Positions 1-64,000 of a DNA stretch of 64,000 nt are shown in pieces (position 1 is the stretch's first letter; every line of letters starts with the position of its first letter). The stretch spans positions 46,867 through 110,866 of the forward strand of contig JBDRNC010000008.1 of the NCBI GenBank assembly GCA_043811535.1, read 5' to 3'. The DNA is from Elusimicrobiota bacterium (GTDB taxonomy: Bacteria; Elusimicrobiota; Endomicrobiia; Endomicrobiales; JBDRNC01). Both the position numbers and the translations under genes were made by a program. Below the pieces are notes generated by a model. The model saw only the letters and a list, made by a program, of their open reading frames with translations. It was not told where the DNA came from and made no database searches.

Positions 1-378
1 ATATGGCATGTTCTTGAGCACCTGACGGATCCGATGGCGACGATAAGGGAAGTTTACAGGATTCTCAAGCCGGGTGGAATATTTCTGCTCGCGCTTCCCA
101 ACCTGAATAATTACTTTTTCAGGCTCATGTACCCCGTAGTCAGGCGAAAAAAATACCTGCTTTTCACGCCGGAAGACAGGGAGCAGCATTTCTTCTATTT
201 CAACGGGCGCGCGCTAAGAAATATGCTTGAACTCGGTAAATTCAATGTTTTAAAAATAGCGCCCGATCTCGGCCAGGTTTCCTCTGGAAAACGCATCCTG
301 GATTTTATGCCTTATCTGTTTTACGCGATATCCGGAATTATTTTTACTGACGCGATAAAAGCTGTCGCCAGAAAGTAA
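1..378 (+). CDS. Class I SAM-dependent methyltransferase (5' partial)
   Basis: Frame is open from base 1: IWHVLEHLTDP...RILKPGG post-II/III motifs. Confidence 0.8.
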   Translation: MWHVLEHLTDPMATIREVYRILKPGGIFLLALPNLNNYFFRLMYPVVRRKKYLLFTPEDREQHFFYFNGRALRNMLELGKFNVLKIAPDLGQVSSGKRILDFMPYLFYAISGIIFTDAIKAVARK

Positions 379-387
379 TCATCTATT

Positions 388-1479
388 ATGAAAATCCTTA
401 TTGACGGAAGAGAATTTGAAAAGGGGAAATTGACCGGGATAGGGCGGTTCCTGAAAAACGTCCTTGCCATGCTCGCGCCCGCGAGGCCGGGATGGGAGTT
501 TATCCTTGTTCTCAACCAGCACGGGGAGTTTCCCGACAAGTACCCGAACCTGAAAACCGCCGTTATTCAAGAGAGAAACACTTTATTCACCGATCAGTTC
601 ACTCTGTCACGGCTTATCAGGCGGGAACGCGCCGGCCTGTTCTACTCGCCCTATTACAAGTGCCCTGTTTTCGCGAATGTTCCAAAAATAATCACGATAC
701 ACGACCTGACGTATTTCATCCTGGAAAGTTCGCCGCATTTTAACAACAAACCTCTTCTCCTGTGGCACAGGATTATTGCACGCGGGGCGTCAAAGATAAT
801 CACTGTTTCCGAAAATTCGGCAAATGACATTAGCCGCCTGCTGAACGTCAGTCGCGACAAGATAAAGGTTTTATACAACACGGTCTCGGATTCTTTCGTT
901 CCGCGGCCCGGCGTAGAGATATCCAAAACACTCGCCAATCATTCAATCAGGAAGCCCTATATCGTTTATGTAGGTAATTCAAAGCCCCATAAGAACCTGA
1001 AACGGCTTATTGAAGCGTTCTCGCTCCTGCCTGAAAAAATGCGGAACGCGTATTCGCTTGTCCTTGCCGGCGTTGACCCGTCAATCCTTGATGAATATCC
1101 GGATAAGAGCGGGTTTGCCGCGATACCTTTCATCCCGGACGAAGACCTTCCGGCCCTTTACAGCGGGGCCGAACTCATGGTGTTCCCGTCGCTTTACGAA
1201 GGTTTCGGCATTCCTCCGGTTGAAGCGATGGCATGCGGGTGCCCCGTGGCGAGTTCCAACGTTTCCTGCATGCCTGAAATACTGGACGACGCGTGCGTTT
1301 ACTTTAACCCGCTTGATATAAATGATATGTCGGAAAAAATCCAATTGCTGTTGTCTGATAAGAACCTGCGGGAAGAATTGAGCCATAACGGCAGGGAACG
1401 CGCTGAAAGATACCGCTTGAAAGCGTCCGTTCCAAGAGTACTCGGAATATTTGACGCGTTCGGAGTAAAACATGAATAA
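388..1479 (+). CDS. Glycosyltransferase family 4 (MtfB-like)
   Basis: YVGNSKPHKN and FPSLYEGFGIPPVEAMACG motifs. Confidence 0.92.
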   Translation: MKILIDGREFEKGKLTGIGRFLKNVLAMLAPARPGWEFILVLNQHGEFPDKYPNLKTAVIQERNTLFTDQFTLSRLIRRERAGLFYSPYYKCPVFANVPKIITIHDLTYFILESSPHFNNKPLLLWHRIIARGASKIITVSENSANDISRLLNVSRDKIKVLYNTVSDSFVPRPGVEISKTLANHSIRKPYIVYVGNSKPHKNLKRLIEAFSLLPEKMRNAYSLVLAGVDPSILDEYPDKSGFAAIPFIPDEDLPALYSGAELMVFPSLYEGFGIPPVEAMACGCPVASSNVSCMPEILDDACVYFNPLDINDMSEKIQLLLSDKNLREELSHNGRERAERYRLKASVPRVLGIFDAFGVKHE

Positions 1480-3013
1480 ACCCAAATACACGCATGACCA
1501 TGTTCTTTTCCTGCTTTTCACGCTGAACTCCCTGTTTTATATCTGGTTTTACCGGTTCCTGCCACTACAGGATTATCCTGATTGGCTTTTCCAGGGGCTT
1601 TTGTTCTCCAAAGCGCTGAAGGGACAGCTGATGGAAGGATACCGGCTGATTGGTTATCCCGTGGCGAATTCACTGTCAACTGTCTTCATCGGCCTGTTCG
1701 CCCTGCTGTTCAACATTGAGATATCAGGAAAAATACTGCTGTCGGCTTACGCGCTTGTTTTTATCGCCGGCTCTTTTTACATGCTTAATTCACTGGCAGG
1801 AAGGGATAATCATCCGTTCCATTACGCCGCGTTCCTTTTCCTTTTTAACTGCTTCTTCTTCGCCGGCAATATCAATTATGTCATCGGGCTCGGCATACTG
1901 TTTTTCGGGATGGGTTATATCCTCAGAAACGCCCAAACCCCCGAGAAGATTGGCGTCATACCGGTCCTGCTGGCATCCGTACTGCTGTTCTATTCCCACG
2001 CCGTGATATTCATGGTTTATCTGTTCTTCGCGGGGTTATTCGCGCTTTCTACCGCAAGGAAGAATGTTATTCTCAAGGTTCTGGCGGGATTGCTGCCGTC
2101 TATCGCGCTGTTCGGGATTTTTGCGGTTAACCACCTGCGCATGGCGAAGGCCGCCGCGCCGGTCCCTCTTAATCTCAATTTTCTTTCCATATCGGGAATC
2201 GCCGGCAATATCTCGTGCCTTTCCGTTTTCCAATACTTTTACCCTGTCATGGACGCGAATACGAAATACATAAATATTCTCAATATACTTAATCTCGCAT
2301 TTTGTCTAGTGTTTGCAGTGGTATTATTTTACGGTTTTCTGAAAATACTTTTAAAATTCAGGGAACACGCCTCGCTGGCTGTTTCAACCGCCGTTCTTTC
2401 CCTGTTTGCGTTTTTCAATCCCGGTTATTTCGCGGGAATCGTCAGGCCGGGCGAAAGGCTTATTTTTCCGGCGGTATGGATAATACTCGCGTTCCTGGCG
2501 GCGCGGCCCGGATATCTCGGCGCGAAATCCGGAAATATCGTCAGATACGCCGCGATTTTCGCGGTCCTCGCGCAGGCATTCTTCCTTTATTACTTCGGCG
2601 GAATGGCCTCAAATCAAATGGCCGGTATGAATGCCGCGCTTGAGCAAAGCGGCGTTAAGGGCGATTACACGCTTGCCCCGGAAAGCCATTTTAACTATGA
2701 AAATACATTCCGCACGGATTTTAAAAAACCTAAATTCCTCGGAAGGATATCGCCGCTCATACGCCTGCCGTATTACCTTAACATAAACAATTACGCGTAC
2801 ACCTCTGTTTTCCCGACGGGGATATTCATATCCGTTAAAGAATACGCGGCCGCGAATTCAATTACGGACATCCAAAACAATGCCGCGTCGTACAGGGATA
2901 ACGTGATTATCGCAGGGCATCGCGCGGGGAATAATTTTATCGCAGGAAAATTGAGCAAACGATATAAAATTGTCATTGACGAAAAATATTTCATGCTCCT
3001 AAAGAAAAAATAA
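1472..3013 (+). CDS. Polytopic membrane protein, possible GT-C fold glycosyltransferase
   Basis: Many hydrophobic helices, N-terminal LPLQDYPDW loop, glycan-cluster context. Confidence 0.55.
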   Translation: MNKPKYTHDHVLFLLFTLNSLFYIWFYRFLPLQDYPDWLFQGLLFSKALKGQLMEGYRLIGYPVANSLSTVFIGLFALLFNIEISGKILLSAYALVFIAGSFYMLNSLAGRDNHPFHYAAFLFLFNCFFFAGNINYVIGLGILFFGMGYILRNAQTPEKIGVIPVLLASVLLFYSHAVIFMVYLFFAGLFALSTARKNVILKVLAGLLPSIALFGIFAVNHLRMAKAAAPVPLNLNFLSISGIAGNISCLSVFQYFYPVMDANTKYINILNILNLAFCLVFAVVLFYGFLKILLKFREHASLAVSTAVLSLFAFFNPGYFAGIVRPGERLIFPAVWIILAFLAARPGYLGAKSGNIVRYAAIFAVLAQAFFLYYFGGMASNQMAGMNAALEQSGVKGDYTLAPESHFNYENTFRTDFKKPKFLGRISPLIRLPYYLNINNYAYTSVFPTGIFISVKEYAAANSITDIQNNAASYRDNVIIAGHRAGNNFIAGKLSKRYKIVIDEKYFMLLKKK

Positions 3014-4086
3014 TGGAATTCAAGGCCGGTAAAATCCTGGTAGTCAATCTTGGCGGGCTGGGCGACATCGTGATGATGACGCCCATACTGAAAGCCGTAA
3101 AGAAGAAATATCCCGGCTCAAGCATCTCTCTTCTGACTATACCCCGCTCGCTGGAAATATCAAAGAATCTTTCCGGCATCGACAGATTCTACACGCTGCC
3201 GATGACATTTAAGACTCCCTCGCCGTTCTTTTTCCTGAAACTGCTCCGTGCGGCGCTGGATTTGAGAAAAGAACGGTTTGACGCTCTTATTGACTTCAAG
3301 GGGGTACAGACAACACCGGGCAGCTTAAAGATGTTTCTGCTAGTTAAAATAATTAACGCGAAAACGTCTATCGGAAGGAACCTCGGAGGAAAAGGATGGT
3401 TTTTTGACCATAAAATCAAAGAGACCGTCAATAAACCTAACACTGAAGTTGAACATACGCTGAAACTGCTTGAACCTCTGGAAATAACGGAATTTGACAA
3501 GACGATAGAGTATCCCGTCACGCGGCAGGACACGGAATTCATTGATTCCGAGCTTAAGAAATTAAATATTGACAAGGCCGTTCACAAGCTCATCGGCCTC
3601 AATCCAGGCGCGTTCAGGCCTTCGCGCAGGTGGCCTATTGATAGCTGGAAAGATCTGATAAACCTTTTAACCGTGAAATATCCCGACTGCAGGATATTCA
3701 TTACGGGCGAGCAAAGCGAGCTGACTTCCATCGAGAAACTGAAAATCTCGGATAACGTTATCGTAACAAACGGCAAATACTCAATCGGACAGCTGGCGGC
3801 TTTGTTCAGCAAGCTTGATGTGTTTATCACGAATGACACCGGGCCCATGCACCTGGCGGCCGCCGCGGGCGCGAAAATTACCGCTATATTCGGCCCGGGC
3901 GATGTCCACAGGTTCAGCCCTTCAGTCGCGAAAGAAAAATACAGGATAGTAAGAAAAGACATACCCGGCTGCGAAAGGCCCTGCTACAAATTCAGCTGTG
4001 ACAATCCTGTATGCCTGACGGGCATACAGCCCGCTGAAGTGTTCGCGGCAGCGGACAATCTCCTTAAATCAGGCAAACAACAATGA
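3013..4086 (+). CDS. Glycosyltransferase family 9 (heptosyltransferase-like)
   Basis: GGLGDIVM, NPGA..RRWP, TNDTGPMHLAAA motifs. Confidence 0.92.
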   Translation: MEFKAGKILVVNLGGLGDIVMMTPILKAVKKKYPGSSISLLTIPRSLEISKNLSGIDRFYTLPMTFKTPSPFFFLKLLRAALDLRKERFDALIDFKGVQTTPGSLKMFLLVKIINAKTSIGRNLGGKGWFFDHKIKETVNKPNTEVEHTLKLLEPLEITEFDKTIEYPVTRQDTEFIDSELKKLNIDKAVHKLIGLNPGAFRPSRRWPIDSWKDLINLLTVKYPDCRIFITGEQSELTSIEKLKISDNVIVTNGKYSIGQLAALFSKLDVFITNDTGPMHLAAAAGAKITAIFGPGDVHRFSPSVAKEKYRIVRKDIPGCERPCYKFSCDNPVCLTGIQPAEVFAAADNLLKSGKQQ

Positions 4087-5261
4087 ATAAATCGAAGATA
4101 GTCCACATCATCACGCGTCTTGATACCGGCGGCAGCGCTGAAAACACGATAATCACCTGTTCGCTTTCGGACAAATCAAGATTTGAGACCACTCTCGTTT
4201 ACGGCCCGCCCTTGATAAAAACTCTTTCCTGCGAAAGCGTCGTCCTGCCATCGCTTGTCAGGGAGATTTCTCCGGTTAAGGATATAATTACGCTTATCGC
4301 ACTCTTCAGACTGCTTAGGAAGATTAAGCCGGACGTAGTGCACACGCATTCGTCAAAGGGCGGCGTGATAGGCCGCTGGGCCGCCTGGCTGTATAACCAA
4401 ACAACCAGGGTCCAGGGTCCAGGGTCCAGGATGACGAAAATAGTCCACACACCACACGGGCACGTATTTTATGGCTATGAGTTCGGCCTTGTAAAAACAC
4501 TTGTTTTCCGGCTGGTTGAAATATTCTCGGCGTTCATAACAACCAAATTGATAGCGCTGACGCAGGGCGAGATGAAAGAATCCCTTAGCGCGGGCGTCGG
4601 TAAGCCGGGCCAGTGGACCGTCATACACAGCGGAGTGGACATCGATCCCGCGGCTTTAAAGCCCGGGGCTTCCGTGAGGAAACAGCTGGGCCTGCCCGAA
4701 AACGCGCTGGTGGCAGGCACGATAGCAAGGCTTGAACACGTCAAGGGCGTTAAGTTTCTCATAGAAGCGGCCGGACTGTTAAGCAAGCGCGGGATGCGGG
4801 ATGTTTACTGGCTGGTGGTCGGCGGCGGGAAATTAATGGACGTTCTCGCGTCAAGAGCGAACGCGCTCGGCCTCAAGGACAGGATTGTCTTTGCGGGGAT
4901 GAGAGATGATGTCACGGAAATGTTTTCTTCAATGGATATATACGTCCAGCCGTCCCTGAATGAAGGAATGGGAAAAACAATCGTACAGGCCTGCGCGCTC
5001 GGGCTTCCGGTAATCGCTTCAAGAGTGCAGGGAATACCAGATATAATTAAAGACGAGGAAACGGGAATGCTTGTTCCGCCGGCGAATCCCGAAGCGCTCG
5101 CGGAAAAGATTCAAGAATTGATAAATGATCCCGCAAAAAGAAAGAAACTCGGTGAATCCGGCAGGATATTCGTCAACAGGATATCCGACGGATTCCCTTT
5201 TTTCAGCAGCAAGAGAATGGTTCACCTGATGGAAAAACTATATGAAAACCTTCTGCGTTAG
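4083..5261 (+). CDS. Glycosyltransferase family 4
   Basis: HTHSSKGG, HTPHG, PSLNEGMG motifs. Confidence 0.9.
   Translation: MNKSKIVHIITRLDTGGSAENTIITCSLSDKSRFETTLVYGPPLIKTLSCESVVLPSLVREISPVKDIITLIALFRLLRKIKPDVVHTHSSKGGVIGRWAAWLYNQTTRVQGPGSRMTKIVHTPHGHVFYGYEFGLVKTLVFRLVEIFSAFITTKLIALTQGEMKESLSAGVGKPGQWTVIHSGVDIDPAALKPGASVRKQLGLPENALVAGTIARLEHVKGVKFLIEAAGLLSKRGMRDVYWLVVGGGKLMDVLASRANALGLKDRIVFAGMRDDVTEMFSSMDIYVQPSLNEGMGKTIVQACALGLPVIASRVQGIPDIIKDEETGMLVPPANPEALAEKIQELINDPAKRKKLGESGRIFVNRISDGFPFFSSKRMVHLMEKLYENLLR
4405..4430 (+). repeat. (CCAGGGT)x3.7 heptamer tandem repeat inside the GT4 CDS
   Basis: ccagggtccagggtccagggtccagg; the same unit is intergenic at 46031-46047. Confidence 0.85.
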
Positions 5262-6657
5262 GATTGCCCTGATTTTTCTCGCGATTTGCTTTTTCCCGGA
5301 TTTTCCGCTTGCCGCGGCCGCGCGCGGCGGCATGCGCCAGGTTTCCTGCATTGTGCATATCCAGTCATCATTCAGCGGGAAATCAACCGAATCTTTCAGC
5401 GATATCCTGAAACAAAGCCGGGCGCTGGGCATTGACGCCGTGGTTTTCAACGAAAAAGACATGATGAGATGGGAATACGGCCTGTGGCCGTTCCGCAACA
5501 TCATGAAAAGAACCGTCCAGGACAACTCGGTGCTCCTGCTCGGCCCCGCAAGATACCTCGGCGCCATGAAAAACGCAAGCCGGGATTTTCCTGATATGGT
5601 TGTCATCCCGGGCGTCGAGTCGGCCCCGTTTTACTGCTGGAAAGGAAATCCGCTTGCCGGCAATCTTCAACTGCTCGGCTGGCACAAGCACATGCTTGTC
5701 ATAGGCATGGAAAAACCCGAGGACTACGAAAACCTGCCGCTTGTCTCCAATCCGAAAGCAGGCGCTTTCAATCTGCTCATGTTCTGGCCCCTTGCGGTTA
5801 TCGCGGGCGGGATGATTCTCAGAAAAAGAAGAACGCTTGCCGCACTTCTTGTGTTTACCGGAACTCTGCTGCTGATAAACAATTATCCTTTCAGGTATTT
5901 CGAATTCAGCCAGTATTCCCACGGTTACGGGGAAAAGCCCTATCAGAAGCTCATTGATTACGTTGATAAGAAAGGCGGATTGACTTTCTGGGCTCATCCC
6001 GAAGCGGTCAACTGGGAAACTCCGAGAAGATTCGGAAGCATCACGGTTTCAACCCAGCGATACCCTCAAAGCATTTTGGACACAGTTGGCTGCACCGGTT
6101 TCGCTATTTTCTCGCAGGGATGGCGCGAGGCGGGAAAACCCGGCGGGTACTGGGACCAGGCCCTTGCCGAATACTGCGGGGGATTCAGGGAAAAACCCGT
6201 TTGGGCCATAGGCGAGATCGATTACGACGCGAACTCATACCCTCTTAACCAGATACAGAACATACTCTGGGTCAAGGAGAAAACAAAAGAAGCGGTCCTT
6301 CAATCGCTGAAGAACGGCAATTATTACGTAACGTGGCGCAACATGAAATGGGGCTTCAAACTCAGCGGTTTTTCGCTTTCCAGCGGCAGGAACAAAGCCG
6401 TGTGCGGCGAAGAGATCAAATACGCCGGTCCGGTCCGCGCGCGCATGGTCATTACCGCGACGGATTCCCAAAAGCATAAAACCACGGTGAGAATAATCCG
6501 CAACGGGAAAGTGGATAAATTGATAATCGCCCAAACGCCGGTTGAAATAGTATACGAAGACAGCGAAAAACTTCCGGATCAGATGAATTTCTACAGGTTC
6601 ATGATAGAAGGCGGCTATCCGATACTGGCGACCAATCCGGTGTTTGTAAAGCGATGA
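5242..6657 (+). CDS. Exported/membrane protein with PHP-like metallohydrolase features
   Basis: Signal peptide, HIQS, PGVES, AHPE motifs, internal TM pair. Confidence 0.5.
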   Translation: MKTFCVRIALIFLAICFFPDFPLAAAARGGMRQVSCIVHIQSSFSGKSTESFSDILKQSRALGIDAVVFNEKDMMRWEYGLWPFRNIMKRTVQDNSVLLLGPARYLGAMKNASRDFPDMVVIPGVESAPFYCWKGNPLAGNLQLLGWHKHMLVIGMEKPEDYENLPLVSNPKAGAFNLLMFWPLAVIAGGMILRKRRTLAALLVFTGTLLLINNYPFRYFEFSQYSHGYGEKPYQKLIDYVDKKGGLTFWAHPEAVNWETPRRFGSITVSTQRYPQSILDTVGCTGFAIFSQGWREAGKPGGYWDQALAEYCGGFREKPVWAIGEIDYDANSYPLNQIQNILWVKEKTKEAVLQSLKNGNYYVTWRNMKWGFKLSGFSLSSGRNKAVCGEEIKYAGPVRARMVITATDSQKHKTTVRIIRNGKVDKLIIAQTPVEIVYEDSEKLPDQMNFYRFMIEGGYPILATNPVFVKR

Positions 6658-6664
6658 ATACGAC

Positions 6665-6720
6665 GATTACACAGATTTCAAACGAAGATTACACGGATAG
6701 CAAACGAAGATTACACAGAT
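6665..6720 (+). repeat. Orphan GATTACAC[A/G]GAT array, 3 units, 22-nt period
   Basis: Units at 6665, 6687, 6709; same unit as the left arm of the GxxExxY element. Confidence 0.9.
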
Positions 6721-6738
6721 ACGTCATTCTGATGTTGC

Positions 6739-6814
6739 TGTCATCCCCGAAATCCGTAATCGGGGAACCACTTTCACGGAAACTTGGATTCCCCGGTTAA
6801 ACCGGGGAATGACA
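6739..6814. repeat. TGTCATCCCC...GGGAATGACA double-hairpin REP-like element
   Basis: Two GC hairpins in terminal inverted TGTCAT/ATGACA; relatives at 11068-11097 and 14874-14907. Confidence 0.7.
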
Positions 6815-6889
6815 AACTTAGGCTTGAATGTATGTTCTGTCGCAACGGTCTGATTTAGTCAGCAATAAGATGAAATATTTCGCGTTTTT

Positions 6890-6898
6890 TGTTATAAT
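6890..6898 (+). promoter_or_regulatory. Extended -10 box (TGnTATAAT), probable leaderless transcript
   Basis: tgttataat ends 6 nt before ATG 6905; no SD. Confidence 0.55.
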
Positions 6899-6904
6899 TT
6901 CTAT

Positions 6905-7585
6905 ATGATTTTGGCGGTGCATCAACCCCAGTATCTGCCGTGGTTGGGATATTTTCACAAGATTGCCAATTGTGATCTTTTCATCTTTTTGGATGACGTC
7001 CAGTACAAGAAAAGAGAGTTCCAGAACAGGAATAAGATTAAAACGCCGAACGGCCCGCTCTGGCTCACGGTACCGGTCGCCACAAAGGGCAAATATTCGC
7101 AGAAAATTAGCGAGGTTACGATAGATAAAGAGACCGGATGGAACAATGAACACTGGAAGTCCGTTGAGCATAATTACGCCCACGCGCGTTTTTTCAGCGA
7201 GCATAAAACTATTTTCAGCGATGTATACGGCATGAAGTGGGACAAACTTATAGATCTCTCCATGAAAATAATCGAAAACACTCTTTCATATCTTGACATC
7301 AAAACACCCTGCAAGATGTCGTCGGAATACGGCGTAACATCCTCCTCAACCCAGAGAATCATAGACCTGTGTAAGAAAACCGGCGCCGATACTTATCTCT
7401 CGGGTGCCGGCGGCAGGGAATACATGGATGAAAAACTCTTTACTGACAACAATATCCGGCTCACATATCAGGACTACAAGCATCCGGAATATGAACAGCT
7501 GCACGGAAAATTTGAGCCGTATCTGTCGGTAATAGACCTGCTGATGAACTGCGGCCCGCAAAGCCGCGGAATTTTACTGGGTTGA
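6905..7585 (+). CDS. WbqC family protein
   Basis: HQPQYLPWLGYFHKI, DDVQY, NRNKIK motifs. Confidence 0.93.
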   Translation: MILAVHQPQYLPWLGYFHKIANCDLFIFLDDVQYKKREFQNRNKIKTPNGPLWLTVPVATKGKYSQKISEVTIDKETGWNNEHWKSVEHNYAHARFFSEHKTIFSDVYGMKWDKLIDLSMKIIENTLSYLDIKTPCKMSSEYGVTSSSTQRIIDLCKKTGADTYLSGAGGREYMDEKLFTDNNIRLTYQDYKHPEYEQLHGKFEPYLSVIDLLMNCGPQSRGILLG

Positions 7586-7602
7586 TATATCCGTTCCCGA
7601 CT

Positions 7603-7628
7603 GTAGCCGGCACTTAAGTGCCGGCTAC
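7603..7628. repeat. GTAG-type perfect palindrome (GGCACTTAAGTGCC core)
   Basis: gtagccggcacttaagtgccggctac, 26 bp perfect. Confidence 0.85.
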
Positions 7629-7649
7629 CAACGAATATACAGGATTGGA

Positions 7650-8111
7650 ATGAACAGATTCCTAAGAAAAGAATACGAAAAAACAAGGAAACTGCCGGCG
7701 CCGAAGATGCTTATCAAGCTGATCGGCTGGATTTTCCCGTTTTCCATGCCCTGCAAGATAAGGCCCTGGCTGCTGCGCGTGGCGGGAGCGAACATCGGGA
7801 AACACATATTCATCGGCAGAATGTGCGTCATAGACGATAATTTCACGGAACTGCTCACGATCGAGGATGACGTCATTATCTCATACGGGGCGATGATCTT
7901 CTGCCACGACAGGTCCAAACCAGAAACTGTTTTGGGACCGGTTGTGCTTAAAAAAGGATGTTATCTCGGATTCGGCTGCCTTGTCCTTCCCGGAGTAACG
8001 GTTGGAGAAAACGCTATTGTGGGCGCCGGAGCGGTGGTCACTAAAGATGTCCCTCCGGGAGTAACAGTTGTCGGAATACCGGCAAGCCCCATAAAAGCTG
8101 GTAAGCCTTAA
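7650..8111 (+). CDS. Hexapeptide-repeat acyltransferase
   Basis: LPGVTVGENAIVGAGAVVTKDVP. Confidence 0.9.
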   Translation: MNRFLRKEYEKTRKLPAPKMLIKLIGWIFPFSMPCKIRPWLLRVAGANIGKHIFIGRMCVIDDNFTELLTIEDDVIISYGAMIFCHDRSKPETVLGPVVLKKGCYLGFGCLVLPGVTVGENAIVGAGAVVTKDVPPGVTVVGIPASPIKAGKP

Positions 8112-8119
8112 GTATTGCT

Positions 8120-8182
8120 ATGATTTGGATTTTGTTTTTTTGAGCTTATTTAGTGTTTAGAACTTAGTATTTAGTGTTTGAG
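8120..8182 (+). repeat. TTTAGTR heptamer array (right arm only)
   Basis: Shares tttgagcttatttagt with the right arm at 34450-34466. Confidence 0.7.
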
Positions 8183-8188
8183 GTAATT

Positions 8189-8989
8189 ATGTACGAAAAA
8201 TACTGGAGCTTTAAAGAAAAACCGTTTGAGAACACGCCGGACCCTAAATTCCTCTACAGTTCTCCGCAGCACGAGGAAGGGCTGAACCGCATGCTTTACG
8301 TCGTAAGGGAAAGCAAAGGCGCCGGGCTTCTCACGGGCGTTTACGGCTGCGGAAAAACGCTTTTGGCGCGCGCCCTGATGAAAGAGCTTGAAATTTCAGT
8401 ATATAAGGTCGCCCTCCTTACAAACCCGCGCCTTGACGACATTGAAATGCTGAGGATGATAACCCACCATCTCGGGCTGGCCGAACCTCCGGTAAGAAAA
8501 GCGGATGTGCTGATAGCGCTTGAAAAGATACTCCAGAACAACATGAATGACGGAAAAAAAACCGTTGTCGTGATAGACGAAGCCCACGCGATAGAAGACA
8601 GGAGCATTTTTGAGGAAATAAGATTGCTGCTTAATTTCCAACATGCCGATAAATTTCTGCTCACGCTGATACTGCTGGGCCAGCCGGAACTGAAAGATAT
8701 AATAGAAGGGAACAAACAGTTGAACCAGCGCATCGCGATGAGGTATTATCTTGACAACCTGGACGCGTCTGAGACGGATCATTATATAAAACACAGGCTT
8801 AAAGTTGTGGGAAGCAATTCCGACATATTTACCCAAAAAGCCATCGATTTGATACACGAGCGTTCGGGCGGCATTCCGAGAAGGATAAACCAGCTTTGCG
8901 ACTCGTCGCTTCTGACCGGATACGGCAAAGAAGCGGATATAATTGACGATGAGATAGTGGAAGAGACGATAAGAAGTTTATCTTTATAA
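8189..8989 (+). CDS. ExeA/GspA-family AAA ATPase
   Basis: PFENTPDPKF, Walker A GVYGCGKT, IDEAH, GQPEL, GIPRRIN. Confidence 0.9.
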   Translation: MYEKYWSFKEKPFENTPDPKFLYSSPQHEEGLNRMLYVVRESKGAGLLTGVYGCGKTLLARALMKELEISVYKVALLTNPRLDDIEMLRMITHHLGLAEPPVRKADVLIALEKILQNNMNDGKKTVVVIDEAHAIEDRSIFEEIRLLLNFQHADKFLLTLILLGQPELKDIIEGNKQLNQRIAMRYYLDNLDASETDHYIKHRLKVVGSNSDIFTQKAIDLIHERSGGIPRRINQLCDSSLLTGYGKEADIIDDEIVEETIRSLSL

Positions 8990-8991
8990 GA

Positions 8992-9146
8992 TTTTAACAT
9001 CCATCCTCCCCTTCGATAATAGGGGGAAGCACAGTGTGCTTCCCCACTGGGATGTTCGTAGATGGGGGTGCCGGAGGAACGAGGTGGGGATGGAAAGAAA
9101 ATAATCGTCACCCCCATCCCAACCTTCCCCCGTCAAGGGGGAAGAA
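8992..9146. repeat. Composite GC-rich palindromic element, copy 1
   Basis: 8992-9092 matches 15791-15891 with 1 mismatch; followed by a CCCCATCCCAACCTTCCCC hairpin. Confidence 0.9.
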
Positions 9147-9168
9147 GATAGGTAGAACGGAGATAATC

Positions 9169-9792
9169 ATGAAAATTCTAGCAATCGGCGCGCATCCTGA
9201 CGACCTTGAATACGGCTGCGGGGGAACTCTCGTAAAGCTTTCCCGCCTGGGGCATGAGATACATCTGCTTGTCATGACAAGGGGAGAGATGGGGGGCAAA
9301 CCGGAATTGCGCCAGACAGAACAGGAGAAAGCGGCAAAATTCATCAAAGCGAAGCTTTACTGGGGCAGGTTCCAGGACACGCAAATACCGCTGGAAAAAG
9401 AAACGATAAACACTTTGGAATTTTTCATCAAGAAAATCTGCCCGGATCTTATCTTCTGCCTTTTCCCTAACGATACCCATCAGGACCATAGGATAGTGGC
9501 CCAGGCCACGATAACAGCGACGCGCTATATTCATAACGTGCTGTTCTATGAAGTGCCTACGTCCGTCGATTTCGGGCCGGCCAGCGTTTTTGTGGATATA
9601 GGGTCAGTTATCCAGCAAAAACTTACGCTGCTTAAGATCCACAAATCCCAGGTATTCAAAACGCGCGTAGCCAACCTTACTATTCTGGAAAGCTCAAAGG
9701 CATCCGCGCTGTTCCGCGGATTGCAGAACCGCGTTAAATACGCGGAGGGTTTCGTGCCGCTTAGAGTCAACCTGACAACAAAATGGATATAA
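9169..9792 (+). CDS. PIG-L family deacetylase
   Basis: AIGAHPDDLE and DTHQDH motifs; start moved past the repeat-derived N-terminus. Confidence 0.9.
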   Translation: MKILAIGAHPDDLEYGCGGTLVKLSRLGHEIHLLVMTRGEMGGKPELRQTEQEKAAKFIKAKLYWGRFQDTQIPLEKETINTLEFFIKKICPDLIFCLFPNDTHQDHRIVAQATITATRYIHNVLFYEVPTSVDFGPASVFVDIGSVIQQKLTLLKIHKSQVFKTRVANLTILESSKASALFRGLQNRVKYAEGFVPLRVNLTTKWI

Positions 9793-9795
9793 TAA

Positions 9796-9876
9796 CATTC
9801 CCGCATCGGTCCGCCGCGGCGGACGGGAATGGGAAATTTCAAAATCCCCCTGTATCCCCCTTTAGAAAAGGGGGAG
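9796..9876. repeat. Hairpin with nested CCGCCGCGGCGG, plus AAATCCCCCTGTATCCCCCTTT...AAAGGGGG element
   Basis: Second part also occurs at 17172-17208. Confidence 0.7.
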
Positions 9877-9901
9877 TGAGTATACAAAACGGAGCAACTA
9901 A

Positions 9902-11053
9902 TTGAATTCAAACGGTTCATTGCGTAAAGCATATTACGTTCTCCTTTGCATCCTGCTTGTCATGCTTGTCCAGATGAAAGGCGGAAGGTGGGCCTGGACG
10001 TTCCAGGCGTGGGACCAGACATGGAACATCCGGTGGATATATGTGTTGTTCCTGTCTTTTATCTTTGCCCAGCTGCTTACGCCGGTTGCCATCAGGCTGG
10101 CGTGGTTCTTTAAAATACTTGATTATCCGGACGCAAGGAAATTGCACGGAAAACCGATGCCGAGGATAGGGGGGCTGGCGATATTTTTTGCCGTTATCTT
10201 CGCGACCGCTCGCAATTACCAGTTCTCGCCTGAACTGCTCGGCCTGGTGACCGGCGGTTCAATAATATACATACTGGGATTCATCGACGATATACACCCG
10301 CTTCCGGCGACGCCGCGGCTTATTATCCAGATGCTCGCCTGTTTTGCCGTCATTAAAGGCGGGATAGTAATAACCGCTATCCCGAGTTACTGGCCCTTTG
10401 CCGAATATTTAAGAATTATCGTGACCGTTGTCTGGCTGATAGGGATAGCGAATGCCATCAATTTCCTCGACGGGGTTGACGGCCTTATTTCCGGAATGGT
10501 CGCCATAAGCGCGTTACTTTTCTTTTTTATCGCGTGGCCCACCAGGCAGAGCTACCTTGCCTATCTTGTCATAGCCGTCGCGGGCGCCTGCATCGGATTC
10601 CTGCCGTATAACTGGAAACCGGCCAAAACTTTCATGGGCGACGCCGGCGCCACTTTCCTGGGTTTCATGGTGGCCGGCACGGCTATAATGGGCTCGTGGG
10701 CGCACAAAAACCCGATGGTCGCCATATCTACGCCCCTGCTTATTCTCGGCATACCCATCTTTGACATGATATACACGACCTTTTCAAGGATCAAAAACAG
10801 AAGAATCCATAATTTTAAACAATGGCTGGAATACACGGGCAGGGACCATTTCCATCACCGCTTGATGCATATCGGGCTTTCCGAAAAAAATACCGTGCTT
10901 TTTATCTGGATGCTGAACATCTGCCTCGGCATAGGAGCGGTAGTGATAAGGAACGCCGGGGCAATGAATTCAATATTCGTTCTGATACAATCCGCGATGA
11001 TATTGCTGATTATTACGGTGCTTATGATAGTCGGAAGGGAAACGACAAAATGA
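9902..11053 (+). CDS. WecA/TagO-like undecaprenyl-phosphate GlcNAc-1-phosphate transferase (MraY family)
   Basis: PRIGG, GFIDD, NFLDGVDG, FMGDAG, HFHH motifs. Confidence 0.9.
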   Translation: MNSNGSLRKAYYVLLCILLVMLVQMKGGRWAWTFQAWDQTWNIRWIYVLFLSFIFAQLLTPVAIRLAWFFKILDYPDARKLHGKPMPRIGGLAIFFAVIFATARNYQFSPELLGLVTGGSIIYILGFIDDIHPLPATPRLIIQMLACFAVIKGGIVITAIPSYWPFAEYLRIIVTVVWLIGIANAINFLDGVDGLISGMVAISALLFFFIAWPTRQSYLAYLVIAVAGACIGFLPYNWKPAKTFMGDAGATFLGFMVAGTAIMGSWAHKNPMVAISTPLLILGIPIFDMIYTTFSRIKNRRIHNFKQWLEYTGRDHFHHRLMHIGLSEKNTVLFIWMLNICLGIGAVVIRNAGAMNSIFVLIQSAMILLIITVLMIVGRETTK

Positions 11054-11199
11054 CGCCTCTACACGGCGTCATCCCCGAAGGTTGTAATCGGCGACCAACA
11101 TTAACTTAATTTAATCGAAGTCCCCTTTCAAGGAGGATCCATTTTAACTCAAGAAAGCGAGCAAGTAAAAATCAATTAAATTGACGGAGGATCTGCATA

Positions 11200-11952
11200 A
11201 TGAAGAAAACGGCAAAATTAATCGTGATGATGTTGTTCTTTGCGGGCGCCGCGGAAGCGCGTATCAACATGTTTGAGCCCTGGCACCCGGGGCAGGATTC
11301 AAAGATCCGCAGCGAATTCTCTTTCCAGTACATCGGATCCGTTCTTTTCGGGGATAAACTGCAGGAGATCCCGTTCCAGCTGTCTTACACGGCCGGAAAA
11401 AATATCGAGGTCGGGGGAAGATGGGGAGTGAAGAATTTTGACGGCCATTTCGGCATAAGCGACCTCCTGCTCGGCATGAAGTACGGTTTTCTGGAAGAAA
11501 CTATCAACAAGCCCAGTGTGATAGGCGAGATCGGGTTTTCACTGCCTACCGCCGACCAGAACAACGGGCTCGGGACCGGTTCTGTCGGCCTGCTCCTTAA
11601 CTGGGCCATAGAAAAAAGGATTGAAACTCTGACGGGCTACTTCGGGTTGGGCATGGCGATGTACTCCGAGAACAGCGACAAGGTTCAGTACGGGAATATT
11701 TTTTCATATCACGTAGGCGCAGGCTCACAGTACAATAAACTCTTGCGGATACACATGGAATTCAAGGGTTTCAACCACGGAGCCGCAAAAACCGCGGGCA
11801 TTCAGACTTTGGACAACTACCAGGAAATGTACCTCGCGCCCGGCGCGAATTACAACTGGACAAAACAGAACATGATACTTTCCGGCTCGCTCCTGTTCGG
11901 TCTCACGCCGGAATCGCACAAATTAGGATTTATTATAAGCAGCAACTTTTAG
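11200..11952 (+). CDS. Outer-membrane beta-barrel protein (putative transporter)
   Basis: Signal peptide, amphipathic strands, LPTAD..GLGTG, C-terminal Phe. Confidence 0.65.
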   Translation: MKKTAKLIVMMLFFAGAAEARINMFEPWHPGQDSKIRSEFSFQYIGSVLFGDKLQEIPFQLSYTAGKNIEVGGRWGVKNFDGHFGISDLLLGMKYGFLEETINKPSVIGEIGFSLPTADQNNGLGTGSVGLLLNWAIEKRIETLTGYFGLGMAMYSENSDKVQYGNIFSYHVGAGSQYNKLLRIHMEFKGFNHGAAKTAGIQTLDNYQEMYLAPGANYNWTKQNMILSGSLLFGLTPESHKLGFIISSNF

Positions 11953-11958
11953 TACAAC

Positions 11959-12058
11959 GATTACACCGATTTGAAACGAAGATTACACCGATTATCAACA
12001 ACGATTTCACAGATTATATAAAGACGATTACACCGATAAACAACGAGATTACACTGAT
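11959..12058 (+). repeat. Left arm of GxxExxY element: 5 x GATT[A/T]CACNGAT
   Basis: Units at 11959, 11981, 12003, 12026, 12047. Confidence 0.92.
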
Positions 12059-12073
12059 TAACGACTGGGGGAT

Positions 12074-12448
12074 ATGCAGATGAAGGAAACTGATCTTTTA
12101 ACTGCAAAGATAATTGGCTGTTGTTTTAAAGTTCACAGGGAGATTGGCCCGGGTTTCAATGAAAAAATATATCAAAATGCCCTGACAACTCTTTTCAATA
12201 AAGAGAACATTAATTACATAACGGAAAAGGAATACGAAGTAAAGTACTTAAATGCTAGGATAGGAATATTTCGCGCAGATATAGTAGTTGAAGAGAAGGT
12301 AATAGTAGAGATAAAGGCGGTAACAGGAGATATCACCAAGTTATTTGAAAAACAAGTTATTTCGTATTTAAAGTCGTCGGGGCATAAAATTGGGTTGTTG
12401 ATAAATTTTGGCAATGAAAGCTGTCAGATAAAAAGACTTGTTAGTTAA
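12074..12448 (+). CDS. GxxExxY protein (PD-(D/E)XK nuclease fold)
   Basis: GPGFNEKIY, RADIVVEEKVIVEIK, GLLINFG; visibly AT-richer than its flanks. Confidence 0.93.
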   Translation: MQMKETDLLTAKIIGCCFKVHREIGPGFNEKIYQNALTTLFNKENINYITEKEYEVKYLNARIGIFRADIVVEEKVIVEIKAVTGDITKLFEKQVISYLKSSGHKIGLLINFGNESCQIKRLVS

Positions 12449-12464
12449 TCCGTGTTTTGGTTGT

Positions 12465-12566
12465 ATCTGTGTAATCTGTCGTTAGTAATCTGCGCAATCG
12501 TCGTTCTTGTAATCTGTGTAATCGTAGTTTTTATCTGTGTAATCTTCGTTAGAAATCGGTGTAATC
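12465..12566 (-). repeat. Right arm of GxxExxY element: 5 x ATCNGYGYAATC (inverted)
   Basis: Units at 12465, 12488, 12512, 12533, 12555 are reverse complements of the left-arm unit. Confidence 0.92.
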
Positions 12567-12584
12567 TTTGTTCTAGGAGAGATA

Positions 12585-13883
12585 ATGAAAACATTCGTAC
12601 TGGACACAAACGTTCTGCTGCATGATCCTGAAGCGATGTTTTCGTTTGCTGACAACCGCGTAGTTATCCCTATGATGGTCATTGAAGAACTTGACGGTTT
12701 TAAGCGGGTTAACGATGAACGGGGGAGAAGCGCCCGTCTCATATCGCGCAGGCTCGACGGTCTGCGTTCCAAGGGAAAGATATCGGAAGGCGTGCCGCTG
12801 AAAACCGGCGGAACGTTGAAAATTGAGCTCAGCCATGAAGTAGAACTGCCCAAAGACCTTATCATTTCCAAACCGGACCACAATATACTCAGCATCGCCG
12901 TTTATTTCCAGAAAAAGGGCGATAAAGTATTACTGATAACCAAAGACATCAACCTGCGGATTAAGGCCGAAGCGATCGGCATAGACGCCCAGGATTACGA
13001 AAAGGAGAAAGTAAAATTTGAAGAGTTGTACAGCGGCTGGCGGGAAACAAAGGTTTCTTCCGACCAGATAGACGCGTATTACAAAAAAGGGAAATTGCAG
13101 GTAAACGAGAACTTCTTCCCTAACGAGGGCGTAATCCTGAAGGACGAGAGCGGGACCTCAAAAAGCGCTCTCGCAAAATACAGCAACAAGGACCGCGCGC
13201 TGATACCGCTATTTCATCAGAACGCCATTCCGTGGGGATTAAAACCGATTAACATAGAACAGCGCTTCGCCATAGAGCTGCTGCTCTGCAACGACGTAAA
13301 TCTCGTGACGCTCATAGGCGTCCCCGGGGCCGGAAAAACCCTGCTTGCGCTCGCGTGCGGACTCCACAAAACAATAGAAGAAAAACAGTTCAGGCGGCTT
13401 TTCGTCGCGCGCCCGATAATGCCGATGGGCCGGGACATAGGATACCTCCCGGGCACAAAAGAGGAAAAACTGACGTCGTGGATGGGCGCCATCTACGATA
13501 ATCTGGAGTTCCTTATTGACAGGAACCACATAGACGAAAAAACGGAAGATAAGATACAGTATTTCTTTGAGACCGGAAAAATAGAGATAGAATCGCTTAC
13601 GTTCATAAGGGGACGCTCTCTTCCGAACCAGTACATGATAATTGACGACGCGCAGAACCTGTCGCCGCATGAAGTCAAGACTATCATATCCCGCGCCGGC
13701 GAGGGGACCAAAATAGTGCTGACCGGCGACCCGTTCCAGATAGACAATCCTTACCTGGACGCTTCTTCAAACGGGCTGACCTATATCGTCGAAAGGTTCA
13801 AGGGGCAGGATATATTCGGCCATTTGAGCTTCACGAAAAGCGAGCGCAGCAGGCTTGCCGCTCTTGCTTCTGAACTACTCTGA
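12585..13883 (+). CDS. PIN-PhoH family protein (PhoH2)
   Basis: VLDTNVLLHDP PIN domain; GAGKT, GYLPG, RGRS PhoH motifs. Confidence 0.93.
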   Translation: MKTFVLDTNVLLHDPEAMFSFADNRVVIPMMVIEELDGFKRVNDERGRSARLISRRLDGLRSKGKISEGVPLKTGGTLKIELSHEVELPKDLIISKPDHNILSIAVYFQKKGDKVLLITKDINLRIKAEAIGIDAQDYEKEKVKFEELYSGWRETKVSSDQIDAYYKKGKLQVNENFFPNEGVILKDESGTSKSALAKYSNKDRALIPLFHQNAIPWGLKPINIEQRFAIELLLCNDVNLVTLIGVPGAGKTLLALACGLHKTIEEKQFRRLFVARPIMPMGRDIGYLPGTKEEKLTSWMGAIYDNLEFLIDRNHIDEKTEDKIQYFFETGKIEIESLTFIRGRSLPNQYMIIDDAQNLSPHEVKTIISRAGEGTKIVLTGDPFQIDNPYLDASSNGLTYIVERFKGQDIFGHLSFTKSERSRLAALASELL

Positions 13884-13885
13884 CC

Positions 13886-14761
13886 ATGACAAAGCTTTAC
13901 GCCGACCTTCACGTTCACACGAATTTTTCTGACGGAGGATTTTCGCCGGAGGAGGCGGTGCGCCACGCTAAAAAACTCGGCTTTTCCGCCATAAGCATAA
14001 CCGACCATGATTCCACGGAAGGCGTGCCGGCCGCTCTGAAAGAAGGCAAGATACAGGGAGTTGAAGTTGTTCCCGGAGTGGAACTTTCAACGGAAATGAA
14101 AACTACCGGGGAAAGCGAGATGCACATCCTCGGTTACTTTATCAACTGGGAGAACGCGCAGTTCCAGGAAAGACTGGCAATGTTTCGGAAGTTCAGGCAG
14201 GACAGGGGGAAGAAAATAATAGACAAACTGCTCAAACTGGGATTGAAGTTCGACGAGATACGGCTTTACGAAGCAACCGGGCAGGGCAATATCGGCCGGC
14301 TGCATTTCGCGAAAGCGCTGGTTGAACAGGGTTTTGTGAAAGATATAAGCGGCGCTTTTGAGAAATACCTGGGATTCGGCAAACCCGCCTACGTGCCCAA
14401 ATGGCAGTTGAGGCCGGAAGAAGCCATCAGCATGATACTCAAGATCGGAGGCATTCCGGTCCTCGCTCACCCTCATTACGGCAATTACGCCAATAAAAAC
14501 GTGCTAAAAAGCCTCGTTAGCAGCGGCCTTCAGGGACTTGAGGTCTGGCACAGCAACCACCCGCAGTGGGTGGTTCAGAAATACGAGGAAACGGCGCAGG
14601 AATTCGGCCTTATAGCCACGGGCGGCTCGGACTGCCACGGACAATTCGGAAAGCAGCCGCCCGCGATGGGCAAGGTTAAAATTCCTTATGAAGTTGTGAA
14701 GAAACTGAAACTATTGAAACAAAAAATAGAAGATGACAATCTAAAGATATTGAAGGCGTAA
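13886..14761 (+). CDS. PHP-domain phosphoesterase (YciV/TrpH-like)
   Basis: DLHVHT..SDG, TDHD, AHP, GGSDCHG. Confidence 0.92.
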   Translation: MTKLYADLHVHTNFSDGGFSPEEAVRHAKKLGFSAISITDHDSTEGVPAALKEGKIQGVEVVPGVELSTEMKTTGESEMHILGYFINWENAQFQERLAMFRKFRQDRGKKIIDKLLKLGLKFDEIRLYEATGQGNIGRLHFAKALVEQGFVKDISGAFEKYLGFGKPAYVPKWQLRPEEAISMILKIGGIPVLAHPHYGNYANKNVLKSLVSSGLQGLEVWHSNHPQWVVQKYEETAQEFGLIATGGSDCHGQFGKQPPAMGKVKIPYEVVKKLKLLKQKIEDDNLKILKA

Positions 14762-14773
14762 AAGGGTCCATAA

Positions 14774-14853
14774 GTAGGCGGCACTTAAGTGCCGCAACCT
14801 GTTTTAGATATTCATATCATTAATTTGGCTAAGGGACTTAAGTCCCTTTCTAC
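14774..14853. repeat. Pair of inverted ACTTAAGT-core palindromes bounded by GTAG...CTAC (REPIN-like)
   Basis: gtaggcggcacttaagtgccgc ... aagggacttaagtccctttctac. Confidence 0.75.
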
Positions 14854-14920
14854 TATAACGATATGCTAAAAAATGTCATTCCTGTCCGCCGCGGCGGAGG
14901 GATGACAAATGAGGAATCAT

Positions 14921-15796
14921 ATGAAAACATTATTTTTAATTCTCGAAAGCTTCCGGCCGCGCCAGTGGACGAAAAACCTGATAATTTTCGCCGGCATACT
15001 TTTCTCGCAGAACATCACGGATCTGCGGATGCTTGCAGTCACCGCCGCCGCGTTCCTTGTATTCTGCCTCCTTTCGGGAGCCGTTTATACGATTAACGAC
15101 ATTGTTGACGCCGAAGAGGACAAAAAACACCCGTTAAAATCAAAAAGGCCGGTTGCTTCGGGCAGGCTGAACAAAAACGCGGCGCTCGCAATATCCCTGA
15201 TGATCGCGGCGGCGTCACTGACAGCGTCTTTTTTCTTCGGGCCGGTTTTTCTTTTGATATCGGCGGGATACCTTCTGCTTCAGCTCGCTTATTCGTTCTA
15301 TCTCAAGCAGCTTGTCATAATTGATGTCTTCGCGATAGCCCTGGGCTTCGTGCTGCGCGTCGTGGCCGGAGCGGTGGCGATAGACGTAGAGATCTCGTCA
15401 TGGTTCGTGATCTGCACGATACTGCTATCGCTTTTCCTCGGATTCTCCAAGCGGCGCCACGAGCTTGAAACGCTTGAAGACAACGCGAAAAAACACAGGA
15501 AGGTATTGAACGATTACAGCCAATATCTGCTTGACCAGATGATATCGGTGGTTACGGCGTCCACCGTCATAGCGTACGCGCTCTACACGATAGCCCCGGA
15601 AACAGTAGAGAAATTCGGCACTAACAACCTTATCTTTACAGTTCCGTTCGTGCTTTACGGGATATTTCGCTATCTCTACCTCGTCCACCAGAAAGGCGAG
15701 GGGGGGAGCCCCGAAAACATTCTTGTATCGGATGTTCCTCTGATAATCGACATTCTCCTCTGGGCCGCGACCGCCGCCGCCATACTCTATTTTTAA
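14921..15796 (+). CDS. Decaprenyl-phosphate phosphoribosyltransferase-like (UbiA family)
   Basis: RPRQWTKN, NDIVD..EDKKHP.K..RP, KRRHE motifs. Confidence 0.9.
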   Translation: MKTLFLILESFRPRQWTKNLIIFAGILFSQNITDLRMLAVTAAAFLVFCLLSGAVYTINDIVDAEEDKKHPLKSKRPVASGRLNKNAALAISLMIAAASLTASFFFGPVFLLISAGYLLLQLAYSFYLKQLVIIDVFAIALGFVLRVVAGAVAIDVEISSWFVICTILLSLFLGFSKRRHELETLEDNAKKHRKVLNDYSQYLLDQMISVVTASTVIAYALYTIAPETVEKFGTNNLIFTVPFVLYGIFRYLYLVHQKGEGGSPENILVSDVPLIIDILLWAATAAAILYF

Positions 15797-15941
15797 CATC
15801 CATCCTCCCCTTTGATAATAGGGGGAAGCACAGTGTGCTTCCCCACTGGGATGTTCGTAGATGGGGGTGCCGGAGGAACGAGGTGGGGATGAAAAACTGT
15901 TAAAACCCCACCCTAACCCTCCCCTACAAGCGGGGAGGGAA
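15791..15941. repeat. Composite GC-rich palindromic element, copy 2
   Basis: 101 bp near-identical to 8992-9092; overlaps the stop codon of the UbiA-family gene. Confidence 0.9.
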
Positions 15942-15965
15942 TAAAGGAAAAGGAAAGGATTTCAC

Positions 15966-17006
15966 ATGTCACGTTATTTAATCACCGGCGGAGCAGGATT
16001 TCTCGGAATAAACCTTACACGCTATTTATTGGCGAAAGGGCACCAGGTTACATCGCTTGATATGGCTGATTTTGATTATCCGGATTGCAAGGATAGAATT
16101 AAGGAAATAAAGGGCGATATCTGCGACAGAAGCGCTGTTGACAGGGCGATGGAAGGCGCGGAGATCGTTGTCCATACCGCGGCGGCCCTGCCTCTTTACA
16201 AAAAGAAAGTCATTTTTTCCACCGAAGTTGACGGCACTAAAACCGTAATCGATTCCGCCTTCGCCCATAAAGTACAGCGCTTCGTCCACGTGTCATCCAC
16301 CGCCGTTTACGGCATACCTGACCACCATCCCCTGCTTGAAACCGATAAACTGGACGGCGTTGGGCCATACGGCCAGGCGAAGATAATGGCTGAAGAGGTT
16401 TGCCTGGAATACAGGAAAAAGGGGATGTGCGTGCCTGTCATACGCCCGAAATCATTCATAGGGCCGGAACGTCTGGGGGTTTTCGCTCTGTTTTACGATT
16501 GGGCGAAAGACGGCAGGGGCTTCCCCATGATAGGCAGCGGGAACAACCGTTACCAGCTTCTTGACGTAGAAGACCTGTGCGATGCCATCTACATCACTGC
16601 AACCGGCGACAGGAATAAGGTCAATGACACGTTCAATATAGGCGCCAGAGTTTTTGCTACTATGAAAGAGGATTACCAGGCGGTGCTTGATTACGCCGGT
16701 TTCGGCAAGAAAATTAAGGGATTCCCGGCGTGGCCGATGATATGGACGCTGAGGATTTTGGAAGTTTTCAAACTTTCGCCGCTGTATAAATGGGTGTATG
16801 AAACGGCGTCCAAGGATTCGTTCGTATCAATAGAAAAAGCCGAGAAGGTACTCGGCTTTAATCCGAAATATTCCAACAAGGACGCGCTCGTGCGCAACTA
16901 TAAATGGTATCTTGACAACCTGCCCAAGTTTGAGAACGCGAGCGGCATCTCCCACAGGGTGCCGTGGAAGCAGGGGATTCTCAGATTCGCGAAGGTGTTT
17001 TTCTGA
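15966..17006 (+). CDS. NAD-dependent epimerase/dehydratase
   Basis: TGGAGFLG, SSTAVYG, YGQAK. Confidence 0.92.
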   Translation: MSRYLITGGAGFLGINLTRYLLAKGHQVTSLDMADFDYPDCKDRIKEIKGDICDRSAVDRAMEGAEIVVHTAAALPLYKKKVIFSTEVDGTKTVIDSAFAHKVQRFVHVSSTAVYGIPDHHPLLETDKLDGVGPYGQAKIMAEEVCLEYRKKGMCVPVIRPKSFIGPERLGVFALFYDWAKDGRGFPMIGSGNNRYQLLDVEDLCDAIYITATGDRNKVNDTFNIGARVFATMKEDYQAVLDYAGFGKKIKGFPAWPMIWTLRILEVFKLSPLYKWVYETASKDSFVSIEKAEKVLGFNPKYSNKDALVRNYKWYLDNLPKFENASGISHRVPWKQGILRFAKVFF

Positions 17007-17134
17007 AAAACATTATTATAGGCTCTCCGCCAGGAGAGCTTTAATAATTCATACCGACGAGTGTTGAATAATATTTTCTCATGGAAAATTATTCAACGGT
17101 CTACGAGCCGGTATAGCTAGCAGCAACAGACGTG

Positions 17135-17208
17135 TCCCCTCTTTATCAAAGAGGGGAAAGGGGAGATTTCCAAAATCCCCCTGTACCCCCCTTTAATAAG
17201 GGGCAAGT
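17135..17208. repeat. CCCCTCTTT/AAAGAGGGG double-hairpin element
   Basis: Two hairpins; related to 9841-9876. Confidence 0.7.
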
Positions 17209-17322
17209 GATTTCGGTTCTGAATCAATCCCGCTTTGAGATAAAGAGACTTCTTGAATATCTAATTGGTTTATGATAGCATATTTTATAAGTATCGCGTA
17301 AATTTATCCTAAACGGAGCGGA

Positions 17323-19680
17323 ATGATGAACGTTTATATAGGCACATTCCTGATTGCACTTGCAACACTCTCCTTTGAAGTGACCCTCATCCGCCTTCTA
17401 AGTGTTGTAACCTGGTACCACCTGAGTTTTTTCGCGGTCTCGACCGCCATGCTCGGTATGACGGCTGGAGCAACTACAGTATTCCTAAAACCCGAATGGT
17501 TTTCAGATGAAAAGTTGGATAATACAATCTCAAAGTCCTGTTTAGGTTTTGCCCTCTCCATACCGGGTTCCCTAATCATCCTATGTCTTATAGCACTCAA
17601 CGTTGAAAAAACTATAATGTCGTTCTTTGCCCTTCTCGTAGATACTTTTGCCTGTATGCTTCCGTTCTACTTCTCCGGTATTGCATTATCAGCGATACTG
17701 ACAAAATATAAACTGCCAATTGGAAAATTGTACGCGAGCGATCTTGCGGGCGCGTCGCTGGGATGCCTTTTTGTTCTCTGGGGGCTTGATATATTCGATG
17801 CCCCCAGCCTGATCATTTTGTGCGGGGCCATCGCCATACTAGCCGCATTGTCTTTTATCTGGAACCGTGTCGGAGTTAAAAAACTGCATTATGTCATCCT
17901 ATCCATTTCATTCGTTGCCATATCGATAATCAATTCCAGCACCTACTATGCAATCCGCCCGTTTTTCGTGAAGGAAAAAACCGAAAAAGTCGATCAGTTC
18001 TATCTGGAGAAATGGAATTCGTTCTCGAGGGTAGTCGTTTACAAGCGCGCGAACGAATCGCCACAGTATTGGGGACCAAGCTCAAAGGCACCGAAGAATA
18101 TATTAATACCGCAGCATCGAATGAACATAGACGGCGAGGCTGGAACTGTTTTGAGAAGATTCTCGTCCATGTCAGACATAGAGCATTTAAGGTATGATAT
18201 ACCAAATGTCGTATATTTTCTAAGGCCTCCCGGAAAAGTATGCGTGATCGGCGCCGGAGGCGGAAGAGACATACAGAGCGCACTGCTATTCAAGAATATA
18301 GACGTTACAGGGGTGGATATAAACCCTATCTTTATCAATCTGCTTAAAGGCAGTCTCGGGGAATTTGCAGGGATTGCCAAAAATAAAAGTGTTTCGCTTA
18401 TTACGGATGAGGCGAGAAGCTATCTTTCAAGGACAAAAGAGAAATACTCCATAATCCAGATGTCCCTTATAGACACTTGGGCCGCAACAGGCGCGGGAGC
18501 ATTTTCTCTTTCCGAAAACTCTCTCTATACCGTAGAAGCGTGGAAGATCTTCACGGCACGGCTGTCTGATGATGGCATTTTTACGGTTTCAAGATGGCAC
18601 AATCCCGAAAATCTCGGGGAGACCGGACGCGTGGTCAGCCTTGCAGTCGCATCGCTGCTTGAATCGGGAGTTACCGATTACAGAAAACACATTGCAATGC
18701 TCACAAATAAATCTGTATCAACGCTTCTCTTGAGCAGGAATCCTTTCGGCCGGAAAGACATCCAGAAAATAATAAACGTCGCAGACACCTATGGTTATGA
18801 TAAGACCATAATACCCGGGGAAAAACCAAAAAACGAAGTTCTTGCAAAAATCTTATCCTCGCGTTCAAAAACTGAACTTGCAATCGCTATAGCTGACGAA
18901 CCACTCAATTATACGCCTACAACCGACGAAAACCCCTATTTCTTCAACATGCTTAAGCTAGATCATATAGGATATGTGCTTAGCACCGGCAGGGGAATAC
19001 TGAAAGGTAATCTTTTGGCAAACCTTACTTTGGCCGGCCTTGTGCTTTCGCTTTTTGTTTTAGCGATCCTGACAATAGTGCTGCCTCTTAAATTTAAGAC
19101 AGGTAAGAAAGACCCGGTGCTCTGGCAAGCTGCAGTTTATTTCTCTTTGATAGGCGCAGGTTTCATGTTCACAGAAATAGCTCTTATTCAGAAAATGTCA
19201 GTCTTTCTTGGACATCCTACATATGCACTTGGGATATTGCTATTTACTATTATCGCCAGCTCCGGATGCGGGAGTTATTTAAGCGAGAAAATTCCATTAA
19301 CCACATCTCCATGGATGTTCATATACCCGGTGACAACGGCTTTAGCGATTCTAGCTATAAGGTTCATTCTCCCTGTCCTGATGTCTGAAATGGTTTCTTC
19401 TTCCATGATCAACAAAATATTCGCTTCAGTTATAATAATCTTCCCGCTGGGAATGCTGATGGGTGTATGTTTCCCTACAGGGATGCGCTTCGTCCGTCTT
19501 AGTAAATTTGCGGAAACTCCGTGGTATTGGGCGCTCAACGGTATATTCGGAGTATTATGCTCAGCACTAACTGTTTTCATTTCCATATATCTTGGTATTT
19601 CGGTTAGCTTCTACTTAGCTGTTGTCTGCTATCTATTACTGCTTCCATGTCTGCCTGCAATGCATACTTGGCAAAAATAA
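17323..19680 (+). CDS. Membrane protein with spermidine-synthase-like SAM-binding domain
   Basis: N- and C-terminal TM bundles, IGAGGGRD, VDINP, DEARS, ENSLYTVEA. Confidence 0.8.
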   Translation: MMNVYIGTFLIALATLSFEVTLIRLLSVVTWYHLSFFAVSTAMLGMTAGATTVFLKPEWFSDEKLDNTISKSCLGFALSIPGSLIILCLIALNVEKTIMSFFALLVDTFACMLPFYFSGIALSAILTKYKLPIGKLYASDLAGASLGCLFVLWGLDIFDAPSLIILCGAIAILAALSFIWNRVGVKKLHYVILSISFVAISIINSSTYYAIRPFFVKEKTEKVDQFYLEKWNSFSRVVVYKRANESPQYWGPSSKAPKNILIPQHRMNIDGEAGTVLRRFSSMSDIEHLRYDIPNVVYFLRPPGKVCVIGAGGGRDIQSALLFKNIDVTGVDINPIFINLLKGSLGEFAGIAKNKSVSLITDEARSYLSRTKEKYSIIQMSLIDTWAATGAGAFSLSENSLYTVEAWKIFTARLSDDGIFTVSRWHNPENLGETGRVVSLAVASLLESGVTDYRKHIAMLTNKSVSTLLLSRNPFGRKDIQKIINVADTYGYDKTIIPGEKPKNEVLAKILSSRSKTELAIAIADEPLNYTPTTDENPYFFNMLKLDHIGYVLSTGRGILKGNLLANLTLAGLVLSLFVLAILTIVLPLKFKTGKKDPVLWQAAVYFSLIGAGFMFTEIALIQKMSVFLGHPTYALGILLFTIIASSGCGSYLSEKIPLTTSPWMFIYPVTTALAILAIRFILPVLMSEMVSSSMINKIFASVIIIFPLGMLMGVCFPTGMRFVRLSKFAETPWYWALNGIFGVLCSALTVFISIYLGISVSFYLAVVCYLLLLPCLPAMHTWQK

Positions 19681-19817
19681 ATGTATTGCCCCATGAGAAA
19701 TATGAGCTAGCAGAATGCTCAATTTTGGTTATTTTGACCTAGTTCTGGATATTATCAGATATACTTTGAACAGACTATTCACTTTAGGGGTTCAGGAACT
19801 TTCCGTTGTGCGCTCTT

Positions 19818-21311
19818 CTAGAAGTACTTTTCGGAAAAGTAATCGGTCTTTGTGGGAAGCCAGGGGGGGATATTGTAGTAGTTTTCCTTGATGCCTTTTA
19901 AAACCGTATCTTTGTAAGCGTCGTACTTGAAGCCGTAGCCGAGAATGATGTAAAAGACCGCCTTGCGCGCTTCGAACTGTTTTATTTCAACCTTCCTGAA
20001 ATACGGCTTGTAATTACCCATCTCGGGCGGGGATTTCCTTAGTATTAGTATGTTTCCGCCCTTCAACTGCCTGAAATCCGTTATCATGTCGTCCTGCCTG
20101 CCGTGGTGCGATCCGCCCCCGAAAACAAAGAAATATTTGCCGTAATAGTACGAGATGACCGCGGACTCGGCGTAGCTTTCCGTACAAAGCGCGAAATCCT
20201 TCTCGTAAGGTTTTACCTCGGACACAACGCTGCCCGGCGACATGCCCATCACTATCATGTTGTAGTTTTTGTTGTTTTTCATGTATTCAAGCGGTATAGA
20301 AAGCAGTCCGCCTATCAGGAAGAGATGGGCGAACGAGAAAAACAGCATGAACCTGATGCTCTTGAGGAGCTGCTCTTCGGTAAGCAGGAAGAACGCCGGT
20401 ATGTAGAGAAAGGGATAAAAAGCCAGCACCCAGTGGAGCCCGATGGTTTTCTTGAAAGACAGCAGGAAAAACACGAGAAGCGGGACTACAAACGAGAACG
20501 CGAATATCTGATATCCAAAGGAATGCGAGACCTTCATGAACAGCTCTCTTCTCTTCTTGTAAGCGTAATACAGGAGCGGCGGTGTTATAAGATAGGCCTG
20601 CGAGACAAGATAGAGGAGCATTTTCCCGAAAGAAAATGTTTCCTGCTTGTTCCTGTTAAACAGGTTGAAAAGCAGGTTTGCCCAGCTGTGGGTGTAGTTC
20701 CAATAGATATTGACCAGCGCGAACGGTATTACGGAAAGGAAAAGAACGGCAAAACCGGTTGTCTTTTTCCTGTCCTTGGGCGTGCATATGAAGTACGCAA
20801 GATATGCCAACCCCAGCAGAACCGCGAAATACTTGGACAAAAATGCCAGCCCCAGCGTTATCCCGGAAAAAAGGTACAGGAGATAATTCTCCTTTTCAAC
20901 GGCCAAAAACAGAAGGACCGCCGAAAGAAAAGCGAAAAAAATGACGGGCGTGTCGGTAGAAACCGGGATATAGAGCAGGTTTATCGGCGATATCAGGAAT
21001 AGAATGCCTATGAGATAGGCCTTGACCGGTTCGGCTCTCCTTATAATCAGGTATATCCCGATGCCTATCAATATCGTTGACAGGATGGCAGGCAGTCTCA
21101 ATACGAATTCCGAACTGCCGAAGAACAGGACAAATCTAAGAACCCACGCTATCATGGGCGGGTGGTCATAGTAGCCGAAGTCAAGATTTTGGGCCCATAT
21201 GACAAAATAGGCCTCGTCGCTTATCAGCGGGATTGCCGCCGCGAGCATGGCTTTTATGATGAAGGTGATCCCCACGCAGTACCAGAACGCCTTTTTTATC
21301 TGATTATCCAT
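19818..21311 (-). CDS. ArnT/GT39-like glycosyltransferase
   Basis: DEAYF..W, YYDHPPM, LSKY motifs; multiple TM helices. Confidence 0.85.
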   Translation of the reverse strand: MDNQIKKAFWYCVGITFIIKAMLAAAIPLISDEAYFVIWAQNLDFGYYDHPPMIAWVLRFVLFFGSSEFVLRLPAILSTILIGIGIYLIIRRAEPVKAYLIGILFLISPINLLYIPVSTDTPVIFFAFLSAVLLFLAVEKENYLLYLFSGITLGLAFLSKYFAVLLGLAYLAYFICTPKDRKKTTGFAVLFLSVIPFALVNIYWNYTHSWANLLFNLFNRNKQETFSFGKMLLYLVSQAYLITPPLLYYAYKKRRELFMKVSHSFGYQIFAFSFVVPLLVFFLLSFKKTIGLHWVLAFYPFLYIPAFFLLTEEQLLKSIRFMLFFSFAHLFLIGGLLSIPLEYMKNNKNYNMIVMGMSPGSVVSEVKPYEKDFALCTESYAESAVISYYYGKYFFVFGGGSHHGRQDDMITDFRQLKGGNILILRKSPPEMGNYKPYFRKVEIKQFEARKAVFYIILGYGFKYDAYKDTVLKGIKENYYNIPPWLPTKTDYFSEKYF

Positions 21312-21369
21312 TTTGTTTCCGTTTGAATTGTCACGATAAAATACTAATAATAACCGGTTTTGTCAAGAA

Positions 21370-22557
21370 CTAAAAATAGTACCTTACGGACGAAAAATAA
21401 ATGCCGGAGTATTCGCCGAACTCCGAAAGCGTCTCGCCGCCGAAACCCTCGAAGGCCCCGAGCGAGAAGTAAAAGTTTTCATGAAAATTGTATTCGAGAT
21501 TCGGCGCCGCGAGCACGGAACCGTCGGTCATGTTTATTATGTTCAGCATGCCAAGATTCACCAAAGGCGTAAACTGATAGACGAACCCCGGCATTATATA
21601 GTGCCTGCCTGTCAGATACGCCGCGCCTTCTGTATAAGCCGTCTTTAACAGGACCGAAGAATAATCTTCCGTCTTTTCCGCGCCGGCCCCGTTAAAATGG
21701 TATTCCGCGTAGCCGTAGAACCTTCCTCCGAAACTATAATCGCAACCGGTTGTAAATCTCAGGTACTCATCCGCGGGGTCCCTCGCGCAATCGTCAAAAT
21801 AGCGGGGGACGGCGTAAGCCGCTTCGATCCAGGCGCCGGCTCCGCCTATCGAACCCGCCAGATCGGCGCCGACGAGCAGGTTTTTCCTGAAATCCGCGAG
21901 CATCGCCGTGACATCGACGCCGCAAATGTACATTTTGTCGCGCGCGAAAAAGCTGTTCTCCGAAGGGAGCATATCCCTGCCGAAAACGCAGCCCGCGTCC
22001 AGTTCGCTCATGGCGCCGGAAGTATATCTGATCCTCAAAGCGTCCACGCCCGTGCGTTCTTCCTTGTCCAGCTCGTCAAACCTGAAGGGGATGAAGACAT
22101 CGGTCGGATTAACCGCTTTGGCGCTGCCCCACGCCACGGCCTGCCTGCCGAAATATACGTCCGCGGCGCCGGCTTTATACTTGACGAACAGCCTGTCAAG
22201 GTTCTGATAAACCGCGAAATCTTTCGAATTTCCCGCGAAAGGGGAGTTTATGTCCGAAATCCTGTAGTTGTACGGCTGCGCCCGGGAGGAAACAATGGAG
22301 GAGTCGCTTATCAAAGGCGTGATGCTGTACGCGGCGCCGAATGACACCGGGCCCGGGTCTCCGGCTTCGAACTTGATCCTGAAACGGTTGCTCAGGGACA
22401 TAACCGATTCCTGCGATGATCCGGAAAGCAAAGGTCCTGTAAGGAAAATCTTGTTATAGCCGCCGACCGACACCGCTTCCCCGACCGGGCACAGAGCCGG
22501 AAACAAAAGAAAAACCGGAATAATAACTGATCTTAACAGGATTCGATGTAAATTCAT
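21370..22557 (-). CDS. Putative outer-membrane beta-barrel protein
   Basis: Signal peptide, LDRLF..GRQ...WG, C-terminal YYF. Confidence 0.7.
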   Translation of the reverse strand: MNLHRILLRSVIIPVFLLFPALCPVGEAVSVGGYNKIFLTGPLLSGSSQESVMSLSNRFRIKFEAGDPGPVSFGAAYSITPLISDSSIVSSRAQPYNYRISDINSPFAGNSKDFAVYQNLDRLFVKYKAGAADVYFGRQAVAWGSAKAVNPTDVFIPFRFDELDKEERTGVDALRIRYTSGAMSELDAGCVFGRDMLPSENSFFARDKMYICGVDVTAMLADFRKNLLVGADLAGSIGGAGAWIEAAYAVPRYFDDCARDPADEYLRFTTGCDYSFGGRFYGYAEYHFNGAGAEKTEDYSSVLLKTAYTEGAAYLTGRHYIMPGFVYQFTPLVNLGMLNIINMTDGSVLAAPNLEYNFHENFYFSLGAFEGFGGETLSEFGEYSGIYFSSVRYYF

Positions 22558-22592
22558 ATTTTTGCAGTAGAAAAAGGATTTTTTAGCGAACC

Positions 22593-23315
22593 CTATATAG
22601 GTCTGCCGCTGAAACTCCTGTCCTGGTCGCTTTCTATCTTTCCGTCTTTGAGAGTTATCAGCCTGTTGGCCATATCCATTATCATCCTGTCATGCGTGGA
22701 AAATACGAACGTCATGCCGGTTTTCCTGTTAAGACTTTTCATCATTTCCAAAAGCGAGGCGGCGGTGCCGGAATCAAGGTTCGCGGTAGGCTCATCCGCA
22801 AATATCAGGGAGGGGGACGTGACCATCGCACGCGCTATGGCGACCCTCTGCTGCTGGCCCCCGGACAGGCGCACCGGGAGCCTGTCAATGTGCTCTGCCA
22901 TCCCTATCTCTCCAAGTATCTCCGTAATCCTCTTGAGCCTTACTTCCTCATGCACGCCCTGCAGCATCATCACGTATTCTATGTTCTCCTTGACGGTCAA
23001 AACCGGTATGAGGTTGTAGGCCTGGAAAATAAACCCGATATTGTCGCGCCTGAAATCCGAAAGCTGCCTGCCTGTCATCGAGGAAAGCAAACTACCGTTA
23101 AGCCAGGCCTTTCCCGAAGAAGGCGAGTCAAGGCCCGAAATAATGTTTAAAAGCGTGGTCTTTCCCGACCCGGAAGGGCCGACGATCGCGGTGAATTCGC
23201 CCGGCCTTATAACCAGGTCAACTCCGCGCACTGCGTCGACCGCTATGTCGTCGAACGCGTAGATCTTGCCAATGCCTTCCGTTACGATAACGCCTTCGTT
23301 TCCCTGCATACCCAT
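22593..23315 (-). CDS. ABC transporter ATP-binding protein (LolD/MacB-like)
   Basis: GPSGSGKT, LSGGQQQRVAIARA, DEPTANLD. Confidence 0.93.
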   Translation of the reverse strand: MGMQGNEGVIVTEGIGKIYAFDDIAVDAVRGVDLVIRPGEFTAIVGPSGSGKTTLLNIISGLDSPSSGKAWLNGSLLSSMTGRQLSDFRRDNIGFIFQAYNLIPVLTVKENIEYVMMLQGVHEEVRLKRITEILGEIGMAEHIDRLPVRLSGGQQQRVAIARAMVTSPSLIFADEPTANLDSGTAASLLEMMKSLNRKTGMTFVFSTHDRMIMDMANRLITLKDGKIESDQDRSFSGRPI

Positions 23316-23356
23316 CTCACCTCCCACATATTTTATGAAAGCCCTTAATAGTCTTA

Positions 23357-23388
23357 ATCCGTGTAATCATTTAAAAATCAGTGTAATC
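23357..23388 (-). repeat. Orphan GATTACAC array, 2 units on the minus strand
   Basis: atccgtgtaatc and atcagtgtaatc, downstream of the permease stop codon. Confidence 0.7.
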
Positions 23389-23412
23389 AGAAATTGCATT
23401 TTGCAATTTCTC

Positions 23413-24633
23413 TCACATGCTCTTTCTCATTGAATCTACTATTTTCATCCTCGCGGCGTAAAATGCCGGATAGAGCCCCGCCAGCATAGTGGATACCAGC
23501 ACCCAGAACGGGTATATTACGAATTGCGAGGGCGTCAATATGGGATATATCAGTTCTCTGAAAGTAATCTTCGCGTATTCAATGCCCGTGTAGTCGATGC
23601 CGGTCTTGGCGACAATCCAGGTGACCGCGAAACCCAGGGCCGATCCGAATACGATGCTTATCAGAGCCAGCGCCCCCGCTTCTAACATGATTAATTTTGA
23701 AATGCCTAAAGGCCTCGTGCCCACCGCGCGGAGCACTCCGAACTCAAACATCCTTTCGTACAGTGACATGAAAAGCGCGTTTATTATGCCCAGAGAAACG
23801 ATAATGAAAAGTATGAGCCCGACGATACCTATGCTCCAATTGGACATATCCATCGCGGCTCTAAGGTCGGGAAGCAGGCGCGTCCAGCTAACAGCCTCGT
23901 TGCCGTCCCGCGAGTACTTGTTCCAGAAATAGAAATTTGCGTCCTGGGCGAATTCCGGGTCCGCGAATTTCACGGCTATCTCATGCACGCCCGGCCCGAT
24001 GCCCAGCATCTGCCGGGCCTTTGCGATTCCCGCGAAGATCATCCCTTTCTCCATCTCGTCGCCGTTCGTGGAGAATATTCCGGATATCCTGAACATCTCC
24101 TGGACAAGATCGCCCGTGCCGGCCTGGGAAACCGTCACCACAACCCTGTCTCCCAAACCCGCCTCAAGATCGTCCGCAAGTTTTTTCCCGATCACTATAT
24201 CCCGTTCATCGCGACCGGACAAAAACTCGCCTTCAACGATTGACCGCGCTATCACGGAAAGGTTCCTTTCCTTTACCGGGTCCACGCCCACGAAACTCAC
24301 ACCGCTCACGTTCGCGGGGGAAGTTATCATGCCGAATGAGAAGGTCCTTGGAGCGTAATACTTCACCGCGGATTCGTTGTCGAGATCCTGCAGGACCCAT
24401 CCGAGGCCTTTGATCGTTTTTTCTACTTCCTGGGTCTTCCTGAAATCCGTTTCGTGGATCTGCGCTTCCCCCAGGAATGAGGAGGTCGCGGATTCTATCA
24501 TGTTCTTTTCCATTCCCTTTACCAGGGCGTCCACAAATATTAGGGACGCCAGGCCCATCCCTATCGCGAAACCCGCGATAGCGGTGCGCCGTTTATTCCT
24601 GAACATGTTTCTCCACGCAAGCTTTAAGAACAT
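23413..24633 (-). CDS. FtsX/MacB-like ABC permease
   Basis: AWRNMFRNKRRT, ERMFEFGVLRAVG. Confidence 0.9.
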   Translation of the reverse strand: MFLKLAWRNMFRNKRRTAIAGFAIGMGLASLIFVDALVKGMEKNMIESATSSFLGEAQIHETDFRKTQEVEKTIKGLGWVLQDLDNESAVKYYAPRTFSFGMITSPANVSGVSFVGVDPVKERNLSVIARSIVEGEFLSGRDERDIVIGKKLADDLEAGLGDRVVVTVSQAGTGDLVQEMFRISGIFSTNGDEMEKGMIFAGIAKARQMLGIGPGVHEIAVKFADPEFAQDANFYFWNKYSRDGNEAVSWTRLLPDLRAAMDMSNWSIGIVGLILFIIVSLGIINALFMSLYERMFEFGVLRAVGTRPLGISKLIMLEAGALALISIVFGSALGFAVTWIVAKTGIDYTGIEYAKITFRELIYPILTPSQFVIYPFWVLVSTMLAGLYPAFYAARMKIVDSMRKSM

Positions 24634-24634
24634 T

Positions 24635-25861
24635 TTAATGAGTCCTCATGGCTTTTGCCGGGTCGACCTTAGCCGCCCTCAAAGACGGGAAAATTCCGAC
24701 GATCCCGGCGGTAAAAAGCACCGCGATTGCCGGAATGTAGAAGCTTCTCGCGTTTATTTCTGTATACATCGCGCTGAATTCAACGCCCCCGTAAGTGAAC
24801 GCTGTATTCAGGCTTATGCCGTTAAACGAAAAATAGTAATTCAAGGCAAGTCCAGCCGCGGTTCCCAGGATTATGCTGACAAACGACAAAATGTAAACTT
24901 CGTACATGACCAGCAGGAACACCTGTTTCGGCCCCGTGCCGAGCGATTTCAGCAAACCGTACTCTCTCCTACGCTCAAGGACCGACATCAGAATGGTATT
25001 GAGAACGCCCACGGCCACTATCATGATGATGACGAACAGCATTACCCACATGCCCTCCACGTCGGCTTTCATCGCGTTGTAGAAGGATTTTGACACAACG
25101 TACCAGGGTTCAACGGAAAGCCTGTCATTGTCGAGCGCTGAAGCGATGTCTTTTTCCAGCCTTTTGACGTCTTTGATATTTCCGGCTATCACCGCGATTT
25201 CGTGCGCGCGGTTCTCCAAAACGAGAAGCTCCGCGGCGTCTTTGATATGGAGATAAAAAGCGGCGCGGTCATTCATCTCGTCGCCGCTTTCCACTATGCC
25301 CGAAACCTCGTAGATATCATTCGCGATCGACCCGTCGGAAGCCTGCGAAATTATCACTACCCTGTCCGTCGGGTTCGATTTCAGCATTTCCGCGAGGCCT
25401 TTGCCCAGCAGGACTTTACGGGAAGGTTCCTTGTCTAAAGCCGCGCCCGAAATTATCTTTTTATCGAACCAGGTGGCGCCGTTCTCGAGTTCCGGGTCTA
25501 TTCCTATGATCTGGGCCGCGGCCGTCTTCTGTCCGAGCGATGCCAGCCCGGCCGAATACACCCGCGGCGCCCACGCTTCCACGCCTTTCACCGAAGCTAT
25601 CTTCCGGCCTTCCTTATAATAATCGTCTATCGTGTTATACAGGGTCGGCTTATCCAGGTATCCCTTCCCGTGCACCTGGAGATGGCCCAGCCGGTTGCGC
25701 GTGAACATGTTTATGATATAGGAATACGAGCCGTCCGACCATCCTATCGAAAAGGCCGACAGCGTAAACCCGCCGAATATCGTAAGCAGCGTGAGCAGGC
25801 TCCGTCTTTTCTGCCTGAAAACGTTCCTGAACGCAACTTTCAGCAGCATGGAGTTTTTCAT
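24635..25861 (-). CDS. FtsX/MacB-like ABC permease
   Basis: FRNVFRQKRRS, ERRREYGLLKSLG. Confidence 0.9.
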   Translation of the reverse strand: MKNSMLLKVAFRNVFRQKRRSLLTLLTIFGGFTLSAFSIGWSDGSYSYIINMFTRNRLGHLQVHGKGYLDKPTLYNTIDDYYKEGRKIASVKGVEAWAPRVYSAGLASLGQKTAAAQIIGIDPELENGATWFDKKIISGAALDKEPSRKVLLGKGLAEMLKSNPTDRVVIISQASDGSIANDIYEVSGIVESGDEMNDRAAFYLHIKDAAELLVLENRAHEIAVIAGNIKDVKRLEKDIASALDNDRLSVEPWYVVSKSFYNAMKADVEGMWVMLFVIIMIVAVGVLNTILMSVLERRREYGLLKSLGTGPKQVFLLVMYEVYILSFVSIILGTAAGLALNYYFSFNGISLNTAFTYGGVEFSAMYTEINARSFYIPAIAVLFTAGIVGIFPSLRAAKVDPAKAMRTH

Positions 25862-25863
25862 GT

Positions 25864-26622
25864 TTATTCTTTGGACTGCAGGTTTCTCAGCGTGAAAACG
25901 TCGTCTTTCACCTGAACGTCAAAATCCGCCTTCAGGTACGTGATGACGGTCTTGTGCCCGGCCTTGTTCTGCGGTATCATTTCCATGACTGAAGGCAGGT
26001 CGCGTTTCCCGAACTTTTTTACCGCGGAAAAATTCAGGACGCGCATGAGTTTTCCTTTCTCGTCAAAATACTCTTCGCTGACGGGTATGTAATCCTTTTC
26101 CCGGACCGCCAGCAGTATCCTGCCCCATACTATCGGCTTGTCCTCTTTAGGGATGAACTCGATGTATATGAGGCCCGCCTTGGCGCCATCGGGCGCCGCT
26201 AATTTGTAATTGTAGTCATCCACAAGCGAAGATTCCTTGACAAGGTCGTCGTTCGTGAAATCCGAGCCCATCCAGGAACTCATCATCATCGAGGGGGGGA
26301 TCTTTATGACCTTGCCGGCGTTCGGCAGGTAATTCCACATCTCATTGCCTATCCTCAGCGTGGCGACTCCCTTTTCCTTCTGCGGCGACAATATCCTTAT
26401 GAAGGTGTGCGTCGTTCCGCGCCCCCACGCGTCCATGCTGAGCGTCCTCTGCCAGTGGGGGGTCACTATGCTCATTTCTATCCGCGAAATATTGGATTTG
26501 CTCCGGTACAGGTTGTCAATTTTTTTGACAATCTGCTTTATGTCCGGATTCTCTTTCGGGCCGGCGCAATAACCGGGCGCGGAAAGAAGTATCAGCGAGA
26601 GAAATAACGCGATTCTTTTCAT
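25864..26622 (-). CDS. Outer-membrane lipoprotein-sorting protein (LolA-like)
   Basis: WNYLP, SWMGSDFTNDD, FTLRNL. Confidence 0.85.
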   Translation of the reverse strand: MKRIALFLSLILLSAPGYCAGPKENPDIKQIVKKIDNLYRSKSNISRIEMSIVTPHWQRTLSMDAWGRGTTHTFIRILSPQKEKGVATLRIGNEMWNYLPNAGKVIKIPPSMMMSSWMGSDFTNDDLVKESSLVDDYNYKLAAPDGAKAGLIYIEFIPKEDKPIVWGRILLAVREKDYIPVSEEYFDEKGKLMRVLNFSAVKKFGKRDLPSVMEMIPQNKAGHKTVITYLKADFDVQVKDDVFTLRNLQSKE

Positions 26623-26827
26623 AGGGCCTCTTTTATTCTATTTTATTAAATTTGCAGGACTAACTCAACCGAGCGGGACTGTTATAATACTTGCAGATTA
26701 ACGGTAAATATTCTAAAATATAACACGATTGCGGAAAGAAAGAATACCTAATAAACTCCGCAGCGCTTAACCTTTTAGACAGTCAGCCGCCCTGCTGATT
26801 ATTTCACAGCCAAAAGAAGGAGTAAAA

Positions 26828-28348
26828 ATGACGCCCCGAAAAACCGGTTTTGACAATGAGAAGTACCTTGCCGAACAGACTAATTCCATACTTGAACGCG
26901 TGAAGAAATTCGACGGTAAGCTTTACCTTGAATTCGGCGGAAAGATAATATACGACATGCACGCCTCAAGAGTCCTTCCCGGATTCGACCCCTGCGTCAA
27001 GATGAGGCTTTTGCAGAAGCTGAAAGATAACGCCGATATAGTTCTGTGCATATACGCCGGCGATATAGAACGCAAGAAGGTCCGCGCCGATTTCGGCATA
27101 ACCTACGATGCCGACGCTTTGAAGCTTATTGACGACCTGAAGGAATGGGGAATAGAGATTAAGGCCGTCGTGATAACACGGTTTGACAACCAGCCGGGCG
27201 CCGTGCAGTTCAAAAACAAGCTTGAGAGAAGGAACATGAAAGTGTACCTGCATTACCCGATAGAGAATTACCCGAATGACATCGATAAAATAATCAGCGA
27301 GAACGGCTACGGCAAGAACGATTACATCGAAACGAGCAAACCGCTTGTCGTCATAACCGGGCCCGGGCCGTGTTCAGGCAAGCTTTCAACATGCCTTTCC
27401 CAGTTGTACCACGATCACAAAAGGGGGATAAATTCCGGTTACGCTAAATTCGAGACGTTCCCCATATGGAACATCCCGCTCAAACATCCCGTAAATATCG
27501 CCTACGAAGCCGCTACCGTTGACATACGCGATTACAATGAGATAGACCCGTTCCATCTTGAAGCGTACGGGGAAACCGCGATCAACTACAACCGCGACGT
27601 CGAGATCTTTCCCGTCCTGAAAAGGATGCTTGAAAGGATAACCGGAAAAGAGCCCATGTACAAATCTCCGACGGATATGGGCGTGAACCGCGCCGGGTTC
27701 GGAATTATTGACGACGCGGCGACGCAGGCCGCCTCAAAAGAGGAGATAATCCGCAGGTATTTCAGGTACAGGTGCGAGTATATCATGGGGCTGACGGACA
27801 AGGAAACCGTTGACAGGGCCGAGATGATCCTCAACGAGCTCGGGCTTAAACCGGAAAACAGGGCGGTCGTAGGACCGGCCCGCGCGTCCGCCGAAGCGGC
27901 GCAGAAGGAAGGCAAAGGCAATGAGGGCATATTCTGCGGCGCCGCGTTAGAGCTTCCGGACGGGGAGATCGTGACAGGGAAAAACAGCCAGTTGATGCAT
28001 GCGTCTCCGAGCCTTATCCTTAACGCGATTAAAAAACTTGCCGGCATTCCCGATAATATCCACCTGCTCTCGCTGAATATCATACAGTCCATAGGCGGGC
28101 TTAAAAAAGACATCCTCAACAACAAGACGGTCAGCCTTGACCTTGACGAGACGCTCATCGCGCTGAGTATCAGCGCCGCGACGAACCCGACGGCCCAGGT
28201 CGCGATGGAAAAACTGAAGGAACTGAAAGGCTGCGAGGTCCACATAACCCATATACCGACCCCCGGAGACGACGCCGGGCTCAGGCGTCTCGGTGTGAAC
28301 CTCACCAGCGACCCGGATTTCCCGACGAAGAATTTATTCATTTCTTAA
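26828..28348 (+). CDS. DUF1846 (UPF0371) family protein
   Basis: KLYLEFGGK, HASRVLPGFDP, YAKFETFPIWN, SPTDMGVN. Confidence 0.92.
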   Translation: MTPRKTGFDNEKYLAEQTNSILERVKKFDGKLYLEFGGKIIYDMHASRVLPGFDPCVKMRLLQKLKDNADIVLCIYAGDIERKKVRADFGITYDADALKLIDDLKEWGIEIKAVVITRFDNQPGAVQFKNKLERRNMKVYLHYPIENYPNDIDKIISENGYGKNDYIETSKPLVVITGPGPCSGKLSTCLSQLYHDHKRGINSGYAKFETFPIWNIPLKHPVNIAYEAATVDIRDYNEIDPFHLEAYGETAINYNRDVEIFPVLKRMLERITGKEPMYKSPTDMGVNRAGFGIIDDAATQAASKEEIIRRYFRYRCEYIMGLTDKETVDRAEMILNELGLKPENRAVVGPARASAEAAQKEGKGNEGIFCGAALELPDGEIVTGKNSQLMHASPSLILNAIKKLAGIPDNIHLLSLNIIQSIGGLKKDILNNKTVSLDLDETLIALSISAATNPTAQVAMEKLKELKGCEVHITHIPTPGDDAGLRRLGVNLTSDPDFPTKNLFIS

Positions 28349-28413
28349 TAATAATAAGCAATCAGCAATTATCAATTAGCAATAAATTAAAACAAAGGCA
28401 TTAAAATATTACT

Positions 28414-29247
28414 ATGGTAAAGAAAATTGATTCAAAAGAACTTGGGCTTGTGATGGCCATAATCCTGGGCAAATACCTGTTCAAGACAGATGACCTCCAC
28501 TACGGCTACTGGACTCCTGACCTGAAGCTTGACGTGTCAAATATAGTCAAGGCGCAGGACAACCACTCAAACCTCATAATTTCCAATATTCCCGGAGGCG
28601 TTCAGACCATTCTTGACGTGGGCTGCGGCGCGGGCGCGCTGGCGAAAAGACTGCTCGCGAAAGGATGGCAGGTTGACTGCGTCTCCCCGAGCATGCTTCT
28701 TACGCGGGAAGCAAAAAAGCTTACCGGAGGAAAATGCGGGATGTTCGAATCCGGGTACGAGTCCGTGGAGACCGACAAGAAATACGACCTTGTCATTTTC
28801 AGCGAGAGCTACCAGTATATAAACCTGAAGAAATCCCTGGAACAGACCGCCAGGTTCCTGAAACCCGGCGGCCACATGCTTATATGCGATTTCTTTGAAA
28901 CGGACGCCGAGGGGGAAAGCGCTCTCGGAGGCGGACACAAGCTGGGCGAATTCTACGAAACCGTCAAGAAATACCCTTTCAAGAACGTAAAGGACATAGA
29001 TATCACCAAACAGACATCCCCGAACCTCGTGCTTATCGACGATATGCTCAAGCAGATGGGCCTTCCTATATGGGAACTCATCCACGAGATGCTCAAAACC
29101 AACCACCCGGCGGTATACAAGCTGCTGACATGGAAGTACAGGAAAAAGATAGACAAGATAAACCAGAAGTATTTCAGCGGCGCCAGGAACGGGGAAAACT
29201 TTGAGAAATTCAAGTCCTACCGCCTGATGCTGTATCAAAAACAGTAA
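28414..29247 (+). CDS. Class I SAM-dependent methyltransferase
   Basis: LHYGYW, LDVGCGAG, LKPGG. Confidence 0.88.
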   Translation: MVKKIDSKELGLVMAIILGKYLFKTDDLHYGYWTPDLKLDVSNIVKAQDNHSNLIISNIPGGVQTILDVGCGAGALAKRLLAKGWQVDCVSPSMLLTREAKKLTGGKCGMFESGYESVETDKKYDLVIFSESYQYINLKKSLEQTARFLKPGGHMLICDFFETDAEGESALGGGHKLGEFYETVKKYPFKNVKDIDITKQTSPNLVLIDDMLKQMGLPIWELIHEMLKTNHPAVYKLLTWKYRKKIDKINQKYFSGARNGENFEKFKSYRLMLYQKQ

Positions 29248-29275
29248 TTAGCGATTAGCAATTAGCTATTAGTAT

Positions 29276-29304
29276 TTGACAACATTGCCGTTATTTGGTA
29301 TATA
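29276..29304 (+). promoter_or_regulatory. Sigma70-type promoter of the cob/btu operon
   Basis: TTGACA-17-TATATA with upstream TG. Confidence 0.65.
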
Positions 29305-29330
29305 TTGTTCTGTTATCTTTGACATATTAA

Positions 29331-29497
29331 TAGGTTGAGGAAGTTCCGTGACGCTCGAAAGGGCTATTCGGACACTGCCCCGCAACGGTAAATTAACGAC
29401 AGCAAGTAGCAATTAGCTATTAGCAATTAGAGTTCTTAACTACTCGCCAATTGCAAATCGCAAATTGCTGTCGTTAAGAGTCCGGTCGACAGCCTGT
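29331..29497 (+). promoter_or_regulatory. Cobalamin riboswitch with inserted hairpins
   Basis: GGAAG..CCGTG..TTCGG..ACTGCCCCGCAACGGTAA ... GAGTCCGG..GAC; upstream of cobO. Confidence 0.85.
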
Positions 29498-29586
29498 TTT
29501 CAAGCTTTAACCTTCGCGGGAAGGAGTTTTCGTATTTTGCCTCACTTTCCATCCCGGGAAGTGGGGTATATTTATTTTCTGACAAT

Positions 29587-29669
29587 CATCCTCCCTCTTG
29601 ACGGGGGAGGAGCGAGGTGGGGGTGCCCCCCATCCCAGCCTTCCCCCGTAGAAGGGGGAAGGTGAAGGA
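29587..29669. repeat. CATCCTCCC/CCCCATCCCAGCCTTCCCC double-hairpin element
   Basis: Shorter relative of the 8992 and 15791 elements; half copy at 54497-54541. Confidence 0.75.
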
Positions 29670-29684
29670 ACAAAGGATATATTT

Positions 29685-30200
29685 ATGCTAATTATCAACA
29701 CCGGAAACGGCAAGGGAAAGACAACGGCGGCCATTGGCCAGATGGTAAGGGCTCTTGGGCAGGGTCAGAAGGTCTGTTTTGTCCAGATTTTCAAGGGCGC
29801 GGTATTCTATGGGGAGCAGAAGGTTCTTCAAAACCTGAAAAACCTGGATTTTTACTCTTTCGCGCCCAAACATCCGTACTGTTTCAGGGGCATCAGCCTC
29901 CGGCCGATCAGGCTGGAATGCCAAAAGGCAGTCAAACTCCTGAAAAAAATAGCAAGAGGCCGGAAGAAGTATGATCTCATCGTTCTTGACGAGTTTAACA
30001 TAGGCGTAAGGGACGGCTTTATCGGACTTAAAGCATTACTTGATGTATTAAATAAACTGATTGAAAATACAAATGTAATTATCACAGGGCGCGGAGCACA
30101 CAAAGAGCTCCTGAAGCGGGCCGACTTAATCACTGAAATGAAAGAGGTCCGGCACCCGTACAAGAAAGGCATCAAGGCTTCCAAAGGCCTAGAATTCTAG
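29685..30200 (+). CDS. cobO: Cob(I)yrinic acid a,c-diamide adenosyltransferase
   Basis: TGNGKGKTTAAIG, LDE, ITGR, HPY motifs. Confidence 0.92.
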   Translation: MLIINTGNGKGKTTAAIGQMVRALGQGQKVCFVQIFKGAVFYGEQKVLQNLKNLDFYSFAPKHPYCFRGISLRPIRLECQKAVKLLKKIARGRKKYDLIVLDEFNIGVRDGFIGLKALLDVLNKLIENTNVIITGRGAHKELLKRADLITEMKEVRHPYKKGIKASKGLEF

Positions 30201-30236
30201 TTAAGTAGACCGGCACTTAAGTGCCGGTCTACTTAA
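30201..30236. repeat. 36-bp perfect palindrome, GGCACTTAAGTGCC family
   Basis: ttaagtagaccggcacttaagtgccggtctacttaa. Confidence 0.9.
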
Positions 30237-30256
30237 AGTAATACTTGAAGGAAGTT

Positions 30257-30865
30257 ATGGGTAAACCCCGTTCCAAATCTCGAAGCTTAGGTCTATCCGC
30301 AAAATATTCTACCCCAAAGTGTTCCAATGCAGAAATTTGGAAACGGGGTAAAATTATCTTCATCACTGGCGGCGTAAGGTCCGGAAAGAGCAAATTAGCC
30401 ACTGATCTGGCCAAGAAATCAGGCAAAAAGGTGGCATTTATAGCTACTTGCGCCCCCCTTGACCGTGAAATGGAACACAGGATAGGTTTGCACAAGAGTT
30501 CAAGGCCAAAGAACTGGAAAACCATCGAAGAACCCAAGTACCTGCGATCCGCGCTCAAAAAAATCCCATCCGGAACAGGGTCTGTAATTGTCGACTGCCT
30601 TACCTTATATGTATCAAACCTCATACTTTCAGGAAAAACTGAAGAAGAAATACTAAATAACATTGAAAATACAATCAAAATACTGAAAAAATCAAGATTT
30701 ACCTCAATTCTGGTCTCTAATGAGGTGGGCATGGGCATAGTTCCGGATAACGAATTGGCCCGTATTTTCAGGGATGTGTCCGGAAAAGTCAACCAGTTGG
30801 CGGCAGCCGCGAGCGATGAGGCGTATTTCATGGTTTCGGGACTGCCCGTTAAAATAAAGGAATAA
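30257..30865 (+). CDS. cobU: Adenosylcobinamide kinase/guanylyltransferase, with 29-aa N-terminal insertion
   Basis: TGGVRSGKS, DCLT, SNEVGMGIVP. Confidence 0.92.
   Translation: MGKPRSKSRSLGLSAKYSTPKCSNAEIWKRGKIIFITGGVRSGKSKLATDLAKKSGKKVAFIATCAPLDREMEHRIGLHKSSRPKNWKTIEEPKYLRSALKKIPSGTGSVIVDCLTLYVSNLILSGKTEEEILNNIENTIKILKKSRFTSILVSNEVGMGIVPDNELARIFRDVSGKVNQLAAAASDEAYFMVSGLPVKIKE
30265..30349. mobile_element. CCCGTT...AACGGG inverted-repeat element inserted in frame in cobU
   Basis: accccgttccaaat / atttggaaacggggt; GGGTAAA repeated 87 nt apart. Confidence 0.7.
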
Positions 30866-30867
30866 AA

Positions 30868-31923
30868 ATGGAACTGCTCCGAAAAACTCTACAGAACATT
30901 GAACCCATAAACGCGGAATTCATGAAATTCGCCCAGAAACGCCTCGATTCGCTCACAAAACCGCAGGGAAGCCTGGGCCGGCTTGAAGAAACCGCGAAAA
31001 AAATCTGCGGGATAACAAGAAAACGTAATCCCCACCTTGACGTCAAGGTGGTCATAACGATGGCCGCCGACCACGGAGTCACCGACGAGGGCATCAGCGC
31101 GTATCCGAAAGAAGTAACGCCCCAGATGGTTTACAATTTCATAAAAGGCGGGGCCGGCATCAACGTGCTCGCGAGGCACATCGGGGCGAAAGTGATCGTC
31201 GTTGACGTCGGAGTGGCCGCCGACCTTGAGCAAAGTGACGGGCTCGTATCGCATAAGGTGGGCTACGGCACCAAAAATATGGCGAAGGGTCCCGCAATGA
31301 CCGAGGACGAGGCAGTATCCTGCGTTGAAGCCGGGATAGAAATTGCCCAGGCAGAAATAGAAAAGGGAGCGAATATCATCGGGACGGGCGATATGGGCAT
31401 CGGAAACACTACCGCGTCAAGCGCGGTTACCGCCGTGATAACCGGCGCCGACGTCTCCAATATAACCGGAAAGGGTACGGGTATCGACGATAAAAAGCTC
31501 GAGCACAAGATTTCCGTAATAAGGAAAACCCTTGAAATCAATAAGCCGGACCGGGAAAAAGCCCTGGACGTGCTTTCAAAAGTCGGAGGCTTTGAGATCG
31601 GCGGAATCGCCGGAGTGATATTGGCTTGCGCTTCAAATAAGATACCCGTGGTAATAGACGGCTTCATTTCCGGCGCCGGGGCGCTCATCGCTTACGCGCT
31701 TGATCCGAAAACCGCGGATTACATGATAGCTTCCCACTTGTCCGTGGAGTGCGGCCATAAAACCATCCTGGACCATATAGGATTGAAGCCCCTTTTTGAC
31801 CTTGATTTGAGGCTCGGAGAAGGCACGGGCGCCGCGCTCGGCATAGGCTTCTGCGACGCGTCTTTAAAAATATTGAATGAAATGGCATCTTTTAAAGAAG
31901 CCGGTGTGTCCGAAAAACAATGA
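30868..31923 (+). CDS. cobT: Nicotinate-nucleotide-dimethylbenzimidazole phosphoribosyltransferase
   Basis: LTKPQGSLGRLE, ADHG, GDMGIGNTT, LRLGEGTGA. Confidence 0.95.
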   Translation: MELLRKTLQNIEPINAEFMKFAQKRLDSLTKPQGSLGRLEETAKKICGITRKRNPHLDVKVVITMAADHGVTDEGISAYPKEVTPQMVYNFIKGGAGINVLARHIGAKVIVVDVGVAADLEQSDGLVSHKVGYGTKNMAKGPAMTEDEAVSCVEAGIEIAQAEIEKGANIIGTGDMGIGNTTASSAVTAVITGADVSNITGKGTGIDDKKLEHKISVIRKTLEINKPDREKALDVLSKVGGFEIGGIAGVILACASNKIPVVIDGFISGAGALIAYALDPKTADYMIASHLSVECGHKTILDHIGLKPLFDLDLRLGEGTGAALGIGFCDASLKILNEMASFKEAGVSEKQ

Positions 31924-31961
31924 ACAATTAGCAATTGTCAATTAACAATGGAGGTTTACTT

Positions 31962-32723
31962 ATGAAACGATTCTTTTCCGCTCTACCCACGCAGTTTAAA
32001 GCCGCTACCCAGTTCCTGACGGTGTTTCCGGTAAAATCCGGCAGTTTCCCGGACAAAACTACTCTTTCGGGCGCGATTGCGATGTTTCCGCTGATAGGTG
32101 TGGCTTTGGGTTTCGTTCTAGCCGTGTCAAACTCTGTATTCTCAATGGCTTTCCCCGCAACCGTCTCAAGCGTGCTGACCGTACTGGTTCTGGTACTTCT
32201 GACCGGCGGGCTCCACCAGGACGGACTGGCCGATACCTGCGACGGGATTTTCGGCGGGAGTGAAAGCTCAAAACGCCTTGAGATAATGCGCGACAGCAGG
32301 ATAGGCACGTTCGGGGTGCTCGCCCTGATAGCCGATTTCCTCCTTAAGGTTTACCTGATAACGGCAATCCCGGCCACATTGAAGACTCCGGCGCTTATAA
32401 TGATGCCGCTGGCAAGCAGGTGGGGCATGGTATTGGCGCTTTATCTTTTTAAATACGCCAGGGAAAACGGGAAAGCGAAGGCGTTCTTTGAAAGCATGGA
32501 TACAAAGACGTTCGTGATAGGCACCGCGATAGCGCTGGCATCCGCTTTCGTTTTCGCGAAATTCAACGGCTTGTTTATCGTCGTAGCGGCAGGCGTTGTA
32601 GTTTATATCGCCGGCGGTTTTTTCGAGAAAAAAATCGGAGGAATGACAGGAGACACATTGGGGGCGATGAATGAAATATGCGAGATTGTCGCATTGCTGT
32701 TAATCGTCACAATAACTCATTAA
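31962..32723 (+). CDS. cobS: Adenosylcobinamide-GDP ribazoletransferase
   Basis: TGGLHQDGLADTCDG, IMRDSRIG, GGMTGDTLGA. Confidence 0.95.
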   Translation: MKRFFSALPTQFKAATQFLTVFPVKSGSFPDKTTLSGAIAMFPLIGVALGFVLAVSNSVFSMAFPATVSSVLTVLVLVLLTGGLHQDGLADTCDGIFGGSESSKRLEIMRDSRIGTFGVLALIADFLLKVYLITAIPATLKTPALIMMPLASRWGMVLALYLFKYARENGKAKAFFESMDTKTFVIGTAIALASAFVFAKFNGLFIVVAAGVVVYIAGGFFEKKIGGMTGDTLGAMNEICEIVALLLIVTITH

Positions 32724-32729
32724 AAAATC

Positions 32730-33569
32730 ATGAGACAGCTTAAAATCACGATAGCATGTCTGATACTGCCGTTACTCTTCTGTTCAAGCGCTTTGGCCTA
32801 TGACCGAATCATCTCTATCATACCTTCGGCCACAAAAAGCATTTATCTCATGGGTTTGGAAGACAAGCTAGTGGCGGTAACGGTATACTGCCCGCCGGAA
32901 GCCTCTGAAAAAGAGAAAATCGGCACCGTGCTTGAGCCCGACCTTGAAAAGATAGTATCGCTCGAGCCCGACCTTGTCATAGCGACAAAAGAAGGAAACA
33001 GGCATCAGACCGTCGAGAAGCTTCAAAGTCTCGGCATTAAAGTGTACGTGATGGATTCGGTGAATAACTTTGAAGAGATCTGCGGCGCTTTTATAAAGCT
33101 CGGCAGGTTCCTCGGCGCGGACAACAGCGCCGGAAAAGTCGTGCGCGGCGCCAGAAAAAGAATAGAAAAAGTCAGGTCCGTAAAAAGGAACAGCAAGCCG
33201 GCCGTCTTCTGCGAGATAGGCGCCCGGCCGCTTTTCACCGCGAGCGGCGGAAGTTTCATCAACGACATAATAGAGTTCGCGGGCGCAGCCAACATTTTCA
33301 AGGACCTCAAGCCGCGCTACCCCCAGATAAGCCGCGAAGAAGTGCTAAAACGCGATCCCGACGCGATAGTAATAATCACTATGGGCGACGTGACTGACAA
33401 GGAAAAAGAGGCCTGGAACGAATTCCCCGGACTTAAAGCCGCGCGGTCCGGCAGGATATATGTCCTGAGCGAGGCGGTTTTCACCGACCCAACCCCGTCC
33501 GGGCTCGCCGACGGAGTAGAGATACTCGCGCAGACGCTTTTCGGTAAAAGTAGAGATAGAAAACAATAA
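32730..33569 (+). CDS. btuF: Cobalamin ABC transporter periplasmic binding protein
   Basis: RIISIIPSAT, EKIVSLEPDLV; operon context. Confidence 0.85.
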   Translation: MRQLKITIACLILPLLFCSSALAYDRIISIIPSATKSIYLMGLEDKLVAVTVYCPPEASEKEKIGTVLEPDLEKIVSLEPDLVIATKEGNRHQTVEKLQSLGIKVYVMDSVNNFEEICGAFIKLGRFLGADNSAGKVVRGARKRIEKVRSVKRNSKPAVFCEIGARPLFTASGGSFINDIIEFAGAANIFKDLKPRYPQISREEVLKRDPDAIVIITMGDVTDKEKEAWNEFPGLKAARSGRIYVLSEAVFTDPTPSGLADGVEILAQTLFGKSRDRKQ

Positions 33570-33587
33570 GGATTTTATGGTAATGAG

Positions 33588-33687
33588 TCCCGTTAGACCG
33601 CGTAAGTATCAGGATAAATTTTCACAAAGAGCTCATATTATAGCCGTAAGCAAAGCTTAATCTAAAACAAGAGAGGTCTAAACGGGA
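33588..33687. mobile_element. CCCGTT...AACGGG element abutting the next ATG
   Basis: tcccgttagacc / ggtctaaacggga(tg). Confidence 0.6.
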
Positions 33688-34355
33688 TGAAAGTTATCAT
33701 ATCCTGGAGCGGAGGGAAGGACAGCTGCCTGGCGCTTTATAAGGCGATAAAAGCCGGGCACCAGCCCGTTGTGCTCCTGAATTACATATCGGAAGAACAT
33801 AAAAGGTGCTGTTTCCACGGCGTCCCGATGGAACTCATAAAGGCGCAGGCCGATTCCCTGGGCATACCGCTTGAACAGAAAGCCGCGCCGGCGACCATGG
33901 AAGGCTACGAAAAAATGTTCAAGGAAGCGGTTCGCGAATTGATGGCTAAATATGACGCCGAGGGCATGGTTTTCGGGGATATTTACCTGCTTGAACACCA
34001 GAGCTGGGTCGAAAGGGTATGCGGTGAAATAGGCGTTAAAATGATAGAACCGCTGTGGGAACAGCCGGTTGAAAAACTCATAGATGAATTCCTCGGATTA
34101 GGATTTAAAACGACAATTGTAAGCGCCAAGGCCGACATCCACGGCGAAAACTTCGTCGGGCGGGATATGAGCCCTGAAATAGTCCAAATGCTGAAGGCGG
34201 AAAAGGCCTGCGTTTGCGGGGAGAACGGCGAATACCACACCTTTGTTTACGACGGCCCGCTGTTCAAAAATAAGATCAGCATAACAAAGGCGGAAAAAAC
34301 ATTCAGGGACGGGTTCTGGAAACACTGGTTCTTAGATATACAAGAGTTTGCGTAA
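33687..34355 (+). CDS. DUF71/COG2102 ATP pyrophosphatase (Dph6-like, PP-loop)
   Basis: SWSGGKDS, FGDI, CGENGEYHTFVYDGP. Confidence 0.9.
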   Translation: MKVIISWSGGKDSCLALYKAIKAGHQPVVLLNYISEEHKRCCFHGVPMELIKAQADSLGIPLEQKAAPATMEGYEKMFKEAVRELMAKYDAEGMVFGDIYLLEHQSWVERVCGEIGVKMIEPLWEQPVEKLIDEFLGLGFKTTIVSAKADIHGENFVGRDMSPEIVQMLKAEKACVCGENGEYHTFVYDGPLFKNKISITKAEKTFRDGFWKHWFLDIQEFA

Positions 34356-34493
34356 AACACTAAACTCTAAATACTAAACACTAAATAAATCAAAAATTGT
34401 AAATCCAAATTTAAATATAATTGCAGTGTTTGATTTTTAGGATTTGTATTTTGAGCTTATTTAGTATTTAGTGTTTTGTATTTAGTATTTGAC
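34356..34493. repeat. Two-armed heptamer hairpin element (YACTAAA ... TTTAGTR)
   Basis: cactaaa ctctaaa tactaaa cactaaa ... tttagta tttagtg ttttgta tttagta. Confidence 0.85.
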
Positions 34494-34501
34494 AGGAATT
34501 T

Positions 34502-35491
34502 ATGAATAAAAAGCATCTTATCCTGCTATCTCTTGCGTTCATTCTGGCCGTCAGCGTTCTCTTCTCGCTATGCGTGGGCGGCAGCAAGCTTGGAATAACC
34601 GAAGTATTCACCGCGCTTCTTAACGGAAGCTCCGCGGACACTACTTCCACCATCGTCTGGAAAATAAGGGTGCCGCGCGTGCTTCTCGGAGTATTCGTCG
34701 GGATGGGCCTTGCGGCGGTCGGATGCGTCTTCCAGGGCCTGCTCAGGAACCCTCTTGCCGACCCCTATACTTTAGGCATTTCCGGGGGAGCCGCGTTCGG
34801 GGCCACGCTTGCCGTGATAACCGGAATTGCCGCCTTTACGGCGTTTTCGGTTCCCATATGCGCATTCTTAGGCTCGCTCGCGTGTTTCTACGCGGTCTAC
34901 ATGATAGCGTCCAGAAAAAGTTTCTCCATAAACTCGCTTATTCTGACGGGCGTCATCTTCGGATTCATATTCTCCTCGGCGGTCCTTCTGATGCTCGCTC
35001 TCGCGAGCCCCGATAAGATACATGCCTCCATTATCTGGCTGACGGGTGACCTGTCCTCCGCGGGCAGAGATCTCACATTGATCGTGCCGGCTATCGTACT
35101 GGTTGGAACCGCGGTCCTCATGATATTTTCCAGGGAGCTTAACGTGCTGGTTCTCGGGGAGGAAAAGGCCCTCACTCTCGGCATTGAAACCGAAAAAACA
35201 AAAAAAATAATTTTCGTCACCGCATCTCTTATCACCGGAGCGTGCGTCTCGGCTTCGGGCATCATAGGTTTCGTCGGGCTGATTATCCCGCATCTTATGA
35301 GGAAGATCACCGGGCCCGACCACAGGTACCTGATACCCGCGTCGGCACTCGGCGGAGCGGCCTTCCTTCCGCTGTGCGATTCATTTTCAAGAACGATAAT
35401 AGCGCCCGTTGAACTTCCCGTAGGCGTCGTAACGGGGCTCGCGGGCGGAATATTTTTCCTTGTTTTCCTGTTAAGATCGGAGAAAATATAG
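34502..35491 (+). CDS. btuC: Cobalamin ABC transporter permease (FecCD/BtuC family)
   Basis: RVPRVLL, RNPLADP, GFVGLIIPH, ELPVG. Confidence 0.88.
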   Translation: MNKKHLILLSLAFILAVSVLFSLCVGGSKLGITEVFTALLNGSSADTTSTIVWKIRVPRVLLGVFVGMGLAAVGCVFQGLLRNPLADPYTLGISGGAAFGATLAVITGIAAFTAFSVPICAFLGSLACFYAVYMIASRKSFSINSLILTGVIFGFIFSSAVLLMLALASPDKIHASIIWLTGDLSSAGRDLTLIVPAIVLVGTAVLMIFSRELNVLVLGEEKALTLGIETEKTKKIIFVTASLITGACVSASGIIGFVGLIIPHLMRKITGPDHRYLIPASALGGAAFLPLCDSFSRTIIAPVELPVGVVTGLAGGIFFLVFLLRSEKI

Positions 35492-35540
35492 CGACAACTG
35501 TGTACATGTGCTAAACGCTAAAAATAATATAAAGGTTAAA

Positions 35541-36356
35541 ATGTTAGAACTTAATGGCGTATCAGCGGGTTATGGCGGACGAACAGTGATATCGGACATA
35601 TCGTTCCGCGCGGAAAAGGGCTCATTTCACGGGATAATAGGGCCGAACGGCGCCGGCAAGACAACGCTTTTCAGGACTATAAGCAGGATAATAGGCCTGT
35701 CCGCAGGCAAGATGTTCTTTGGCGGCAAAGACATCGGCAGGATCCCGAGGCATATTCTCGCGAAAGACGTCGCCACGATGCTCCCGCTTTACGACATTCC
35801 TTTCACGTTTTCCGTAGAGGAATTCGTCATGCTGGGCAGGTTCCCTCACCAGAACAGGTTTGAAAAACCGAAAAAAGAAGATTATGAATCGGTAAGGCAG
35901 AACCTTGAATTCACGGACATAATCAATCTGAAAGACAGGAAACTGAACGAGCTGTCCGGCGGCGAAAGGCAGAGGGCCATTCTCGCTCAGGCGCTCGCGC
36001 AGAAACCGAAACTCCTTCTGCTGGACGAGCCGACGGCATATCTTGACATCGGCCACCAGATAGCGATACTTGACCTGATAAAGAAACTCAACAGGGACGA
36101 CGGGCTTACCGTTATTACAATTCTTCACGACCTGAACCTCGCGAGCGAATACTGCGACAAGCTGTTGATGATGCGCGGCGGCGGAATATTCAGGTCCGGA
36201 ACTCCGGAAGAAGTGCTTACTTACGAAAATATAGAACAGGTGTATAAAACCGTTGTTGTGGTAAAGGAAAATCCGATTTCGCGCAGGCCTTATGTGATAT
36301 CGGTTTCGGGCGAAAGCCTGAAAAGGAAAACTGCCGGCACAGGGAATCCCGTGTAA
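35541..36356 (+). CDS. btuD: Cobalamin ABC transporter ATPase
   Basis: GPNGAGKT, LSGGERQR, DEPT, HDLNLA. Confidence 0.88.
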   Translation: MLELNGVSAGYGGRTVISDISFRAEKGSFHGIIGPNGAGKTTLFRTISRIIGLSAGKMFFGGKDIGRIPRHILAKDVATMLPLYDIPFTFSVEEFVMLGRFPHQNRFEKPKKEDYESVRQNLEFTDIINLKDRKLNELSGGERQRAILAQALAQKPKLLLLDEPTAYLDIGHQIAILDLIKKLNRDDGLTVITILHDLNLASEYCDKLLMMRGGGIFRSGTPEEVLTYENIEQVYKTVVVVKENPISRRPYVISVSGESLKRKTAGTGNPV

Positions 36357-36485
36357 ATCGGGAACAGCCCCGCTACTGTAATCCAGCCCTTACGGGTGTA
36401 TGGCAACAACCACTGCTATTTTTACGGCAGGAAGGTGCCATTCAGGAGAAGATTCTCCTGGGAGAGTCAGGAAACCCGTCGGCAA
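36331..36485 (+). promoter_or_regulatory. Cobalamin riboswitch overlapping the btuD 3' end
   Basis: AGGGAATCCCGTGTAAATCGGGAACAGCCCCGCTACTGTAA ... CCACTG ... GGAAGG ... GAGTCAGGAAACC; P1 tgccggc/gtcggca. Confidence 0.92.
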
Positions 36486-36616
36486 GAACACACTCGAGGG
36501 AGGACATATGACTACAGCAATTAGCACTTAGCCCGCCGCGGCGGGGCAATTAGTTCGGAGAAAACGGCAAAGGCATAGACAGAACGGCAACACAAAAACA
36601 AGAAAAAGGAAGAACA

Positions 36617-38491
36617 ATGAAAATAAAACATATCGCATTATTCGTTTGCGCAGTATTCGCTTCAACACTTGTGTCAGCTCAGGATGACGTATTTTTAAGC
36701 CTTACCAGGAAAGCAAAAGACATCAAGGAAATGCCCACGAACGTGACGGTGATAGGTGAAACTGAAATAGCCGCCAAAAAAGCGGAAAATGCCGGGGAAA
36801 TCATAAAAAATACGGTCGGCCTGACGTCCGGACAATACGGGCCGTCTTTCGGAGGCCAATTTGACGTCATGCTCCGCGGCTCGTCCCCGGAAGAAGTCCT
36901 CGTGCTCATTGACGGCCGAAGGATCAACAACCCGTCCATGGGCCTTGTCAACATGGGGCTCATACCCGCGGAAAACATAGAGAAAATAGAGATAATCCGC
37001 GGCGGAGCCTCCGCGATCTACGGCACGAACGCTTTCGGCGGCACTATCAACATCATCACGAAAAAGCCAAAAGACGACGCGCCAAGCGCGGAACTCGGCT
37101 TTAACGCGGGGAACTTCAACACCCAGGGATACAGGCTGAACCTCAACGCCAAAAAGGGAGCGCTGTCGGGTTTCGCGTCCGCCGGAAAGTCTTTATCGGA
37201 CGGTTGGCGGGACAACTCAAAGTTTGACGGGCGCAACTTCTCCGGCAGATTAGGATACGAGGCGGGAGCCGCGGGCAATTTTGACCTGTCCGCATCCATC
37301 GAGGCTTCCGATTACGGCACGCCGGGACCGGGCGCGACGCTGGACAAGTACGACGGAACCGTAGAAAAAGAGTCATCCTCCGACGGCATTTACAAGGACT
37401 TTAAGAATTATTACAGGCTCGAACAATCGCTGGCTTTGGGCGAAAACCTGATAAAAAACTCGGTCTATTCATCCCTGTCCGACTCCAATTACAGCGAAGC
37501 GCTGAACTTCAAGGACAACGATTACAAGAACTTTGTATTCGGGGCCGAGTCCCAGTTCATACACGAAATAGGATTTACGGCAGGCGCGGAATGGTGGGAG
37601 GAATCCTATAAGAACGGCGATAACATAATGGACACTACGCTTGTAGACAAAAGCAGGGTAAACGCCGCCTGCTACATCCAGCAGGAACTGAAAGCCGGAA
37701 ATTTTGCTTTCATACCGAGCGCGAGATACGACAGCAACTCCGTCTTCGGAAGCGTCTTCAGCCCCAGAACAACGATTACGTGGCAGGCGTCGGACGCGCT
37801 GAAACTCTCCGCGAACTCCGCCAAAGCGTGGCGCGCCCCCACATTCAACGAGCTGTACTGGGTCAGGGAATCTTTCGTATGGAGCGGAGTCACGTATATA
37901 ACGGAAGGAACCCCGGACCTCGTTCCCGAAGAAGGGATTACGTCGGACCTCGGCGCGGAATACACCTTCAGCGCGTGCAAGGCCGGCCTCACCGCATTCC
38001 TCACCGACAGCCGGAACCTGATCTCGTGGGATTCCACGTTTGACGCGGCGACAAACACAAGCTTTTACAAGACAGCTAATATAAACAAGGCGAAACAGAC
38101 CGGAGCCGAGTTCACGTTTGACCATAAACTTGCGAGCGGGCTCTACCATTCGGTCAATTACATGTACCTGTGGGCGCAGGACACGGTTAAAGAAGAAATG
38201 CTGATATACAGGCCAAGGAACACGGCCAACTACAAAATAACCTGCCTGACGCCTTTTGACACGAGATTCGACGTTTCGGCCCAGTACGTCAGCGAACAGG
38301 AAACCGGAGAAACTTACGCGTTCCTGCCCGAGTACACTCTGGTAAACTTCGGGGTATCGCAGAAAATCCGCGACACCGAACTCTGGCTGAAAGCCAATAA
38401 TGTCACCGACAAGAAATACCAGACGCGCAACAAGTATCCGCTGCCCGGCATAAATTTCAACGCCGGCGTGACGGTGAAGTTCTGGAATTAA
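36617..38491 (+). CDS. btuB: TonB-dependent receptor, BtuB-like
   Basis: Plug VLVLIDG..IEKIEIIRGGASAIYG, APTFNELY; downstream of a B12 riboswitch. Confidence 0.88.
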   Translation: MKIKHIALFVCAVFASTLVSAQDDVFLSLTRKAKDIKEMPTNVTVIGETEIAAKKAENAGEIIKNTVGLTSGQYGPSFGGQFDVMLRGSSPEEVLVLIDGRRINNPSMGLVNMGLIPAENIEKIEIIRGGASAIYGTNAFGGTINIITKKPKDDAPSAELGFNAGNFNTQGYRLNLNAKKGALSGFASAGKSLSDGWRDNSKFDGRNFSGRLGYEAGAAGNFDLSASIEASDYGTPGPGATLDKYDGTVEKESSSDGIYKDFKNYYRLEQSLALGENLIKNSVYSSLSDSNYSEALNFKDNDYKNFVFGAESQFIHEIGFTAGAEWWEESYKNGDNIMDTTLVDKSRVNAACYIQQELKAGNFAFIPSARYDSNSVFGSVFSPRTTITWQASDALKLSANSAKAWRAPTFNELYWVRESFVWSGVTYITEGTPDLVPEEGITSDLGAEYTFSACKAGLTAFLTDSRNLISWDSTFDAATNTSFYKTANINKAKQTGAEFTFDHKLASGLYHSVNYMYLWAQDTVKEEMLIYRPRNTANYKITCLTPFDTRFDVSAQYVSEQETGETYAFLPEYTLVNFGVSQKIRDTELWLKANNVTDKKYQTRNKYPLPGINFNAGVTVKFWN

Positions 38492-38494
38492 AAC

Positions 38495-38572
38495 GATTGC
38501 ACAGATTATAAACGAAGATTACACAGATTATTAATGAAGATTACACCGATTACTAACGGAGATTCCACAGAT
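38495..38572 (+). repeat. Orphan GATTNCACNGAT array, 4 units, 22-nt period
   Basis: Units at 38495, 38517, 38539, 38561, starting right after the btuB stop. Confidence 0.9.
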
Positions 38573-38646
38573 AAAACAAATCCCCTGTATTCCACTTCCG
38601 AAGTGGCGAAGCCTCTTCGGAAGTGGCAGGGTGGCGAGGTCATGCA

Positions 38647-39189
38647 ATGCTTAAGAAACTGCCGTTGAGCGAGTTCTACCATCTCATCAACCACGGGCCG
38701 TGCGTCCTGATAACGTCCGGAAGCGCGCAAAATGCCAATGTCGCGCCCGTCGCGTGGACGATGCCGGTCAATGACGACCCTCCGATGCTGGCGATATCAG
38801 TCGCTGAAAGCCATTATACTGCCGAGTTGATAGGAAAAACCGGCGAGTTTGCGGTCAACATACCCGATAAAAAGATGCTTGCCGTTTTGATGTCGGCGGG
38901 AAAAGTATCCGGCAGGAAGGAAAATAAGATCCGAAAATACGGTATCAGTATTCAGGACGGTATTAAGATATCAACGCCGCACCTTGAGGACGCCATCGGC
39001 TGCATAGAGTGCCGTGTCAAGGAAAAGCGGGTTTATGAAGGGGTCGTGGTCATCATTGCCGATGTGCTGCACTGCGCGGTTAAAAAGGGGCTTTACGACT
39101 CGTACTGGATAACGCCTAAGGCTAAGACCCTGCATCATCTGGGAAGCGGATATTTCTGTACTCCGGGGAAGAGATTTAAATATAAATAA
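38647..39189 (+). CDS. Flavin reductase family protein (flavoredoxin-like)
   Basis: GPCVLITS, NVAPVAW, EFAVNIP, HHLG. Confidence 0.85.
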   Translation: MLKKLPLSEFYHLINHGPCVLITSGSAQNANVAPVAWTMPVNDDPPMLAISVAESHYTAELIGKTGEFAVNIPDKKMLAVLMSAGKVSGRKENKIRKYGISIQDGIKISTPHLEDAIGCIECRVKEKRVYEGVVVIIADVLHCAVKKGLYDSYWITPKAKTLHHLGSGYFCTPGKRFKYK

Positions 39190-39252
39190 TAGTGCTTAGA
39201 GAATAGGGATTAGTGGATAGGAGTTTAATCCCTGCTCACTATTCTCTATTTC

Positions 39253-41382
39253 CTAGGTTTTATCTATCTTAAAGAGCTTCACGGCAATTACCGTAAACAC
39301 AACGCCGATCACCGAGCCGATCGCGACATCGACCGGAAAATGCACTCCGACGTAAATCCTGGAAAGCCCTGTAAAAAACGCTATCGCGAAAAACAGCACT
39401 ATCCACCAGAATTTTCTGACTTTGTAAGCCAGGTATGTCGCGGCGCTGAACGCCGTTTCGGCGTGACCCGAGGGGAAAGAGCTCCCGAAATGCCTCTCGC
39501 CGAAACTGTTCACAAGCCCGCCCCATAACGCCAGCGGCCTTGACCTTCCAATTATGTCCTTAATCAGCGCAATGATTATCCCGCCCGCCAAAAGTATGCC
39601 CGCGAATATCATGAACTCCCGCCAGAATCTATCTCTTCGCGTCTTCCAAAGATAATATCCCATGCAGAACGCTATCATCACGAGTCCCGTGTTCAGCCTT
39701 AGCGTGGCATCCAGCGTGCTCCAGTCGCCCATGACAAAATCCAGGAATTTGTTCTCCAGCCTTTTATTAATGAACCAGAAAATCCTCTGGTCCAGCTGGA
39801 TAAGCCCCTGCTTCAGCGTCACCTGCGGCCCCGCTATCAACGAGGTGTATTCCCATGGAAGCCGCTTAAGGTCGAATTTCCTGCCGTATGTCAGCCAGAA
39901 TATCCTTATCTTCCTGCTGTTCCTGAAAATTTCCACCGGCTGCGCCGGTTTCCATGACCTGAAAGGATAGATAGTCTGCGGTTCCGCGTAGAAAAAATCA
40001 TTGCAGACAAATATGCCGTCGCGCCCGTCAAGATTACCAAGATCTCTCTGCCAGAAATCAAAAGCGTCGGGGCGCGTGCTCAGCGCGTAAACCCGCGGAT
40101 GCTTGGGCGTGTAAAACTGAAGCTGGGCCGCTATGTAGTGAGTTTTTGTGAATATAAAAGGCTTCGGTTCCGGAGATGCTTCGATGATTTCGTTTATCTT
40201 CGCGCCGACCTCGCGCCACCCGTAAATGTCATTCGTGATGTCGATCTTTTCGGCCCTCGCTATTCCGTTCTCTATCTTCGCCGCCTCGTCCTTCGGGATC
40301 AGCCGCTCCACGGGTATCACCTTGAACATCGAGTGCAGGGGCATGATCAGTGTTATGCCGAGCGCAACCGCCCACCCGGCTATCAGAGTATTCCTGAACC
40401 ACAGTTTATTCCAGAACCTGACCGAATAATCCGCGACAGCTATCATAAGGACAAGATAGCCCATCGCCGGCCAGTGAGGGAGTATCTCCTTGAATAAAGC
40501 TACTCCGTTGAAGAGAAAGAGCGTGGGAACTGAAAATGAAAGCAAGAACAGCAGTTTTTCGTCGCGTGCTTTGAAATATTTCACCAGGGACAGCGCGAGC
40601 ACCGCCCAGGACACGATGAATATCACCGGCGAAACATATCCCGACTGCGCCGCCAGACAGCGCAGGAGCAGGTCCGGGCGCAGCAACTGCGGCGCCGCTT
40701 GTACGATACCGCGCTTTAATTGGAAACCGAAAGAGGCGAAGTTGTTCTGGAGGTTCCAGATCACGACCGGCAGGAATACTATGAAAGCGATTATCAGCGC
40801 CAGGTACGGCTCCCGGCGCTTCAGCCAGTGACGATGCTCTTTGGAAAATACCAGGAAGAGGAACAGCGACGGAACGAGCAGTATCGCGTTATATTTGCTC
40901 AATAGCCCGAGCCCGAGTATCAGTCCCAGGACATACCAGAGGTATGCCTTCTTCTCTTTCAGCAGTTTCCAGAAAACGAATATGAAAAGCATCCACAGTA
41001 TAGAAAGCGGCGAATCCGGTATGGACATCGAGGCGCCGAGGAAAGAGAAGACCGGCGTGAGATTGAGCATTACCGTTCCCCAGAAGGCCGTTTTCTCGCC
41101 GTACATGTCCTTTACCAGCCTGAAAAAAATCCACGAAAGCAGGAAGAAAAAAAGCACGGCGGAAAAACGCACGCCGAACTCGTTATTGCCGAATAAAACC
41201 GTTGTAGCCTTGACAATGTAGCCGATTGCTGGAGGATGGTCAAAATAGGAAAGTTCCGGATTCTGCGCGTAAACCCAGTAATGCGCTTCGTCCCCGCTGA
41301 GTCCGAGCCGGCCTATTATCAGCAAACGGATAAGTGCCGTTACCGCGTTTATTATCCAAAACCAGAGGTTGTAGTTTGACAT
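39253..41382 (-). CDS. ArnT/GT39 glycosyltransferase fused to a C-terminal PAP2 phosphatase
   Basis: DEAHYW, YFDHPP; C-terminal K..IGRSRP, SFPSGH, SRIYVGVHFPVD. Confidence 0.88.
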   Translation of the reverse strand: MSNYNLWFWIINAVTALIRLLIIGRLGLSGDEAHYWVYAQNPELSYFDHPPAIGYIVKATTVLFGNNEFGVRFSAVLFFFLLSWIFFRLVKDMYGEKTAFWGTVMLNLTPVFSFLGASMSIPDSPLSILWMLFIFVFWKLLKEKKAYLWYVLGLILGLGLLSKYNAILLVPSLFLFLVFSKEHRHWLKRREPYLALIIAFIVFLPVVIWNLQNNFASFGFQLKRGIVQAAPQLLRPDLLLRCLAAQSGYVSPVIFIVSWAVLALSLVKYFKARDEKLLFLLSFSVPTLFLFNGVALFKEILPHWPAMGYLVLMIAVADYSVRFWNKLWFRNTLIAGWAVALGITLIMPLHSMFKVIPVERLIPKDEAAKIENGIARAEKIDITNDIYGWREVGAKINEIIEASPEPKPFIFTKTHYIAAQLQFYTPKHPRVYALSTRPDAFDFWQRDLGNLDGRDGIFVCNDFFYAEPQTIYPFRSWKPAQPVEIFRNSRKIRIFWLTYGRKFDLKRLPWEYTSLIAGPQVTLKQGLIQLDQRIFWFINKRLENKFLDFVMGDWSTLDATLRLNTGLVMIAFCMGYYLWKTRRDRFWREFMIFAGILLAGGIIIALIKDIIGRSRPLALWGGLVNSFGERHFGSSFPSGHAETAFSAATYLAYKVRKFWWIVLFFAIAFFTGLSRIYVGVHFPVDVAIGSVIGVVFTVIAVKLFKIDKT

Positions 41383-41384
41383 AT

Positions 41385-41458
41385 TATTACCGATTACAGA
41401 TTACAAATTACAAATTAACGGCCTTTAATATGTAGTCTGTAATTTGTAATGTGTAATT
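41385..41458. repeat. Two-armed heptamer hairpin (ATTACAA ... TGTAATT)
   Basis: gattacagattacaaattacaaatt ... tgtagtctgtaatttgtaatgtgtaat. Confidence 0.8.
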
Positions 41459-42156
41459 TATCTGTTTAATTTTAACTTCCAAACCCTGAAAAGATATTGT
41501 ATCAGCATCGATGGTTTCAGTTTTGATACTCCGGCGCCGCGCGCCATGAATTCAATCGGGACTTCGGTTATCCTGAACCCGTACTTCCTTATGTAATGCA
41601 GTGATTCTGTTACGACAAACGGATCCCGGGCCTTCAGATGCGGAAGAATTTTCACCATGACTTCTCTTTTAAAAAGCCTGAATCCCGAAGCAGGGTCCTT
41701 CAATTTTACGCCGAGAACGAGCGCCAGGTATTTGCGCGCGAACTCGCTTATAATATTGCGCAGGAAAGTTCTTTGTTCATCCTTGCCGCCTTCCACGTAC
41801 CTTGAACCTATTACAACGTCATATTGTTCAGCGGCTTCCACAAAAGCCGGAATATATTTCGGGGAATGCGAAAGGTCGCCGTCCATCTCAACTATCATAT
41901 CGGCGCCCAGTTCCAGCGCGACCTTGAAACCGTCTATGCCCGCCCACCCGCGCCCGCGTTTGTCTTTTCTTACGAGCAGGTTTACCCGCTTATCTTTTTT
42001 GGAAATCTCCTCGACGATCTTATATGTGCCATCCGGCGAGAAATCGTCCACGACAAGAACGCCTATGTCCAGCTTCAGCGTTAGTATCCTGTCTATCACG
42101 ATCTGGATGTTTCCGGCTTCATTATAAGTGGGGATTACTGCGATGATCTTAGGCAT
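41458..42156 (-). CDS. Polyprenol monophosphosugar synthase (GT2, DPM1-like)
   Basis: IPTYNE, VVDDFSPDGT, MDGDLSH, GSRY. Confidence 0.9.
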   Translation of the reverse strand: MPKIIAVIPTYNEAGNIQIVIDRILTLKLDIGVLVVDDFSPDGTYKIVEEISKKDKRVNLLVRKDKRGRGWAGIDGFKVALELGADMIVEMDGDLSHSPKYIPAFVEAAEQYDVVIGSRYVEGGKDEQRTFLRNIISEFARKYLALVLGVKLKDPASGFRLFKREVMVKILPHLKARDPFVVTESLHYIRKYGFRITEVPIEFMARGAGVSKLKPSMLIQYLFRVWKLKLNR

Positions 42157-42189
42157 TGAAAGATTCCAAGATTTGAAAGATTAACTTCT

Positions 42190-43329
42190 TCATTCTTCCT
42201 TCTTCCGTCTTCCTTCTAGCAGTGCGTGCACTGCTTTAAGAATTGCTTCCGGTTTGATCATGTCCATGCAGCTCGGTTTCTTATCGCATTTCTGCAGGTA
42301 ACAGCACGCGCAGTTTTTAGGCGTGACAACCTTGATCCCGCGTTTGTACATCTCTATTTCCGCCGATGACGTCGGGCCGAATATCCCTATGACTTTTTTC
42401 TTCAGTCCCAATCCGGCGTGAAGCGCGAGCGTGTCCCCTGTAATGACCACGTCGCAAAGGCCAAGCAGAGCGAAAAAATCAGTGATTGAATTGCCGGTCC
42501 CGGCGCTTATTGCCTTTCGCCCGGATCTCCTGATAAGGGAAGCTATAAGTTCCTTTTCTTCGCACCCGCCGTATAAAACGACTTTAAATCCTCTTGAAGC
42601 TAAATTTTTGATTACCGCGATGGAACCTCTGTCCGTCCATTTCTTTAATTTCCATCTCTTGCCGGCGCCCGGATTGATGCCGATAACAGTTTTACCGGCA
42701 AGACCGTGTTTCCGCGCGAATGTTTTCGCTTTCAGGACCGAACTTCTGACAAGCGGCGTGTATATCTCGTAATCCGCCCGCTTCAATCCGGCTATCTTTG
42801 ACATCCAGTACTGGTAGGTTTTTCTGTTTTTCTTTTTTACGTCGTCAAACGCGCTCATCTCAAGCCAGTGTTTCGCGGCCGTGTTGGAGCACAGGATTTT
42901 CCGGCTATTGTCCAGCATGAAGCCGATCTTGTTTCTGGAAAGCGCAAGCCCCGCCAGGCTCAGGCTCTCGGGAGAAAGGTCCAGGTTTATCACATGGTCA
43001 AACCTGTTCGCGGCAAGATACTTGAAAATATTCTTGTCAAAGGGGAGGACCCTGTCTACGCGCGGATTGTTCTCAAGTATCGGGACCGAAACCGCGTCGG
43101 TTATCCAGGTGATATCGGATTTGGGGAATTTAATCTTCAGGCCGGGCAGTAAAAACGTGGTGCGCAGGACATCGCCCATCGCGTTGAGCTTGATTATCAG
43201 TATTTTTTTCTTTGCCGGGGATTTTCTGATTGGGGCATACTTTCCGCAATTGGAGCATTTGACGGCGCGTTTCTTGTGAAAAACGCACGGCCTGTCCAGC
43301 GGGAAATGAATGCAGTCGGTTTTAATCAT
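42190..43329 (-). CDS. Glycosyltransferase family 9 with N-terminal Cys cluster
   Basis: AMGDVLRTT, NPGAGKRW, TGDTLALH, FGPTS. Confidence 0.88.
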   Translation of the reverse strand: MIKTDCIHFPLDRPCVFHKKRAVKCSNCGKYAPIRKSPAKKKILIIKLNAMGDVLRTTFLLPGLKIKFPKSDITWITDAVSVPILENNPRVDRVLPFDKNIFKYLAANRFDHVINLDLSPESLSLAGLALSRNKIGFMLDNSRKILCSNTAAKHWLEMSAFDDVKKKNRKTYQYWMSKIAGLKRADYEIYTPLVRSSVLKAKTFARKHGLAGKTVIGINPGAGKRWKLKKWTDRGSIAVIKNLASRGFKVVLYGGCEEKELIASLIRRSGRKAISAGTGNSITDFFALLGLCDVVITGDTLALHAGLGLKKKVIGIFGPTSSAEIEMYKRGIKVVTPKNCACCYLQKCDKKPSCMDMIKPEAILKAVHALLEGRRKKEE

Positions 43330-43517
43330 GATTATTGATAATGATACAATTTTGAGCACAAAAAGTCTATATTTAATTGCCGTATGTGACCTACATTACT
43401 GCAATTAAATTGAAATGCCCGTCAGGGTACGAAATCCCGCCGACGGCGGGGGAACACAAATTTTCTATCGCGGCAAGGGGATTTTGAGATTACCGTCAAA
43501 TGATGTATAATACGCCA

Positions 43518-44309
43518 ATGAACACTAAATTTAAAGCATTACAATTAAAGCTGCTTCAAATGAAACGCGTGCTCATCGCGTTTTCCGGAGGCGTGGATTC
43601 TACGTTCCTTCTGCATGCCGCCGTCAAGACGCTTGGCAGGAAGAATGTCCTGGCGGTGACGGCTGTAAGCGAAACCTACCCGAAATCCGAGCTGAAACTC
43701 GCGAAGAAGATGCTTAAAAGAACCGGCGCGAGGGGGATATTTATAAGAACCTCCGAGTTGAAAAACAGTAGATTCGCGTCAAATCCGCGTGAAAGATGTT
43801 TTTACTGCAAGGACGAGCTTTTCAAAAAACTCTCCGCTCTTGCGAAAAAAAACAAAATGATTCTGCTCGACGCGACGAATTATTCCGACAGGACCGACTT
43901 CAGGCCCGGGAGGAAAGCCGCGATGAAGTGGGGGGTCAAATCACCTATTGCTGAAGCAAAACTGACAAAAGACGAAATTAGAAAGTTGAGCAGGAGATTC
44001 AAGCTCCCCACGTGGGACCTGCCGGCGCAGGCGTGCCTGGCTTCCAGAATACCTTACGGCGTAAAAATCAGCACGGCGCTGCTTGCTAAGATTGAAAAAG
44101 GGGAAGCATTCATAAAAAAACTCGGCTTTACCAATGTCCGCATAAGAAGCCACGGCAATATCGCAAGGATTGAAATAGACAAGAAACAATTTAATAAACT
44201 ATTGGATGGAAACATCCGCAGTAAAATATATGCCTGCCTCAATAAACTCGGCTGGAGCTATGTCTCCGCCGATATCCTCGGTTACCGCACGGGTAGTTTG
44301 AACAATTAA
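43518..44309 (+). CDS. larE: ATP-dependent sacrificial sulfur transferase, LarE family
   Basis: AFSGGVDS, RCFYCK, DFRPG, ACLASRIPYG, GYRTGS. Confidence 0.88.
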   Translation: MNTKFKALQLKLLQMKRVLIAFSGGVDSTFLLHAAVKTLGRKNVLAVTAVSETYPKSELKLAKKMLKRTGARGIFIRTSELKNSRFASNPRERCFYCKDELFKKLSALAKKNKMILLDATNYSDRTDFRPGRKAAMKWGVKSPIAEAKLTKDEIRKLSRRFKLPTWDLPAQACLASRIPYGVKISTALLAKIEKGEAFIKKLGFTNVRIRSHGNIARIEIDKKQFNKLLDGNIRSKIYACLNKLGWSYVSADILGYRTGSLNN

Positions 44310-44410
44310 CAGTTAACAATTATCAATTACCAATGAACGACCAACAACGGGAATAGGACATCAAGAATGATTATTGATAATTGCTAATTGGTAATTGTTC
44401 ACTGCTATTG
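44300..44410. repeat. Two-armed heptamer hairpin (AACAATT ... AATTGNT)
   Basis: aacaattaacagttaacaattatcaattaccaatg ... attgataattgctaattggtaattgttc; supplies the larE stop codon. Confidence 0.8.
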
Positions 44411-44436
44411 ACACTCCCTGATTAAAATAATAGAAT
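44408..44436 (+). promoter_or_regulatory. Sigma70-type promoter
   Basis: TTGACA-17-TAGAAT. Confidence 0.65.
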
Positions 44437-44572
44437 TGCTGACACATTTAGAACTCAGGAACTAGAAAATAGAGAATAGTGAATAGGAAAAAATACGGCA
44501 AGAAAAAAATGCCTTGAATAGTGCAGAAATTGCTGTAATAATATTGGATATTACAAATCACTGTTATTAAAG

Positions 44573-46027
44573 ATGAAAAACCAGAACAAAGCGCCATTAT
44601 TCGAAACTCTCCACGCTCACGCAAAAAAACAGGTGACATCTTTCCACACGCCCGGCCATAAGAACGGGCACAGCATAGACCACCACCTCCGCTCTTATAC
44701 AGGGAAGAACGTCTATTATTTCGATGTTACCGTTTTTCCGGAAGTGGACTCTCTCCACGACCCGACAGGCCCGATAAAAAAGGCCCAGGAACTCGCGGCG
44801 CAGGCGTACGGCGTCGAGCACTCGTTTTTTCTCGTTAACGGCTCGTCTTCCGGGAACATGGCGATGTTTCTCGCGACCTGCAAGCCGGGCGATTCCGTTA
44901 TCGTGGCCAGGAGCGCGCACAAGTCGATAATGTCGGGTATCATACTGGCCGGCGTCTGGCCCATCTGGATACAGCCGAAAGTTGATCAGAACCTCGATAT
45001 TATATTTGACGCTTCTCCGGATCAGATAGAGGAAGCCCTCAACCAGTTCCCCGAAGCCAAGGCAGTATTCGTCACAAGCCCTACCTATAATGGAATTACA
45101 ACCGACCTGTTTAAAATAGCCGAGATATGCCACCAGCGCGGGAAAGTCCTTCTTGTCGATGAGGCCCACGGCGCGCACCTTAAATTCCACAAGGACCTGC
45201 CGGTTTCCGCGGTTGAGGTCGGCGCGGATATCTGCGTTCAGTCAACGCATAAGATACTGTCGGCTCTGTCGCAGGGCTCAATGCTTCATTTCAACTCGGA
45301 CATCGTGGATTACAACCGCGTGAGAAAGATAGTATCGCTGCTTCAGACAACGAGCCCGAACTACCTTATACTGGCCAGCCTTGACCTCGCGCGCAGGCAG
45401 GCAATGCTCAGCGGCGAAGATATGCTGGACAAGGTCATCAAGGCGGCTGAATCCGGCAGGCAGAGGATAAACAAGCTCAAGAATTTCTACTGCTTCTCTC
45501 GCCAGGAGATCCAGCGCCAGGGCTACGACCTTGACCCCACCAAGCTCACTATTAACGTCACGCGCACGGGTTTTTCCGGATATCAGATAGAGGACATCCT
45601 CTCCAAGGAATATAATATTCAGGTGGACTGCGCGGATATTTTCAACATGATAGCCATTATGGGCATAGGTTCCACAAAGAATGACGTGCAGCAATTGGTT
45701 GAAGCGCTTGAAGACATAGACAACAAATATAAAGGGCACCAGCAGAACTGGATACTCCAGATACCTTCGCTCGCGACTGAAATGGTCATGATGCCGCGCG
45801 ACGTTTTCCTCGCGGCTAAGATAAAGCGCGTGCCTTTGCCTAAAGCCGCGGGACACATCGCGGCGCAGACGCTGACGCCCTACCCACCGGGCATCCCCGT
45901 GGTAATCCCCGGCGAGCGCATAACAAAAGAGATCTGCGAATATCTCATGGATATGACCGAAAAGAACATACGCATAAGCGGCCAGGAAACGGAAATGCTC
46001 AGGACGGTCAAGGTCGTGGACAATTAA
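44573..46027 (+). CDS. Orn/Lys/Arg decarboxylase (PLP, class I)
   Basis: FHTPGHK, VDEAHG, QSTHK, TTSP, PYPPGIP. Confidence 0.93.
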   Translation: MKNQNKAPLFETLHAHAKKQVTSFHTPGHKNGHSIDHHLRSYTGKNVYYFDVTVFPEVDSLHDPTGPIKKAQELAAQAYGVEHSFFLVNGSSSGNMAMFLATCKPGDSVIVARSAHKSIMSGIILAGVWPIWIQPKVDQNLDIIFDASPDQIEEALNQFPEAKAVFVTSPTYNGITTDLFKIAEICHQRGKVLLVDEAHGAHLKFHKDLPVSAVEVGADICVQSTHKILSALSQGSMLHFNSDIVDYNRVRKIVSLLQTTSPNYLILASLDLARRQAMLSGEDMLDKVIKAAESGRQRINKLKNFYCFSRQEIQRQGYDLDPTKLTINVTRTGFSGYQIEDILSKEYNIQVDCADIFNMIAIMGIGSTKNDVQQLVEALEDIDNKYKGHQQNWILQIPSLATEMVMMPRDVFLAAKIKRVPLPKAAGHIAAQTLTPYPPGIPVVIPGERITKEICEYLMDMTEKNIRISGQETEMLRTVKVVDN

Positions 46028-46069
46028 GAACAGGGTCCAGGGTCCAGAAACAACAAAATATCATATTAA

Positions 46070-46740
46070 ATGAAAAGATATAGACTTATATTGATTTGTC
46101 TACTAATCGCTCTTTCTAATAATGCTTACGCCGGCATCGGCATTTTCAACAAGATATACGCCGGTCTTTTCATTCCCTATTACAGCATCGGCGGGGATTT
46201 TGACGGCACGAAACTGCTCACGGACGGCAAGGAATTTTTCTACGTGCCCAAGGTTGAGCCCGCCGCCGGATACGGGATCGTTCTTGGCGCGAGGGGAAGA
46301 TTTGTTGAATCCGAAACCAGCCCTATTGATCTCGCGGTGGAAGCTTCAGTCGCGATGTCAAGACATAACGCGAGCTGGCTCGGTAATCCCGCAAACGTTT
46401 CTTACACGGAGATTAAGTTCGACGCGAGGCCGTTCTTTCTCGCGAATAGGAGGCTGCAGCCGTACCTGGGATTGGGACTTTCTTTCGGCCTGCTGACCGC
46501 GGAAATCTTTCCGCGGACGCGTCCGGGACAGGGAACGCCTTATACAACTTAACATCTTTAGATTTGGAGGGAGGCGCCGCGTATTTCATCACGAACAAGC
46601 TTTCCGTTGAGTTGGGAATTACGATGGAACTGGGAAGTTTCTACCAGGCGACGGGTGTTACTAACGAGCCCAAAACAGTTCAAAACGGGCTGGATCCGCA
46701 GTTGACGTATCCGGGGTTGAAAATTAATTATTTATTTTAG
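46070..46740 (+). pseudogene. Outer-membrane beta-barrel protein, frameshifted near 46502
   Basis: ORF stops at 46552; the -1 frame continues NLSADASG...PGLKINYYF* to 46740. Confidence 0.75.
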
Positions 46741-46843
46741 ATAATATGTAGCCGCAAACTGTGCTCAATCCCGATTCGCGAAGTAAGATCCCGACATTGG
46801 GACTTCTCGGGATTTCACAAACAGCCATTCAAGGAGCTATTTA

Positions 46844-47185
46844 ATGAACAAAAAAGAAATGGAAAGATTCAACAAGATCCTGCTCGAAAAACGCGAAGAC
46901 CTTCTGAAAGTCGTGAAATCCAAGAAAGAGAACGATCTGATTGAGGTCGAAATAGGCGACGAGATAGACACGGCATCCGCGACAAGCGAAAAAGAGCTTC
47001 TTTTTGAACAGACTGACAACGAGAAGATCATCCTCGATGCGATCGAATCCGCGCTCCGCCGCATAGAGATCGGAAAATTCGGCATGTGCGAATCCTGCGG
47101 GCTGGACATCAAGGAAGGCCGCCTCAAGGCCATCCCATGGGTAAGATACTGCATCGAATGCCAGAACAAGGTTGAAAAAGGATAA
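46844..47185 (+). CDS. TraR/DksA family transcriptional regulator
   Basis: GDEIDTA, C4 zinc finger CESCG..RLKAIPW.RYCIEC. Confidence 0.92.
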   Translation: MNKKEMERFNKILLEKREDLLKVVKSKKENDLIEVEIGDEIDTASATSEKELLFEQTDNEKIILDAIESALRRIEIGKFGMCESCGLDIKEGRLKAIPWVRYCIECQNKVEKG

Positions 47186-47188
47186 ACA

Positions 47189-48250
47189 ATGCCGGCCGTA
47201 AACCAGCAAATACTGGATATTTATTGTTTAATAGCGTGCCAGTGGCGGGCCTGGCTCACGGCGGCCGGCATCGTGCTGGCATTCTGGGTCGGCGGTTTCC
47301 TGTTCCGCAAGGTAGTTGTTGTTTACATTGAATTCCTTACCAGGAAAACCGAAACCAAAATAGACGATGTCATAATTTCCTGCCTCAAACCTCACCTTAT
47401 ATACTGGCCGGTCCTGCTGGGACTGTATTTCGCGGCGAAGGCCGCGCCGGTTGAGAACGCTCATGTGCTGGCGCTGTTTAATAAAACCGTGCTGGCGCTG
47501 TTCTTCCTCTCGGTCACATTTCTCGTATCCAATATTGTTTCAGGCATATTCAAGGTATACACCGACAAGCACGCAATGCCTTCGGCAAGCCTGACTAATA
47601 ATGTCATCAAGTTCGTTGTAATCGCGGTCGGCGCGCTTGTCATACTTTCGCAGCTCGGGATATCCATAACGCCTCTGCTGACGGCCCTCGGCATCGGCTC
47701 GCTCGCGGTCGCGCTCGCTTTCCAGGACACGCTTTCCAATATGTTCGCAGGCTTCCATATAATAATGTCAAAACTCATCAAAACGGGCGATTATATCAAG
47801 CTTGAAAGCGGCGAAACGGGATATGTCCTGGATATAGGATGGCGCGCCACGAGAATAAGGGAACTGTCAAATAACGTCATACTCGTCCCCAATTCCAAAA
47901 TAACGGCGTCGGTGCTCAAGAACTTCTACGCGCCGGACAAAGAGATGGCCGTGCTTGTCCAGGTCGGCGTATCGTACAACAGCGACCTCGCGAAAGTTGA
48001 AAAAGTAACGATAGAGGTCGGGGAAGAAATCATGAAGACGGTGCAGGGCGGCATACCGGACTTCAAGCCGTTCATACGCTACCACACGCTGGGCGACTCC
48101 TCGATCAACTTCTCGGTGATACTCAGGGCAAAAGAAGTCGTTGACCAGTATCTCATCACCCACGAATTCATAAAACGCCTCCACAAACGCTACAAGCAGG
48201 AAGGCATCGAGATCCCCTTTCCGCAAAGAGTCGTGCACCTGCAGAAATAA
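47189..48250 (+). CDS. Small-conductance mechanosensitive channel family protein
   Basis: ALAFQDTLSN, GDYI, IGWRAT, GIEIPFPQR. Confidence 0.93.
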   Translation: MPAVNQQILDIYCLIACQWRAWLTAAGIVLAFWVGGFLFRKVVVVYIEFLTRKTETKIDDVIISCLKPHLIYWPVLLGLYFAAKAAPVENAHVLALFNKTVLALFFLSVTFLVSNIVSGIFKVYTDKHAMPSASLTNNVIKFVVIAVGALVILSQLGISITPLLTALGIGSLAVALAFQDTLSNMFAGFHIIMSKLIKTGDYIKLESGETGYVLDIGWRATRIRELSNNVILVPNSKITASVLKNFYAPDKEMAVLVQVGVSYNSDLAKVEKVTIEVGEEIMKTVQGGIPDFKPFIRYHTLGDSSINFSVILRAKEVVDQYLITHEFIKRLHKRYKQEGIEIPFPQRVVHLQK

Positions 48251-48375
48251 AACCAATTTCAGATTTCAAATATTCCCGACTTCGCTGGGACTCCATGTTT
48301 ACACTAATGAGGTCGCATATTTCAGATTGCGGATTTACGTCATATATCCGGCCATGCTGAATCATCCGAAACCTT

Positions 48376-48966
48376 ATGAAAAACAGAAAGGGCATTTTAT
48401 CAGGCGTGTCAGCCGGAATGATGATAGTGATGTCATTCGCGCTTATCATCATTGCGTCCTTCCTTTTCTCGGCCGCGTTCCTCAAGGCCACCGAATTTAC
48501 CGGCTATTTTCAAAAGGTCATATACGCGGGAAAAACAGCGCCGGCTCAGCGCGTCGATCTTATCGCAGGCGCAGTCAGTTCAATAGTGTTCACTGTTTCC
48601 CTTTGGAAATACTTCCTGCTCTTCGGCCTGATGGGTGCTGCCTGCTATATTTTCAAGAGAATTGACGACAAGAAAAAGCTTTTCTATATTTTTCACACTT
48701 TCAGACTGAGCCGCGTTTACCTTTTCTGGTTCGGCGTTTGCCTTGTTGCATGCTATTTATTCGCACTGCTGAAACTCAGGGATAAAATAGTTTTCGGCAC
48801 GGTCTTTCCGGATACGGTCAGCGTTTACTCGTTCTGGATGCTGTCAATGGGTTATTTCGGCGGATCGCTGATAGCGGCGAGAGTCCTCAAGGAAATGTGG
48901 ATTTTCTGGTACAGATTGTTCAGCAACGAACCCAAGCCCGATGAATCAATTGTGTTTGAGGAATAG
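48376..48966 (+). CDS. Hypothetical membrane protein
   Basis: 196-aa ORF with about 4 TM segments. Confidence 0.55.
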   Translation: MKNRKGILSGVSAGMMIVMSFALIIIASFLFSAAFLKATEFTGYFQKVIYAGKTAPAQRVDLIAGAVSSIVFTVSLWKYFLLFGLMGAACYIFKRIDDKKKLFYIFHTFRLSRVYLFWFGVCLVACYLFALLKLRDKIVFGTVFPDTVSVYSFWMLSMGYFGGSLIAARVLKEMWIFWYRLFSNEPKPDESIVFEE

Positions 48967-48976
48967 AAACTAACAC

Positions 48977-49005
48977 TTGACAAAGGCAAATCAGTTTAGT
49001 ATAAA
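48977..49005 (+). promoter_or_regulatory. Sigma70-type promoter
   Basis: TTGACA-17-TATAAA. Confidence 0.6.
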
Positions 49006-49080
49006 TAAATTGAAGCAATAGCAGACCGCATAATTCTCTTGGGGGAGAAAGAAAATGGGGGAGAATAGTTTTTATATCAT

Positions 49081-49114
49081 AACCACTTGCCGGCAATCCG
49101 GCTGTGGTTTTTTC
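49081..49114 (+). terminator. Intrinsic terminator-like hairpin in a 5' leader
   Basis: aaccac-tt-gccgg-caat-ccggc-t-gtggtt followed by a T run. Confidence 0.5.
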
Positions 49115-49128
49115 TATTTAAGGAGAAG

Positions 49129-49671
49129 ATGATGGAAGAGTTGGTTCCGCAAACCAGGATAGAAAGCAGGATTTTCGTCATCAGAGGCAGGAAGATTATG
49201 TTGGATAAGGATCTGGCTGAATTGTACGGAGTATCCACTAAAGTACTTAATCAAGCGGTAAAAAGGAACTTAAAACGCTTCCCGCCCGATTTTATGTTTC
49301 AATTGAATAATCAAGATGTTTCAATCTTGAAGTCACAAATTGTGACTTCAAGTTGGGGTGGTGTACGCAAACTTCCATTCGCTTTCACCGAGAACGGAGT
49401 TGCCATGCTTTCTAGCGTCCTGAACAGCGAAAGAGCGATTCAGGTAAACATCCAAATAATGAGGACATTTGCACAATTGAATCATTACCTTTCAACTCAT
49501 AGAGAACTAGCTCGGAAATTCAAAGAATTAGAAGAACGAGTTGAAAAGAAACTGGGTAAACAGGACGGAAAAATAGAATCAGTGATTGATGTTATCAATA
49601 ATTTATTACTCCGGCCGCATATAGAGATTCCTAAACCGAAATTTAAGATCCGGGGATTCAAGAAGACTTAG
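49129..49671 (+). CDS. ORF6N domain DNA-binding protein
   Basis: IRGRKIMLDKDLAELYGV, NQAVKRN..RFP.DFMFQL, AFTENGVAMLS. Confidence 0.92.
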   Translation: MMEELVPQTRIESRIFVIRGRKIMLDKDLAELYGVSTKVLNQAVKRNLKRFPPDFMFQLNNQDVSILKSQIVTSSWGGVRKLPFAFTENGVAMLSSVLNSERAIQVNIQIMRTFAQLNHYLSTHRELARKFKELEERVEKKLGKQDGKIESVIDVINNLLLRPHIEIPKPKFKIRGFKKT

Positions 49672-49702
49672 CCATATATTTTTGTCATTGCTGGGGGAAA
49701 TA

Positions 49703-50461
49703 ATGACGAAATTCAAGACCGCGCTGTTTCTTTCCACACTGTTTATTCTCATACTTATTTCACACCCGCTATATCCTGCCGCCGAGATGGTTGAGATTTC
49801 CGTAGAAATCACAGAAGTCAACAACGACAAGGCGAACGAACTCGGCATCAAATGGGTGGACACGCTCGCCGCGGGCGAAGTCGCCGGTTCAGCCGATAAA
49901 AGATCTCCCGAATCCCTTCCGGAAGTGCCCTCCCTTGTGCAGGCCGGGGACATAAAAAGATTCTCAGCCCTGACCGCGGAACTTAAAATCCTCATCCAGA
50001 AAGGCGCCGCTAAAGTACTTTCAAAACCTAAGATCACGACAAAGTCCGGCACTTCCGCGAGTTTTCTTGTAGGAGGCGAAATCCCTATTGTCTCCGCCGG
50101 CGCTACCGGCGGCGGGTCCGTCGACTGGAAAAAATACGGCATAAAATGCGATGTTTCGCCCGTTGTTTCCGGGGACTTCATCGATTTCGGCCTTGTCACG
50201 GAAGTCAGCCGCCTTGACTGGTCAAACCAGGTTAAGGAAAATCCAGCTATCCTGACCAGGACAGCCTCCTCACATGTCAGAGTTAAAAGCGGGCAGACAA
50301 TCACGCTTGCGGGTCTTGTGGAAACAGCCAAGCAGGAACAAATCATAGGGATACCGCTTCTTTGCGATATTCCGATTTTAGGTTATCTTTTCAGCCGAAA
50401 AAAAATGGTTGAGAACAAGACTACGGTGCTGATATTTGTGACGCCAAGGATATTGGAATAA
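49703..50461 (+). CDS. Secretin (RcpA/CpaC-like), secretin domain only
   Basis: LSKPKI, FLVGGEIP, IPLLCDIPILGYLF, IFVTPRI. Confidence 0.85.
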   Translation: MTKFKTALFLSTLFILILISHPLYPAAEMVEISVEITEVNNDKANELGIKWVDTLAAGEVAGSADKRSPESLPEVPSLVQAGDIKRFSALTAELKILIQKGAAKVLSKPKITTKSGTSASFLVGGEIPIVSAGATGGGSVDWKKYGIKCDVSPVVSGDFIDFGLVTEVSRLDWSNQVKENPAILTRTASSHVRVKSGQTITLAGLVETAKQEQIIGIPLLCDIPILGYLFSRKKMVENKTTVLIFVTPRILE

Positions 50462-50585
50462 ACCCCGTTAGAGCTAGGCCGCCTTTCGGCGGCCGTATTC
50501 CTTTATATTTTTCTTATTGTGTTATTTTCCGCGACAGCATAATACTCATGAGCAAAAATAGAAATATGTGTATCTCTAACGGGGT
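50462..50585. mobile_element. ACCCCGTTAGAG...CTCTAACGGGGT inverted-repeat element
   Basis: 12-bp perfect terminal IR; right end overlaps GTG at 50584. Confidence 0.75.
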
Positions 50586-50790
50586 GAAAACTAAAAGGGA
50601 AAAAGGTCAGGCCCTCCTTCGCTCGCCGCTGAAGCATTGGGGAGCTACGGAAGGGCAGGTAATGGCGGAATATGTGATTGCGGCAGCCATTCTCGTCATC
50701 GCCATAGCAGGAGTCCTGATAGTATTCAGGGAAGGCCTCGCCGTAGTATTCAATAAAGTAGCGGGCCACCGTTGCGGGATGTACCCATGA
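50584..50790 (+). CDS. Flp-type pilin with palindrome insert in the leader
   Basis: GQ-VMAEY then a hydrophobic helix; start uncertain (GTG 50584 or ATG 50548). Confidence 0.75.
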   Translation: MKTKREKGQALLRSPLKHWGATEGQVMAEYVIAAAILVIAIAGVLIVFREGLAVVFNKVAGHRCGMYP

Positions 50791-51446
50791 ATATATTAAC
50801 GAAAGTATCTCGGGACTCGTATCTAGTATCTCGAACAGCTGAAACACGCAAGAACCTTCATCAAGGCTTCGAAGGACAAGCCCGCCAAAGGCACTACGGC
50901 GGGCAGGCGATGGTTGAAACTCTGTTCGCGGTGGTTTTTCTGACGACGTTTTTCTTCGCCGCAATGCAGTTTATCATGGTCTCAATCGCGTGGTTAAGGG
51001 CCAACGAAGCCGCACAGGCGGGGCTAAGATGCGCGATAGTTTCCGAAGGAAGCACCGTGGAAGGCGCCGGCAGCGGCAATCCAAACAACCGCGCTCAAAC
51101 AGCGGTTTCATATATACTGGGGTTCGGCCTGCCTGCTAAAGCCGTACTTTGGGATAAAATCCCGGCCGAATCGGCCCGCCAGAGGCACAACGGCGGGCAG
51201 GCAGGGCGCGACCACTCTTCGGGCCCGAACATGAACGGCGCGAATATACGGATGTTCTCTCTGCACGTTTATTATTTTCAGAAACTGATGTTTTCGTCAT
51301 TTTTCAGCGGAATGTCTGCTTTCGGGATGCTGAATGTCTCGGACAAATACGGCCCAAGCGGCGCGGCACACTGCCGGATGATAAAGCCGCCTGACTGGAG
51401 GTATTATGAAAAAGCCTATCCGGAAGCGTATTGCTTCAATGAATAA
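50787..51446 (+). CDS. TadE-like pseudopilin
   Basis: GQ-AMVE + TM + EAAQAGLR; ATGA overlap start. Confidence 0.75.
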   Translation: MNILTKVSRDSYLVSRTAETRKNLHQGFEGQARQRHYGGQAMVETLFAVVFLTTFFFAAMQFIMVSIAWLRANEAAQAGLRCAIVSEGSTVEGAGSGNPNNRAQTAVSYILGFGLPAKAVLWDKIPAESARQRHNGGQAGRDHSSGPNMNGANIRMFSLHVYYFQKLMFSSFFSGMSAFGMLNVSDKYGPSGAAHCRMIKPPDWRYYEKAYPEAYCFNE

Positions 51447-52551
51447 GCCGATAAACTTCTATCTTCCGTCTTCCTTCTGCCGTAATCCGCGCGGCCAGGT
51501 ATTACCATACGCTCTGGTTATGCTCCTTGTCCTGATTATGTGCTGGGCGATGATGCTGAATATCGCGAAACTAACCGCGGACCGCATGATTACGCAAAAC
51601 GCGGCCGACAACGCGGCTGTTTCCGCCGCGGTTTACAGGGCCAGGGCCTTGAATACGCTCGGGCTCATGAATAACGCGATCGGCGCTCTGTTGTACGGCG
51701 GCAATGACGCGGTCACATCTTTTTGCTGGACATATCATAAATACTGCGTAAGCGTCGGCCTGACAGGATTGCCGGCAGGCGCGGCAATACCCCTTTTTCC
51801 TATGGGGGGATTGAACCCCGGAGACCTTCCCGGGGAATATGCTGAAGACAACCAGAAAAAGGTCGCGGGATATTTTGATACGTACGGGAGTAACGACCAT
51901 CTACAGGTCCGGTTAATTAAAACAGCCGTTGAACAACTGTCCAAGACGCAGCAATTAATAGCAAAAACCATTTATCCCGTTAAAGTACGCCTGCTCGCTA
52001 ACGATATCGGCAAGAGACAGGAAAAAAACCGCGCCGGAGAATATTCAGGCGCCGATCTCACATATATCGCAAGAGGAACATCGCTGGGCCTCAAAACAAA
52101 CACAAACGGCCCCGAGTACCATAGATCCAAGAAACTTGGCTGGCCCGAATCTTTTCTGATAAAAGGTGCGATAAACACGCTCATAGCGCTCACCGGTACC
52201 CCTGTGGAAATCAAGGAAATATACCAGGCTGAAAGATGGAGCAGCGGGAACTCTTCATGGCTGTACGCCGATAAAGAAGAATTTGACAAGAATCACAAAA
52301 TAACCGTTATTTGCGAAAGGCAGGAGAAAGGCTATCCTCTGCTCGCCGGCTGGTTCGGGATAAAGTGGCCGTCAATAAAGACCATAGCGGCCGCAGGGAC
52401 CTACAATACCGCCGGGCCGATGTTCCCTGTGGAAACGAATGAAAAACCGTCCGACGCTATCTCTCCCGTGATCAGGGAATACCAAAAAGCCGAAGATCAC
52501 GGATGGGACGCGCACCTGGCGCCGGTTAAACAAATGGGGATACTGCATTGA
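51439..52551 (+). CDS. TadG-like Tad domain protein
   Basis: RGQVL + TM + QNAADNAAVSAA. Confidence 0.8.
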   Translation: MNKPINFYLPSSFCRNPRGQVLPYALVMLLVLIMCWAMMLNIAKLTADRMITQNAADNAAVSAAVYRARALNTLGLMNNAIGALLYGGNDAVTSFCWTYHKYCVSVGLTGLPAGAAIPLFPMGGLNPGDLPGEYAEDNQKKVAGYFDTYGSNDHLQVRLIKTAVEQLSKTQQLIAKTIYPVKVRLLANDIGKRQEKNRAGEYSGADLTYIARGTSLGLKTNTNGPEYHRSKKLGWPESFLIKGAINTLIALTGTPVEIKEIYQAERWSSGNSSWLYADKEEFDKNHKITVICERQEKGYPLLAGWFGIKWPSIKTIAAAGTYNTAGPMFPVETNEKPSDAISPVIREYQKAEDHGWDAHLAPVKQMGILH

Positions 52552-53162
52552 CGACAATTACAGATTACAAATTACAAATTACATACAAAAAAAGAAACGG
52601 CGGGCAGGCCCGCCAAAGGCACTACGGCGGGCAGGCGCTTGTGGAAATTGTATTAGTCATTCCGCTTTTTATTCTTATCATATCTTTTACTTTGTGGTTC
52701 GCGCGGGTCTTGATAACGAAACAACAGCTGGTGACCGCCGCCCGATACGGAACCGACATGATCCTTTACACAACGCTCAACGAAAAACAGATAAAAAAAG
52801 AAATTCGCAATTACCTTTCGGATACCAATATTGAAGGAAGGAAACTTGATCCCGCCGGGCTGCCTGACGAAAATATCGCGGTTAAAATCGAAGGCTTCGT
52901 TCTCCCTGATTTTTCAAGCCCGTATGACCTGCTGGATCCTGGAAAATTGGGCAGACTTCTCGACGCGGGCAACCTGCTGGCCTTCCCTGAAAGGCACACT
53001 TCATGGGTTGAAATCCATTATGAATTCAGAACGCCGCGCGTCGTCTCGAATTTCAGCAGATATTTCTCCGGAGGTTTTCTGCCTGAGTCAATCACTATCT
53101 CGGGAAGGTCCGAAGTGCTCGCGGGAACCGGCTGCGGGAATGGGATACATGGACGACAGTAA
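52548..53162 (+). CDS. TadE-like pseudopilin
   Basis: GQ-ALVE + TM + AARYG; TTG start overlapping the upstream stop. Confidence 0.8.
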   Translation: MTTITDYKLQITYKKRNGGQARQRHYGGQALVEIVLVIPLFILIISFTLWFARVLITKQQLVTAARYGTDMILYTTLNEKQIKKEIRNYLSDTNIEGRKLDPAGLPDENIAVKIEGFVLPDFSSPYDLLDPGKLGRLLDAGNLLAFPERHTSWVEIHYEFRTPRVVSNFSRYFSGGFLPESITISGRSEVLAGTGCGNGIHGRQ

Positions 53163-53244
53163 TGAGTAATGGGTATTGAGTATTGGGTTTTTAGTATTTA
53201 GTATTTAGTGTTTAGAGTTTGTCTTAAATGGGGGGTGATTCACA

Positions 53245-53418
53245 ATGCTTATTAACTTCAGAAGGAACAGCAGGGGGCAGGGGATGGTGGAGTATATCCT
53301 GATAGTCGCGCTGATCGCGGTCATCGTGCTTGTCGGGATCAAACTATTCGGCGGCAAGATCAACACGCTGTTTCAGGACTCAGCCGAGAAGATTGAATCC
53401 GAGGCAAGGCCGCAATAA
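53245..53418 (+). CDS. flp: Flp family type IVb pilin (57 aa, absent from the ORF track)
   Basis: MLINFRRNSRGQGMVEYILIVALIAVIVLVGIKLFGGKINTLFQDSAEKIESEARPQ; SD GGGGGTG. Confidence 0.9.
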   Translation: MLINFRRNSRGQGMVEYILIVALIAVIVLVGIKLFGGKINTLFQDSAEKIESEARPQ

Positions 53419-53560
53419 CGCAGATTGTCACAGATAACTAGCACAGATAAGCGCAGATAAGACGTATCTGCGGCAATCTGCGTTTAAAAATCTGTTTAAT
53501 CTGCGCATGGGGCTTATCTGCGTTAATGTTTGTTGTCATAAAATCTGCGGTTATCTGCGT
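53418..53560. repeat. Gene-less two-armed CRCAGAT ... ATCTGCG element
   Basis: 4 left units and 7 inverted units; ends at the SD of cpaB. Confidence 0.85.
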
Positions 53561-53574
53561 ATGGGGGATAATAA

Positions 53575-54444
53575 ATGAAAAAGTCTTTAATCGCAACAGC
53601 AGTCTTCGGGCTCGTTTCCGCGGCGCTGGCCGGGCTCTATCTCGACTCTCTGGAAAAGACATATAAACAGAATTACGAAAAAACAAAAGTCCTTATATCA
53701 AAGCAATATATCGACCAGGGAATGATACTGGACGAATCCATGACTGAGGAAGTTATCGTTCCGAAAGCTTATATCCAGCCGCGCGCGATACCGTCAAAAA
53801 AGGACCTTGTCAATTCCGACGGGCGCAGGATATTCATGACGATAGTGCCTATCGTAAAGGGCGAGCAGATCGTCACGACCAAGCTTTTCATGCTGGGGAT
53901 GGATATCGGGCTTTCAGCCGTGGTCCCGGCCGAAAAAAGGGCCGTAACGCTTGTTTGCGACAGGCAGGACGTGCGCGGCCTGATAAAACCGGGTAACAGG
54001 GTTGATATCATAGGGGTTTTTGAATATGAAGACAACGGCGGCAGGTTCCGGCAGGCCTCCGCGACAATTCTTCAAAACATACTGGTGCTCTCGGTAGAAG
54101 ATATCTTTTTCGGCGGCGAAAAGCTGAATGACTCCAGGAAAACCGGCAGTCCGTACCCGGAATCCGCGGAAAGCAAGATCCCGGTTTCTCTCGCGTTGAC
54201 TCCTCAGGAAGCCGAACTGCTGGCGCTTGCTTCGGAAAAAGGAATCATCAGGTTTTCGCTCAGATCCATGGGAGACGACCGCTTGGCGGCGACAACGGGC
54301 GCGAAAATGCAGGATCTTTTAAAAGACGCGCCCGCGTCCGCGAAAACCGGCGCGAAAGAGGAAAACGCGGAACCGTACGTCAAAGAAATGCGGAAGAAAC
54401 AGCGTGAAGCCCTTGAACTGCTGAATAAATATCGAGCTCCTTAG
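53575..54444 (+). CDS. cpaB: Flp pilus assembly protein CpaB
   Basis: SAF-like region, KRAVT..GLIKPGNRVDI, ILQNILVL, LTPQEAE, LRS. Confidence 0.9.
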   Translation: MKKSLIATAVFGLVSAALAGLYLDSLEKTYKQNYEKTKVLISKQYIDQGMILDESMTEEVIVPKAYIQPRAIPSKKDLVNSDGRRIFMTIVPIVKGEQIVTTKLFMLGMDIGLSAVVPAEKRAVTLVCDRQDVRGLIKPGNRVDIIGVFEYEDNGGRFRQASATILQNILVLSVEDIFFGGEKLNDSRKTGSPYPESAESKIPVSLALTPQEAELLALASEKGIIRFSLRSMGDDRLAATTGAKMQDLLKDAPASAKTGAKEENAEPYVKEMRKKQREALELLNKYRAP

Positions 54445-54553
54445 TTTATGATAAATATGTTTGCGAGATCCGCCGTGGCGGACAAGAAAACAATCATCAT
54501 CCCCATCCCAACCTTCCCCTATCAAAGGGGAAGGTGAAGGAATAAGAATAATC

Positions 54554-56623
54554 ATGGGAAAAATAATTTCTATCTTAGGAACCGGAAACCAGGCAGAATC
54601 TTCAACAATCGGAGTAAATTTGTCGGTCGCGCTCGCCGCGCAAACTAAAACTCCCGCGGCATTGATCGGTTTTGACGGAAATTCCCTGGATGAACTTGAG
54701 GTCTTCTTCAATCTCAGGCCGTCAAAAAGCATTGAAGACATCATTCAGCCGCGGGGAAATGCCGGTGAAACCATTTTTGCCAGGCACACTTCGGACGTGG
54801 ATATAGCCGGGTTTGCCGGGCCTTTCCGTTTTGAAAAAGAAATTTCCGCGCGCTTAAACGAATTCATCGCGTCAGTTTCGGAGAATTATCCCTACACTCT
54901 GCTTCTCTGCCCGAAACCCGGCTGCGAGGAAATACCCCTCATCGCGGGTATATCGGACATAATGCTGCTTGTAATTACCCCTGACTGCCTGTCCCTCAAA
55001 CGAGCTAAAACCATTCTCGGCGCGATAAAATCAAATCATTTCTCATTTGAGATGATTAAACCGGTCATTCTGGACGATGATAGCGGCGGCGCAATTTCTG
55101 AAGAAGACATAGAAAGATTTCTCGGCCTAAACGTATTCCGCAGACTGACGTTTGAGCGCGGAAGTACGGCGTCCGGCATAAACACCGGCAGGCCGGTCGT
55201 TTTCTCCGAACCAAGCAGCAGGTTTTCTTCAGGCATAATAGACCTCTCAAAAATGCTGATTAAACTGGCTATCACTGAAAAGAAAATAGCGCGCGGCCGC
55301 GCGGAATCCCAGGTCGGATCGCCGGAAGAAAAAACCCGCGGCGCAAAGAGGTTAGACGACCTCAAAGAGACGATACACAAACGTATTATTGAAGAAATTG
55401 ACGTGAAATCAGTCGATTTGAAAGACCCGGAGAAAATACGGCAAAACCGCGCTAAAGCCGCCGAGATCATATGCGACATGCTTTCCCGGGAATCCGAAAA
55501 TGAAATCCCGAGGGAACTCAGGCCCGCCTTCGTTGAAGAGCTGCTTGACGAGGTATTCGGGCTGGGATGCCTTGAGAAACTGCTGGATGACCCGGAAATC
55601 ACCGAGATAATGGTAAACGGCCCCGAAACGGTATATGTCGAAAAAGGCGGAAAGATTCATGGCTCCGGCGCGCGGTTTTCCGGGCAAGGCCAGCTACTTA
55701 CGGTCATTGACAGGATTGTCTCGCCGCTGGGGCGCAGGATTGATGAATCTTCGCCAATTGTGGACGCGCGCCTTCCCGACGGCTCGCGCGTCAACGCTGT
55801 GATACCTCCTATTTCGCTTGTTGGCCCCGTCATAACTATCAGGAAATTCGCGAAAAAGAAATTAACAGTTGAAGACCTTGTCAATTTCGGAGCGTTGACC
55901 GCGGAGATGGCGGAATTCCTGAAAACCTGCGTTCTGCTTCGCAAGAATATCGTGATATCCGGAGGGACCGGCTCGGGCAAAACTACCCTGCTTAACGTCA
56001 TGTCATCCTTCATCCCGGAAGACGAGCGCATACTGACTATAGAGGATTCCGCTGAGCTTAATTTGCCGCAGGCGCACGTTGTACGCCTTGAGGCCCGGCC
56101 GCCGTCCATAGAAGGCGCCGGCGAAGTCCCGATAAGGCGTCTCGTGATAACCGCGCTCCGCATGCGCCCTGACAGAATAGTGGTAGGCGAATGCCGCGGC
56201 GGCGAGGCGCTGGACATGCTTCAGGCGATGAATACCGGCCACGACGGCTCGATGACTACGGTCCACGCCAACTCGCCGAAAGACGCTGTTTCCAGGATCG
56301 CCACGATGGTGATGATGGCCGGAATGGACCTGCCGGATAAAGCGATAAAAGAGCAGATCGCTTCGGCGGTCAGGATAATAATACAGCTTTCGCGCTTATC
56401 CGACGGTTCAAGAAAAATTGTGCAGATATCCGAACTCGGCGGCGGGGAGAACGGCGCAATAAAAATAGCGCCCCTGTTCGAATACGCGCGGTCAGGGATT
56501 ATTGAAGGCAGGGTTGTCGGAAAATTCGAACCGGCGGGGACGCTGCCGGATTTTTTTGACGAAATCGAACAACACGGGCTCAAATTGGACAAGAAGATAT
56601 TTTTTGGATTGGGGGGAAAATGA
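54554..56623 (+). CDS. cpaF: CpaE/TadZ-like domain fused to CpaF/TadA ATPase
   Basis: N-terminal degenerate MinD-like fold; C-terminal GGTGSGKTT, LRMRPDRIVVGECRG, NTGHDG. Confidence 0.9.
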   Translation: MGKIISILGTGNQAESSTIGVNLSVALAAQTKTPAALIGFDGNSLDELEVFFNLRPSKSIEDIIQPRGNAGETIFARHTSDVDIAGFAGPFRFEKEISARLNEFIASVSENYPYTLLLCPKPGCEEIPLIAGISDIMLLVITPDCLSLKRAKTILGAIKSNHFSFEMIKPVILDDDSGGAISEEDIERFLGLNVFRRLTFERGSTASGINTGRPVVFSEPSSRFSSGIIDLSKMLIKLAITEKKIARGRAESQVGSPEEKTRGAKRLDDLKETIHKRIIEEIDVKSVDLKDPEKIRQNRAKAAEIICDMLSRESENEIPRELRPAFVEELLDEVFGLGCLEKLLDDPEITEIMVNGPETVYVEKGGKIHGSGARFSGQGQLLTVIDRIVSPLGRRIDESSPIVDARLPDGSRVNAVIPPISLVGPVITIRKFAKKKLTVEDLVNFGALTAEMAEFLKTCVLLRKNIVISGGTGSGKTTLLNVMSSFIPEDERILTIEDSAELNLPQAHVVRLEARPPSIEGAGEVPIRRLVITALRMRPDRIVVGECRGGEALDMLQAMNTGHDGSMTTVHANSPKDAVSRIATMVMMAGMDLPDKAIKEQIASAVRIIIQLSRLSDGSRKIVQISELGGGENGAIKIAPLFEYARSGIIEGRVVGKFEPAGTLPDFFDEIEQHGLKLDKKIFFGLGGK

Positions 56624-57504
56624 TCCTGCTGTTTAAACTGCTCGCGGCTGTCTCGCTGTTCTGCCTTTTCGTTTCTGCTGCCCTGCTGACCGCTATGTGG
56701 GCCTCAAAACTGTTTTCCGGAAGGTTACCTGCCGGCGGCCGGAAACAGGTTACCGCAAAAACAAAGGAAATCCTGGCCGCGTTCCGTTCGGCGCTGGATG
56801 ACAATCCGTATTCCTCGAAATCAAGAAAAATAAGGGCCGCCGCCGCGTCCGCGTTTTTCTTCGCGCTCTCAATAATCTCCGGCAAGATAATACTGGCATT
56901 TACCGGCGCCGTGTTGTTTTTCTGCTTATCCGGTTTCTATTTCAAAAGGCGGATTCTCCGGAGGCAGGATATCTTTGAGACGCAGCTTTCCGAAGCTCTT
57001 ACCATGATAACCGGTTCGGTCAAGGCGGGACAGTCGTTTGTCCAGGCGCTTGAGAACACCGCTCTAAACGCCAAGCCGCCGCTGTCGGAGGAACTCCTGC
57101 TCGTACTTGGCCGGATAAAACTCGGCGCGCCTCTGAACCGGGCGCTACTGGAAATGTCGGAACGCAATCCCGGCAGGGAGCTAAAGTTGGCGGTAATATC
57201 CATAAACATAGCCCGCGAAACCGGCGGGAATATAGGCGAAATGCTTGTGCGCGTATCCCACGCGATCTCTGAGCGCAAAAGAATCCGCGGAAAGATCAAC
57301 TCTTTAACATCGCAGGGCAAGGCATCGGGCGTCATAATGAGCGCAATCCCGCTTGTATTGCTTTTCGCGCTCTACTTCATGTCTCCCGAAACAACCGGGC
57401 TGTTATTTACAACCGTCCCGGGCAACCTGATGCTCGCGCTGGCGGCGCTTATGATATCTATCGGCGCTTTCTTTGTCAAGAAAATTACCGAAATTGACAT
57501 CTAG
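56620..57504 (+). CDS. tadB: TadB (T2SS-F family)
   Basis: AGQS..QAL, ETGGN, TSQGK. Confidence 0.88.
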   Translation: MILLFKLLAAVSLFCLFVSAALLTAMWASKLFSGRLPAGGRKQVTAKTKEILAAFRSALDDNPYSSKSRKIRAAAASAFFFALSIISGKIILAFTGAVLFFCLSGFYFKRRILRRQDIFETQLSEALTMITGSVKAGQSFVQALENTALNAKPPLSEELLLVLGRIKLGAPLNRALLEMSERNPGRELKLAVISINIARETGGNIGEMLVRVSHAISERKRIRGKINSLTSQGKASGVIMSAIPLVLLFALYFMSPETTGLLFTTVPGNLMLALAALMISIGAFFVKKITEIDI

Positions 57505-57508
57505 GGAT

Positions 57509-57828
57509 ACGCAGATTAACGCAGATTCTTAAGACCAGATTACGCAGACAAAACCAAGACGCAGACGACTTCATATATTAAGTCAATGGAATCCCGCTTT
57601 AGCGGGATGAACACAGATAGAAAACTCAGATTAGCGCAGAATAAAACGCAGATTATCACAGAATTAAACTCAGATTATCGCAGATAATATGTATCTGTGG
57701 CAATCTGCGGGTATCTGCACATGAGGCTTATCTGCGTTAATACTTTTTGTTAAAGAATCTGCGGGCATCTGCGTATGAGGTTTATCTGCGTTAATACTTT
57801 TTGTTAAAGAATCTGCGGGCATCTGCGT
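57509..57828. repeat. Gene-less two-armed CGCAGAT ... ATCTGCG element with 54-bp tandem duplication
   Basis: 57721-57774 equals 57775-57828 with 1 mismatch; right arm homologous to 53505-53560. Confidence 0.88.
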
Positions 57829-57841
57829 ATAGGAGGGAGAT

Positions 57842-58726
57842 ATGCTTATATTTTTGTCGGCACTTTGTTTCGGCGCGGCAACAGCGATGCTGTTCTATGT
57901 CGCCGCGGGTATTATTGAGAACCTTGGGATGGAAAAGGCCCTTCAATCGCGGCTCCGGAAAACCTTTGAATTCCAGCAGAGAGGGATAAAAGGCAATATT
58001 TTCTTCATTTCCAACAGGTTGGGCGGGCGAATCGCCAGAATAAAGTCGCCTTACCTGTTGAAGTTATCGCGAAAGATTGAATATTTCATTTCTATCCTTA
58101 ACGAACCCTATAACAAAATCGATACCGCCACCTACATCGGACTGCATTTTATATTCGCGGCGACGGCGGCTCTGCTGGCGGCCTTCGCGCTGGAAACATT
58201 CAACCCGGCCCCGCTCACGGCCGCGTTCTGCGCGGGTTTCTTTGTCCCGTATCTCTGGCTTTCCGAAAAAGTGAAGGAAAAGCATAAAAAAATCTTCAAG
58301 CAGCTGCCGGACGTCCTTGTACTGCTGTCGCTCATGATGGAAGCCGGCATGGAGTTCAACGCCGCGCTCAATAAAATAATTGAAATGGAAGAGGGGGAGC
58401 TGACTACGGAACTGTTCATTGTTCAGCAGGAAATAAAGCTCGGAAAATCCAGGATTGACGCCCTTTCGCATATGTCCGGTCGGCTGAACCATCCCCAGTT
58501 GTCCATGGCGGTCAACGCGCTGGTTACGGCGCTTAAGACCGGGAGCGGCATCGTTCCGACCCTCAAATCCCTGTCCGAACAGTTCAAAACCGAGCGCATC
58601 CAGCTGGCTGAAAAAGCCGCCAATGAGGCCCCGCTCAAGATGATGTTCCCGCTGGCCTTATTCATATTTCCTACCATATTCATCATCCTTTTCGGCCCCA
58701 TAATACTGACTTTCATGGCCGAATGA
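57842..58726 (+). CDS. tadC: TadC (T2SS-F family)
   Basis: LPDVL.L...MEAG, AEKAA...PLKMMFP..LFIFP. Confidence 0.9.
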   Translation: MLIFLSALCFGAATAMLFYVAAGIIENLGMEKALQSRLRKTFEFQQRGIKGNIFFISNRLGGRIARIKSPYLLKLSRKIEYFISILNEPYNKIDTATYIGLHFIFAATAALLAAFALETFNPAPLTAAFCAGFFVPYLWLSEKVKEKHKKIFKQLPDVLVLLSLMMEAGMEFNAALNKIIEMEEGELTTELFIVQQEIKLGKSRIDALSHMSGRLNHPQLSMAVNALVTALKTGSGIVPTLKSLSEQFKTERIQLAEKAANEAPLKMMFPLALFIFPTIFIILFGPIILTFMAE

Positions 58727-58796
58727 CTGAATTAGCTGATTTTTCAAGCAATTTCCGAATATGAGTTGAGATTACTCAAAAAAAACATATAAAACC

Positions 58797-58825
58797 TTGA
58801 CACCGGCGAAAAACGGGTATATACT
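58797..58825 (+). promoter_or_regulatory. Sigma70-type promoter
   Basis: TTGACA-17-TATACT. Confidence 0.75.
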
Positions 58826-58844
58826 GATAGTGGCAAAAGTTACA

Positions 58845-59002
58845 CCGATAAAGGCAAACCCGGAGTAATCCGGGGACGCAAAGCCGAGGAACCTAGTAAC
58901 GACAGTATGAAATAGGAAGACAGAAGAAGGAAGAAAAGGCTGTTAACTTCCATCTTCAAACTTCAATCTTCCGTCTGTCGTTAAGGTTGGCTGGGGTGCC
59001 GG
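58845..59002 (+). promoter_or_regulatory. Cyclic di-GMP-I (GEMM-I) riboswitch with 87-nt insert in P3
   Basis: GGCAAACCCGGAGTAATCCGGGGACGCAAAGCC...AACCT//AGGTTGGC...TGCC. Confidence 0.85.
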
Positions 59003-59011
59003 AACAAAAAT

Positions 59012-60607
59012 ATGAAGTATTTAATTAAGGAGAAAAGCAATTTATTACTCAATAATAAATTATTTATCTCCTTATTTTTATGTATATTCGTATCTTTTTC
59101 CGCCGCGGGGGTTGCGCTGGCGGTTTCCGATAAAATACTTGTAAATTTCAAGCCGAATTACCTTTCCAAAACTAACTTCATTTACATTTCATTCACCCCG
59201 GATTACAATCCTGTCGCTCTCTATCCCGAACCGGTGGCCGACCTGGCAGCCGAACCTGTTGACGGCGCCAAAATCAAATTGACCTGGACGCCGTCCATAT
59301 CAGGCGACGCCGCGGCCTATACAATATATTACGCTTCATCCGTTCCATTAATGGATTATTCCAATCCCGCGGATATTGTGTCGCATCCGGAAGCAACCTG
59401 GACGTCGCCTGCTCTTACCGCGGGGCAAGTATATTATTTTGTTGTCCGGACCGTTAACGATTCCGCGAACGAAGAAATCAATACGGACATGGTGAGCGCT
59501 ACCGCCCTGGGCAGTCTCTCGGGAGTGGTGAAGGCCTCGATTAAAATACCCCAGAACGGCAAAAAGATATCAGGCAACCAGCTCATGATAATGGCGGAAA
59601 TCACTTCCGGGAAATTGTCGGACGTAAAGCAGGTGCTTTTTGAATACAAGAACAACAATGAGACCACGACATGGACGGCGCTCCCCGCGGCAAACAGCAA
59701 TCATCCGAATCCCGATACCAAGCCGCCGTATTTCATTCAATGGGACGCGCATAACCTCGCGGCGGGAAAGTACAATATCCGCGCCGTAGCTACCGATATC
59801 TACAACTCCGTGGACCCTTCTCCGGGGTATGTAACCGTGACTGCCGACCACAACGACCCCGATGTCTGCGAAGGTAAAAATGAAAAAGGCGAGCACGAAA
59901 AGAAAGAAAAAGTATCCAACCAGAAAGACAATACGATTAAAACCTCGGACAACGAAAAGAACAAGATCACGCAGATCATCATTCCAAAGGGCTGCATGAG
60001 CGTTGACTCTACAATGATAACCGTTGTTGTTGATCCTGTTTTGAATGTTCCCGTTCCGGAAAGGTTCTACGGCATAGACGAGTTCAGGGAGATAACGCTG
60101 CAAAACGGGACCCTTCAGGGCGAAGCCCAGTTGATCATGCAATACGCGGATGATAATGACGACGGCATTTTAGACGGGACGGATATCCCCGTAGAAACTC
60201 TGTGCGTCTATTCCTACAACACGACAAAAATAGAGTGGGAAAAACAAAACTCTACCGTTAACGAAGAAAATAAGACCGTAAACGGCAAGACCACGCATTT
60301 CTCGCTTTTCGCGCTGTTCGGAGCGCCGGCCGCCGACTTGTCAGGATTAAAAATCTACCCGAACCCGTTCAAGCCTTCAAAGGGACACACGTACATAAAA
60401 TTCGATAATCTTACCCTAAACACGAAGTTACAGATATTCACGCTTGCCGGCGACATAATCTTTGAGAAAGAAGACATAGACATAGGCGATTTCAGCTGGC
60501 AGGCGGTCAACCAATCGGGGAAGGAAGTCGCCAGCGGCGTCTATATCTGCCTGATAACAAACGATTTGGGCGAGAAAAAGATATCAAAAATCGCGGTGAT
60601 CAGATGA
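59012..60607 (+). CDS. Exported FN3/Ig-like protein with T9SS-type-A/FlgD-like C-terminal domain
   Basis: FN3-like LTWTPS..YYFVVR, HFSLFAL, C-terminal IYPNPF..IFTLAG..W...N..G..VASGVY. Confidence 0.75.
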   Translation: MKYLIKEKSNLLLNNKLFISLFLCIFVSFSAAGVALAVSDKILVNFKPNYLSKTNFIYISFTPDYNPVALYPEPVADLAAEPVDGAKIKLTWTPSISGDAAAYTIYYASSVPLMDYSNPADIVSHPEATWTSPALTAGQVYYFVVRTVNDSANEEINTDMVSATALGSLSGVVKASIKIPQNGKKISGNQLMIMAEITSGKLSDVKQVLFEYKNNNETTTWTALPAANSNHPNPDTKPPYFIQWDAHNLAAGKYNIRAVATDIYNSVDPSPGYVTVTADHNDPDVCEGKNEKGEHEKKEKVSNQKDNTIKTSDNEKNKITQIIIPKGCMSVDSTMITVVVDPVLNVPVPERFYGIDEFREITLQNGTLQGEAQLIMQYADDNDDGILDGTDIPVETLCVYSYNTTKIEWEKQNSTVNEENKTVNGKTTHFSLFALFGAPAADLSGLKIYPNPFKPSKGHTYIKFDNLTLNTKLQIFTLAGDIIFEKEDIDIGDFSWQAVNQSGKEVASGVYICLITNDLGEKKISKIAVIR

Positions 60608-61515
60608 AATATATAAATACAATCATCATCCTGGCATTCTGCGCGCTCGTGCTCGCGCCTCCGCTTCGCGCGATAGACGAGAACGCCGGCACGTCAGGCC
60701 TCCAGTTCCTTAAAATCGGACTGGGCGCGAAACAGCTTGCTTCCGGCGAGAGCGCGTGCGCCTCAGCCGAAGATTCAAACACTATTTTCTGGAACCCGGC
60801 CGGATTAACGCGTCTCGAAAAACGCCAGATAAGCCTTTCCCATAACCAATGGATAGACGGCATCAGCGAGCAGTCGGTAACATTCAACTATCCGGGCGAA
60901 AAATGGCACTTTGGAGGGGGCATACTCTACCTTCACATGGGAGATCTGACCGGCTACGATATCGACGCGCAGGGGAAACCGGTTAAAATCGCCGATTTCA
61001 CTTCTTATGATATGGCGGCGATATTTTCCTGCGCGAGAGTGTACGAAGGCGTTTCAGTCGGCTTGAACGTCAAACTGTTCCAGGAAAAAATTGAAAATAC
61101 CCAGGGGTCGGGCGCGGCCATTGATATCGGCGCGAGCAAATCACTTATGGAAAACCTGGTTGCGGGCGTAGTCCTGCAAAACGCGGGCACATCCGTGAAA
61201 TTCATTGAGAAGGAAACACAACTGCCTTTGAACATAAAGGCCGGCCTGGCATACAGGATGTTAAGCGATAGATTGTTATTGACCGCTGACGTAAACAAAC
61301 CGAATGACAATGCATATAAGGGAAGCTTCGGAGCGGGGTATAAAGTCGCCGATTCACTGGCGTTCAGGGCCGGATATAACGATAAAACGGCGTTGAACAG
61401 CAGCATCACTTTCGGCCTGGGCATTAATATTTCAGAATGGACGGTTGATTACGCGTACGTTCCTTACGGAAAATTAGGGGACACGCACAGAATTTCTCTT
61501 ACTACCGGATTCTAA
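60604..61515 (+). CDS. PorV/PorQ (UPF0164) family outer-membrane protein
   Basis: FLKIGLGA, FWNPAGL, DYAYVPYG.LG.THRIS. Confidence 0.85.
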   Translation: MKYINTIIILAFCALVLAPPLRAIDENAGTSGLQFLKIGLGAKQLASGESACASAEDSNTIFWNPAGLTRLEKRQISLSHNQWIDGISEQSVTFNYPGEKWHFGGGILYLHMGDLTGYDIDAQGKPVKIADFTSYDMAAIFSCARVYEGVSVGLNVKLFQEKIENTQGSGAAIDIGASKSLMENLVAGVVLQNAGTSVKFIEKETQLPLNIKAGLAYRMLSDRLLLTADVNKPNDNAYKGSFGAGYKVADSLAFRAGYNDKTALNSSITFGLGINISEWTVDYAYVPYGKLGDTHRISLTTGF

Positions 61516-61524
61516 GCGGCAACT

Positions 61525-62007
61525 ATGGTAAGGCATATCAGGATTTTTGCGGCAGCGCTTTTACTGTTAATATTTCCGTGTTTATGCGCGGCTGAATTTA
61601 CGGTAGACCCTTCATACGTCAGGGTTACCGGGATAAAGCCCGGCCGCGCCGCCAAGCTTTTAAACGACGTGTTTCAAAAAAAATACTTCATCGGCATTAA
61701 TAACCTCGGCGGGGAAACATCCGGGTACAGGATTGACATCGTAAGCTGCAAAGAATACGGGATAGAGCCCCATCCCGGATATGAGGATATTCCGGATGTT
61801 TCATGGATAAAAATCAAAAAACCGGTCTTTAAGGTAAAGGCGGGAGAACTCAAGAAGATAAGAGATATTTCTATTAAGATCCCGAAAACATCGGGACAGG
61901 CCGGAAAGAATTATCAGGCGATTATTAAAGTAATAGGCGAAGCTTCCAAATATCAACCGGTGAATATTGAAGTGATTTTGCCTCTATGGATAGCGGTATC
62001 TAAATAA
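61525..62007 (+). CDS. Exported hypothetical protein (Ig-like, possible chaperone)
   Basis: Signal peptide, FTVDP N-terminus, beta-rich. Confidence 0.5.
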   Translation: MVRHIRIFAAALLLLIFPCLCAAEFTVDPSYVRVTGIKPGRAAKLLNDVFQKKYFIGINNLGGETSGYRIDIVSCKEYGIEPHPGYEDIPDVSWIKIKKPVFKVKAGELKKIRDISIKIPKTSGQAGKNYQAIIKVIGEASKYQPVNIEVILPLWIAVSK

Positions 62008-62028
62008 ATTCTCATAAATGAGCTCTGC

Positions 62029-63354
62029 ATGAAAACAAAATTATTAATCGCAACGCTAACTGTCATTTGCGCTCTATCCATCACAGCGTGGGCCGCGATC
62101 GGCATTAATCTCACCTCAAACGGATGGAACGTGACCCCTGCCGGCGGCAAGGGCGCGGGAACATGGACCAGCCCTACTTTTTCTGCGCAAAATATCGGAA
62201 CTGAATCCGGCAAACTGCTCATACGCGCCTCAAATACGCAGAATTGGAGCCTGTCGGCAGCTCCCGGAATGAACATCTTCGCCATGCAGTTTGGAGACGG
62301 AGGCACATGGAAAGCGTTGAGTACAGCTGAATCAGTTCTTGTGCAGTCGCTCAACGCGGGACTGCAGTACAATTTCATGCTGCGATATCAATCGCCTTCC
62401 GATTTGACTGATAAAACTTTGTCCGTGACCCAGATATCGACCGTCACTATTTCGATCATTTCCGCCGCATTGCAGCAGCCGGTCACTTCCTATGTCTTCC
62501 TGAAAAAATGGGGCAGCCGCGGATCGGAAAATGGCCAACTCCTTGATGCTGTAAAACTTGCCCTGGATTCGGCCGGTAACGTATATGTGGCGGATCATCT
62601 TAATAATCGCGTCGTAAAATTCACGTCAAACGGGGATTATATCATGAGTTGGGGAACAGCCGGCTCCGGCGACGGTCAATTCTCGCAAGCTTCAGGAATC
62701 GGCATAGACAGCAAGGATTACATATATGTGGGAGACATGCAAAACAACCGCGTGCAGGTATTCACCTCAAGCGGTCAATTTGTGAGAAAGTGGGGAACTG
62801 CCGGAACCGGCAACGGTCAATTTGACAAGCCCTACGGAGTTGACATTGACAAGGACGATAATGTCTATGTCACGGAATACTATGGATGCCGTATTCAGAA
62901 ATTTGATGCGGAAGGCGCGTATCTGATGAAGTTCGGAACCGAAGGAACCGGAGATGGGCAGTTACACCATCCAGCTACTGTCGCCATTGATGATTTGGGT
63001 TACATTTATGTTGCAGACTGCGGAAACAGCCGGGTGCTAAAGTTTGATTCAAACGGCGTTTTTGTTTTGAAATGGGGGACATTTGGCCTCGGCAACGGCC
63101 AATTTGACGTGCCGCAGGACGTAATAGTCGACAGATCCGGCAATATACTTGTAGTTGATTCCAGGAATTATACCGGACAGAATAGGGTACAGATTTTCAC
63201 GCCTAACGGCGTCTACATCTCCCAGTTCGGAAACGGACTAGGCACCGGCGACGGGCAGTTTCTTTCCTTATACGGCATGGTCATGGATCCATCCGGAAAG
63301 GTATATACTCTTGACGGTCCCACAGGCCGCATACAGGTATTCACGCCGCAATAA
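62029..63354 (+). CDS. Exported NHL-repeat beta-propeller protein
   Basis: Six G.G.GQF..P.G...D..G.IYV.D..N.R.QKF-type repeats. Confidence 0.9.
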   Translation: MKTKLLIATLTVICALSITAWAAIGINLTSNGWNVTPAGGKGAGTWTSPTFSAQNIGTESGKLLIRASNTQNWSLSAAPGMNIFAMQFGDGGTWKALSTAESVLVQSLNAGLQYNFMLRYQSPSDLTDKTLSVTQISTVTISIISAALQQPVTSYVFLKKWGSRGSENGQLLDAVKLALDSAGNVYVADHLNNRVVKFTSNGDYIMSWGTAGSGDGQFSQASGIGIDSKDYIYVGDMQNNRVQVFTSSGQFVRKWGTAGTGNGQFDKPYGVDIDKDDNVYVTEYYGCRIQKFDAEGAYLMKFGTEGTGDGQLHHPATVAIDDLGYIYVADCGNSRVLKFDSNGVFVLKWGTFGLGNGQFDVPQDVIVDRSGNILVVDSRNYTGQNRVQIFTPNGVYISQFGNGLGTGDGQFLSLYGMVMDPSGKVYTLDGPTGRIQVFTPQ

Positions 63355-63368
63355 GAACGAGAGGATTT

Positions 63369-64000
63369 ATGAAATCCCTGAAGGTATTGTTTATTCTGCT
63401 AACCGCCTGTTCGCCTGTGTGGGCCGCTATCGGCATTAAGCTCACCTCAAATGAATGGAACGTGGCCCAGGCTGACGGCTCGGGCGCGGGAACATGGACC
63501 AGCCCTGCATTCACCGTTCAGAATATCGGCACTGAACCCAGCAAACTGCTCATACGCGCCTCAAATACGCAGAATTGGAGCCTGGCGGCAGCTCCCGGAA
63601 TGAACATCTTCGCCATGCAGTTCGGCGACGGGAACACATGGAACGCGCTGAGCACGGCGGAATCAGTTCTTGTCTCATCTCTCAGCGCGAGCTCGCAGTA
63701 CAATTTCCTGCTGCGCTATCAGTCGCCCTCGGATTTGACCGATAAAACCCTGTCCTTGACGCAGACATCAACCGTCACTGTTTCAATTGTTTCCACCGCG
63801 CTGCAGCCGCCGGTTACTTCCTATGTTTTCCTGAGTAAATACGGCGCTCTCGGGAGCGGTAACGGGCAATTCAATTGGCCCTATAATATCGCGTTTGATG
63901 CTTCCGGAAACATCTACGTCACTGAGACCAATACCGGCAGTGAGACGGTCTGGAACTGCAGGGTTCAGAAATTCGACAGCAATTTCAATTTTATCACCAA
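63369..64000 (+). CDS. Paralogous NHL-repeat protein (3' partial)
   Basis: SD GAGG + ATG 63369, frame open to the window end; N-domain highly similar to the 62029 protein. Confidence 0.85.
   Translation, partial: MKSLKVLFILLTACSPVWAAIGIKLTSNEWNVAQADGSGAGTWTSPAFTVQNIGTEPSKLLIRASNTQNWSLAAAPGMNIFAMQFGDGNTWNALSTAESVLVSSLSASSQYNFLLRYQSPSDLTDKTLSLTQTSTVTVSIVSTALQPPVTSYVFLSKYGALGSGNGQFNWPYNIAFDASGNIYVTETNTGSETVWNCRVQKFDSNFNFIT

Follow-up and report, generated by a model that had tools for sequence, protein, structure and literature searches.

The Tad locus

The window, the whole 64,000-nucleotide stretch that was analysed, comes from an uncultured Elusimicrobiota bacterium and contains a Tad pilus locus in which short in-frame inserts lie in the predicted leaders of three genes; the genes and repeats listed for this locus are on the plus strand. 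The Flp-like prepilin gene (Flp1; 50548..50790) is an open reading frame encoding a leader ...EKGQ, a 16-residue insert and then GQ|VMAEYVIAAAILV. The insert is a 48-nt in-frame hairpin repeat (50611..50658), placed by alignment of its arms, that ends in GGGCAG and is here called family 2. Flp1 is without a Pfam match, and a word-based protein search with its product returned the window's own protein only. The first TadE-like pseudopilin gene (TadE1; 50787..51446; ATG at 50787, frame open from a TTG at 50772) contains two copies of a 27-nt unit. Copy A (50880..50906; 51.9 bits) stands after the Gly-Gln codons GGA CAA and encodes ARQRHYGGQ; next come the codons GCG ATG GTT GAA (A-M-V-E). Copy B (51174..51200; two mismatches; 50.3 bits) lies in the interior of the gene, where it places ARQRHNGGQ between ...PAES and AGRDHSSG. 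In the second pseudopilin gene (TadE2; 52548..53162), copy C (52608..52634; 52.6 bits) is identical to copy A and stands after GGG CAG (G-Q), the encoded N-terminus consisting of the leader MTTITDYKLQITYKKRNGGQ, ARQRHYGGQ and ALVEIVLVIPLF. Copies A and C are 294 and 1434 nt, respectively, from copy B. A sequence scan confirmed what an earlier note on this DNA had reported, namely GCCCGCCAAAGGCACTACGGCGGGC occurring exactly at 50880-50904 and 52608-52632 with a variant, which has two mismatches, at 51174-51198 inside the first pseudopilin gene, and our translations agree with those given there: GQ-ARQRHYG-GQ-A in both TadE-like frames and GQ-ALLRSPLKHWGATE-GQ-V in the Flp-like frame.

Two other genes of the locus have a G|Q site that is unoccupied. 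These are a TadG-like gene (51406..52551; GGC CAG|GTA at 51493-51498), whose PF13400 score of 20 bits is under the cut-off, and Flp pilin gene 2 (Flp2; 53245..53418; GGG CAG|GGA at 53275-53280), which scores 39.5 bits with Pfam Flp_Fap against a cut-off of 32.2. TadE2 reaches 36.0 bits with the Pfam TadE profile (cut-off 22.9; residues 28-68) and TadE1 18.5 bits, under the same cut-off; in both proteins the profile starts at the downstream Gly.

The TadE2 leader region holds further repeats. A heptad array, AATTACA x4 (52556..52583; Tandem Repeats Finder period 7, 4.0 copies, score 49), is translated within the leader, and an 11-nt direct repeat, GGCGGGCAGGC, read from the sequence at 52599-52609 and 52626-52636, encloses the remainder of copy C. 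The upstream copy of GGCGGGCAGGC could pair alternatively with the left arm of copy C, and the repeat has a 13-14 nt blastn-short match at C8:99462-99475. A terminator-like match lies on the minus strand at 52615-52598.

The 27-nt repeat family

The 27-nt unit consists of a 7-bp stem (GCCCGCC/GGCGGGC), an 11-nt loop and a terminal AG, and it forms a sharply defined repeat family. With up to three mismatches allowed, GCCCGCCAAAGGCACTACGGCGGGC gave three matches, with 0.00 expected from 100 shuffles. A covariance model found exactly five copies in the genome, distributed over three contigs and scoring 43.5-52.6 bits, the next best match scoring 18.5 bits; these five copies come from one metagenome-assembled genome, the assembly of which is 92.8% complete. 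Two lie outside the Tad genes, one in mnmA and the other (copy E) where a transglutaminase-like ORF begins, in the neighbourhood of an ABC-transporter/radical-SAM cluster. The family thus extends beyond the Tad genes; the earlier note would have preferred local gene conversion for a motif restricted to them. In all, four copies are intragenic and one is at the start of a reading frame. Folding energies of -15.4 to -15.5 kcal/mol were obtained for the hairpins (z -2.1 to -3.0 relative to shuffles), and in one copy the stem has decayed (z -0.11). The loop is conserved across copies, which argues for common descent and not convergent selection.

The conserved tail of the unit is AGGC, and a terminal GTAG or CGTC tag is missing; CTAC/GTAG occurs only in the loop, in two of the five copies. 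Features of a MITE type may also be read into the unit if the arms are taken for 7-bp inverted repeats and GC for a 2-nt duplication, but 27 nt is well under the MITE range of 70-300 bp and the 11-nt repeat of TadE2 is unmatched at the other sites.

Insertion status among homologues

Synteny of the Tad locus is maintained among relatives. None of eight TadE1 homologues (46-71% identity) has the nine internal residues of copy B or a double GQ. At the copy B site the alignment has a 9-column gap in seven of the eight and a 6-column gap in the other; the nearest homologue, P0055 (71% identity, BLASTP), reads YPLES|AGNDHSSG there. At the copy A site the homologues have a single GQAMVETL. TadE2 orthologues are present in 36 of 40 relatives; the insert is lacking in all ten homologues compared, and the N-termini of seven orthologues each have a single GQ. 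The mnmA copy amounts to nine residues gained relative to homologues, with the insert in 0 of 17 MnmA orthologues. In the syntenic orthologues of Flp1 (G002, G012 and G014) one [GA]Q precedes xxxEY, and for the transglutaminase-like ORF no orthologue was found among 30 relatives. Because the nine residues are absent from all Tad and mnmA homologues compared, they are lineage-specific in-frame insertions and not the conserved leader peptide that the earlier note had weighed as an alternative, and these alignments support the copies in TadE1, TadE2 and mnmA as true insertions. Across 104 genomes of the order, no homologue carries the 27-nt unit at these sites.

Leader cleavage and start codons

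At the downstream junction TadE1 has G|QAMVETLF..., TadE2 has G|QALVEIVL... and Flp1 has G|QVMAEYVI..., each with Gly at -1, Glu5 and a hydrophobic stretch. This motif is intact here and conserved in all leader-bearing homologues; the upstream Gly-Gln of the lengthened leaders has neither Glu5 nor the helix, which bears out the earlier note on this point. The arrangement resembles the class III signal peptides of Tad/Flp prepilins and TadE/TadF pseudopilins as they are presented in the available part of PMC10191384, in which the leader peptides, of variable length and with Gly or Ala as the last residue, are cytoplasmic and are removed by a prepilin peptidase; it departs from them in the second, upstream Gly-Gln made by the insert. 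Since each insert precedes a Gly/Glu5/hydrophobic-helix motif that is intact, the added peptide would go with the leader and is probably discarded. Prepilin peptidase would then, by implication, tolerate leaders 9-16 residues longer with a decoy Gly-Gln. One A24 peptidase is encoded in the assembly, of PilD type and on another contig in a separate type IVa pilus cluster; a TadV-type peptidase was not found in the assembly.

Translation of the leader copies from upstream starts would be expected from the reading frame, which is open from the upstream start through every insert. For each of the three Tad proteins the public gene model begins no further upstream than the insert, at MEIV(LV) in P0001, at MVET(LF) in P0054 and 12 residues into Flp1 in P0067 (68 aa), and for that reason translation of the leader copies is presumptive.

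The insert in Flp1

Both arms of the Flp1 insert can be aligned with four other loci of the genome, with 20 invariant columns and 13-17 extra central nucleotides in Flp1; the family 2 copies examined elsewhere lie outside convincing ORFs. By its sequence the insert is a member of a second hairpin family, otherwise intergenic, that also ends in GGGCAG and looks unrelated to the 27-nt unit. The earlier note had treated it as a related hairpin. The in-frame insertion and its GGGCAG end hold, the kinship appears not to, and since the fold of the insert (-23.0 kcal/mol, z -0.85) is no better than that of shuffles, 'palindromic' is a weak label for it. The occupation of the Flp1 junction by a different repeat family means that at least two independent events struck G|Q junctions.

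Junctions and target sequence

In TadE1 and TadE2, respectively, copies A and C begin immediately 3' of the Gly-Gln codons, and each restores GGQ|A. On the plus strand between 49500 and 54000, GG.CA[AG]GC occurs six times, always as an element end or a junction; only two native GGNCAR|GC sites exist in this 4.5-kb locus, the G-Q-A codons of TadE1 and TadE2, and both are occupied. Genome-wide the pattern occurs 898 times on both strands. The three remaining copies have left flanks GAATCG, TTCAAA and ATAGCG, none with GGNCAR, and two of them are read in the other frame, as PARGKTAGR. The sole feature common to all five junctions is the GC directly 3' of the unit. The proposal of the earlier note that the target and end of the element coincide with the G|Q codons therefore describes copies A and C and not the other three; that G|Q codons are a general target of the 27-nt element is not supported as stated.

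Origin of the inserts

The family, its copy number, its insertion status and its junction sequences are matters of observation, and from them we consider it probable that a very small, non-autonomous, REP-like palindromic repeat was copied to five places in the genome, steered by matches at its ends, and that it settled harmlessly at G|Q junctions. Copying would be guided by short matches of the element's 3' end, GGGCAG|GC, to the target, the mechanism being either a Y1/HUH transposase acting in trans or microhomology-mediated template switching. The identical copies A and C at the Gly-Gln-Ala prepilin junctions would be the two youngest and the internal TadE1 copy older. Because its length is divisible by three, the unit persists in frame within genes. 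The added basic peptide would be kept in the cytoplasmic leader and then cut away at the downstream Gly; a peptide discarded with the leader would make the junctions harmless to occupy, and such landing sites would not be cleared by purifying selection.

The genome encodes five Y1_Tnp proteins and also has a multi-copy IS200-like element. Each of the five Y1_Tnp loci checked is flanked by its own, different hairpin and none by the 27-nt hairpin, but with an assembly 92.8% complete a cognate transposase gene may still be missing from it. Neither an empty-site allele nor an excision product was found, public sequencing runs listed for 50400-53300 numbering zero. A stronger version, in which the 25-27-nt hairpin is an active mobile unit that homes to Gly-Gln-Ala codons through a match with GGGCAG|GC, its 3' end, the leaders are 'self-cleaning' safe harbours inside essential frames that spare the mature protein any cost, and a second family with the same 3' end used the same junction independently, seems to us doubtful.

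Local gene conversion or templated copying, by which one insertion in the Tad operon was pasted as a short patch between the paralogous TadE junctions with no mobile element involved, is unlikely. It would account for the 30 identical nucleotides (GCCCGCC...GGGCAGGCG) shared by copies A and C, which lie 1.7 kb from each other at homologous junctions of paralogous genes, for the presence of three of the five copies within 1.8 kb and for the failure to find a cognate transposase. Outside these 30 nt, however, the flanks differ at once, with 4 of 6 nt shared upstream and about 11 of 17 downstream, too little likeness for homologous recombination; moreover, copies lie on other contigs, in mnmA and by the ABC-transporter/radical-SAM cluster, in the other reading frame, and the Flp1 junction is occupied by a different repeat family.

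It is distinctly unlikely that the leader copies are untranslated, with starts at a GTG or ATG right after the insert, leaderless pseudopilins and hairpins of the ordinary REP-like kind lying in intergenic DNA or 5' untranslated regions. The public gene models just described have such starts, a heptad array lies at the TadE2 gene junction, and Di Nocera et al. (2013; PMC3733652, in the part available) warn that, of the REPs called 'intragenic' at N-termini, many are in truth extragenic. Against this stand the frame that stays open from the upstream starts across all inserts, the insert lengths of 27, 27 and 48 nt, all multiples of three, and the Gly-Gln, Glu5 and helix motif shared with leader-bearing homologues. 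The same truncation is called in the insert-free homologues P0005, P0006 and P0060, and there is no question that the mnmA copy and copy B lie within coding sequence.

Selection of the inserts for a function, as an RNA hairpin tuning Tad translation or mRNA stability, an operator of palindromic sequence or a lengthened leader with altered processing, is very unlikely, for although the hairpins are stable (-15.5 kcal/mol) and cluster in one operon, the basic added peptide fits the positive-inside rule and a third arm at TadE2 permits alternative pairing, the unit also occurs in mnmA and beside an unrelated gene cluster, has a decayed stem in one copy, is absent at these sites from all homologues in the order, has no Rfam match and shows in its conserved loop the mark of common descent.

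Relation to known repeats

Elhai et al. reportedly described in 2008, in heterocystous cyanobacteria, small dispersed repeats (SDR) of about 20-30 nt that can form hairpins, are mobile by comparison of orthologous sites and in some cases lie inside genes; by this description the 27-nt unit would be a similar small hairpin repeat in another phylum. REPs, as far as the available text of Di Nocera et al. (2013; PMC3733652) describes them, typically have 6-9-bp stems and 2-20-nt loops, and single units occur in frame within genes of known proteins, often near the N-terminus, adding about ten residues. The 27-nt unit falls within a stem-loop of about 20-40 bp, and like the GTAG- or CGTC-tagged intragenic REPs of that text it is a short, dispersed, in-frame stem-loop in a genome with RAYT-like Y1 transposases. 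It differs from REPs in lacking the GTAG/CGTC tag, in having only five copies, at least four of which are intragenic rather than mostly extragenic, and, unlike a REP/REPtron, in flanking no Y1 transposase gene; two copies, moreover, lie exactly at a peptidase cleavage junction that both regenerate. A GTAG-type REP family is present at ten loci of this genome.

The Rickettsia palindromic elements (RPE) are, in the portions of PMC10969869 and PMC3733652 at hand, selfish palindromes in frame in unrelated protein genes whose products are functional. The 27-nt unit resembles them in lying in frame in otherwise conserved proteins, adding nine residues to TadE1 and MnmA. By description it is set apart, RPE-1 being about 150 bp (families about 100-150 bp) with a conserved peptide module each, and the present unit 27 nt, read in two frames and found in an Elusimicrobiota of free-living type. 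In IS200/IS605 and REP/REPIN-RAYT systems, according to the available part of PMC3116915, a hairpin is recognised, insertion occurs beside a short specific sequence without long target duplication and the Y1 enzyme acts in trans. The Y1_Tnp genes and the IS200-like element recall these systems, but no tie of the hairpin to any of those genes was found, its left flank is variable and it occurs as singlets, not as REPIN doublets.

In-frame intragenic REPs and RPEs are thus already documented in the extracts cited (PMC3733652; PMC10969869), and the new element is the placement at leader cut sites of three genes of a Tad pilus operon; the literature search found no paper combining prepilins, palindromic elements and in-frame insertion. 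The locus would be a natural example of selfish palindromic DNA within reading frames whose encoded peptide is discarded by the cell. Three junctions in one operon, struck by two repeat families, suggest that cleaved leaders are permissive landing pads and that short matches between element ends and coding motifs can steer repeat accumulation. If the unit is mobile, it lowers the size range of dispersed insertions and ranks among the smallest known mobile units. In practical terms, the inserts and adjoining heptad arrays mislead gene callers, with three public gene models losing their leaders.

Similar sequences elsewhere

The 27-nt element was not found in two large contig collections (genome and metagenome), and a search of Rfam with E values up to 1 yielded nothing for the hairpin. 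The covariance model gave weak matches only, at 24.9-29.2 bits (G001, G005 and G011), in the 103 further genomes of the order; the pair in G001 is part of a larger, different repeat. The pattern GCCCGCC-N3-16-GGCGGGCAGG had single matches in G003 (intergenic), G005 (a ParB-like ORF, ARHTAGGQA) and G007 (MutS), which are not counted as members; the MutS of G007 has a net five residues more than that of G000, and a hairpin-plus-AG unit would give seven. GGCGGGCAGG was dropped as a marker of a large family, most of its 34 occurrences being without a hairpin. A site with four mismatches at C22:16087 was rejected; it scores 16.8 bits by the covariance model and lies in ...KDTTAGHWE... of a phosphopentomutase-like ORF, which we take to be a phosphopentomutase-type motif.

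An exact-pattern scan with CCGCCARAGGCANNACGGCGGGC gave 11 loci in the genome contigs and seven in the metagenome contigs, all of them in the DNA of unrelated organisms, with 54-74% G+C, and in no case with the AGGC tail following. Four matches were translated, and each is covered by long ORFs on both strands. One of the scanned loci, L065, has the exact 25-mer of copy B, which on the other strand falls within a 421-residue ORF and encodes KPAVVPLAGPANKQG, presumably a conserved disulfide-oxidoreductase motif; we read this match as chance.

Results and discussion

Element family in and beyond the Tad pilus locus

The genes analysed here form a Tad (type IVc) pilus locus on contig C8 of an assembly of 2.65 Mb (40 contigs, 48% G+C, 92.8% complete). 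Names given to public homologues put the assembly among uncultured Elusimicrobiota, and its order-level relatives carry the annotation Endomicrobiales. A secretin gene (49682-50461) and a strong terminator precede a Flp-like prepilin gene (Flp1; 50548-50790), a TadE-like pseudopilin gene (TadE1; 50787-51446), a TadG-like gene (51406-52551), a second TadE-like gene (TadE2; 52548-53162), Flp pilin gene 2 (Flp2; 53245-53418), RcpC and, last, a TadA-type ATPase, an order conserved across relatives of the same order. A 25-mer occurs perfectly at 50880-50904 and 52608-52632 and with two mismatches at 51174-51198, where none is expected by chance, and GQ-ARQRHYG-GQ-A is encoded in both TadE-like proteins, as an earlier note had read them; the TadE1 interior encodes ARQRHNGGQ. 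The copies of the full 27-nt element in the TadE1 leader (50880-50906), TadE1 interior (51174-51200) and TadE2 leader (52608-52634) are each predicted to form a 7-bp stem with an 11-nt loop (about -15.5 kcal/mol, z -2.1 to -3.0). The two leader copies share an identical stretch of 30 nt, beyond which their flanks differ at once.

When a covariance model made from the aligned copies was used to scan the genome, exactly five members were recovered (43.5-52.6 bits; next match 18.5 bits), all sense-oriented relative to the gene and all followed directly by GC, with the conserved unit GCCCGCC-A[AG]AGGCA[CA]NAC-GGCGGGC-AG (27 nt). The fourth lies in mnmA on contig C18, a gene supported by Pfam, and is read in another frame (K-PARGKTAGR-PNCCG); the fifth, its stem decayed, lies in a radical-SAM cluster on contig C28, directly 3' of an ABC-transporter stop codon and in the first codons of a transglutaminase-like ORF. 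Across 103 further genomes of the order, the same model gave only weak matches. These palindromic in-frame insertions form a real, lineage-private family. Matches in two large collections, all inside G+C-rich DNA, were rejected as chance.

Insertion status

Judged from alignments, the 27-nt units are insertions and not a conserved leader. The nine internal TadE1 residues are absent from all eight homologues (46-71% identity), seven of which show a clean nine-column gap; the nearest (P0055) reads YPLES|AGNDHSSG against IPAES[ARQRHNGGQ]AGRDHSSG here. A double GQ is absent from all eight N-termini: seven carry a single GQA[MA]VETL, and one gene model begins MVETLL. The TadE2 insert is found in 0 of 10 homologues (single [GA]Q leader in eight, two gene models beginning at MVE), and a single GQ is likewise present in seven orthologues from relatives read directly from DNA. 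The MnmA insert is missing from all 17 orthologues, with a gap of at least eight columns in each; MnmA here exceeds one orthologue (L033) by nine residues. Because these comparisons show insertions, neither reading that the earlier note had set against its own applies: the motif is not restricted to Tad genes by local gene conversion, occurring also in mnmA and on C28, and it is not a conserved leader peptide. The protein-collection models for Flp1 (P0067, 68 aa), TadE1 (P0054, 178 aa) and TadE2 (P0001, 173 aa) begin at or after the inserts and so leave out the leader peptides.

The Flp1 insert

The 48-nt Flp1 segment (50611-50658) encodes GQ-ALLRSPLKHWGATE-GQ-V; in each of three syntenic orthologues a single [GA]Q precedes xxxEY. 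The earlier note described the segment as a related hairpin, but it does not fold more stably than its shuffled versions (z -0.85). Four further loci in the assembly can be aligned to its arms, GCCCTCCTTCGCTC and GAGCTACGGAAGGGC, with 20 invariant columns and a centre of 17 nt in Flp1 versus 2-4 nt elsewhere; none of the other loci lies within a convincing ORF, and one comes after a tRNA 3' end. Since the Flp1 insert is a separate repeat with relatives elsewhere (family 2), the same junction type holds two different repeat families. The right arm of family 2 also occurs in a longer unit that ends in ...GGAAGGGCAGGCAGGTTCGAATGGCGTTTAC and is present twice (C38:59001 and C38:67680).

Junction choice and predicted leader cleavage

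The word GG.CA[AG]GC, with 898 occurrences genome-wide on both strands, occurs six times on the + strand of 49500-54000, always at the end of an element or at a junction. Subtracting the inserts leaves two native GGNCAR|GC sites in the locus, formed by the G-Q-A codons of TadE1 and TadE2, and each of them carries an insert; the G|Q sites of the TadG-like gene and Flp2, where the next bases are GT or GG, are empty. A direct repeat of 11 nt, GGCGGGCAGGC, borders the TadE2 insert on both sides without a mismatch; the corresponding words are GGACAAGC and GGGCAGGC in TadE1, and GGTCAGG and GGGCAGG in Flp1. The left flanks at the three other 27-nt sites (GAATCG, TTCAAA, ATAGCG) differ, so the GC after the unit is the only feature common to all five junctions. 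The G|Q codons, which the earlier note equated with the target, are therefore not the exclusive target of the element.

A weak preference, or microhomology, of the element 3' end for its target could steer insertion; the older copy inside TadE1 lies 294 and 1434 nt from the leader copies, and this proximity may contribute. Selection would also act as a filter: with the Gly/Glu5/hydrophobic motif left intact immediately downstream, an insert would pass because only the cytoplasmic leader grows, a segment described in PMC10191384 as variable in length and removed.

The Pfam TadE profile starts at the downstream Gly in TadE1 and TadE2, where we infer cleavage. As read from the DNA, two 27-nt copies and one family-2 insert regenerate the prepilin cleavage junction, and the 'self-cleaning insertion site' of the earlier note is a reasonable, testable consequence of such inserts. 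The sole Peptidase_A24 gene of the assembly (L086, G000:C17:139270-142611; PilD-type, A24_N_bact plus Peptidase_A24, 257 aa) lies on a contig other than that of the Tad locus, where its type IVa pilus cluster also encodes PilM, a T2SSF protein and an N_methyl pilin; neither the Tad locus nor the rest of this 92.8% complete assembly yielded a TadV-like peptidase.

On the minus strand at 52598-52615, an upstream GGCGGGC and the left arm of the element form a 7-bp hairpin followed by TTTCTTTTTT, resembling an intrinsic terminator for antisense transcription. The related genome G001 carries a larger inverted-repeat element, ATCCTGAACCCCTCCAAAGGCGGGCAGGCAAGTTCAGGAT, at two places (L073 and L075); this element shares the GGCGGGCAGGC word.

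Spread and relation to known repeats

Five Y1_Tnp genes are present. One locus (L001, G000:C35:10757-14119) is an IS200-like element with a 146-aa Y1 transposase and end hairpins CACCAGGCTCCTGCCTGGTG and CCGCCGGCTCCTGCCGGCGG; as these recur in 12 places in all (L001 and 11 more), many at contig ends, the element is probably an active, multi-copy IS responsible for breaks in the assembly. A GTAG-tagged classical REP, GTAGAC(C)GGCACTTAAGTGCC(G)GTCTAC, occupies 10 loci, one at about 30205-30232 of the window, and flanks a RAYT-like gene (L005, G000:C30:5087-8332). The cell therefore has the means for single-strand transposition guided by hairpin recognition. The 27-nt element flanks none of the five Y1_Tnp genes in the 92.8% complete assembly, and template switching at microhomologies is as plausible a route. 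Other RAYT-like genes (L003 and L004) each have their own flanking palindromes.

Intragenic REP-type palindromes are documented, single units encoding about 10 residues, often close to the N-terminus, and the same source cautions that annotation errors account for some of those at the N-terminus (PMC3733652); Rickettsia RPEs are presented as the classical in-frame case (PMC10969869), and RAYTs are thought to move REPs and REPINs (PMC3116915). Unlike REPs, the 27-nt element has no GTAG or CGTC tag and no REPtron, is low in copy number and is mostly intragenic; failing several marks of a REP, it is termed REP-like and not filed as a family member. Very small dispersed repeats of cyanobacteria, reportedly described by Elhai in 2008, are cited in PMC3116915. 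Our literature search for palindromic in-frame insertions in prepilins found no paper.

The same stem type (GCCCGCC...GGCGGGCAGG) lies in frame in MutS of G007 (L081, contig C45; EEPASAAGRPG, net +5 residues versus MutS here) and in a ParB-like ORF of G005 (L072/L080, contig C11; ARHTAGGQA); these may represent hairpin-forming insertions that arose independently in relatives. Heptad tandem arrays also occur in the Tad locus: AATTACA (x4, 52556-52583) is translated within the TadE2 leader (TDYKLQITY), AGTATTG and GTATTTA (x6-7) lie at 53158-53215, and a GTATCTC-type array, unreported by Tandem Repeats Finder, was seen by eye in the TadE1 leader (~50805-50832).
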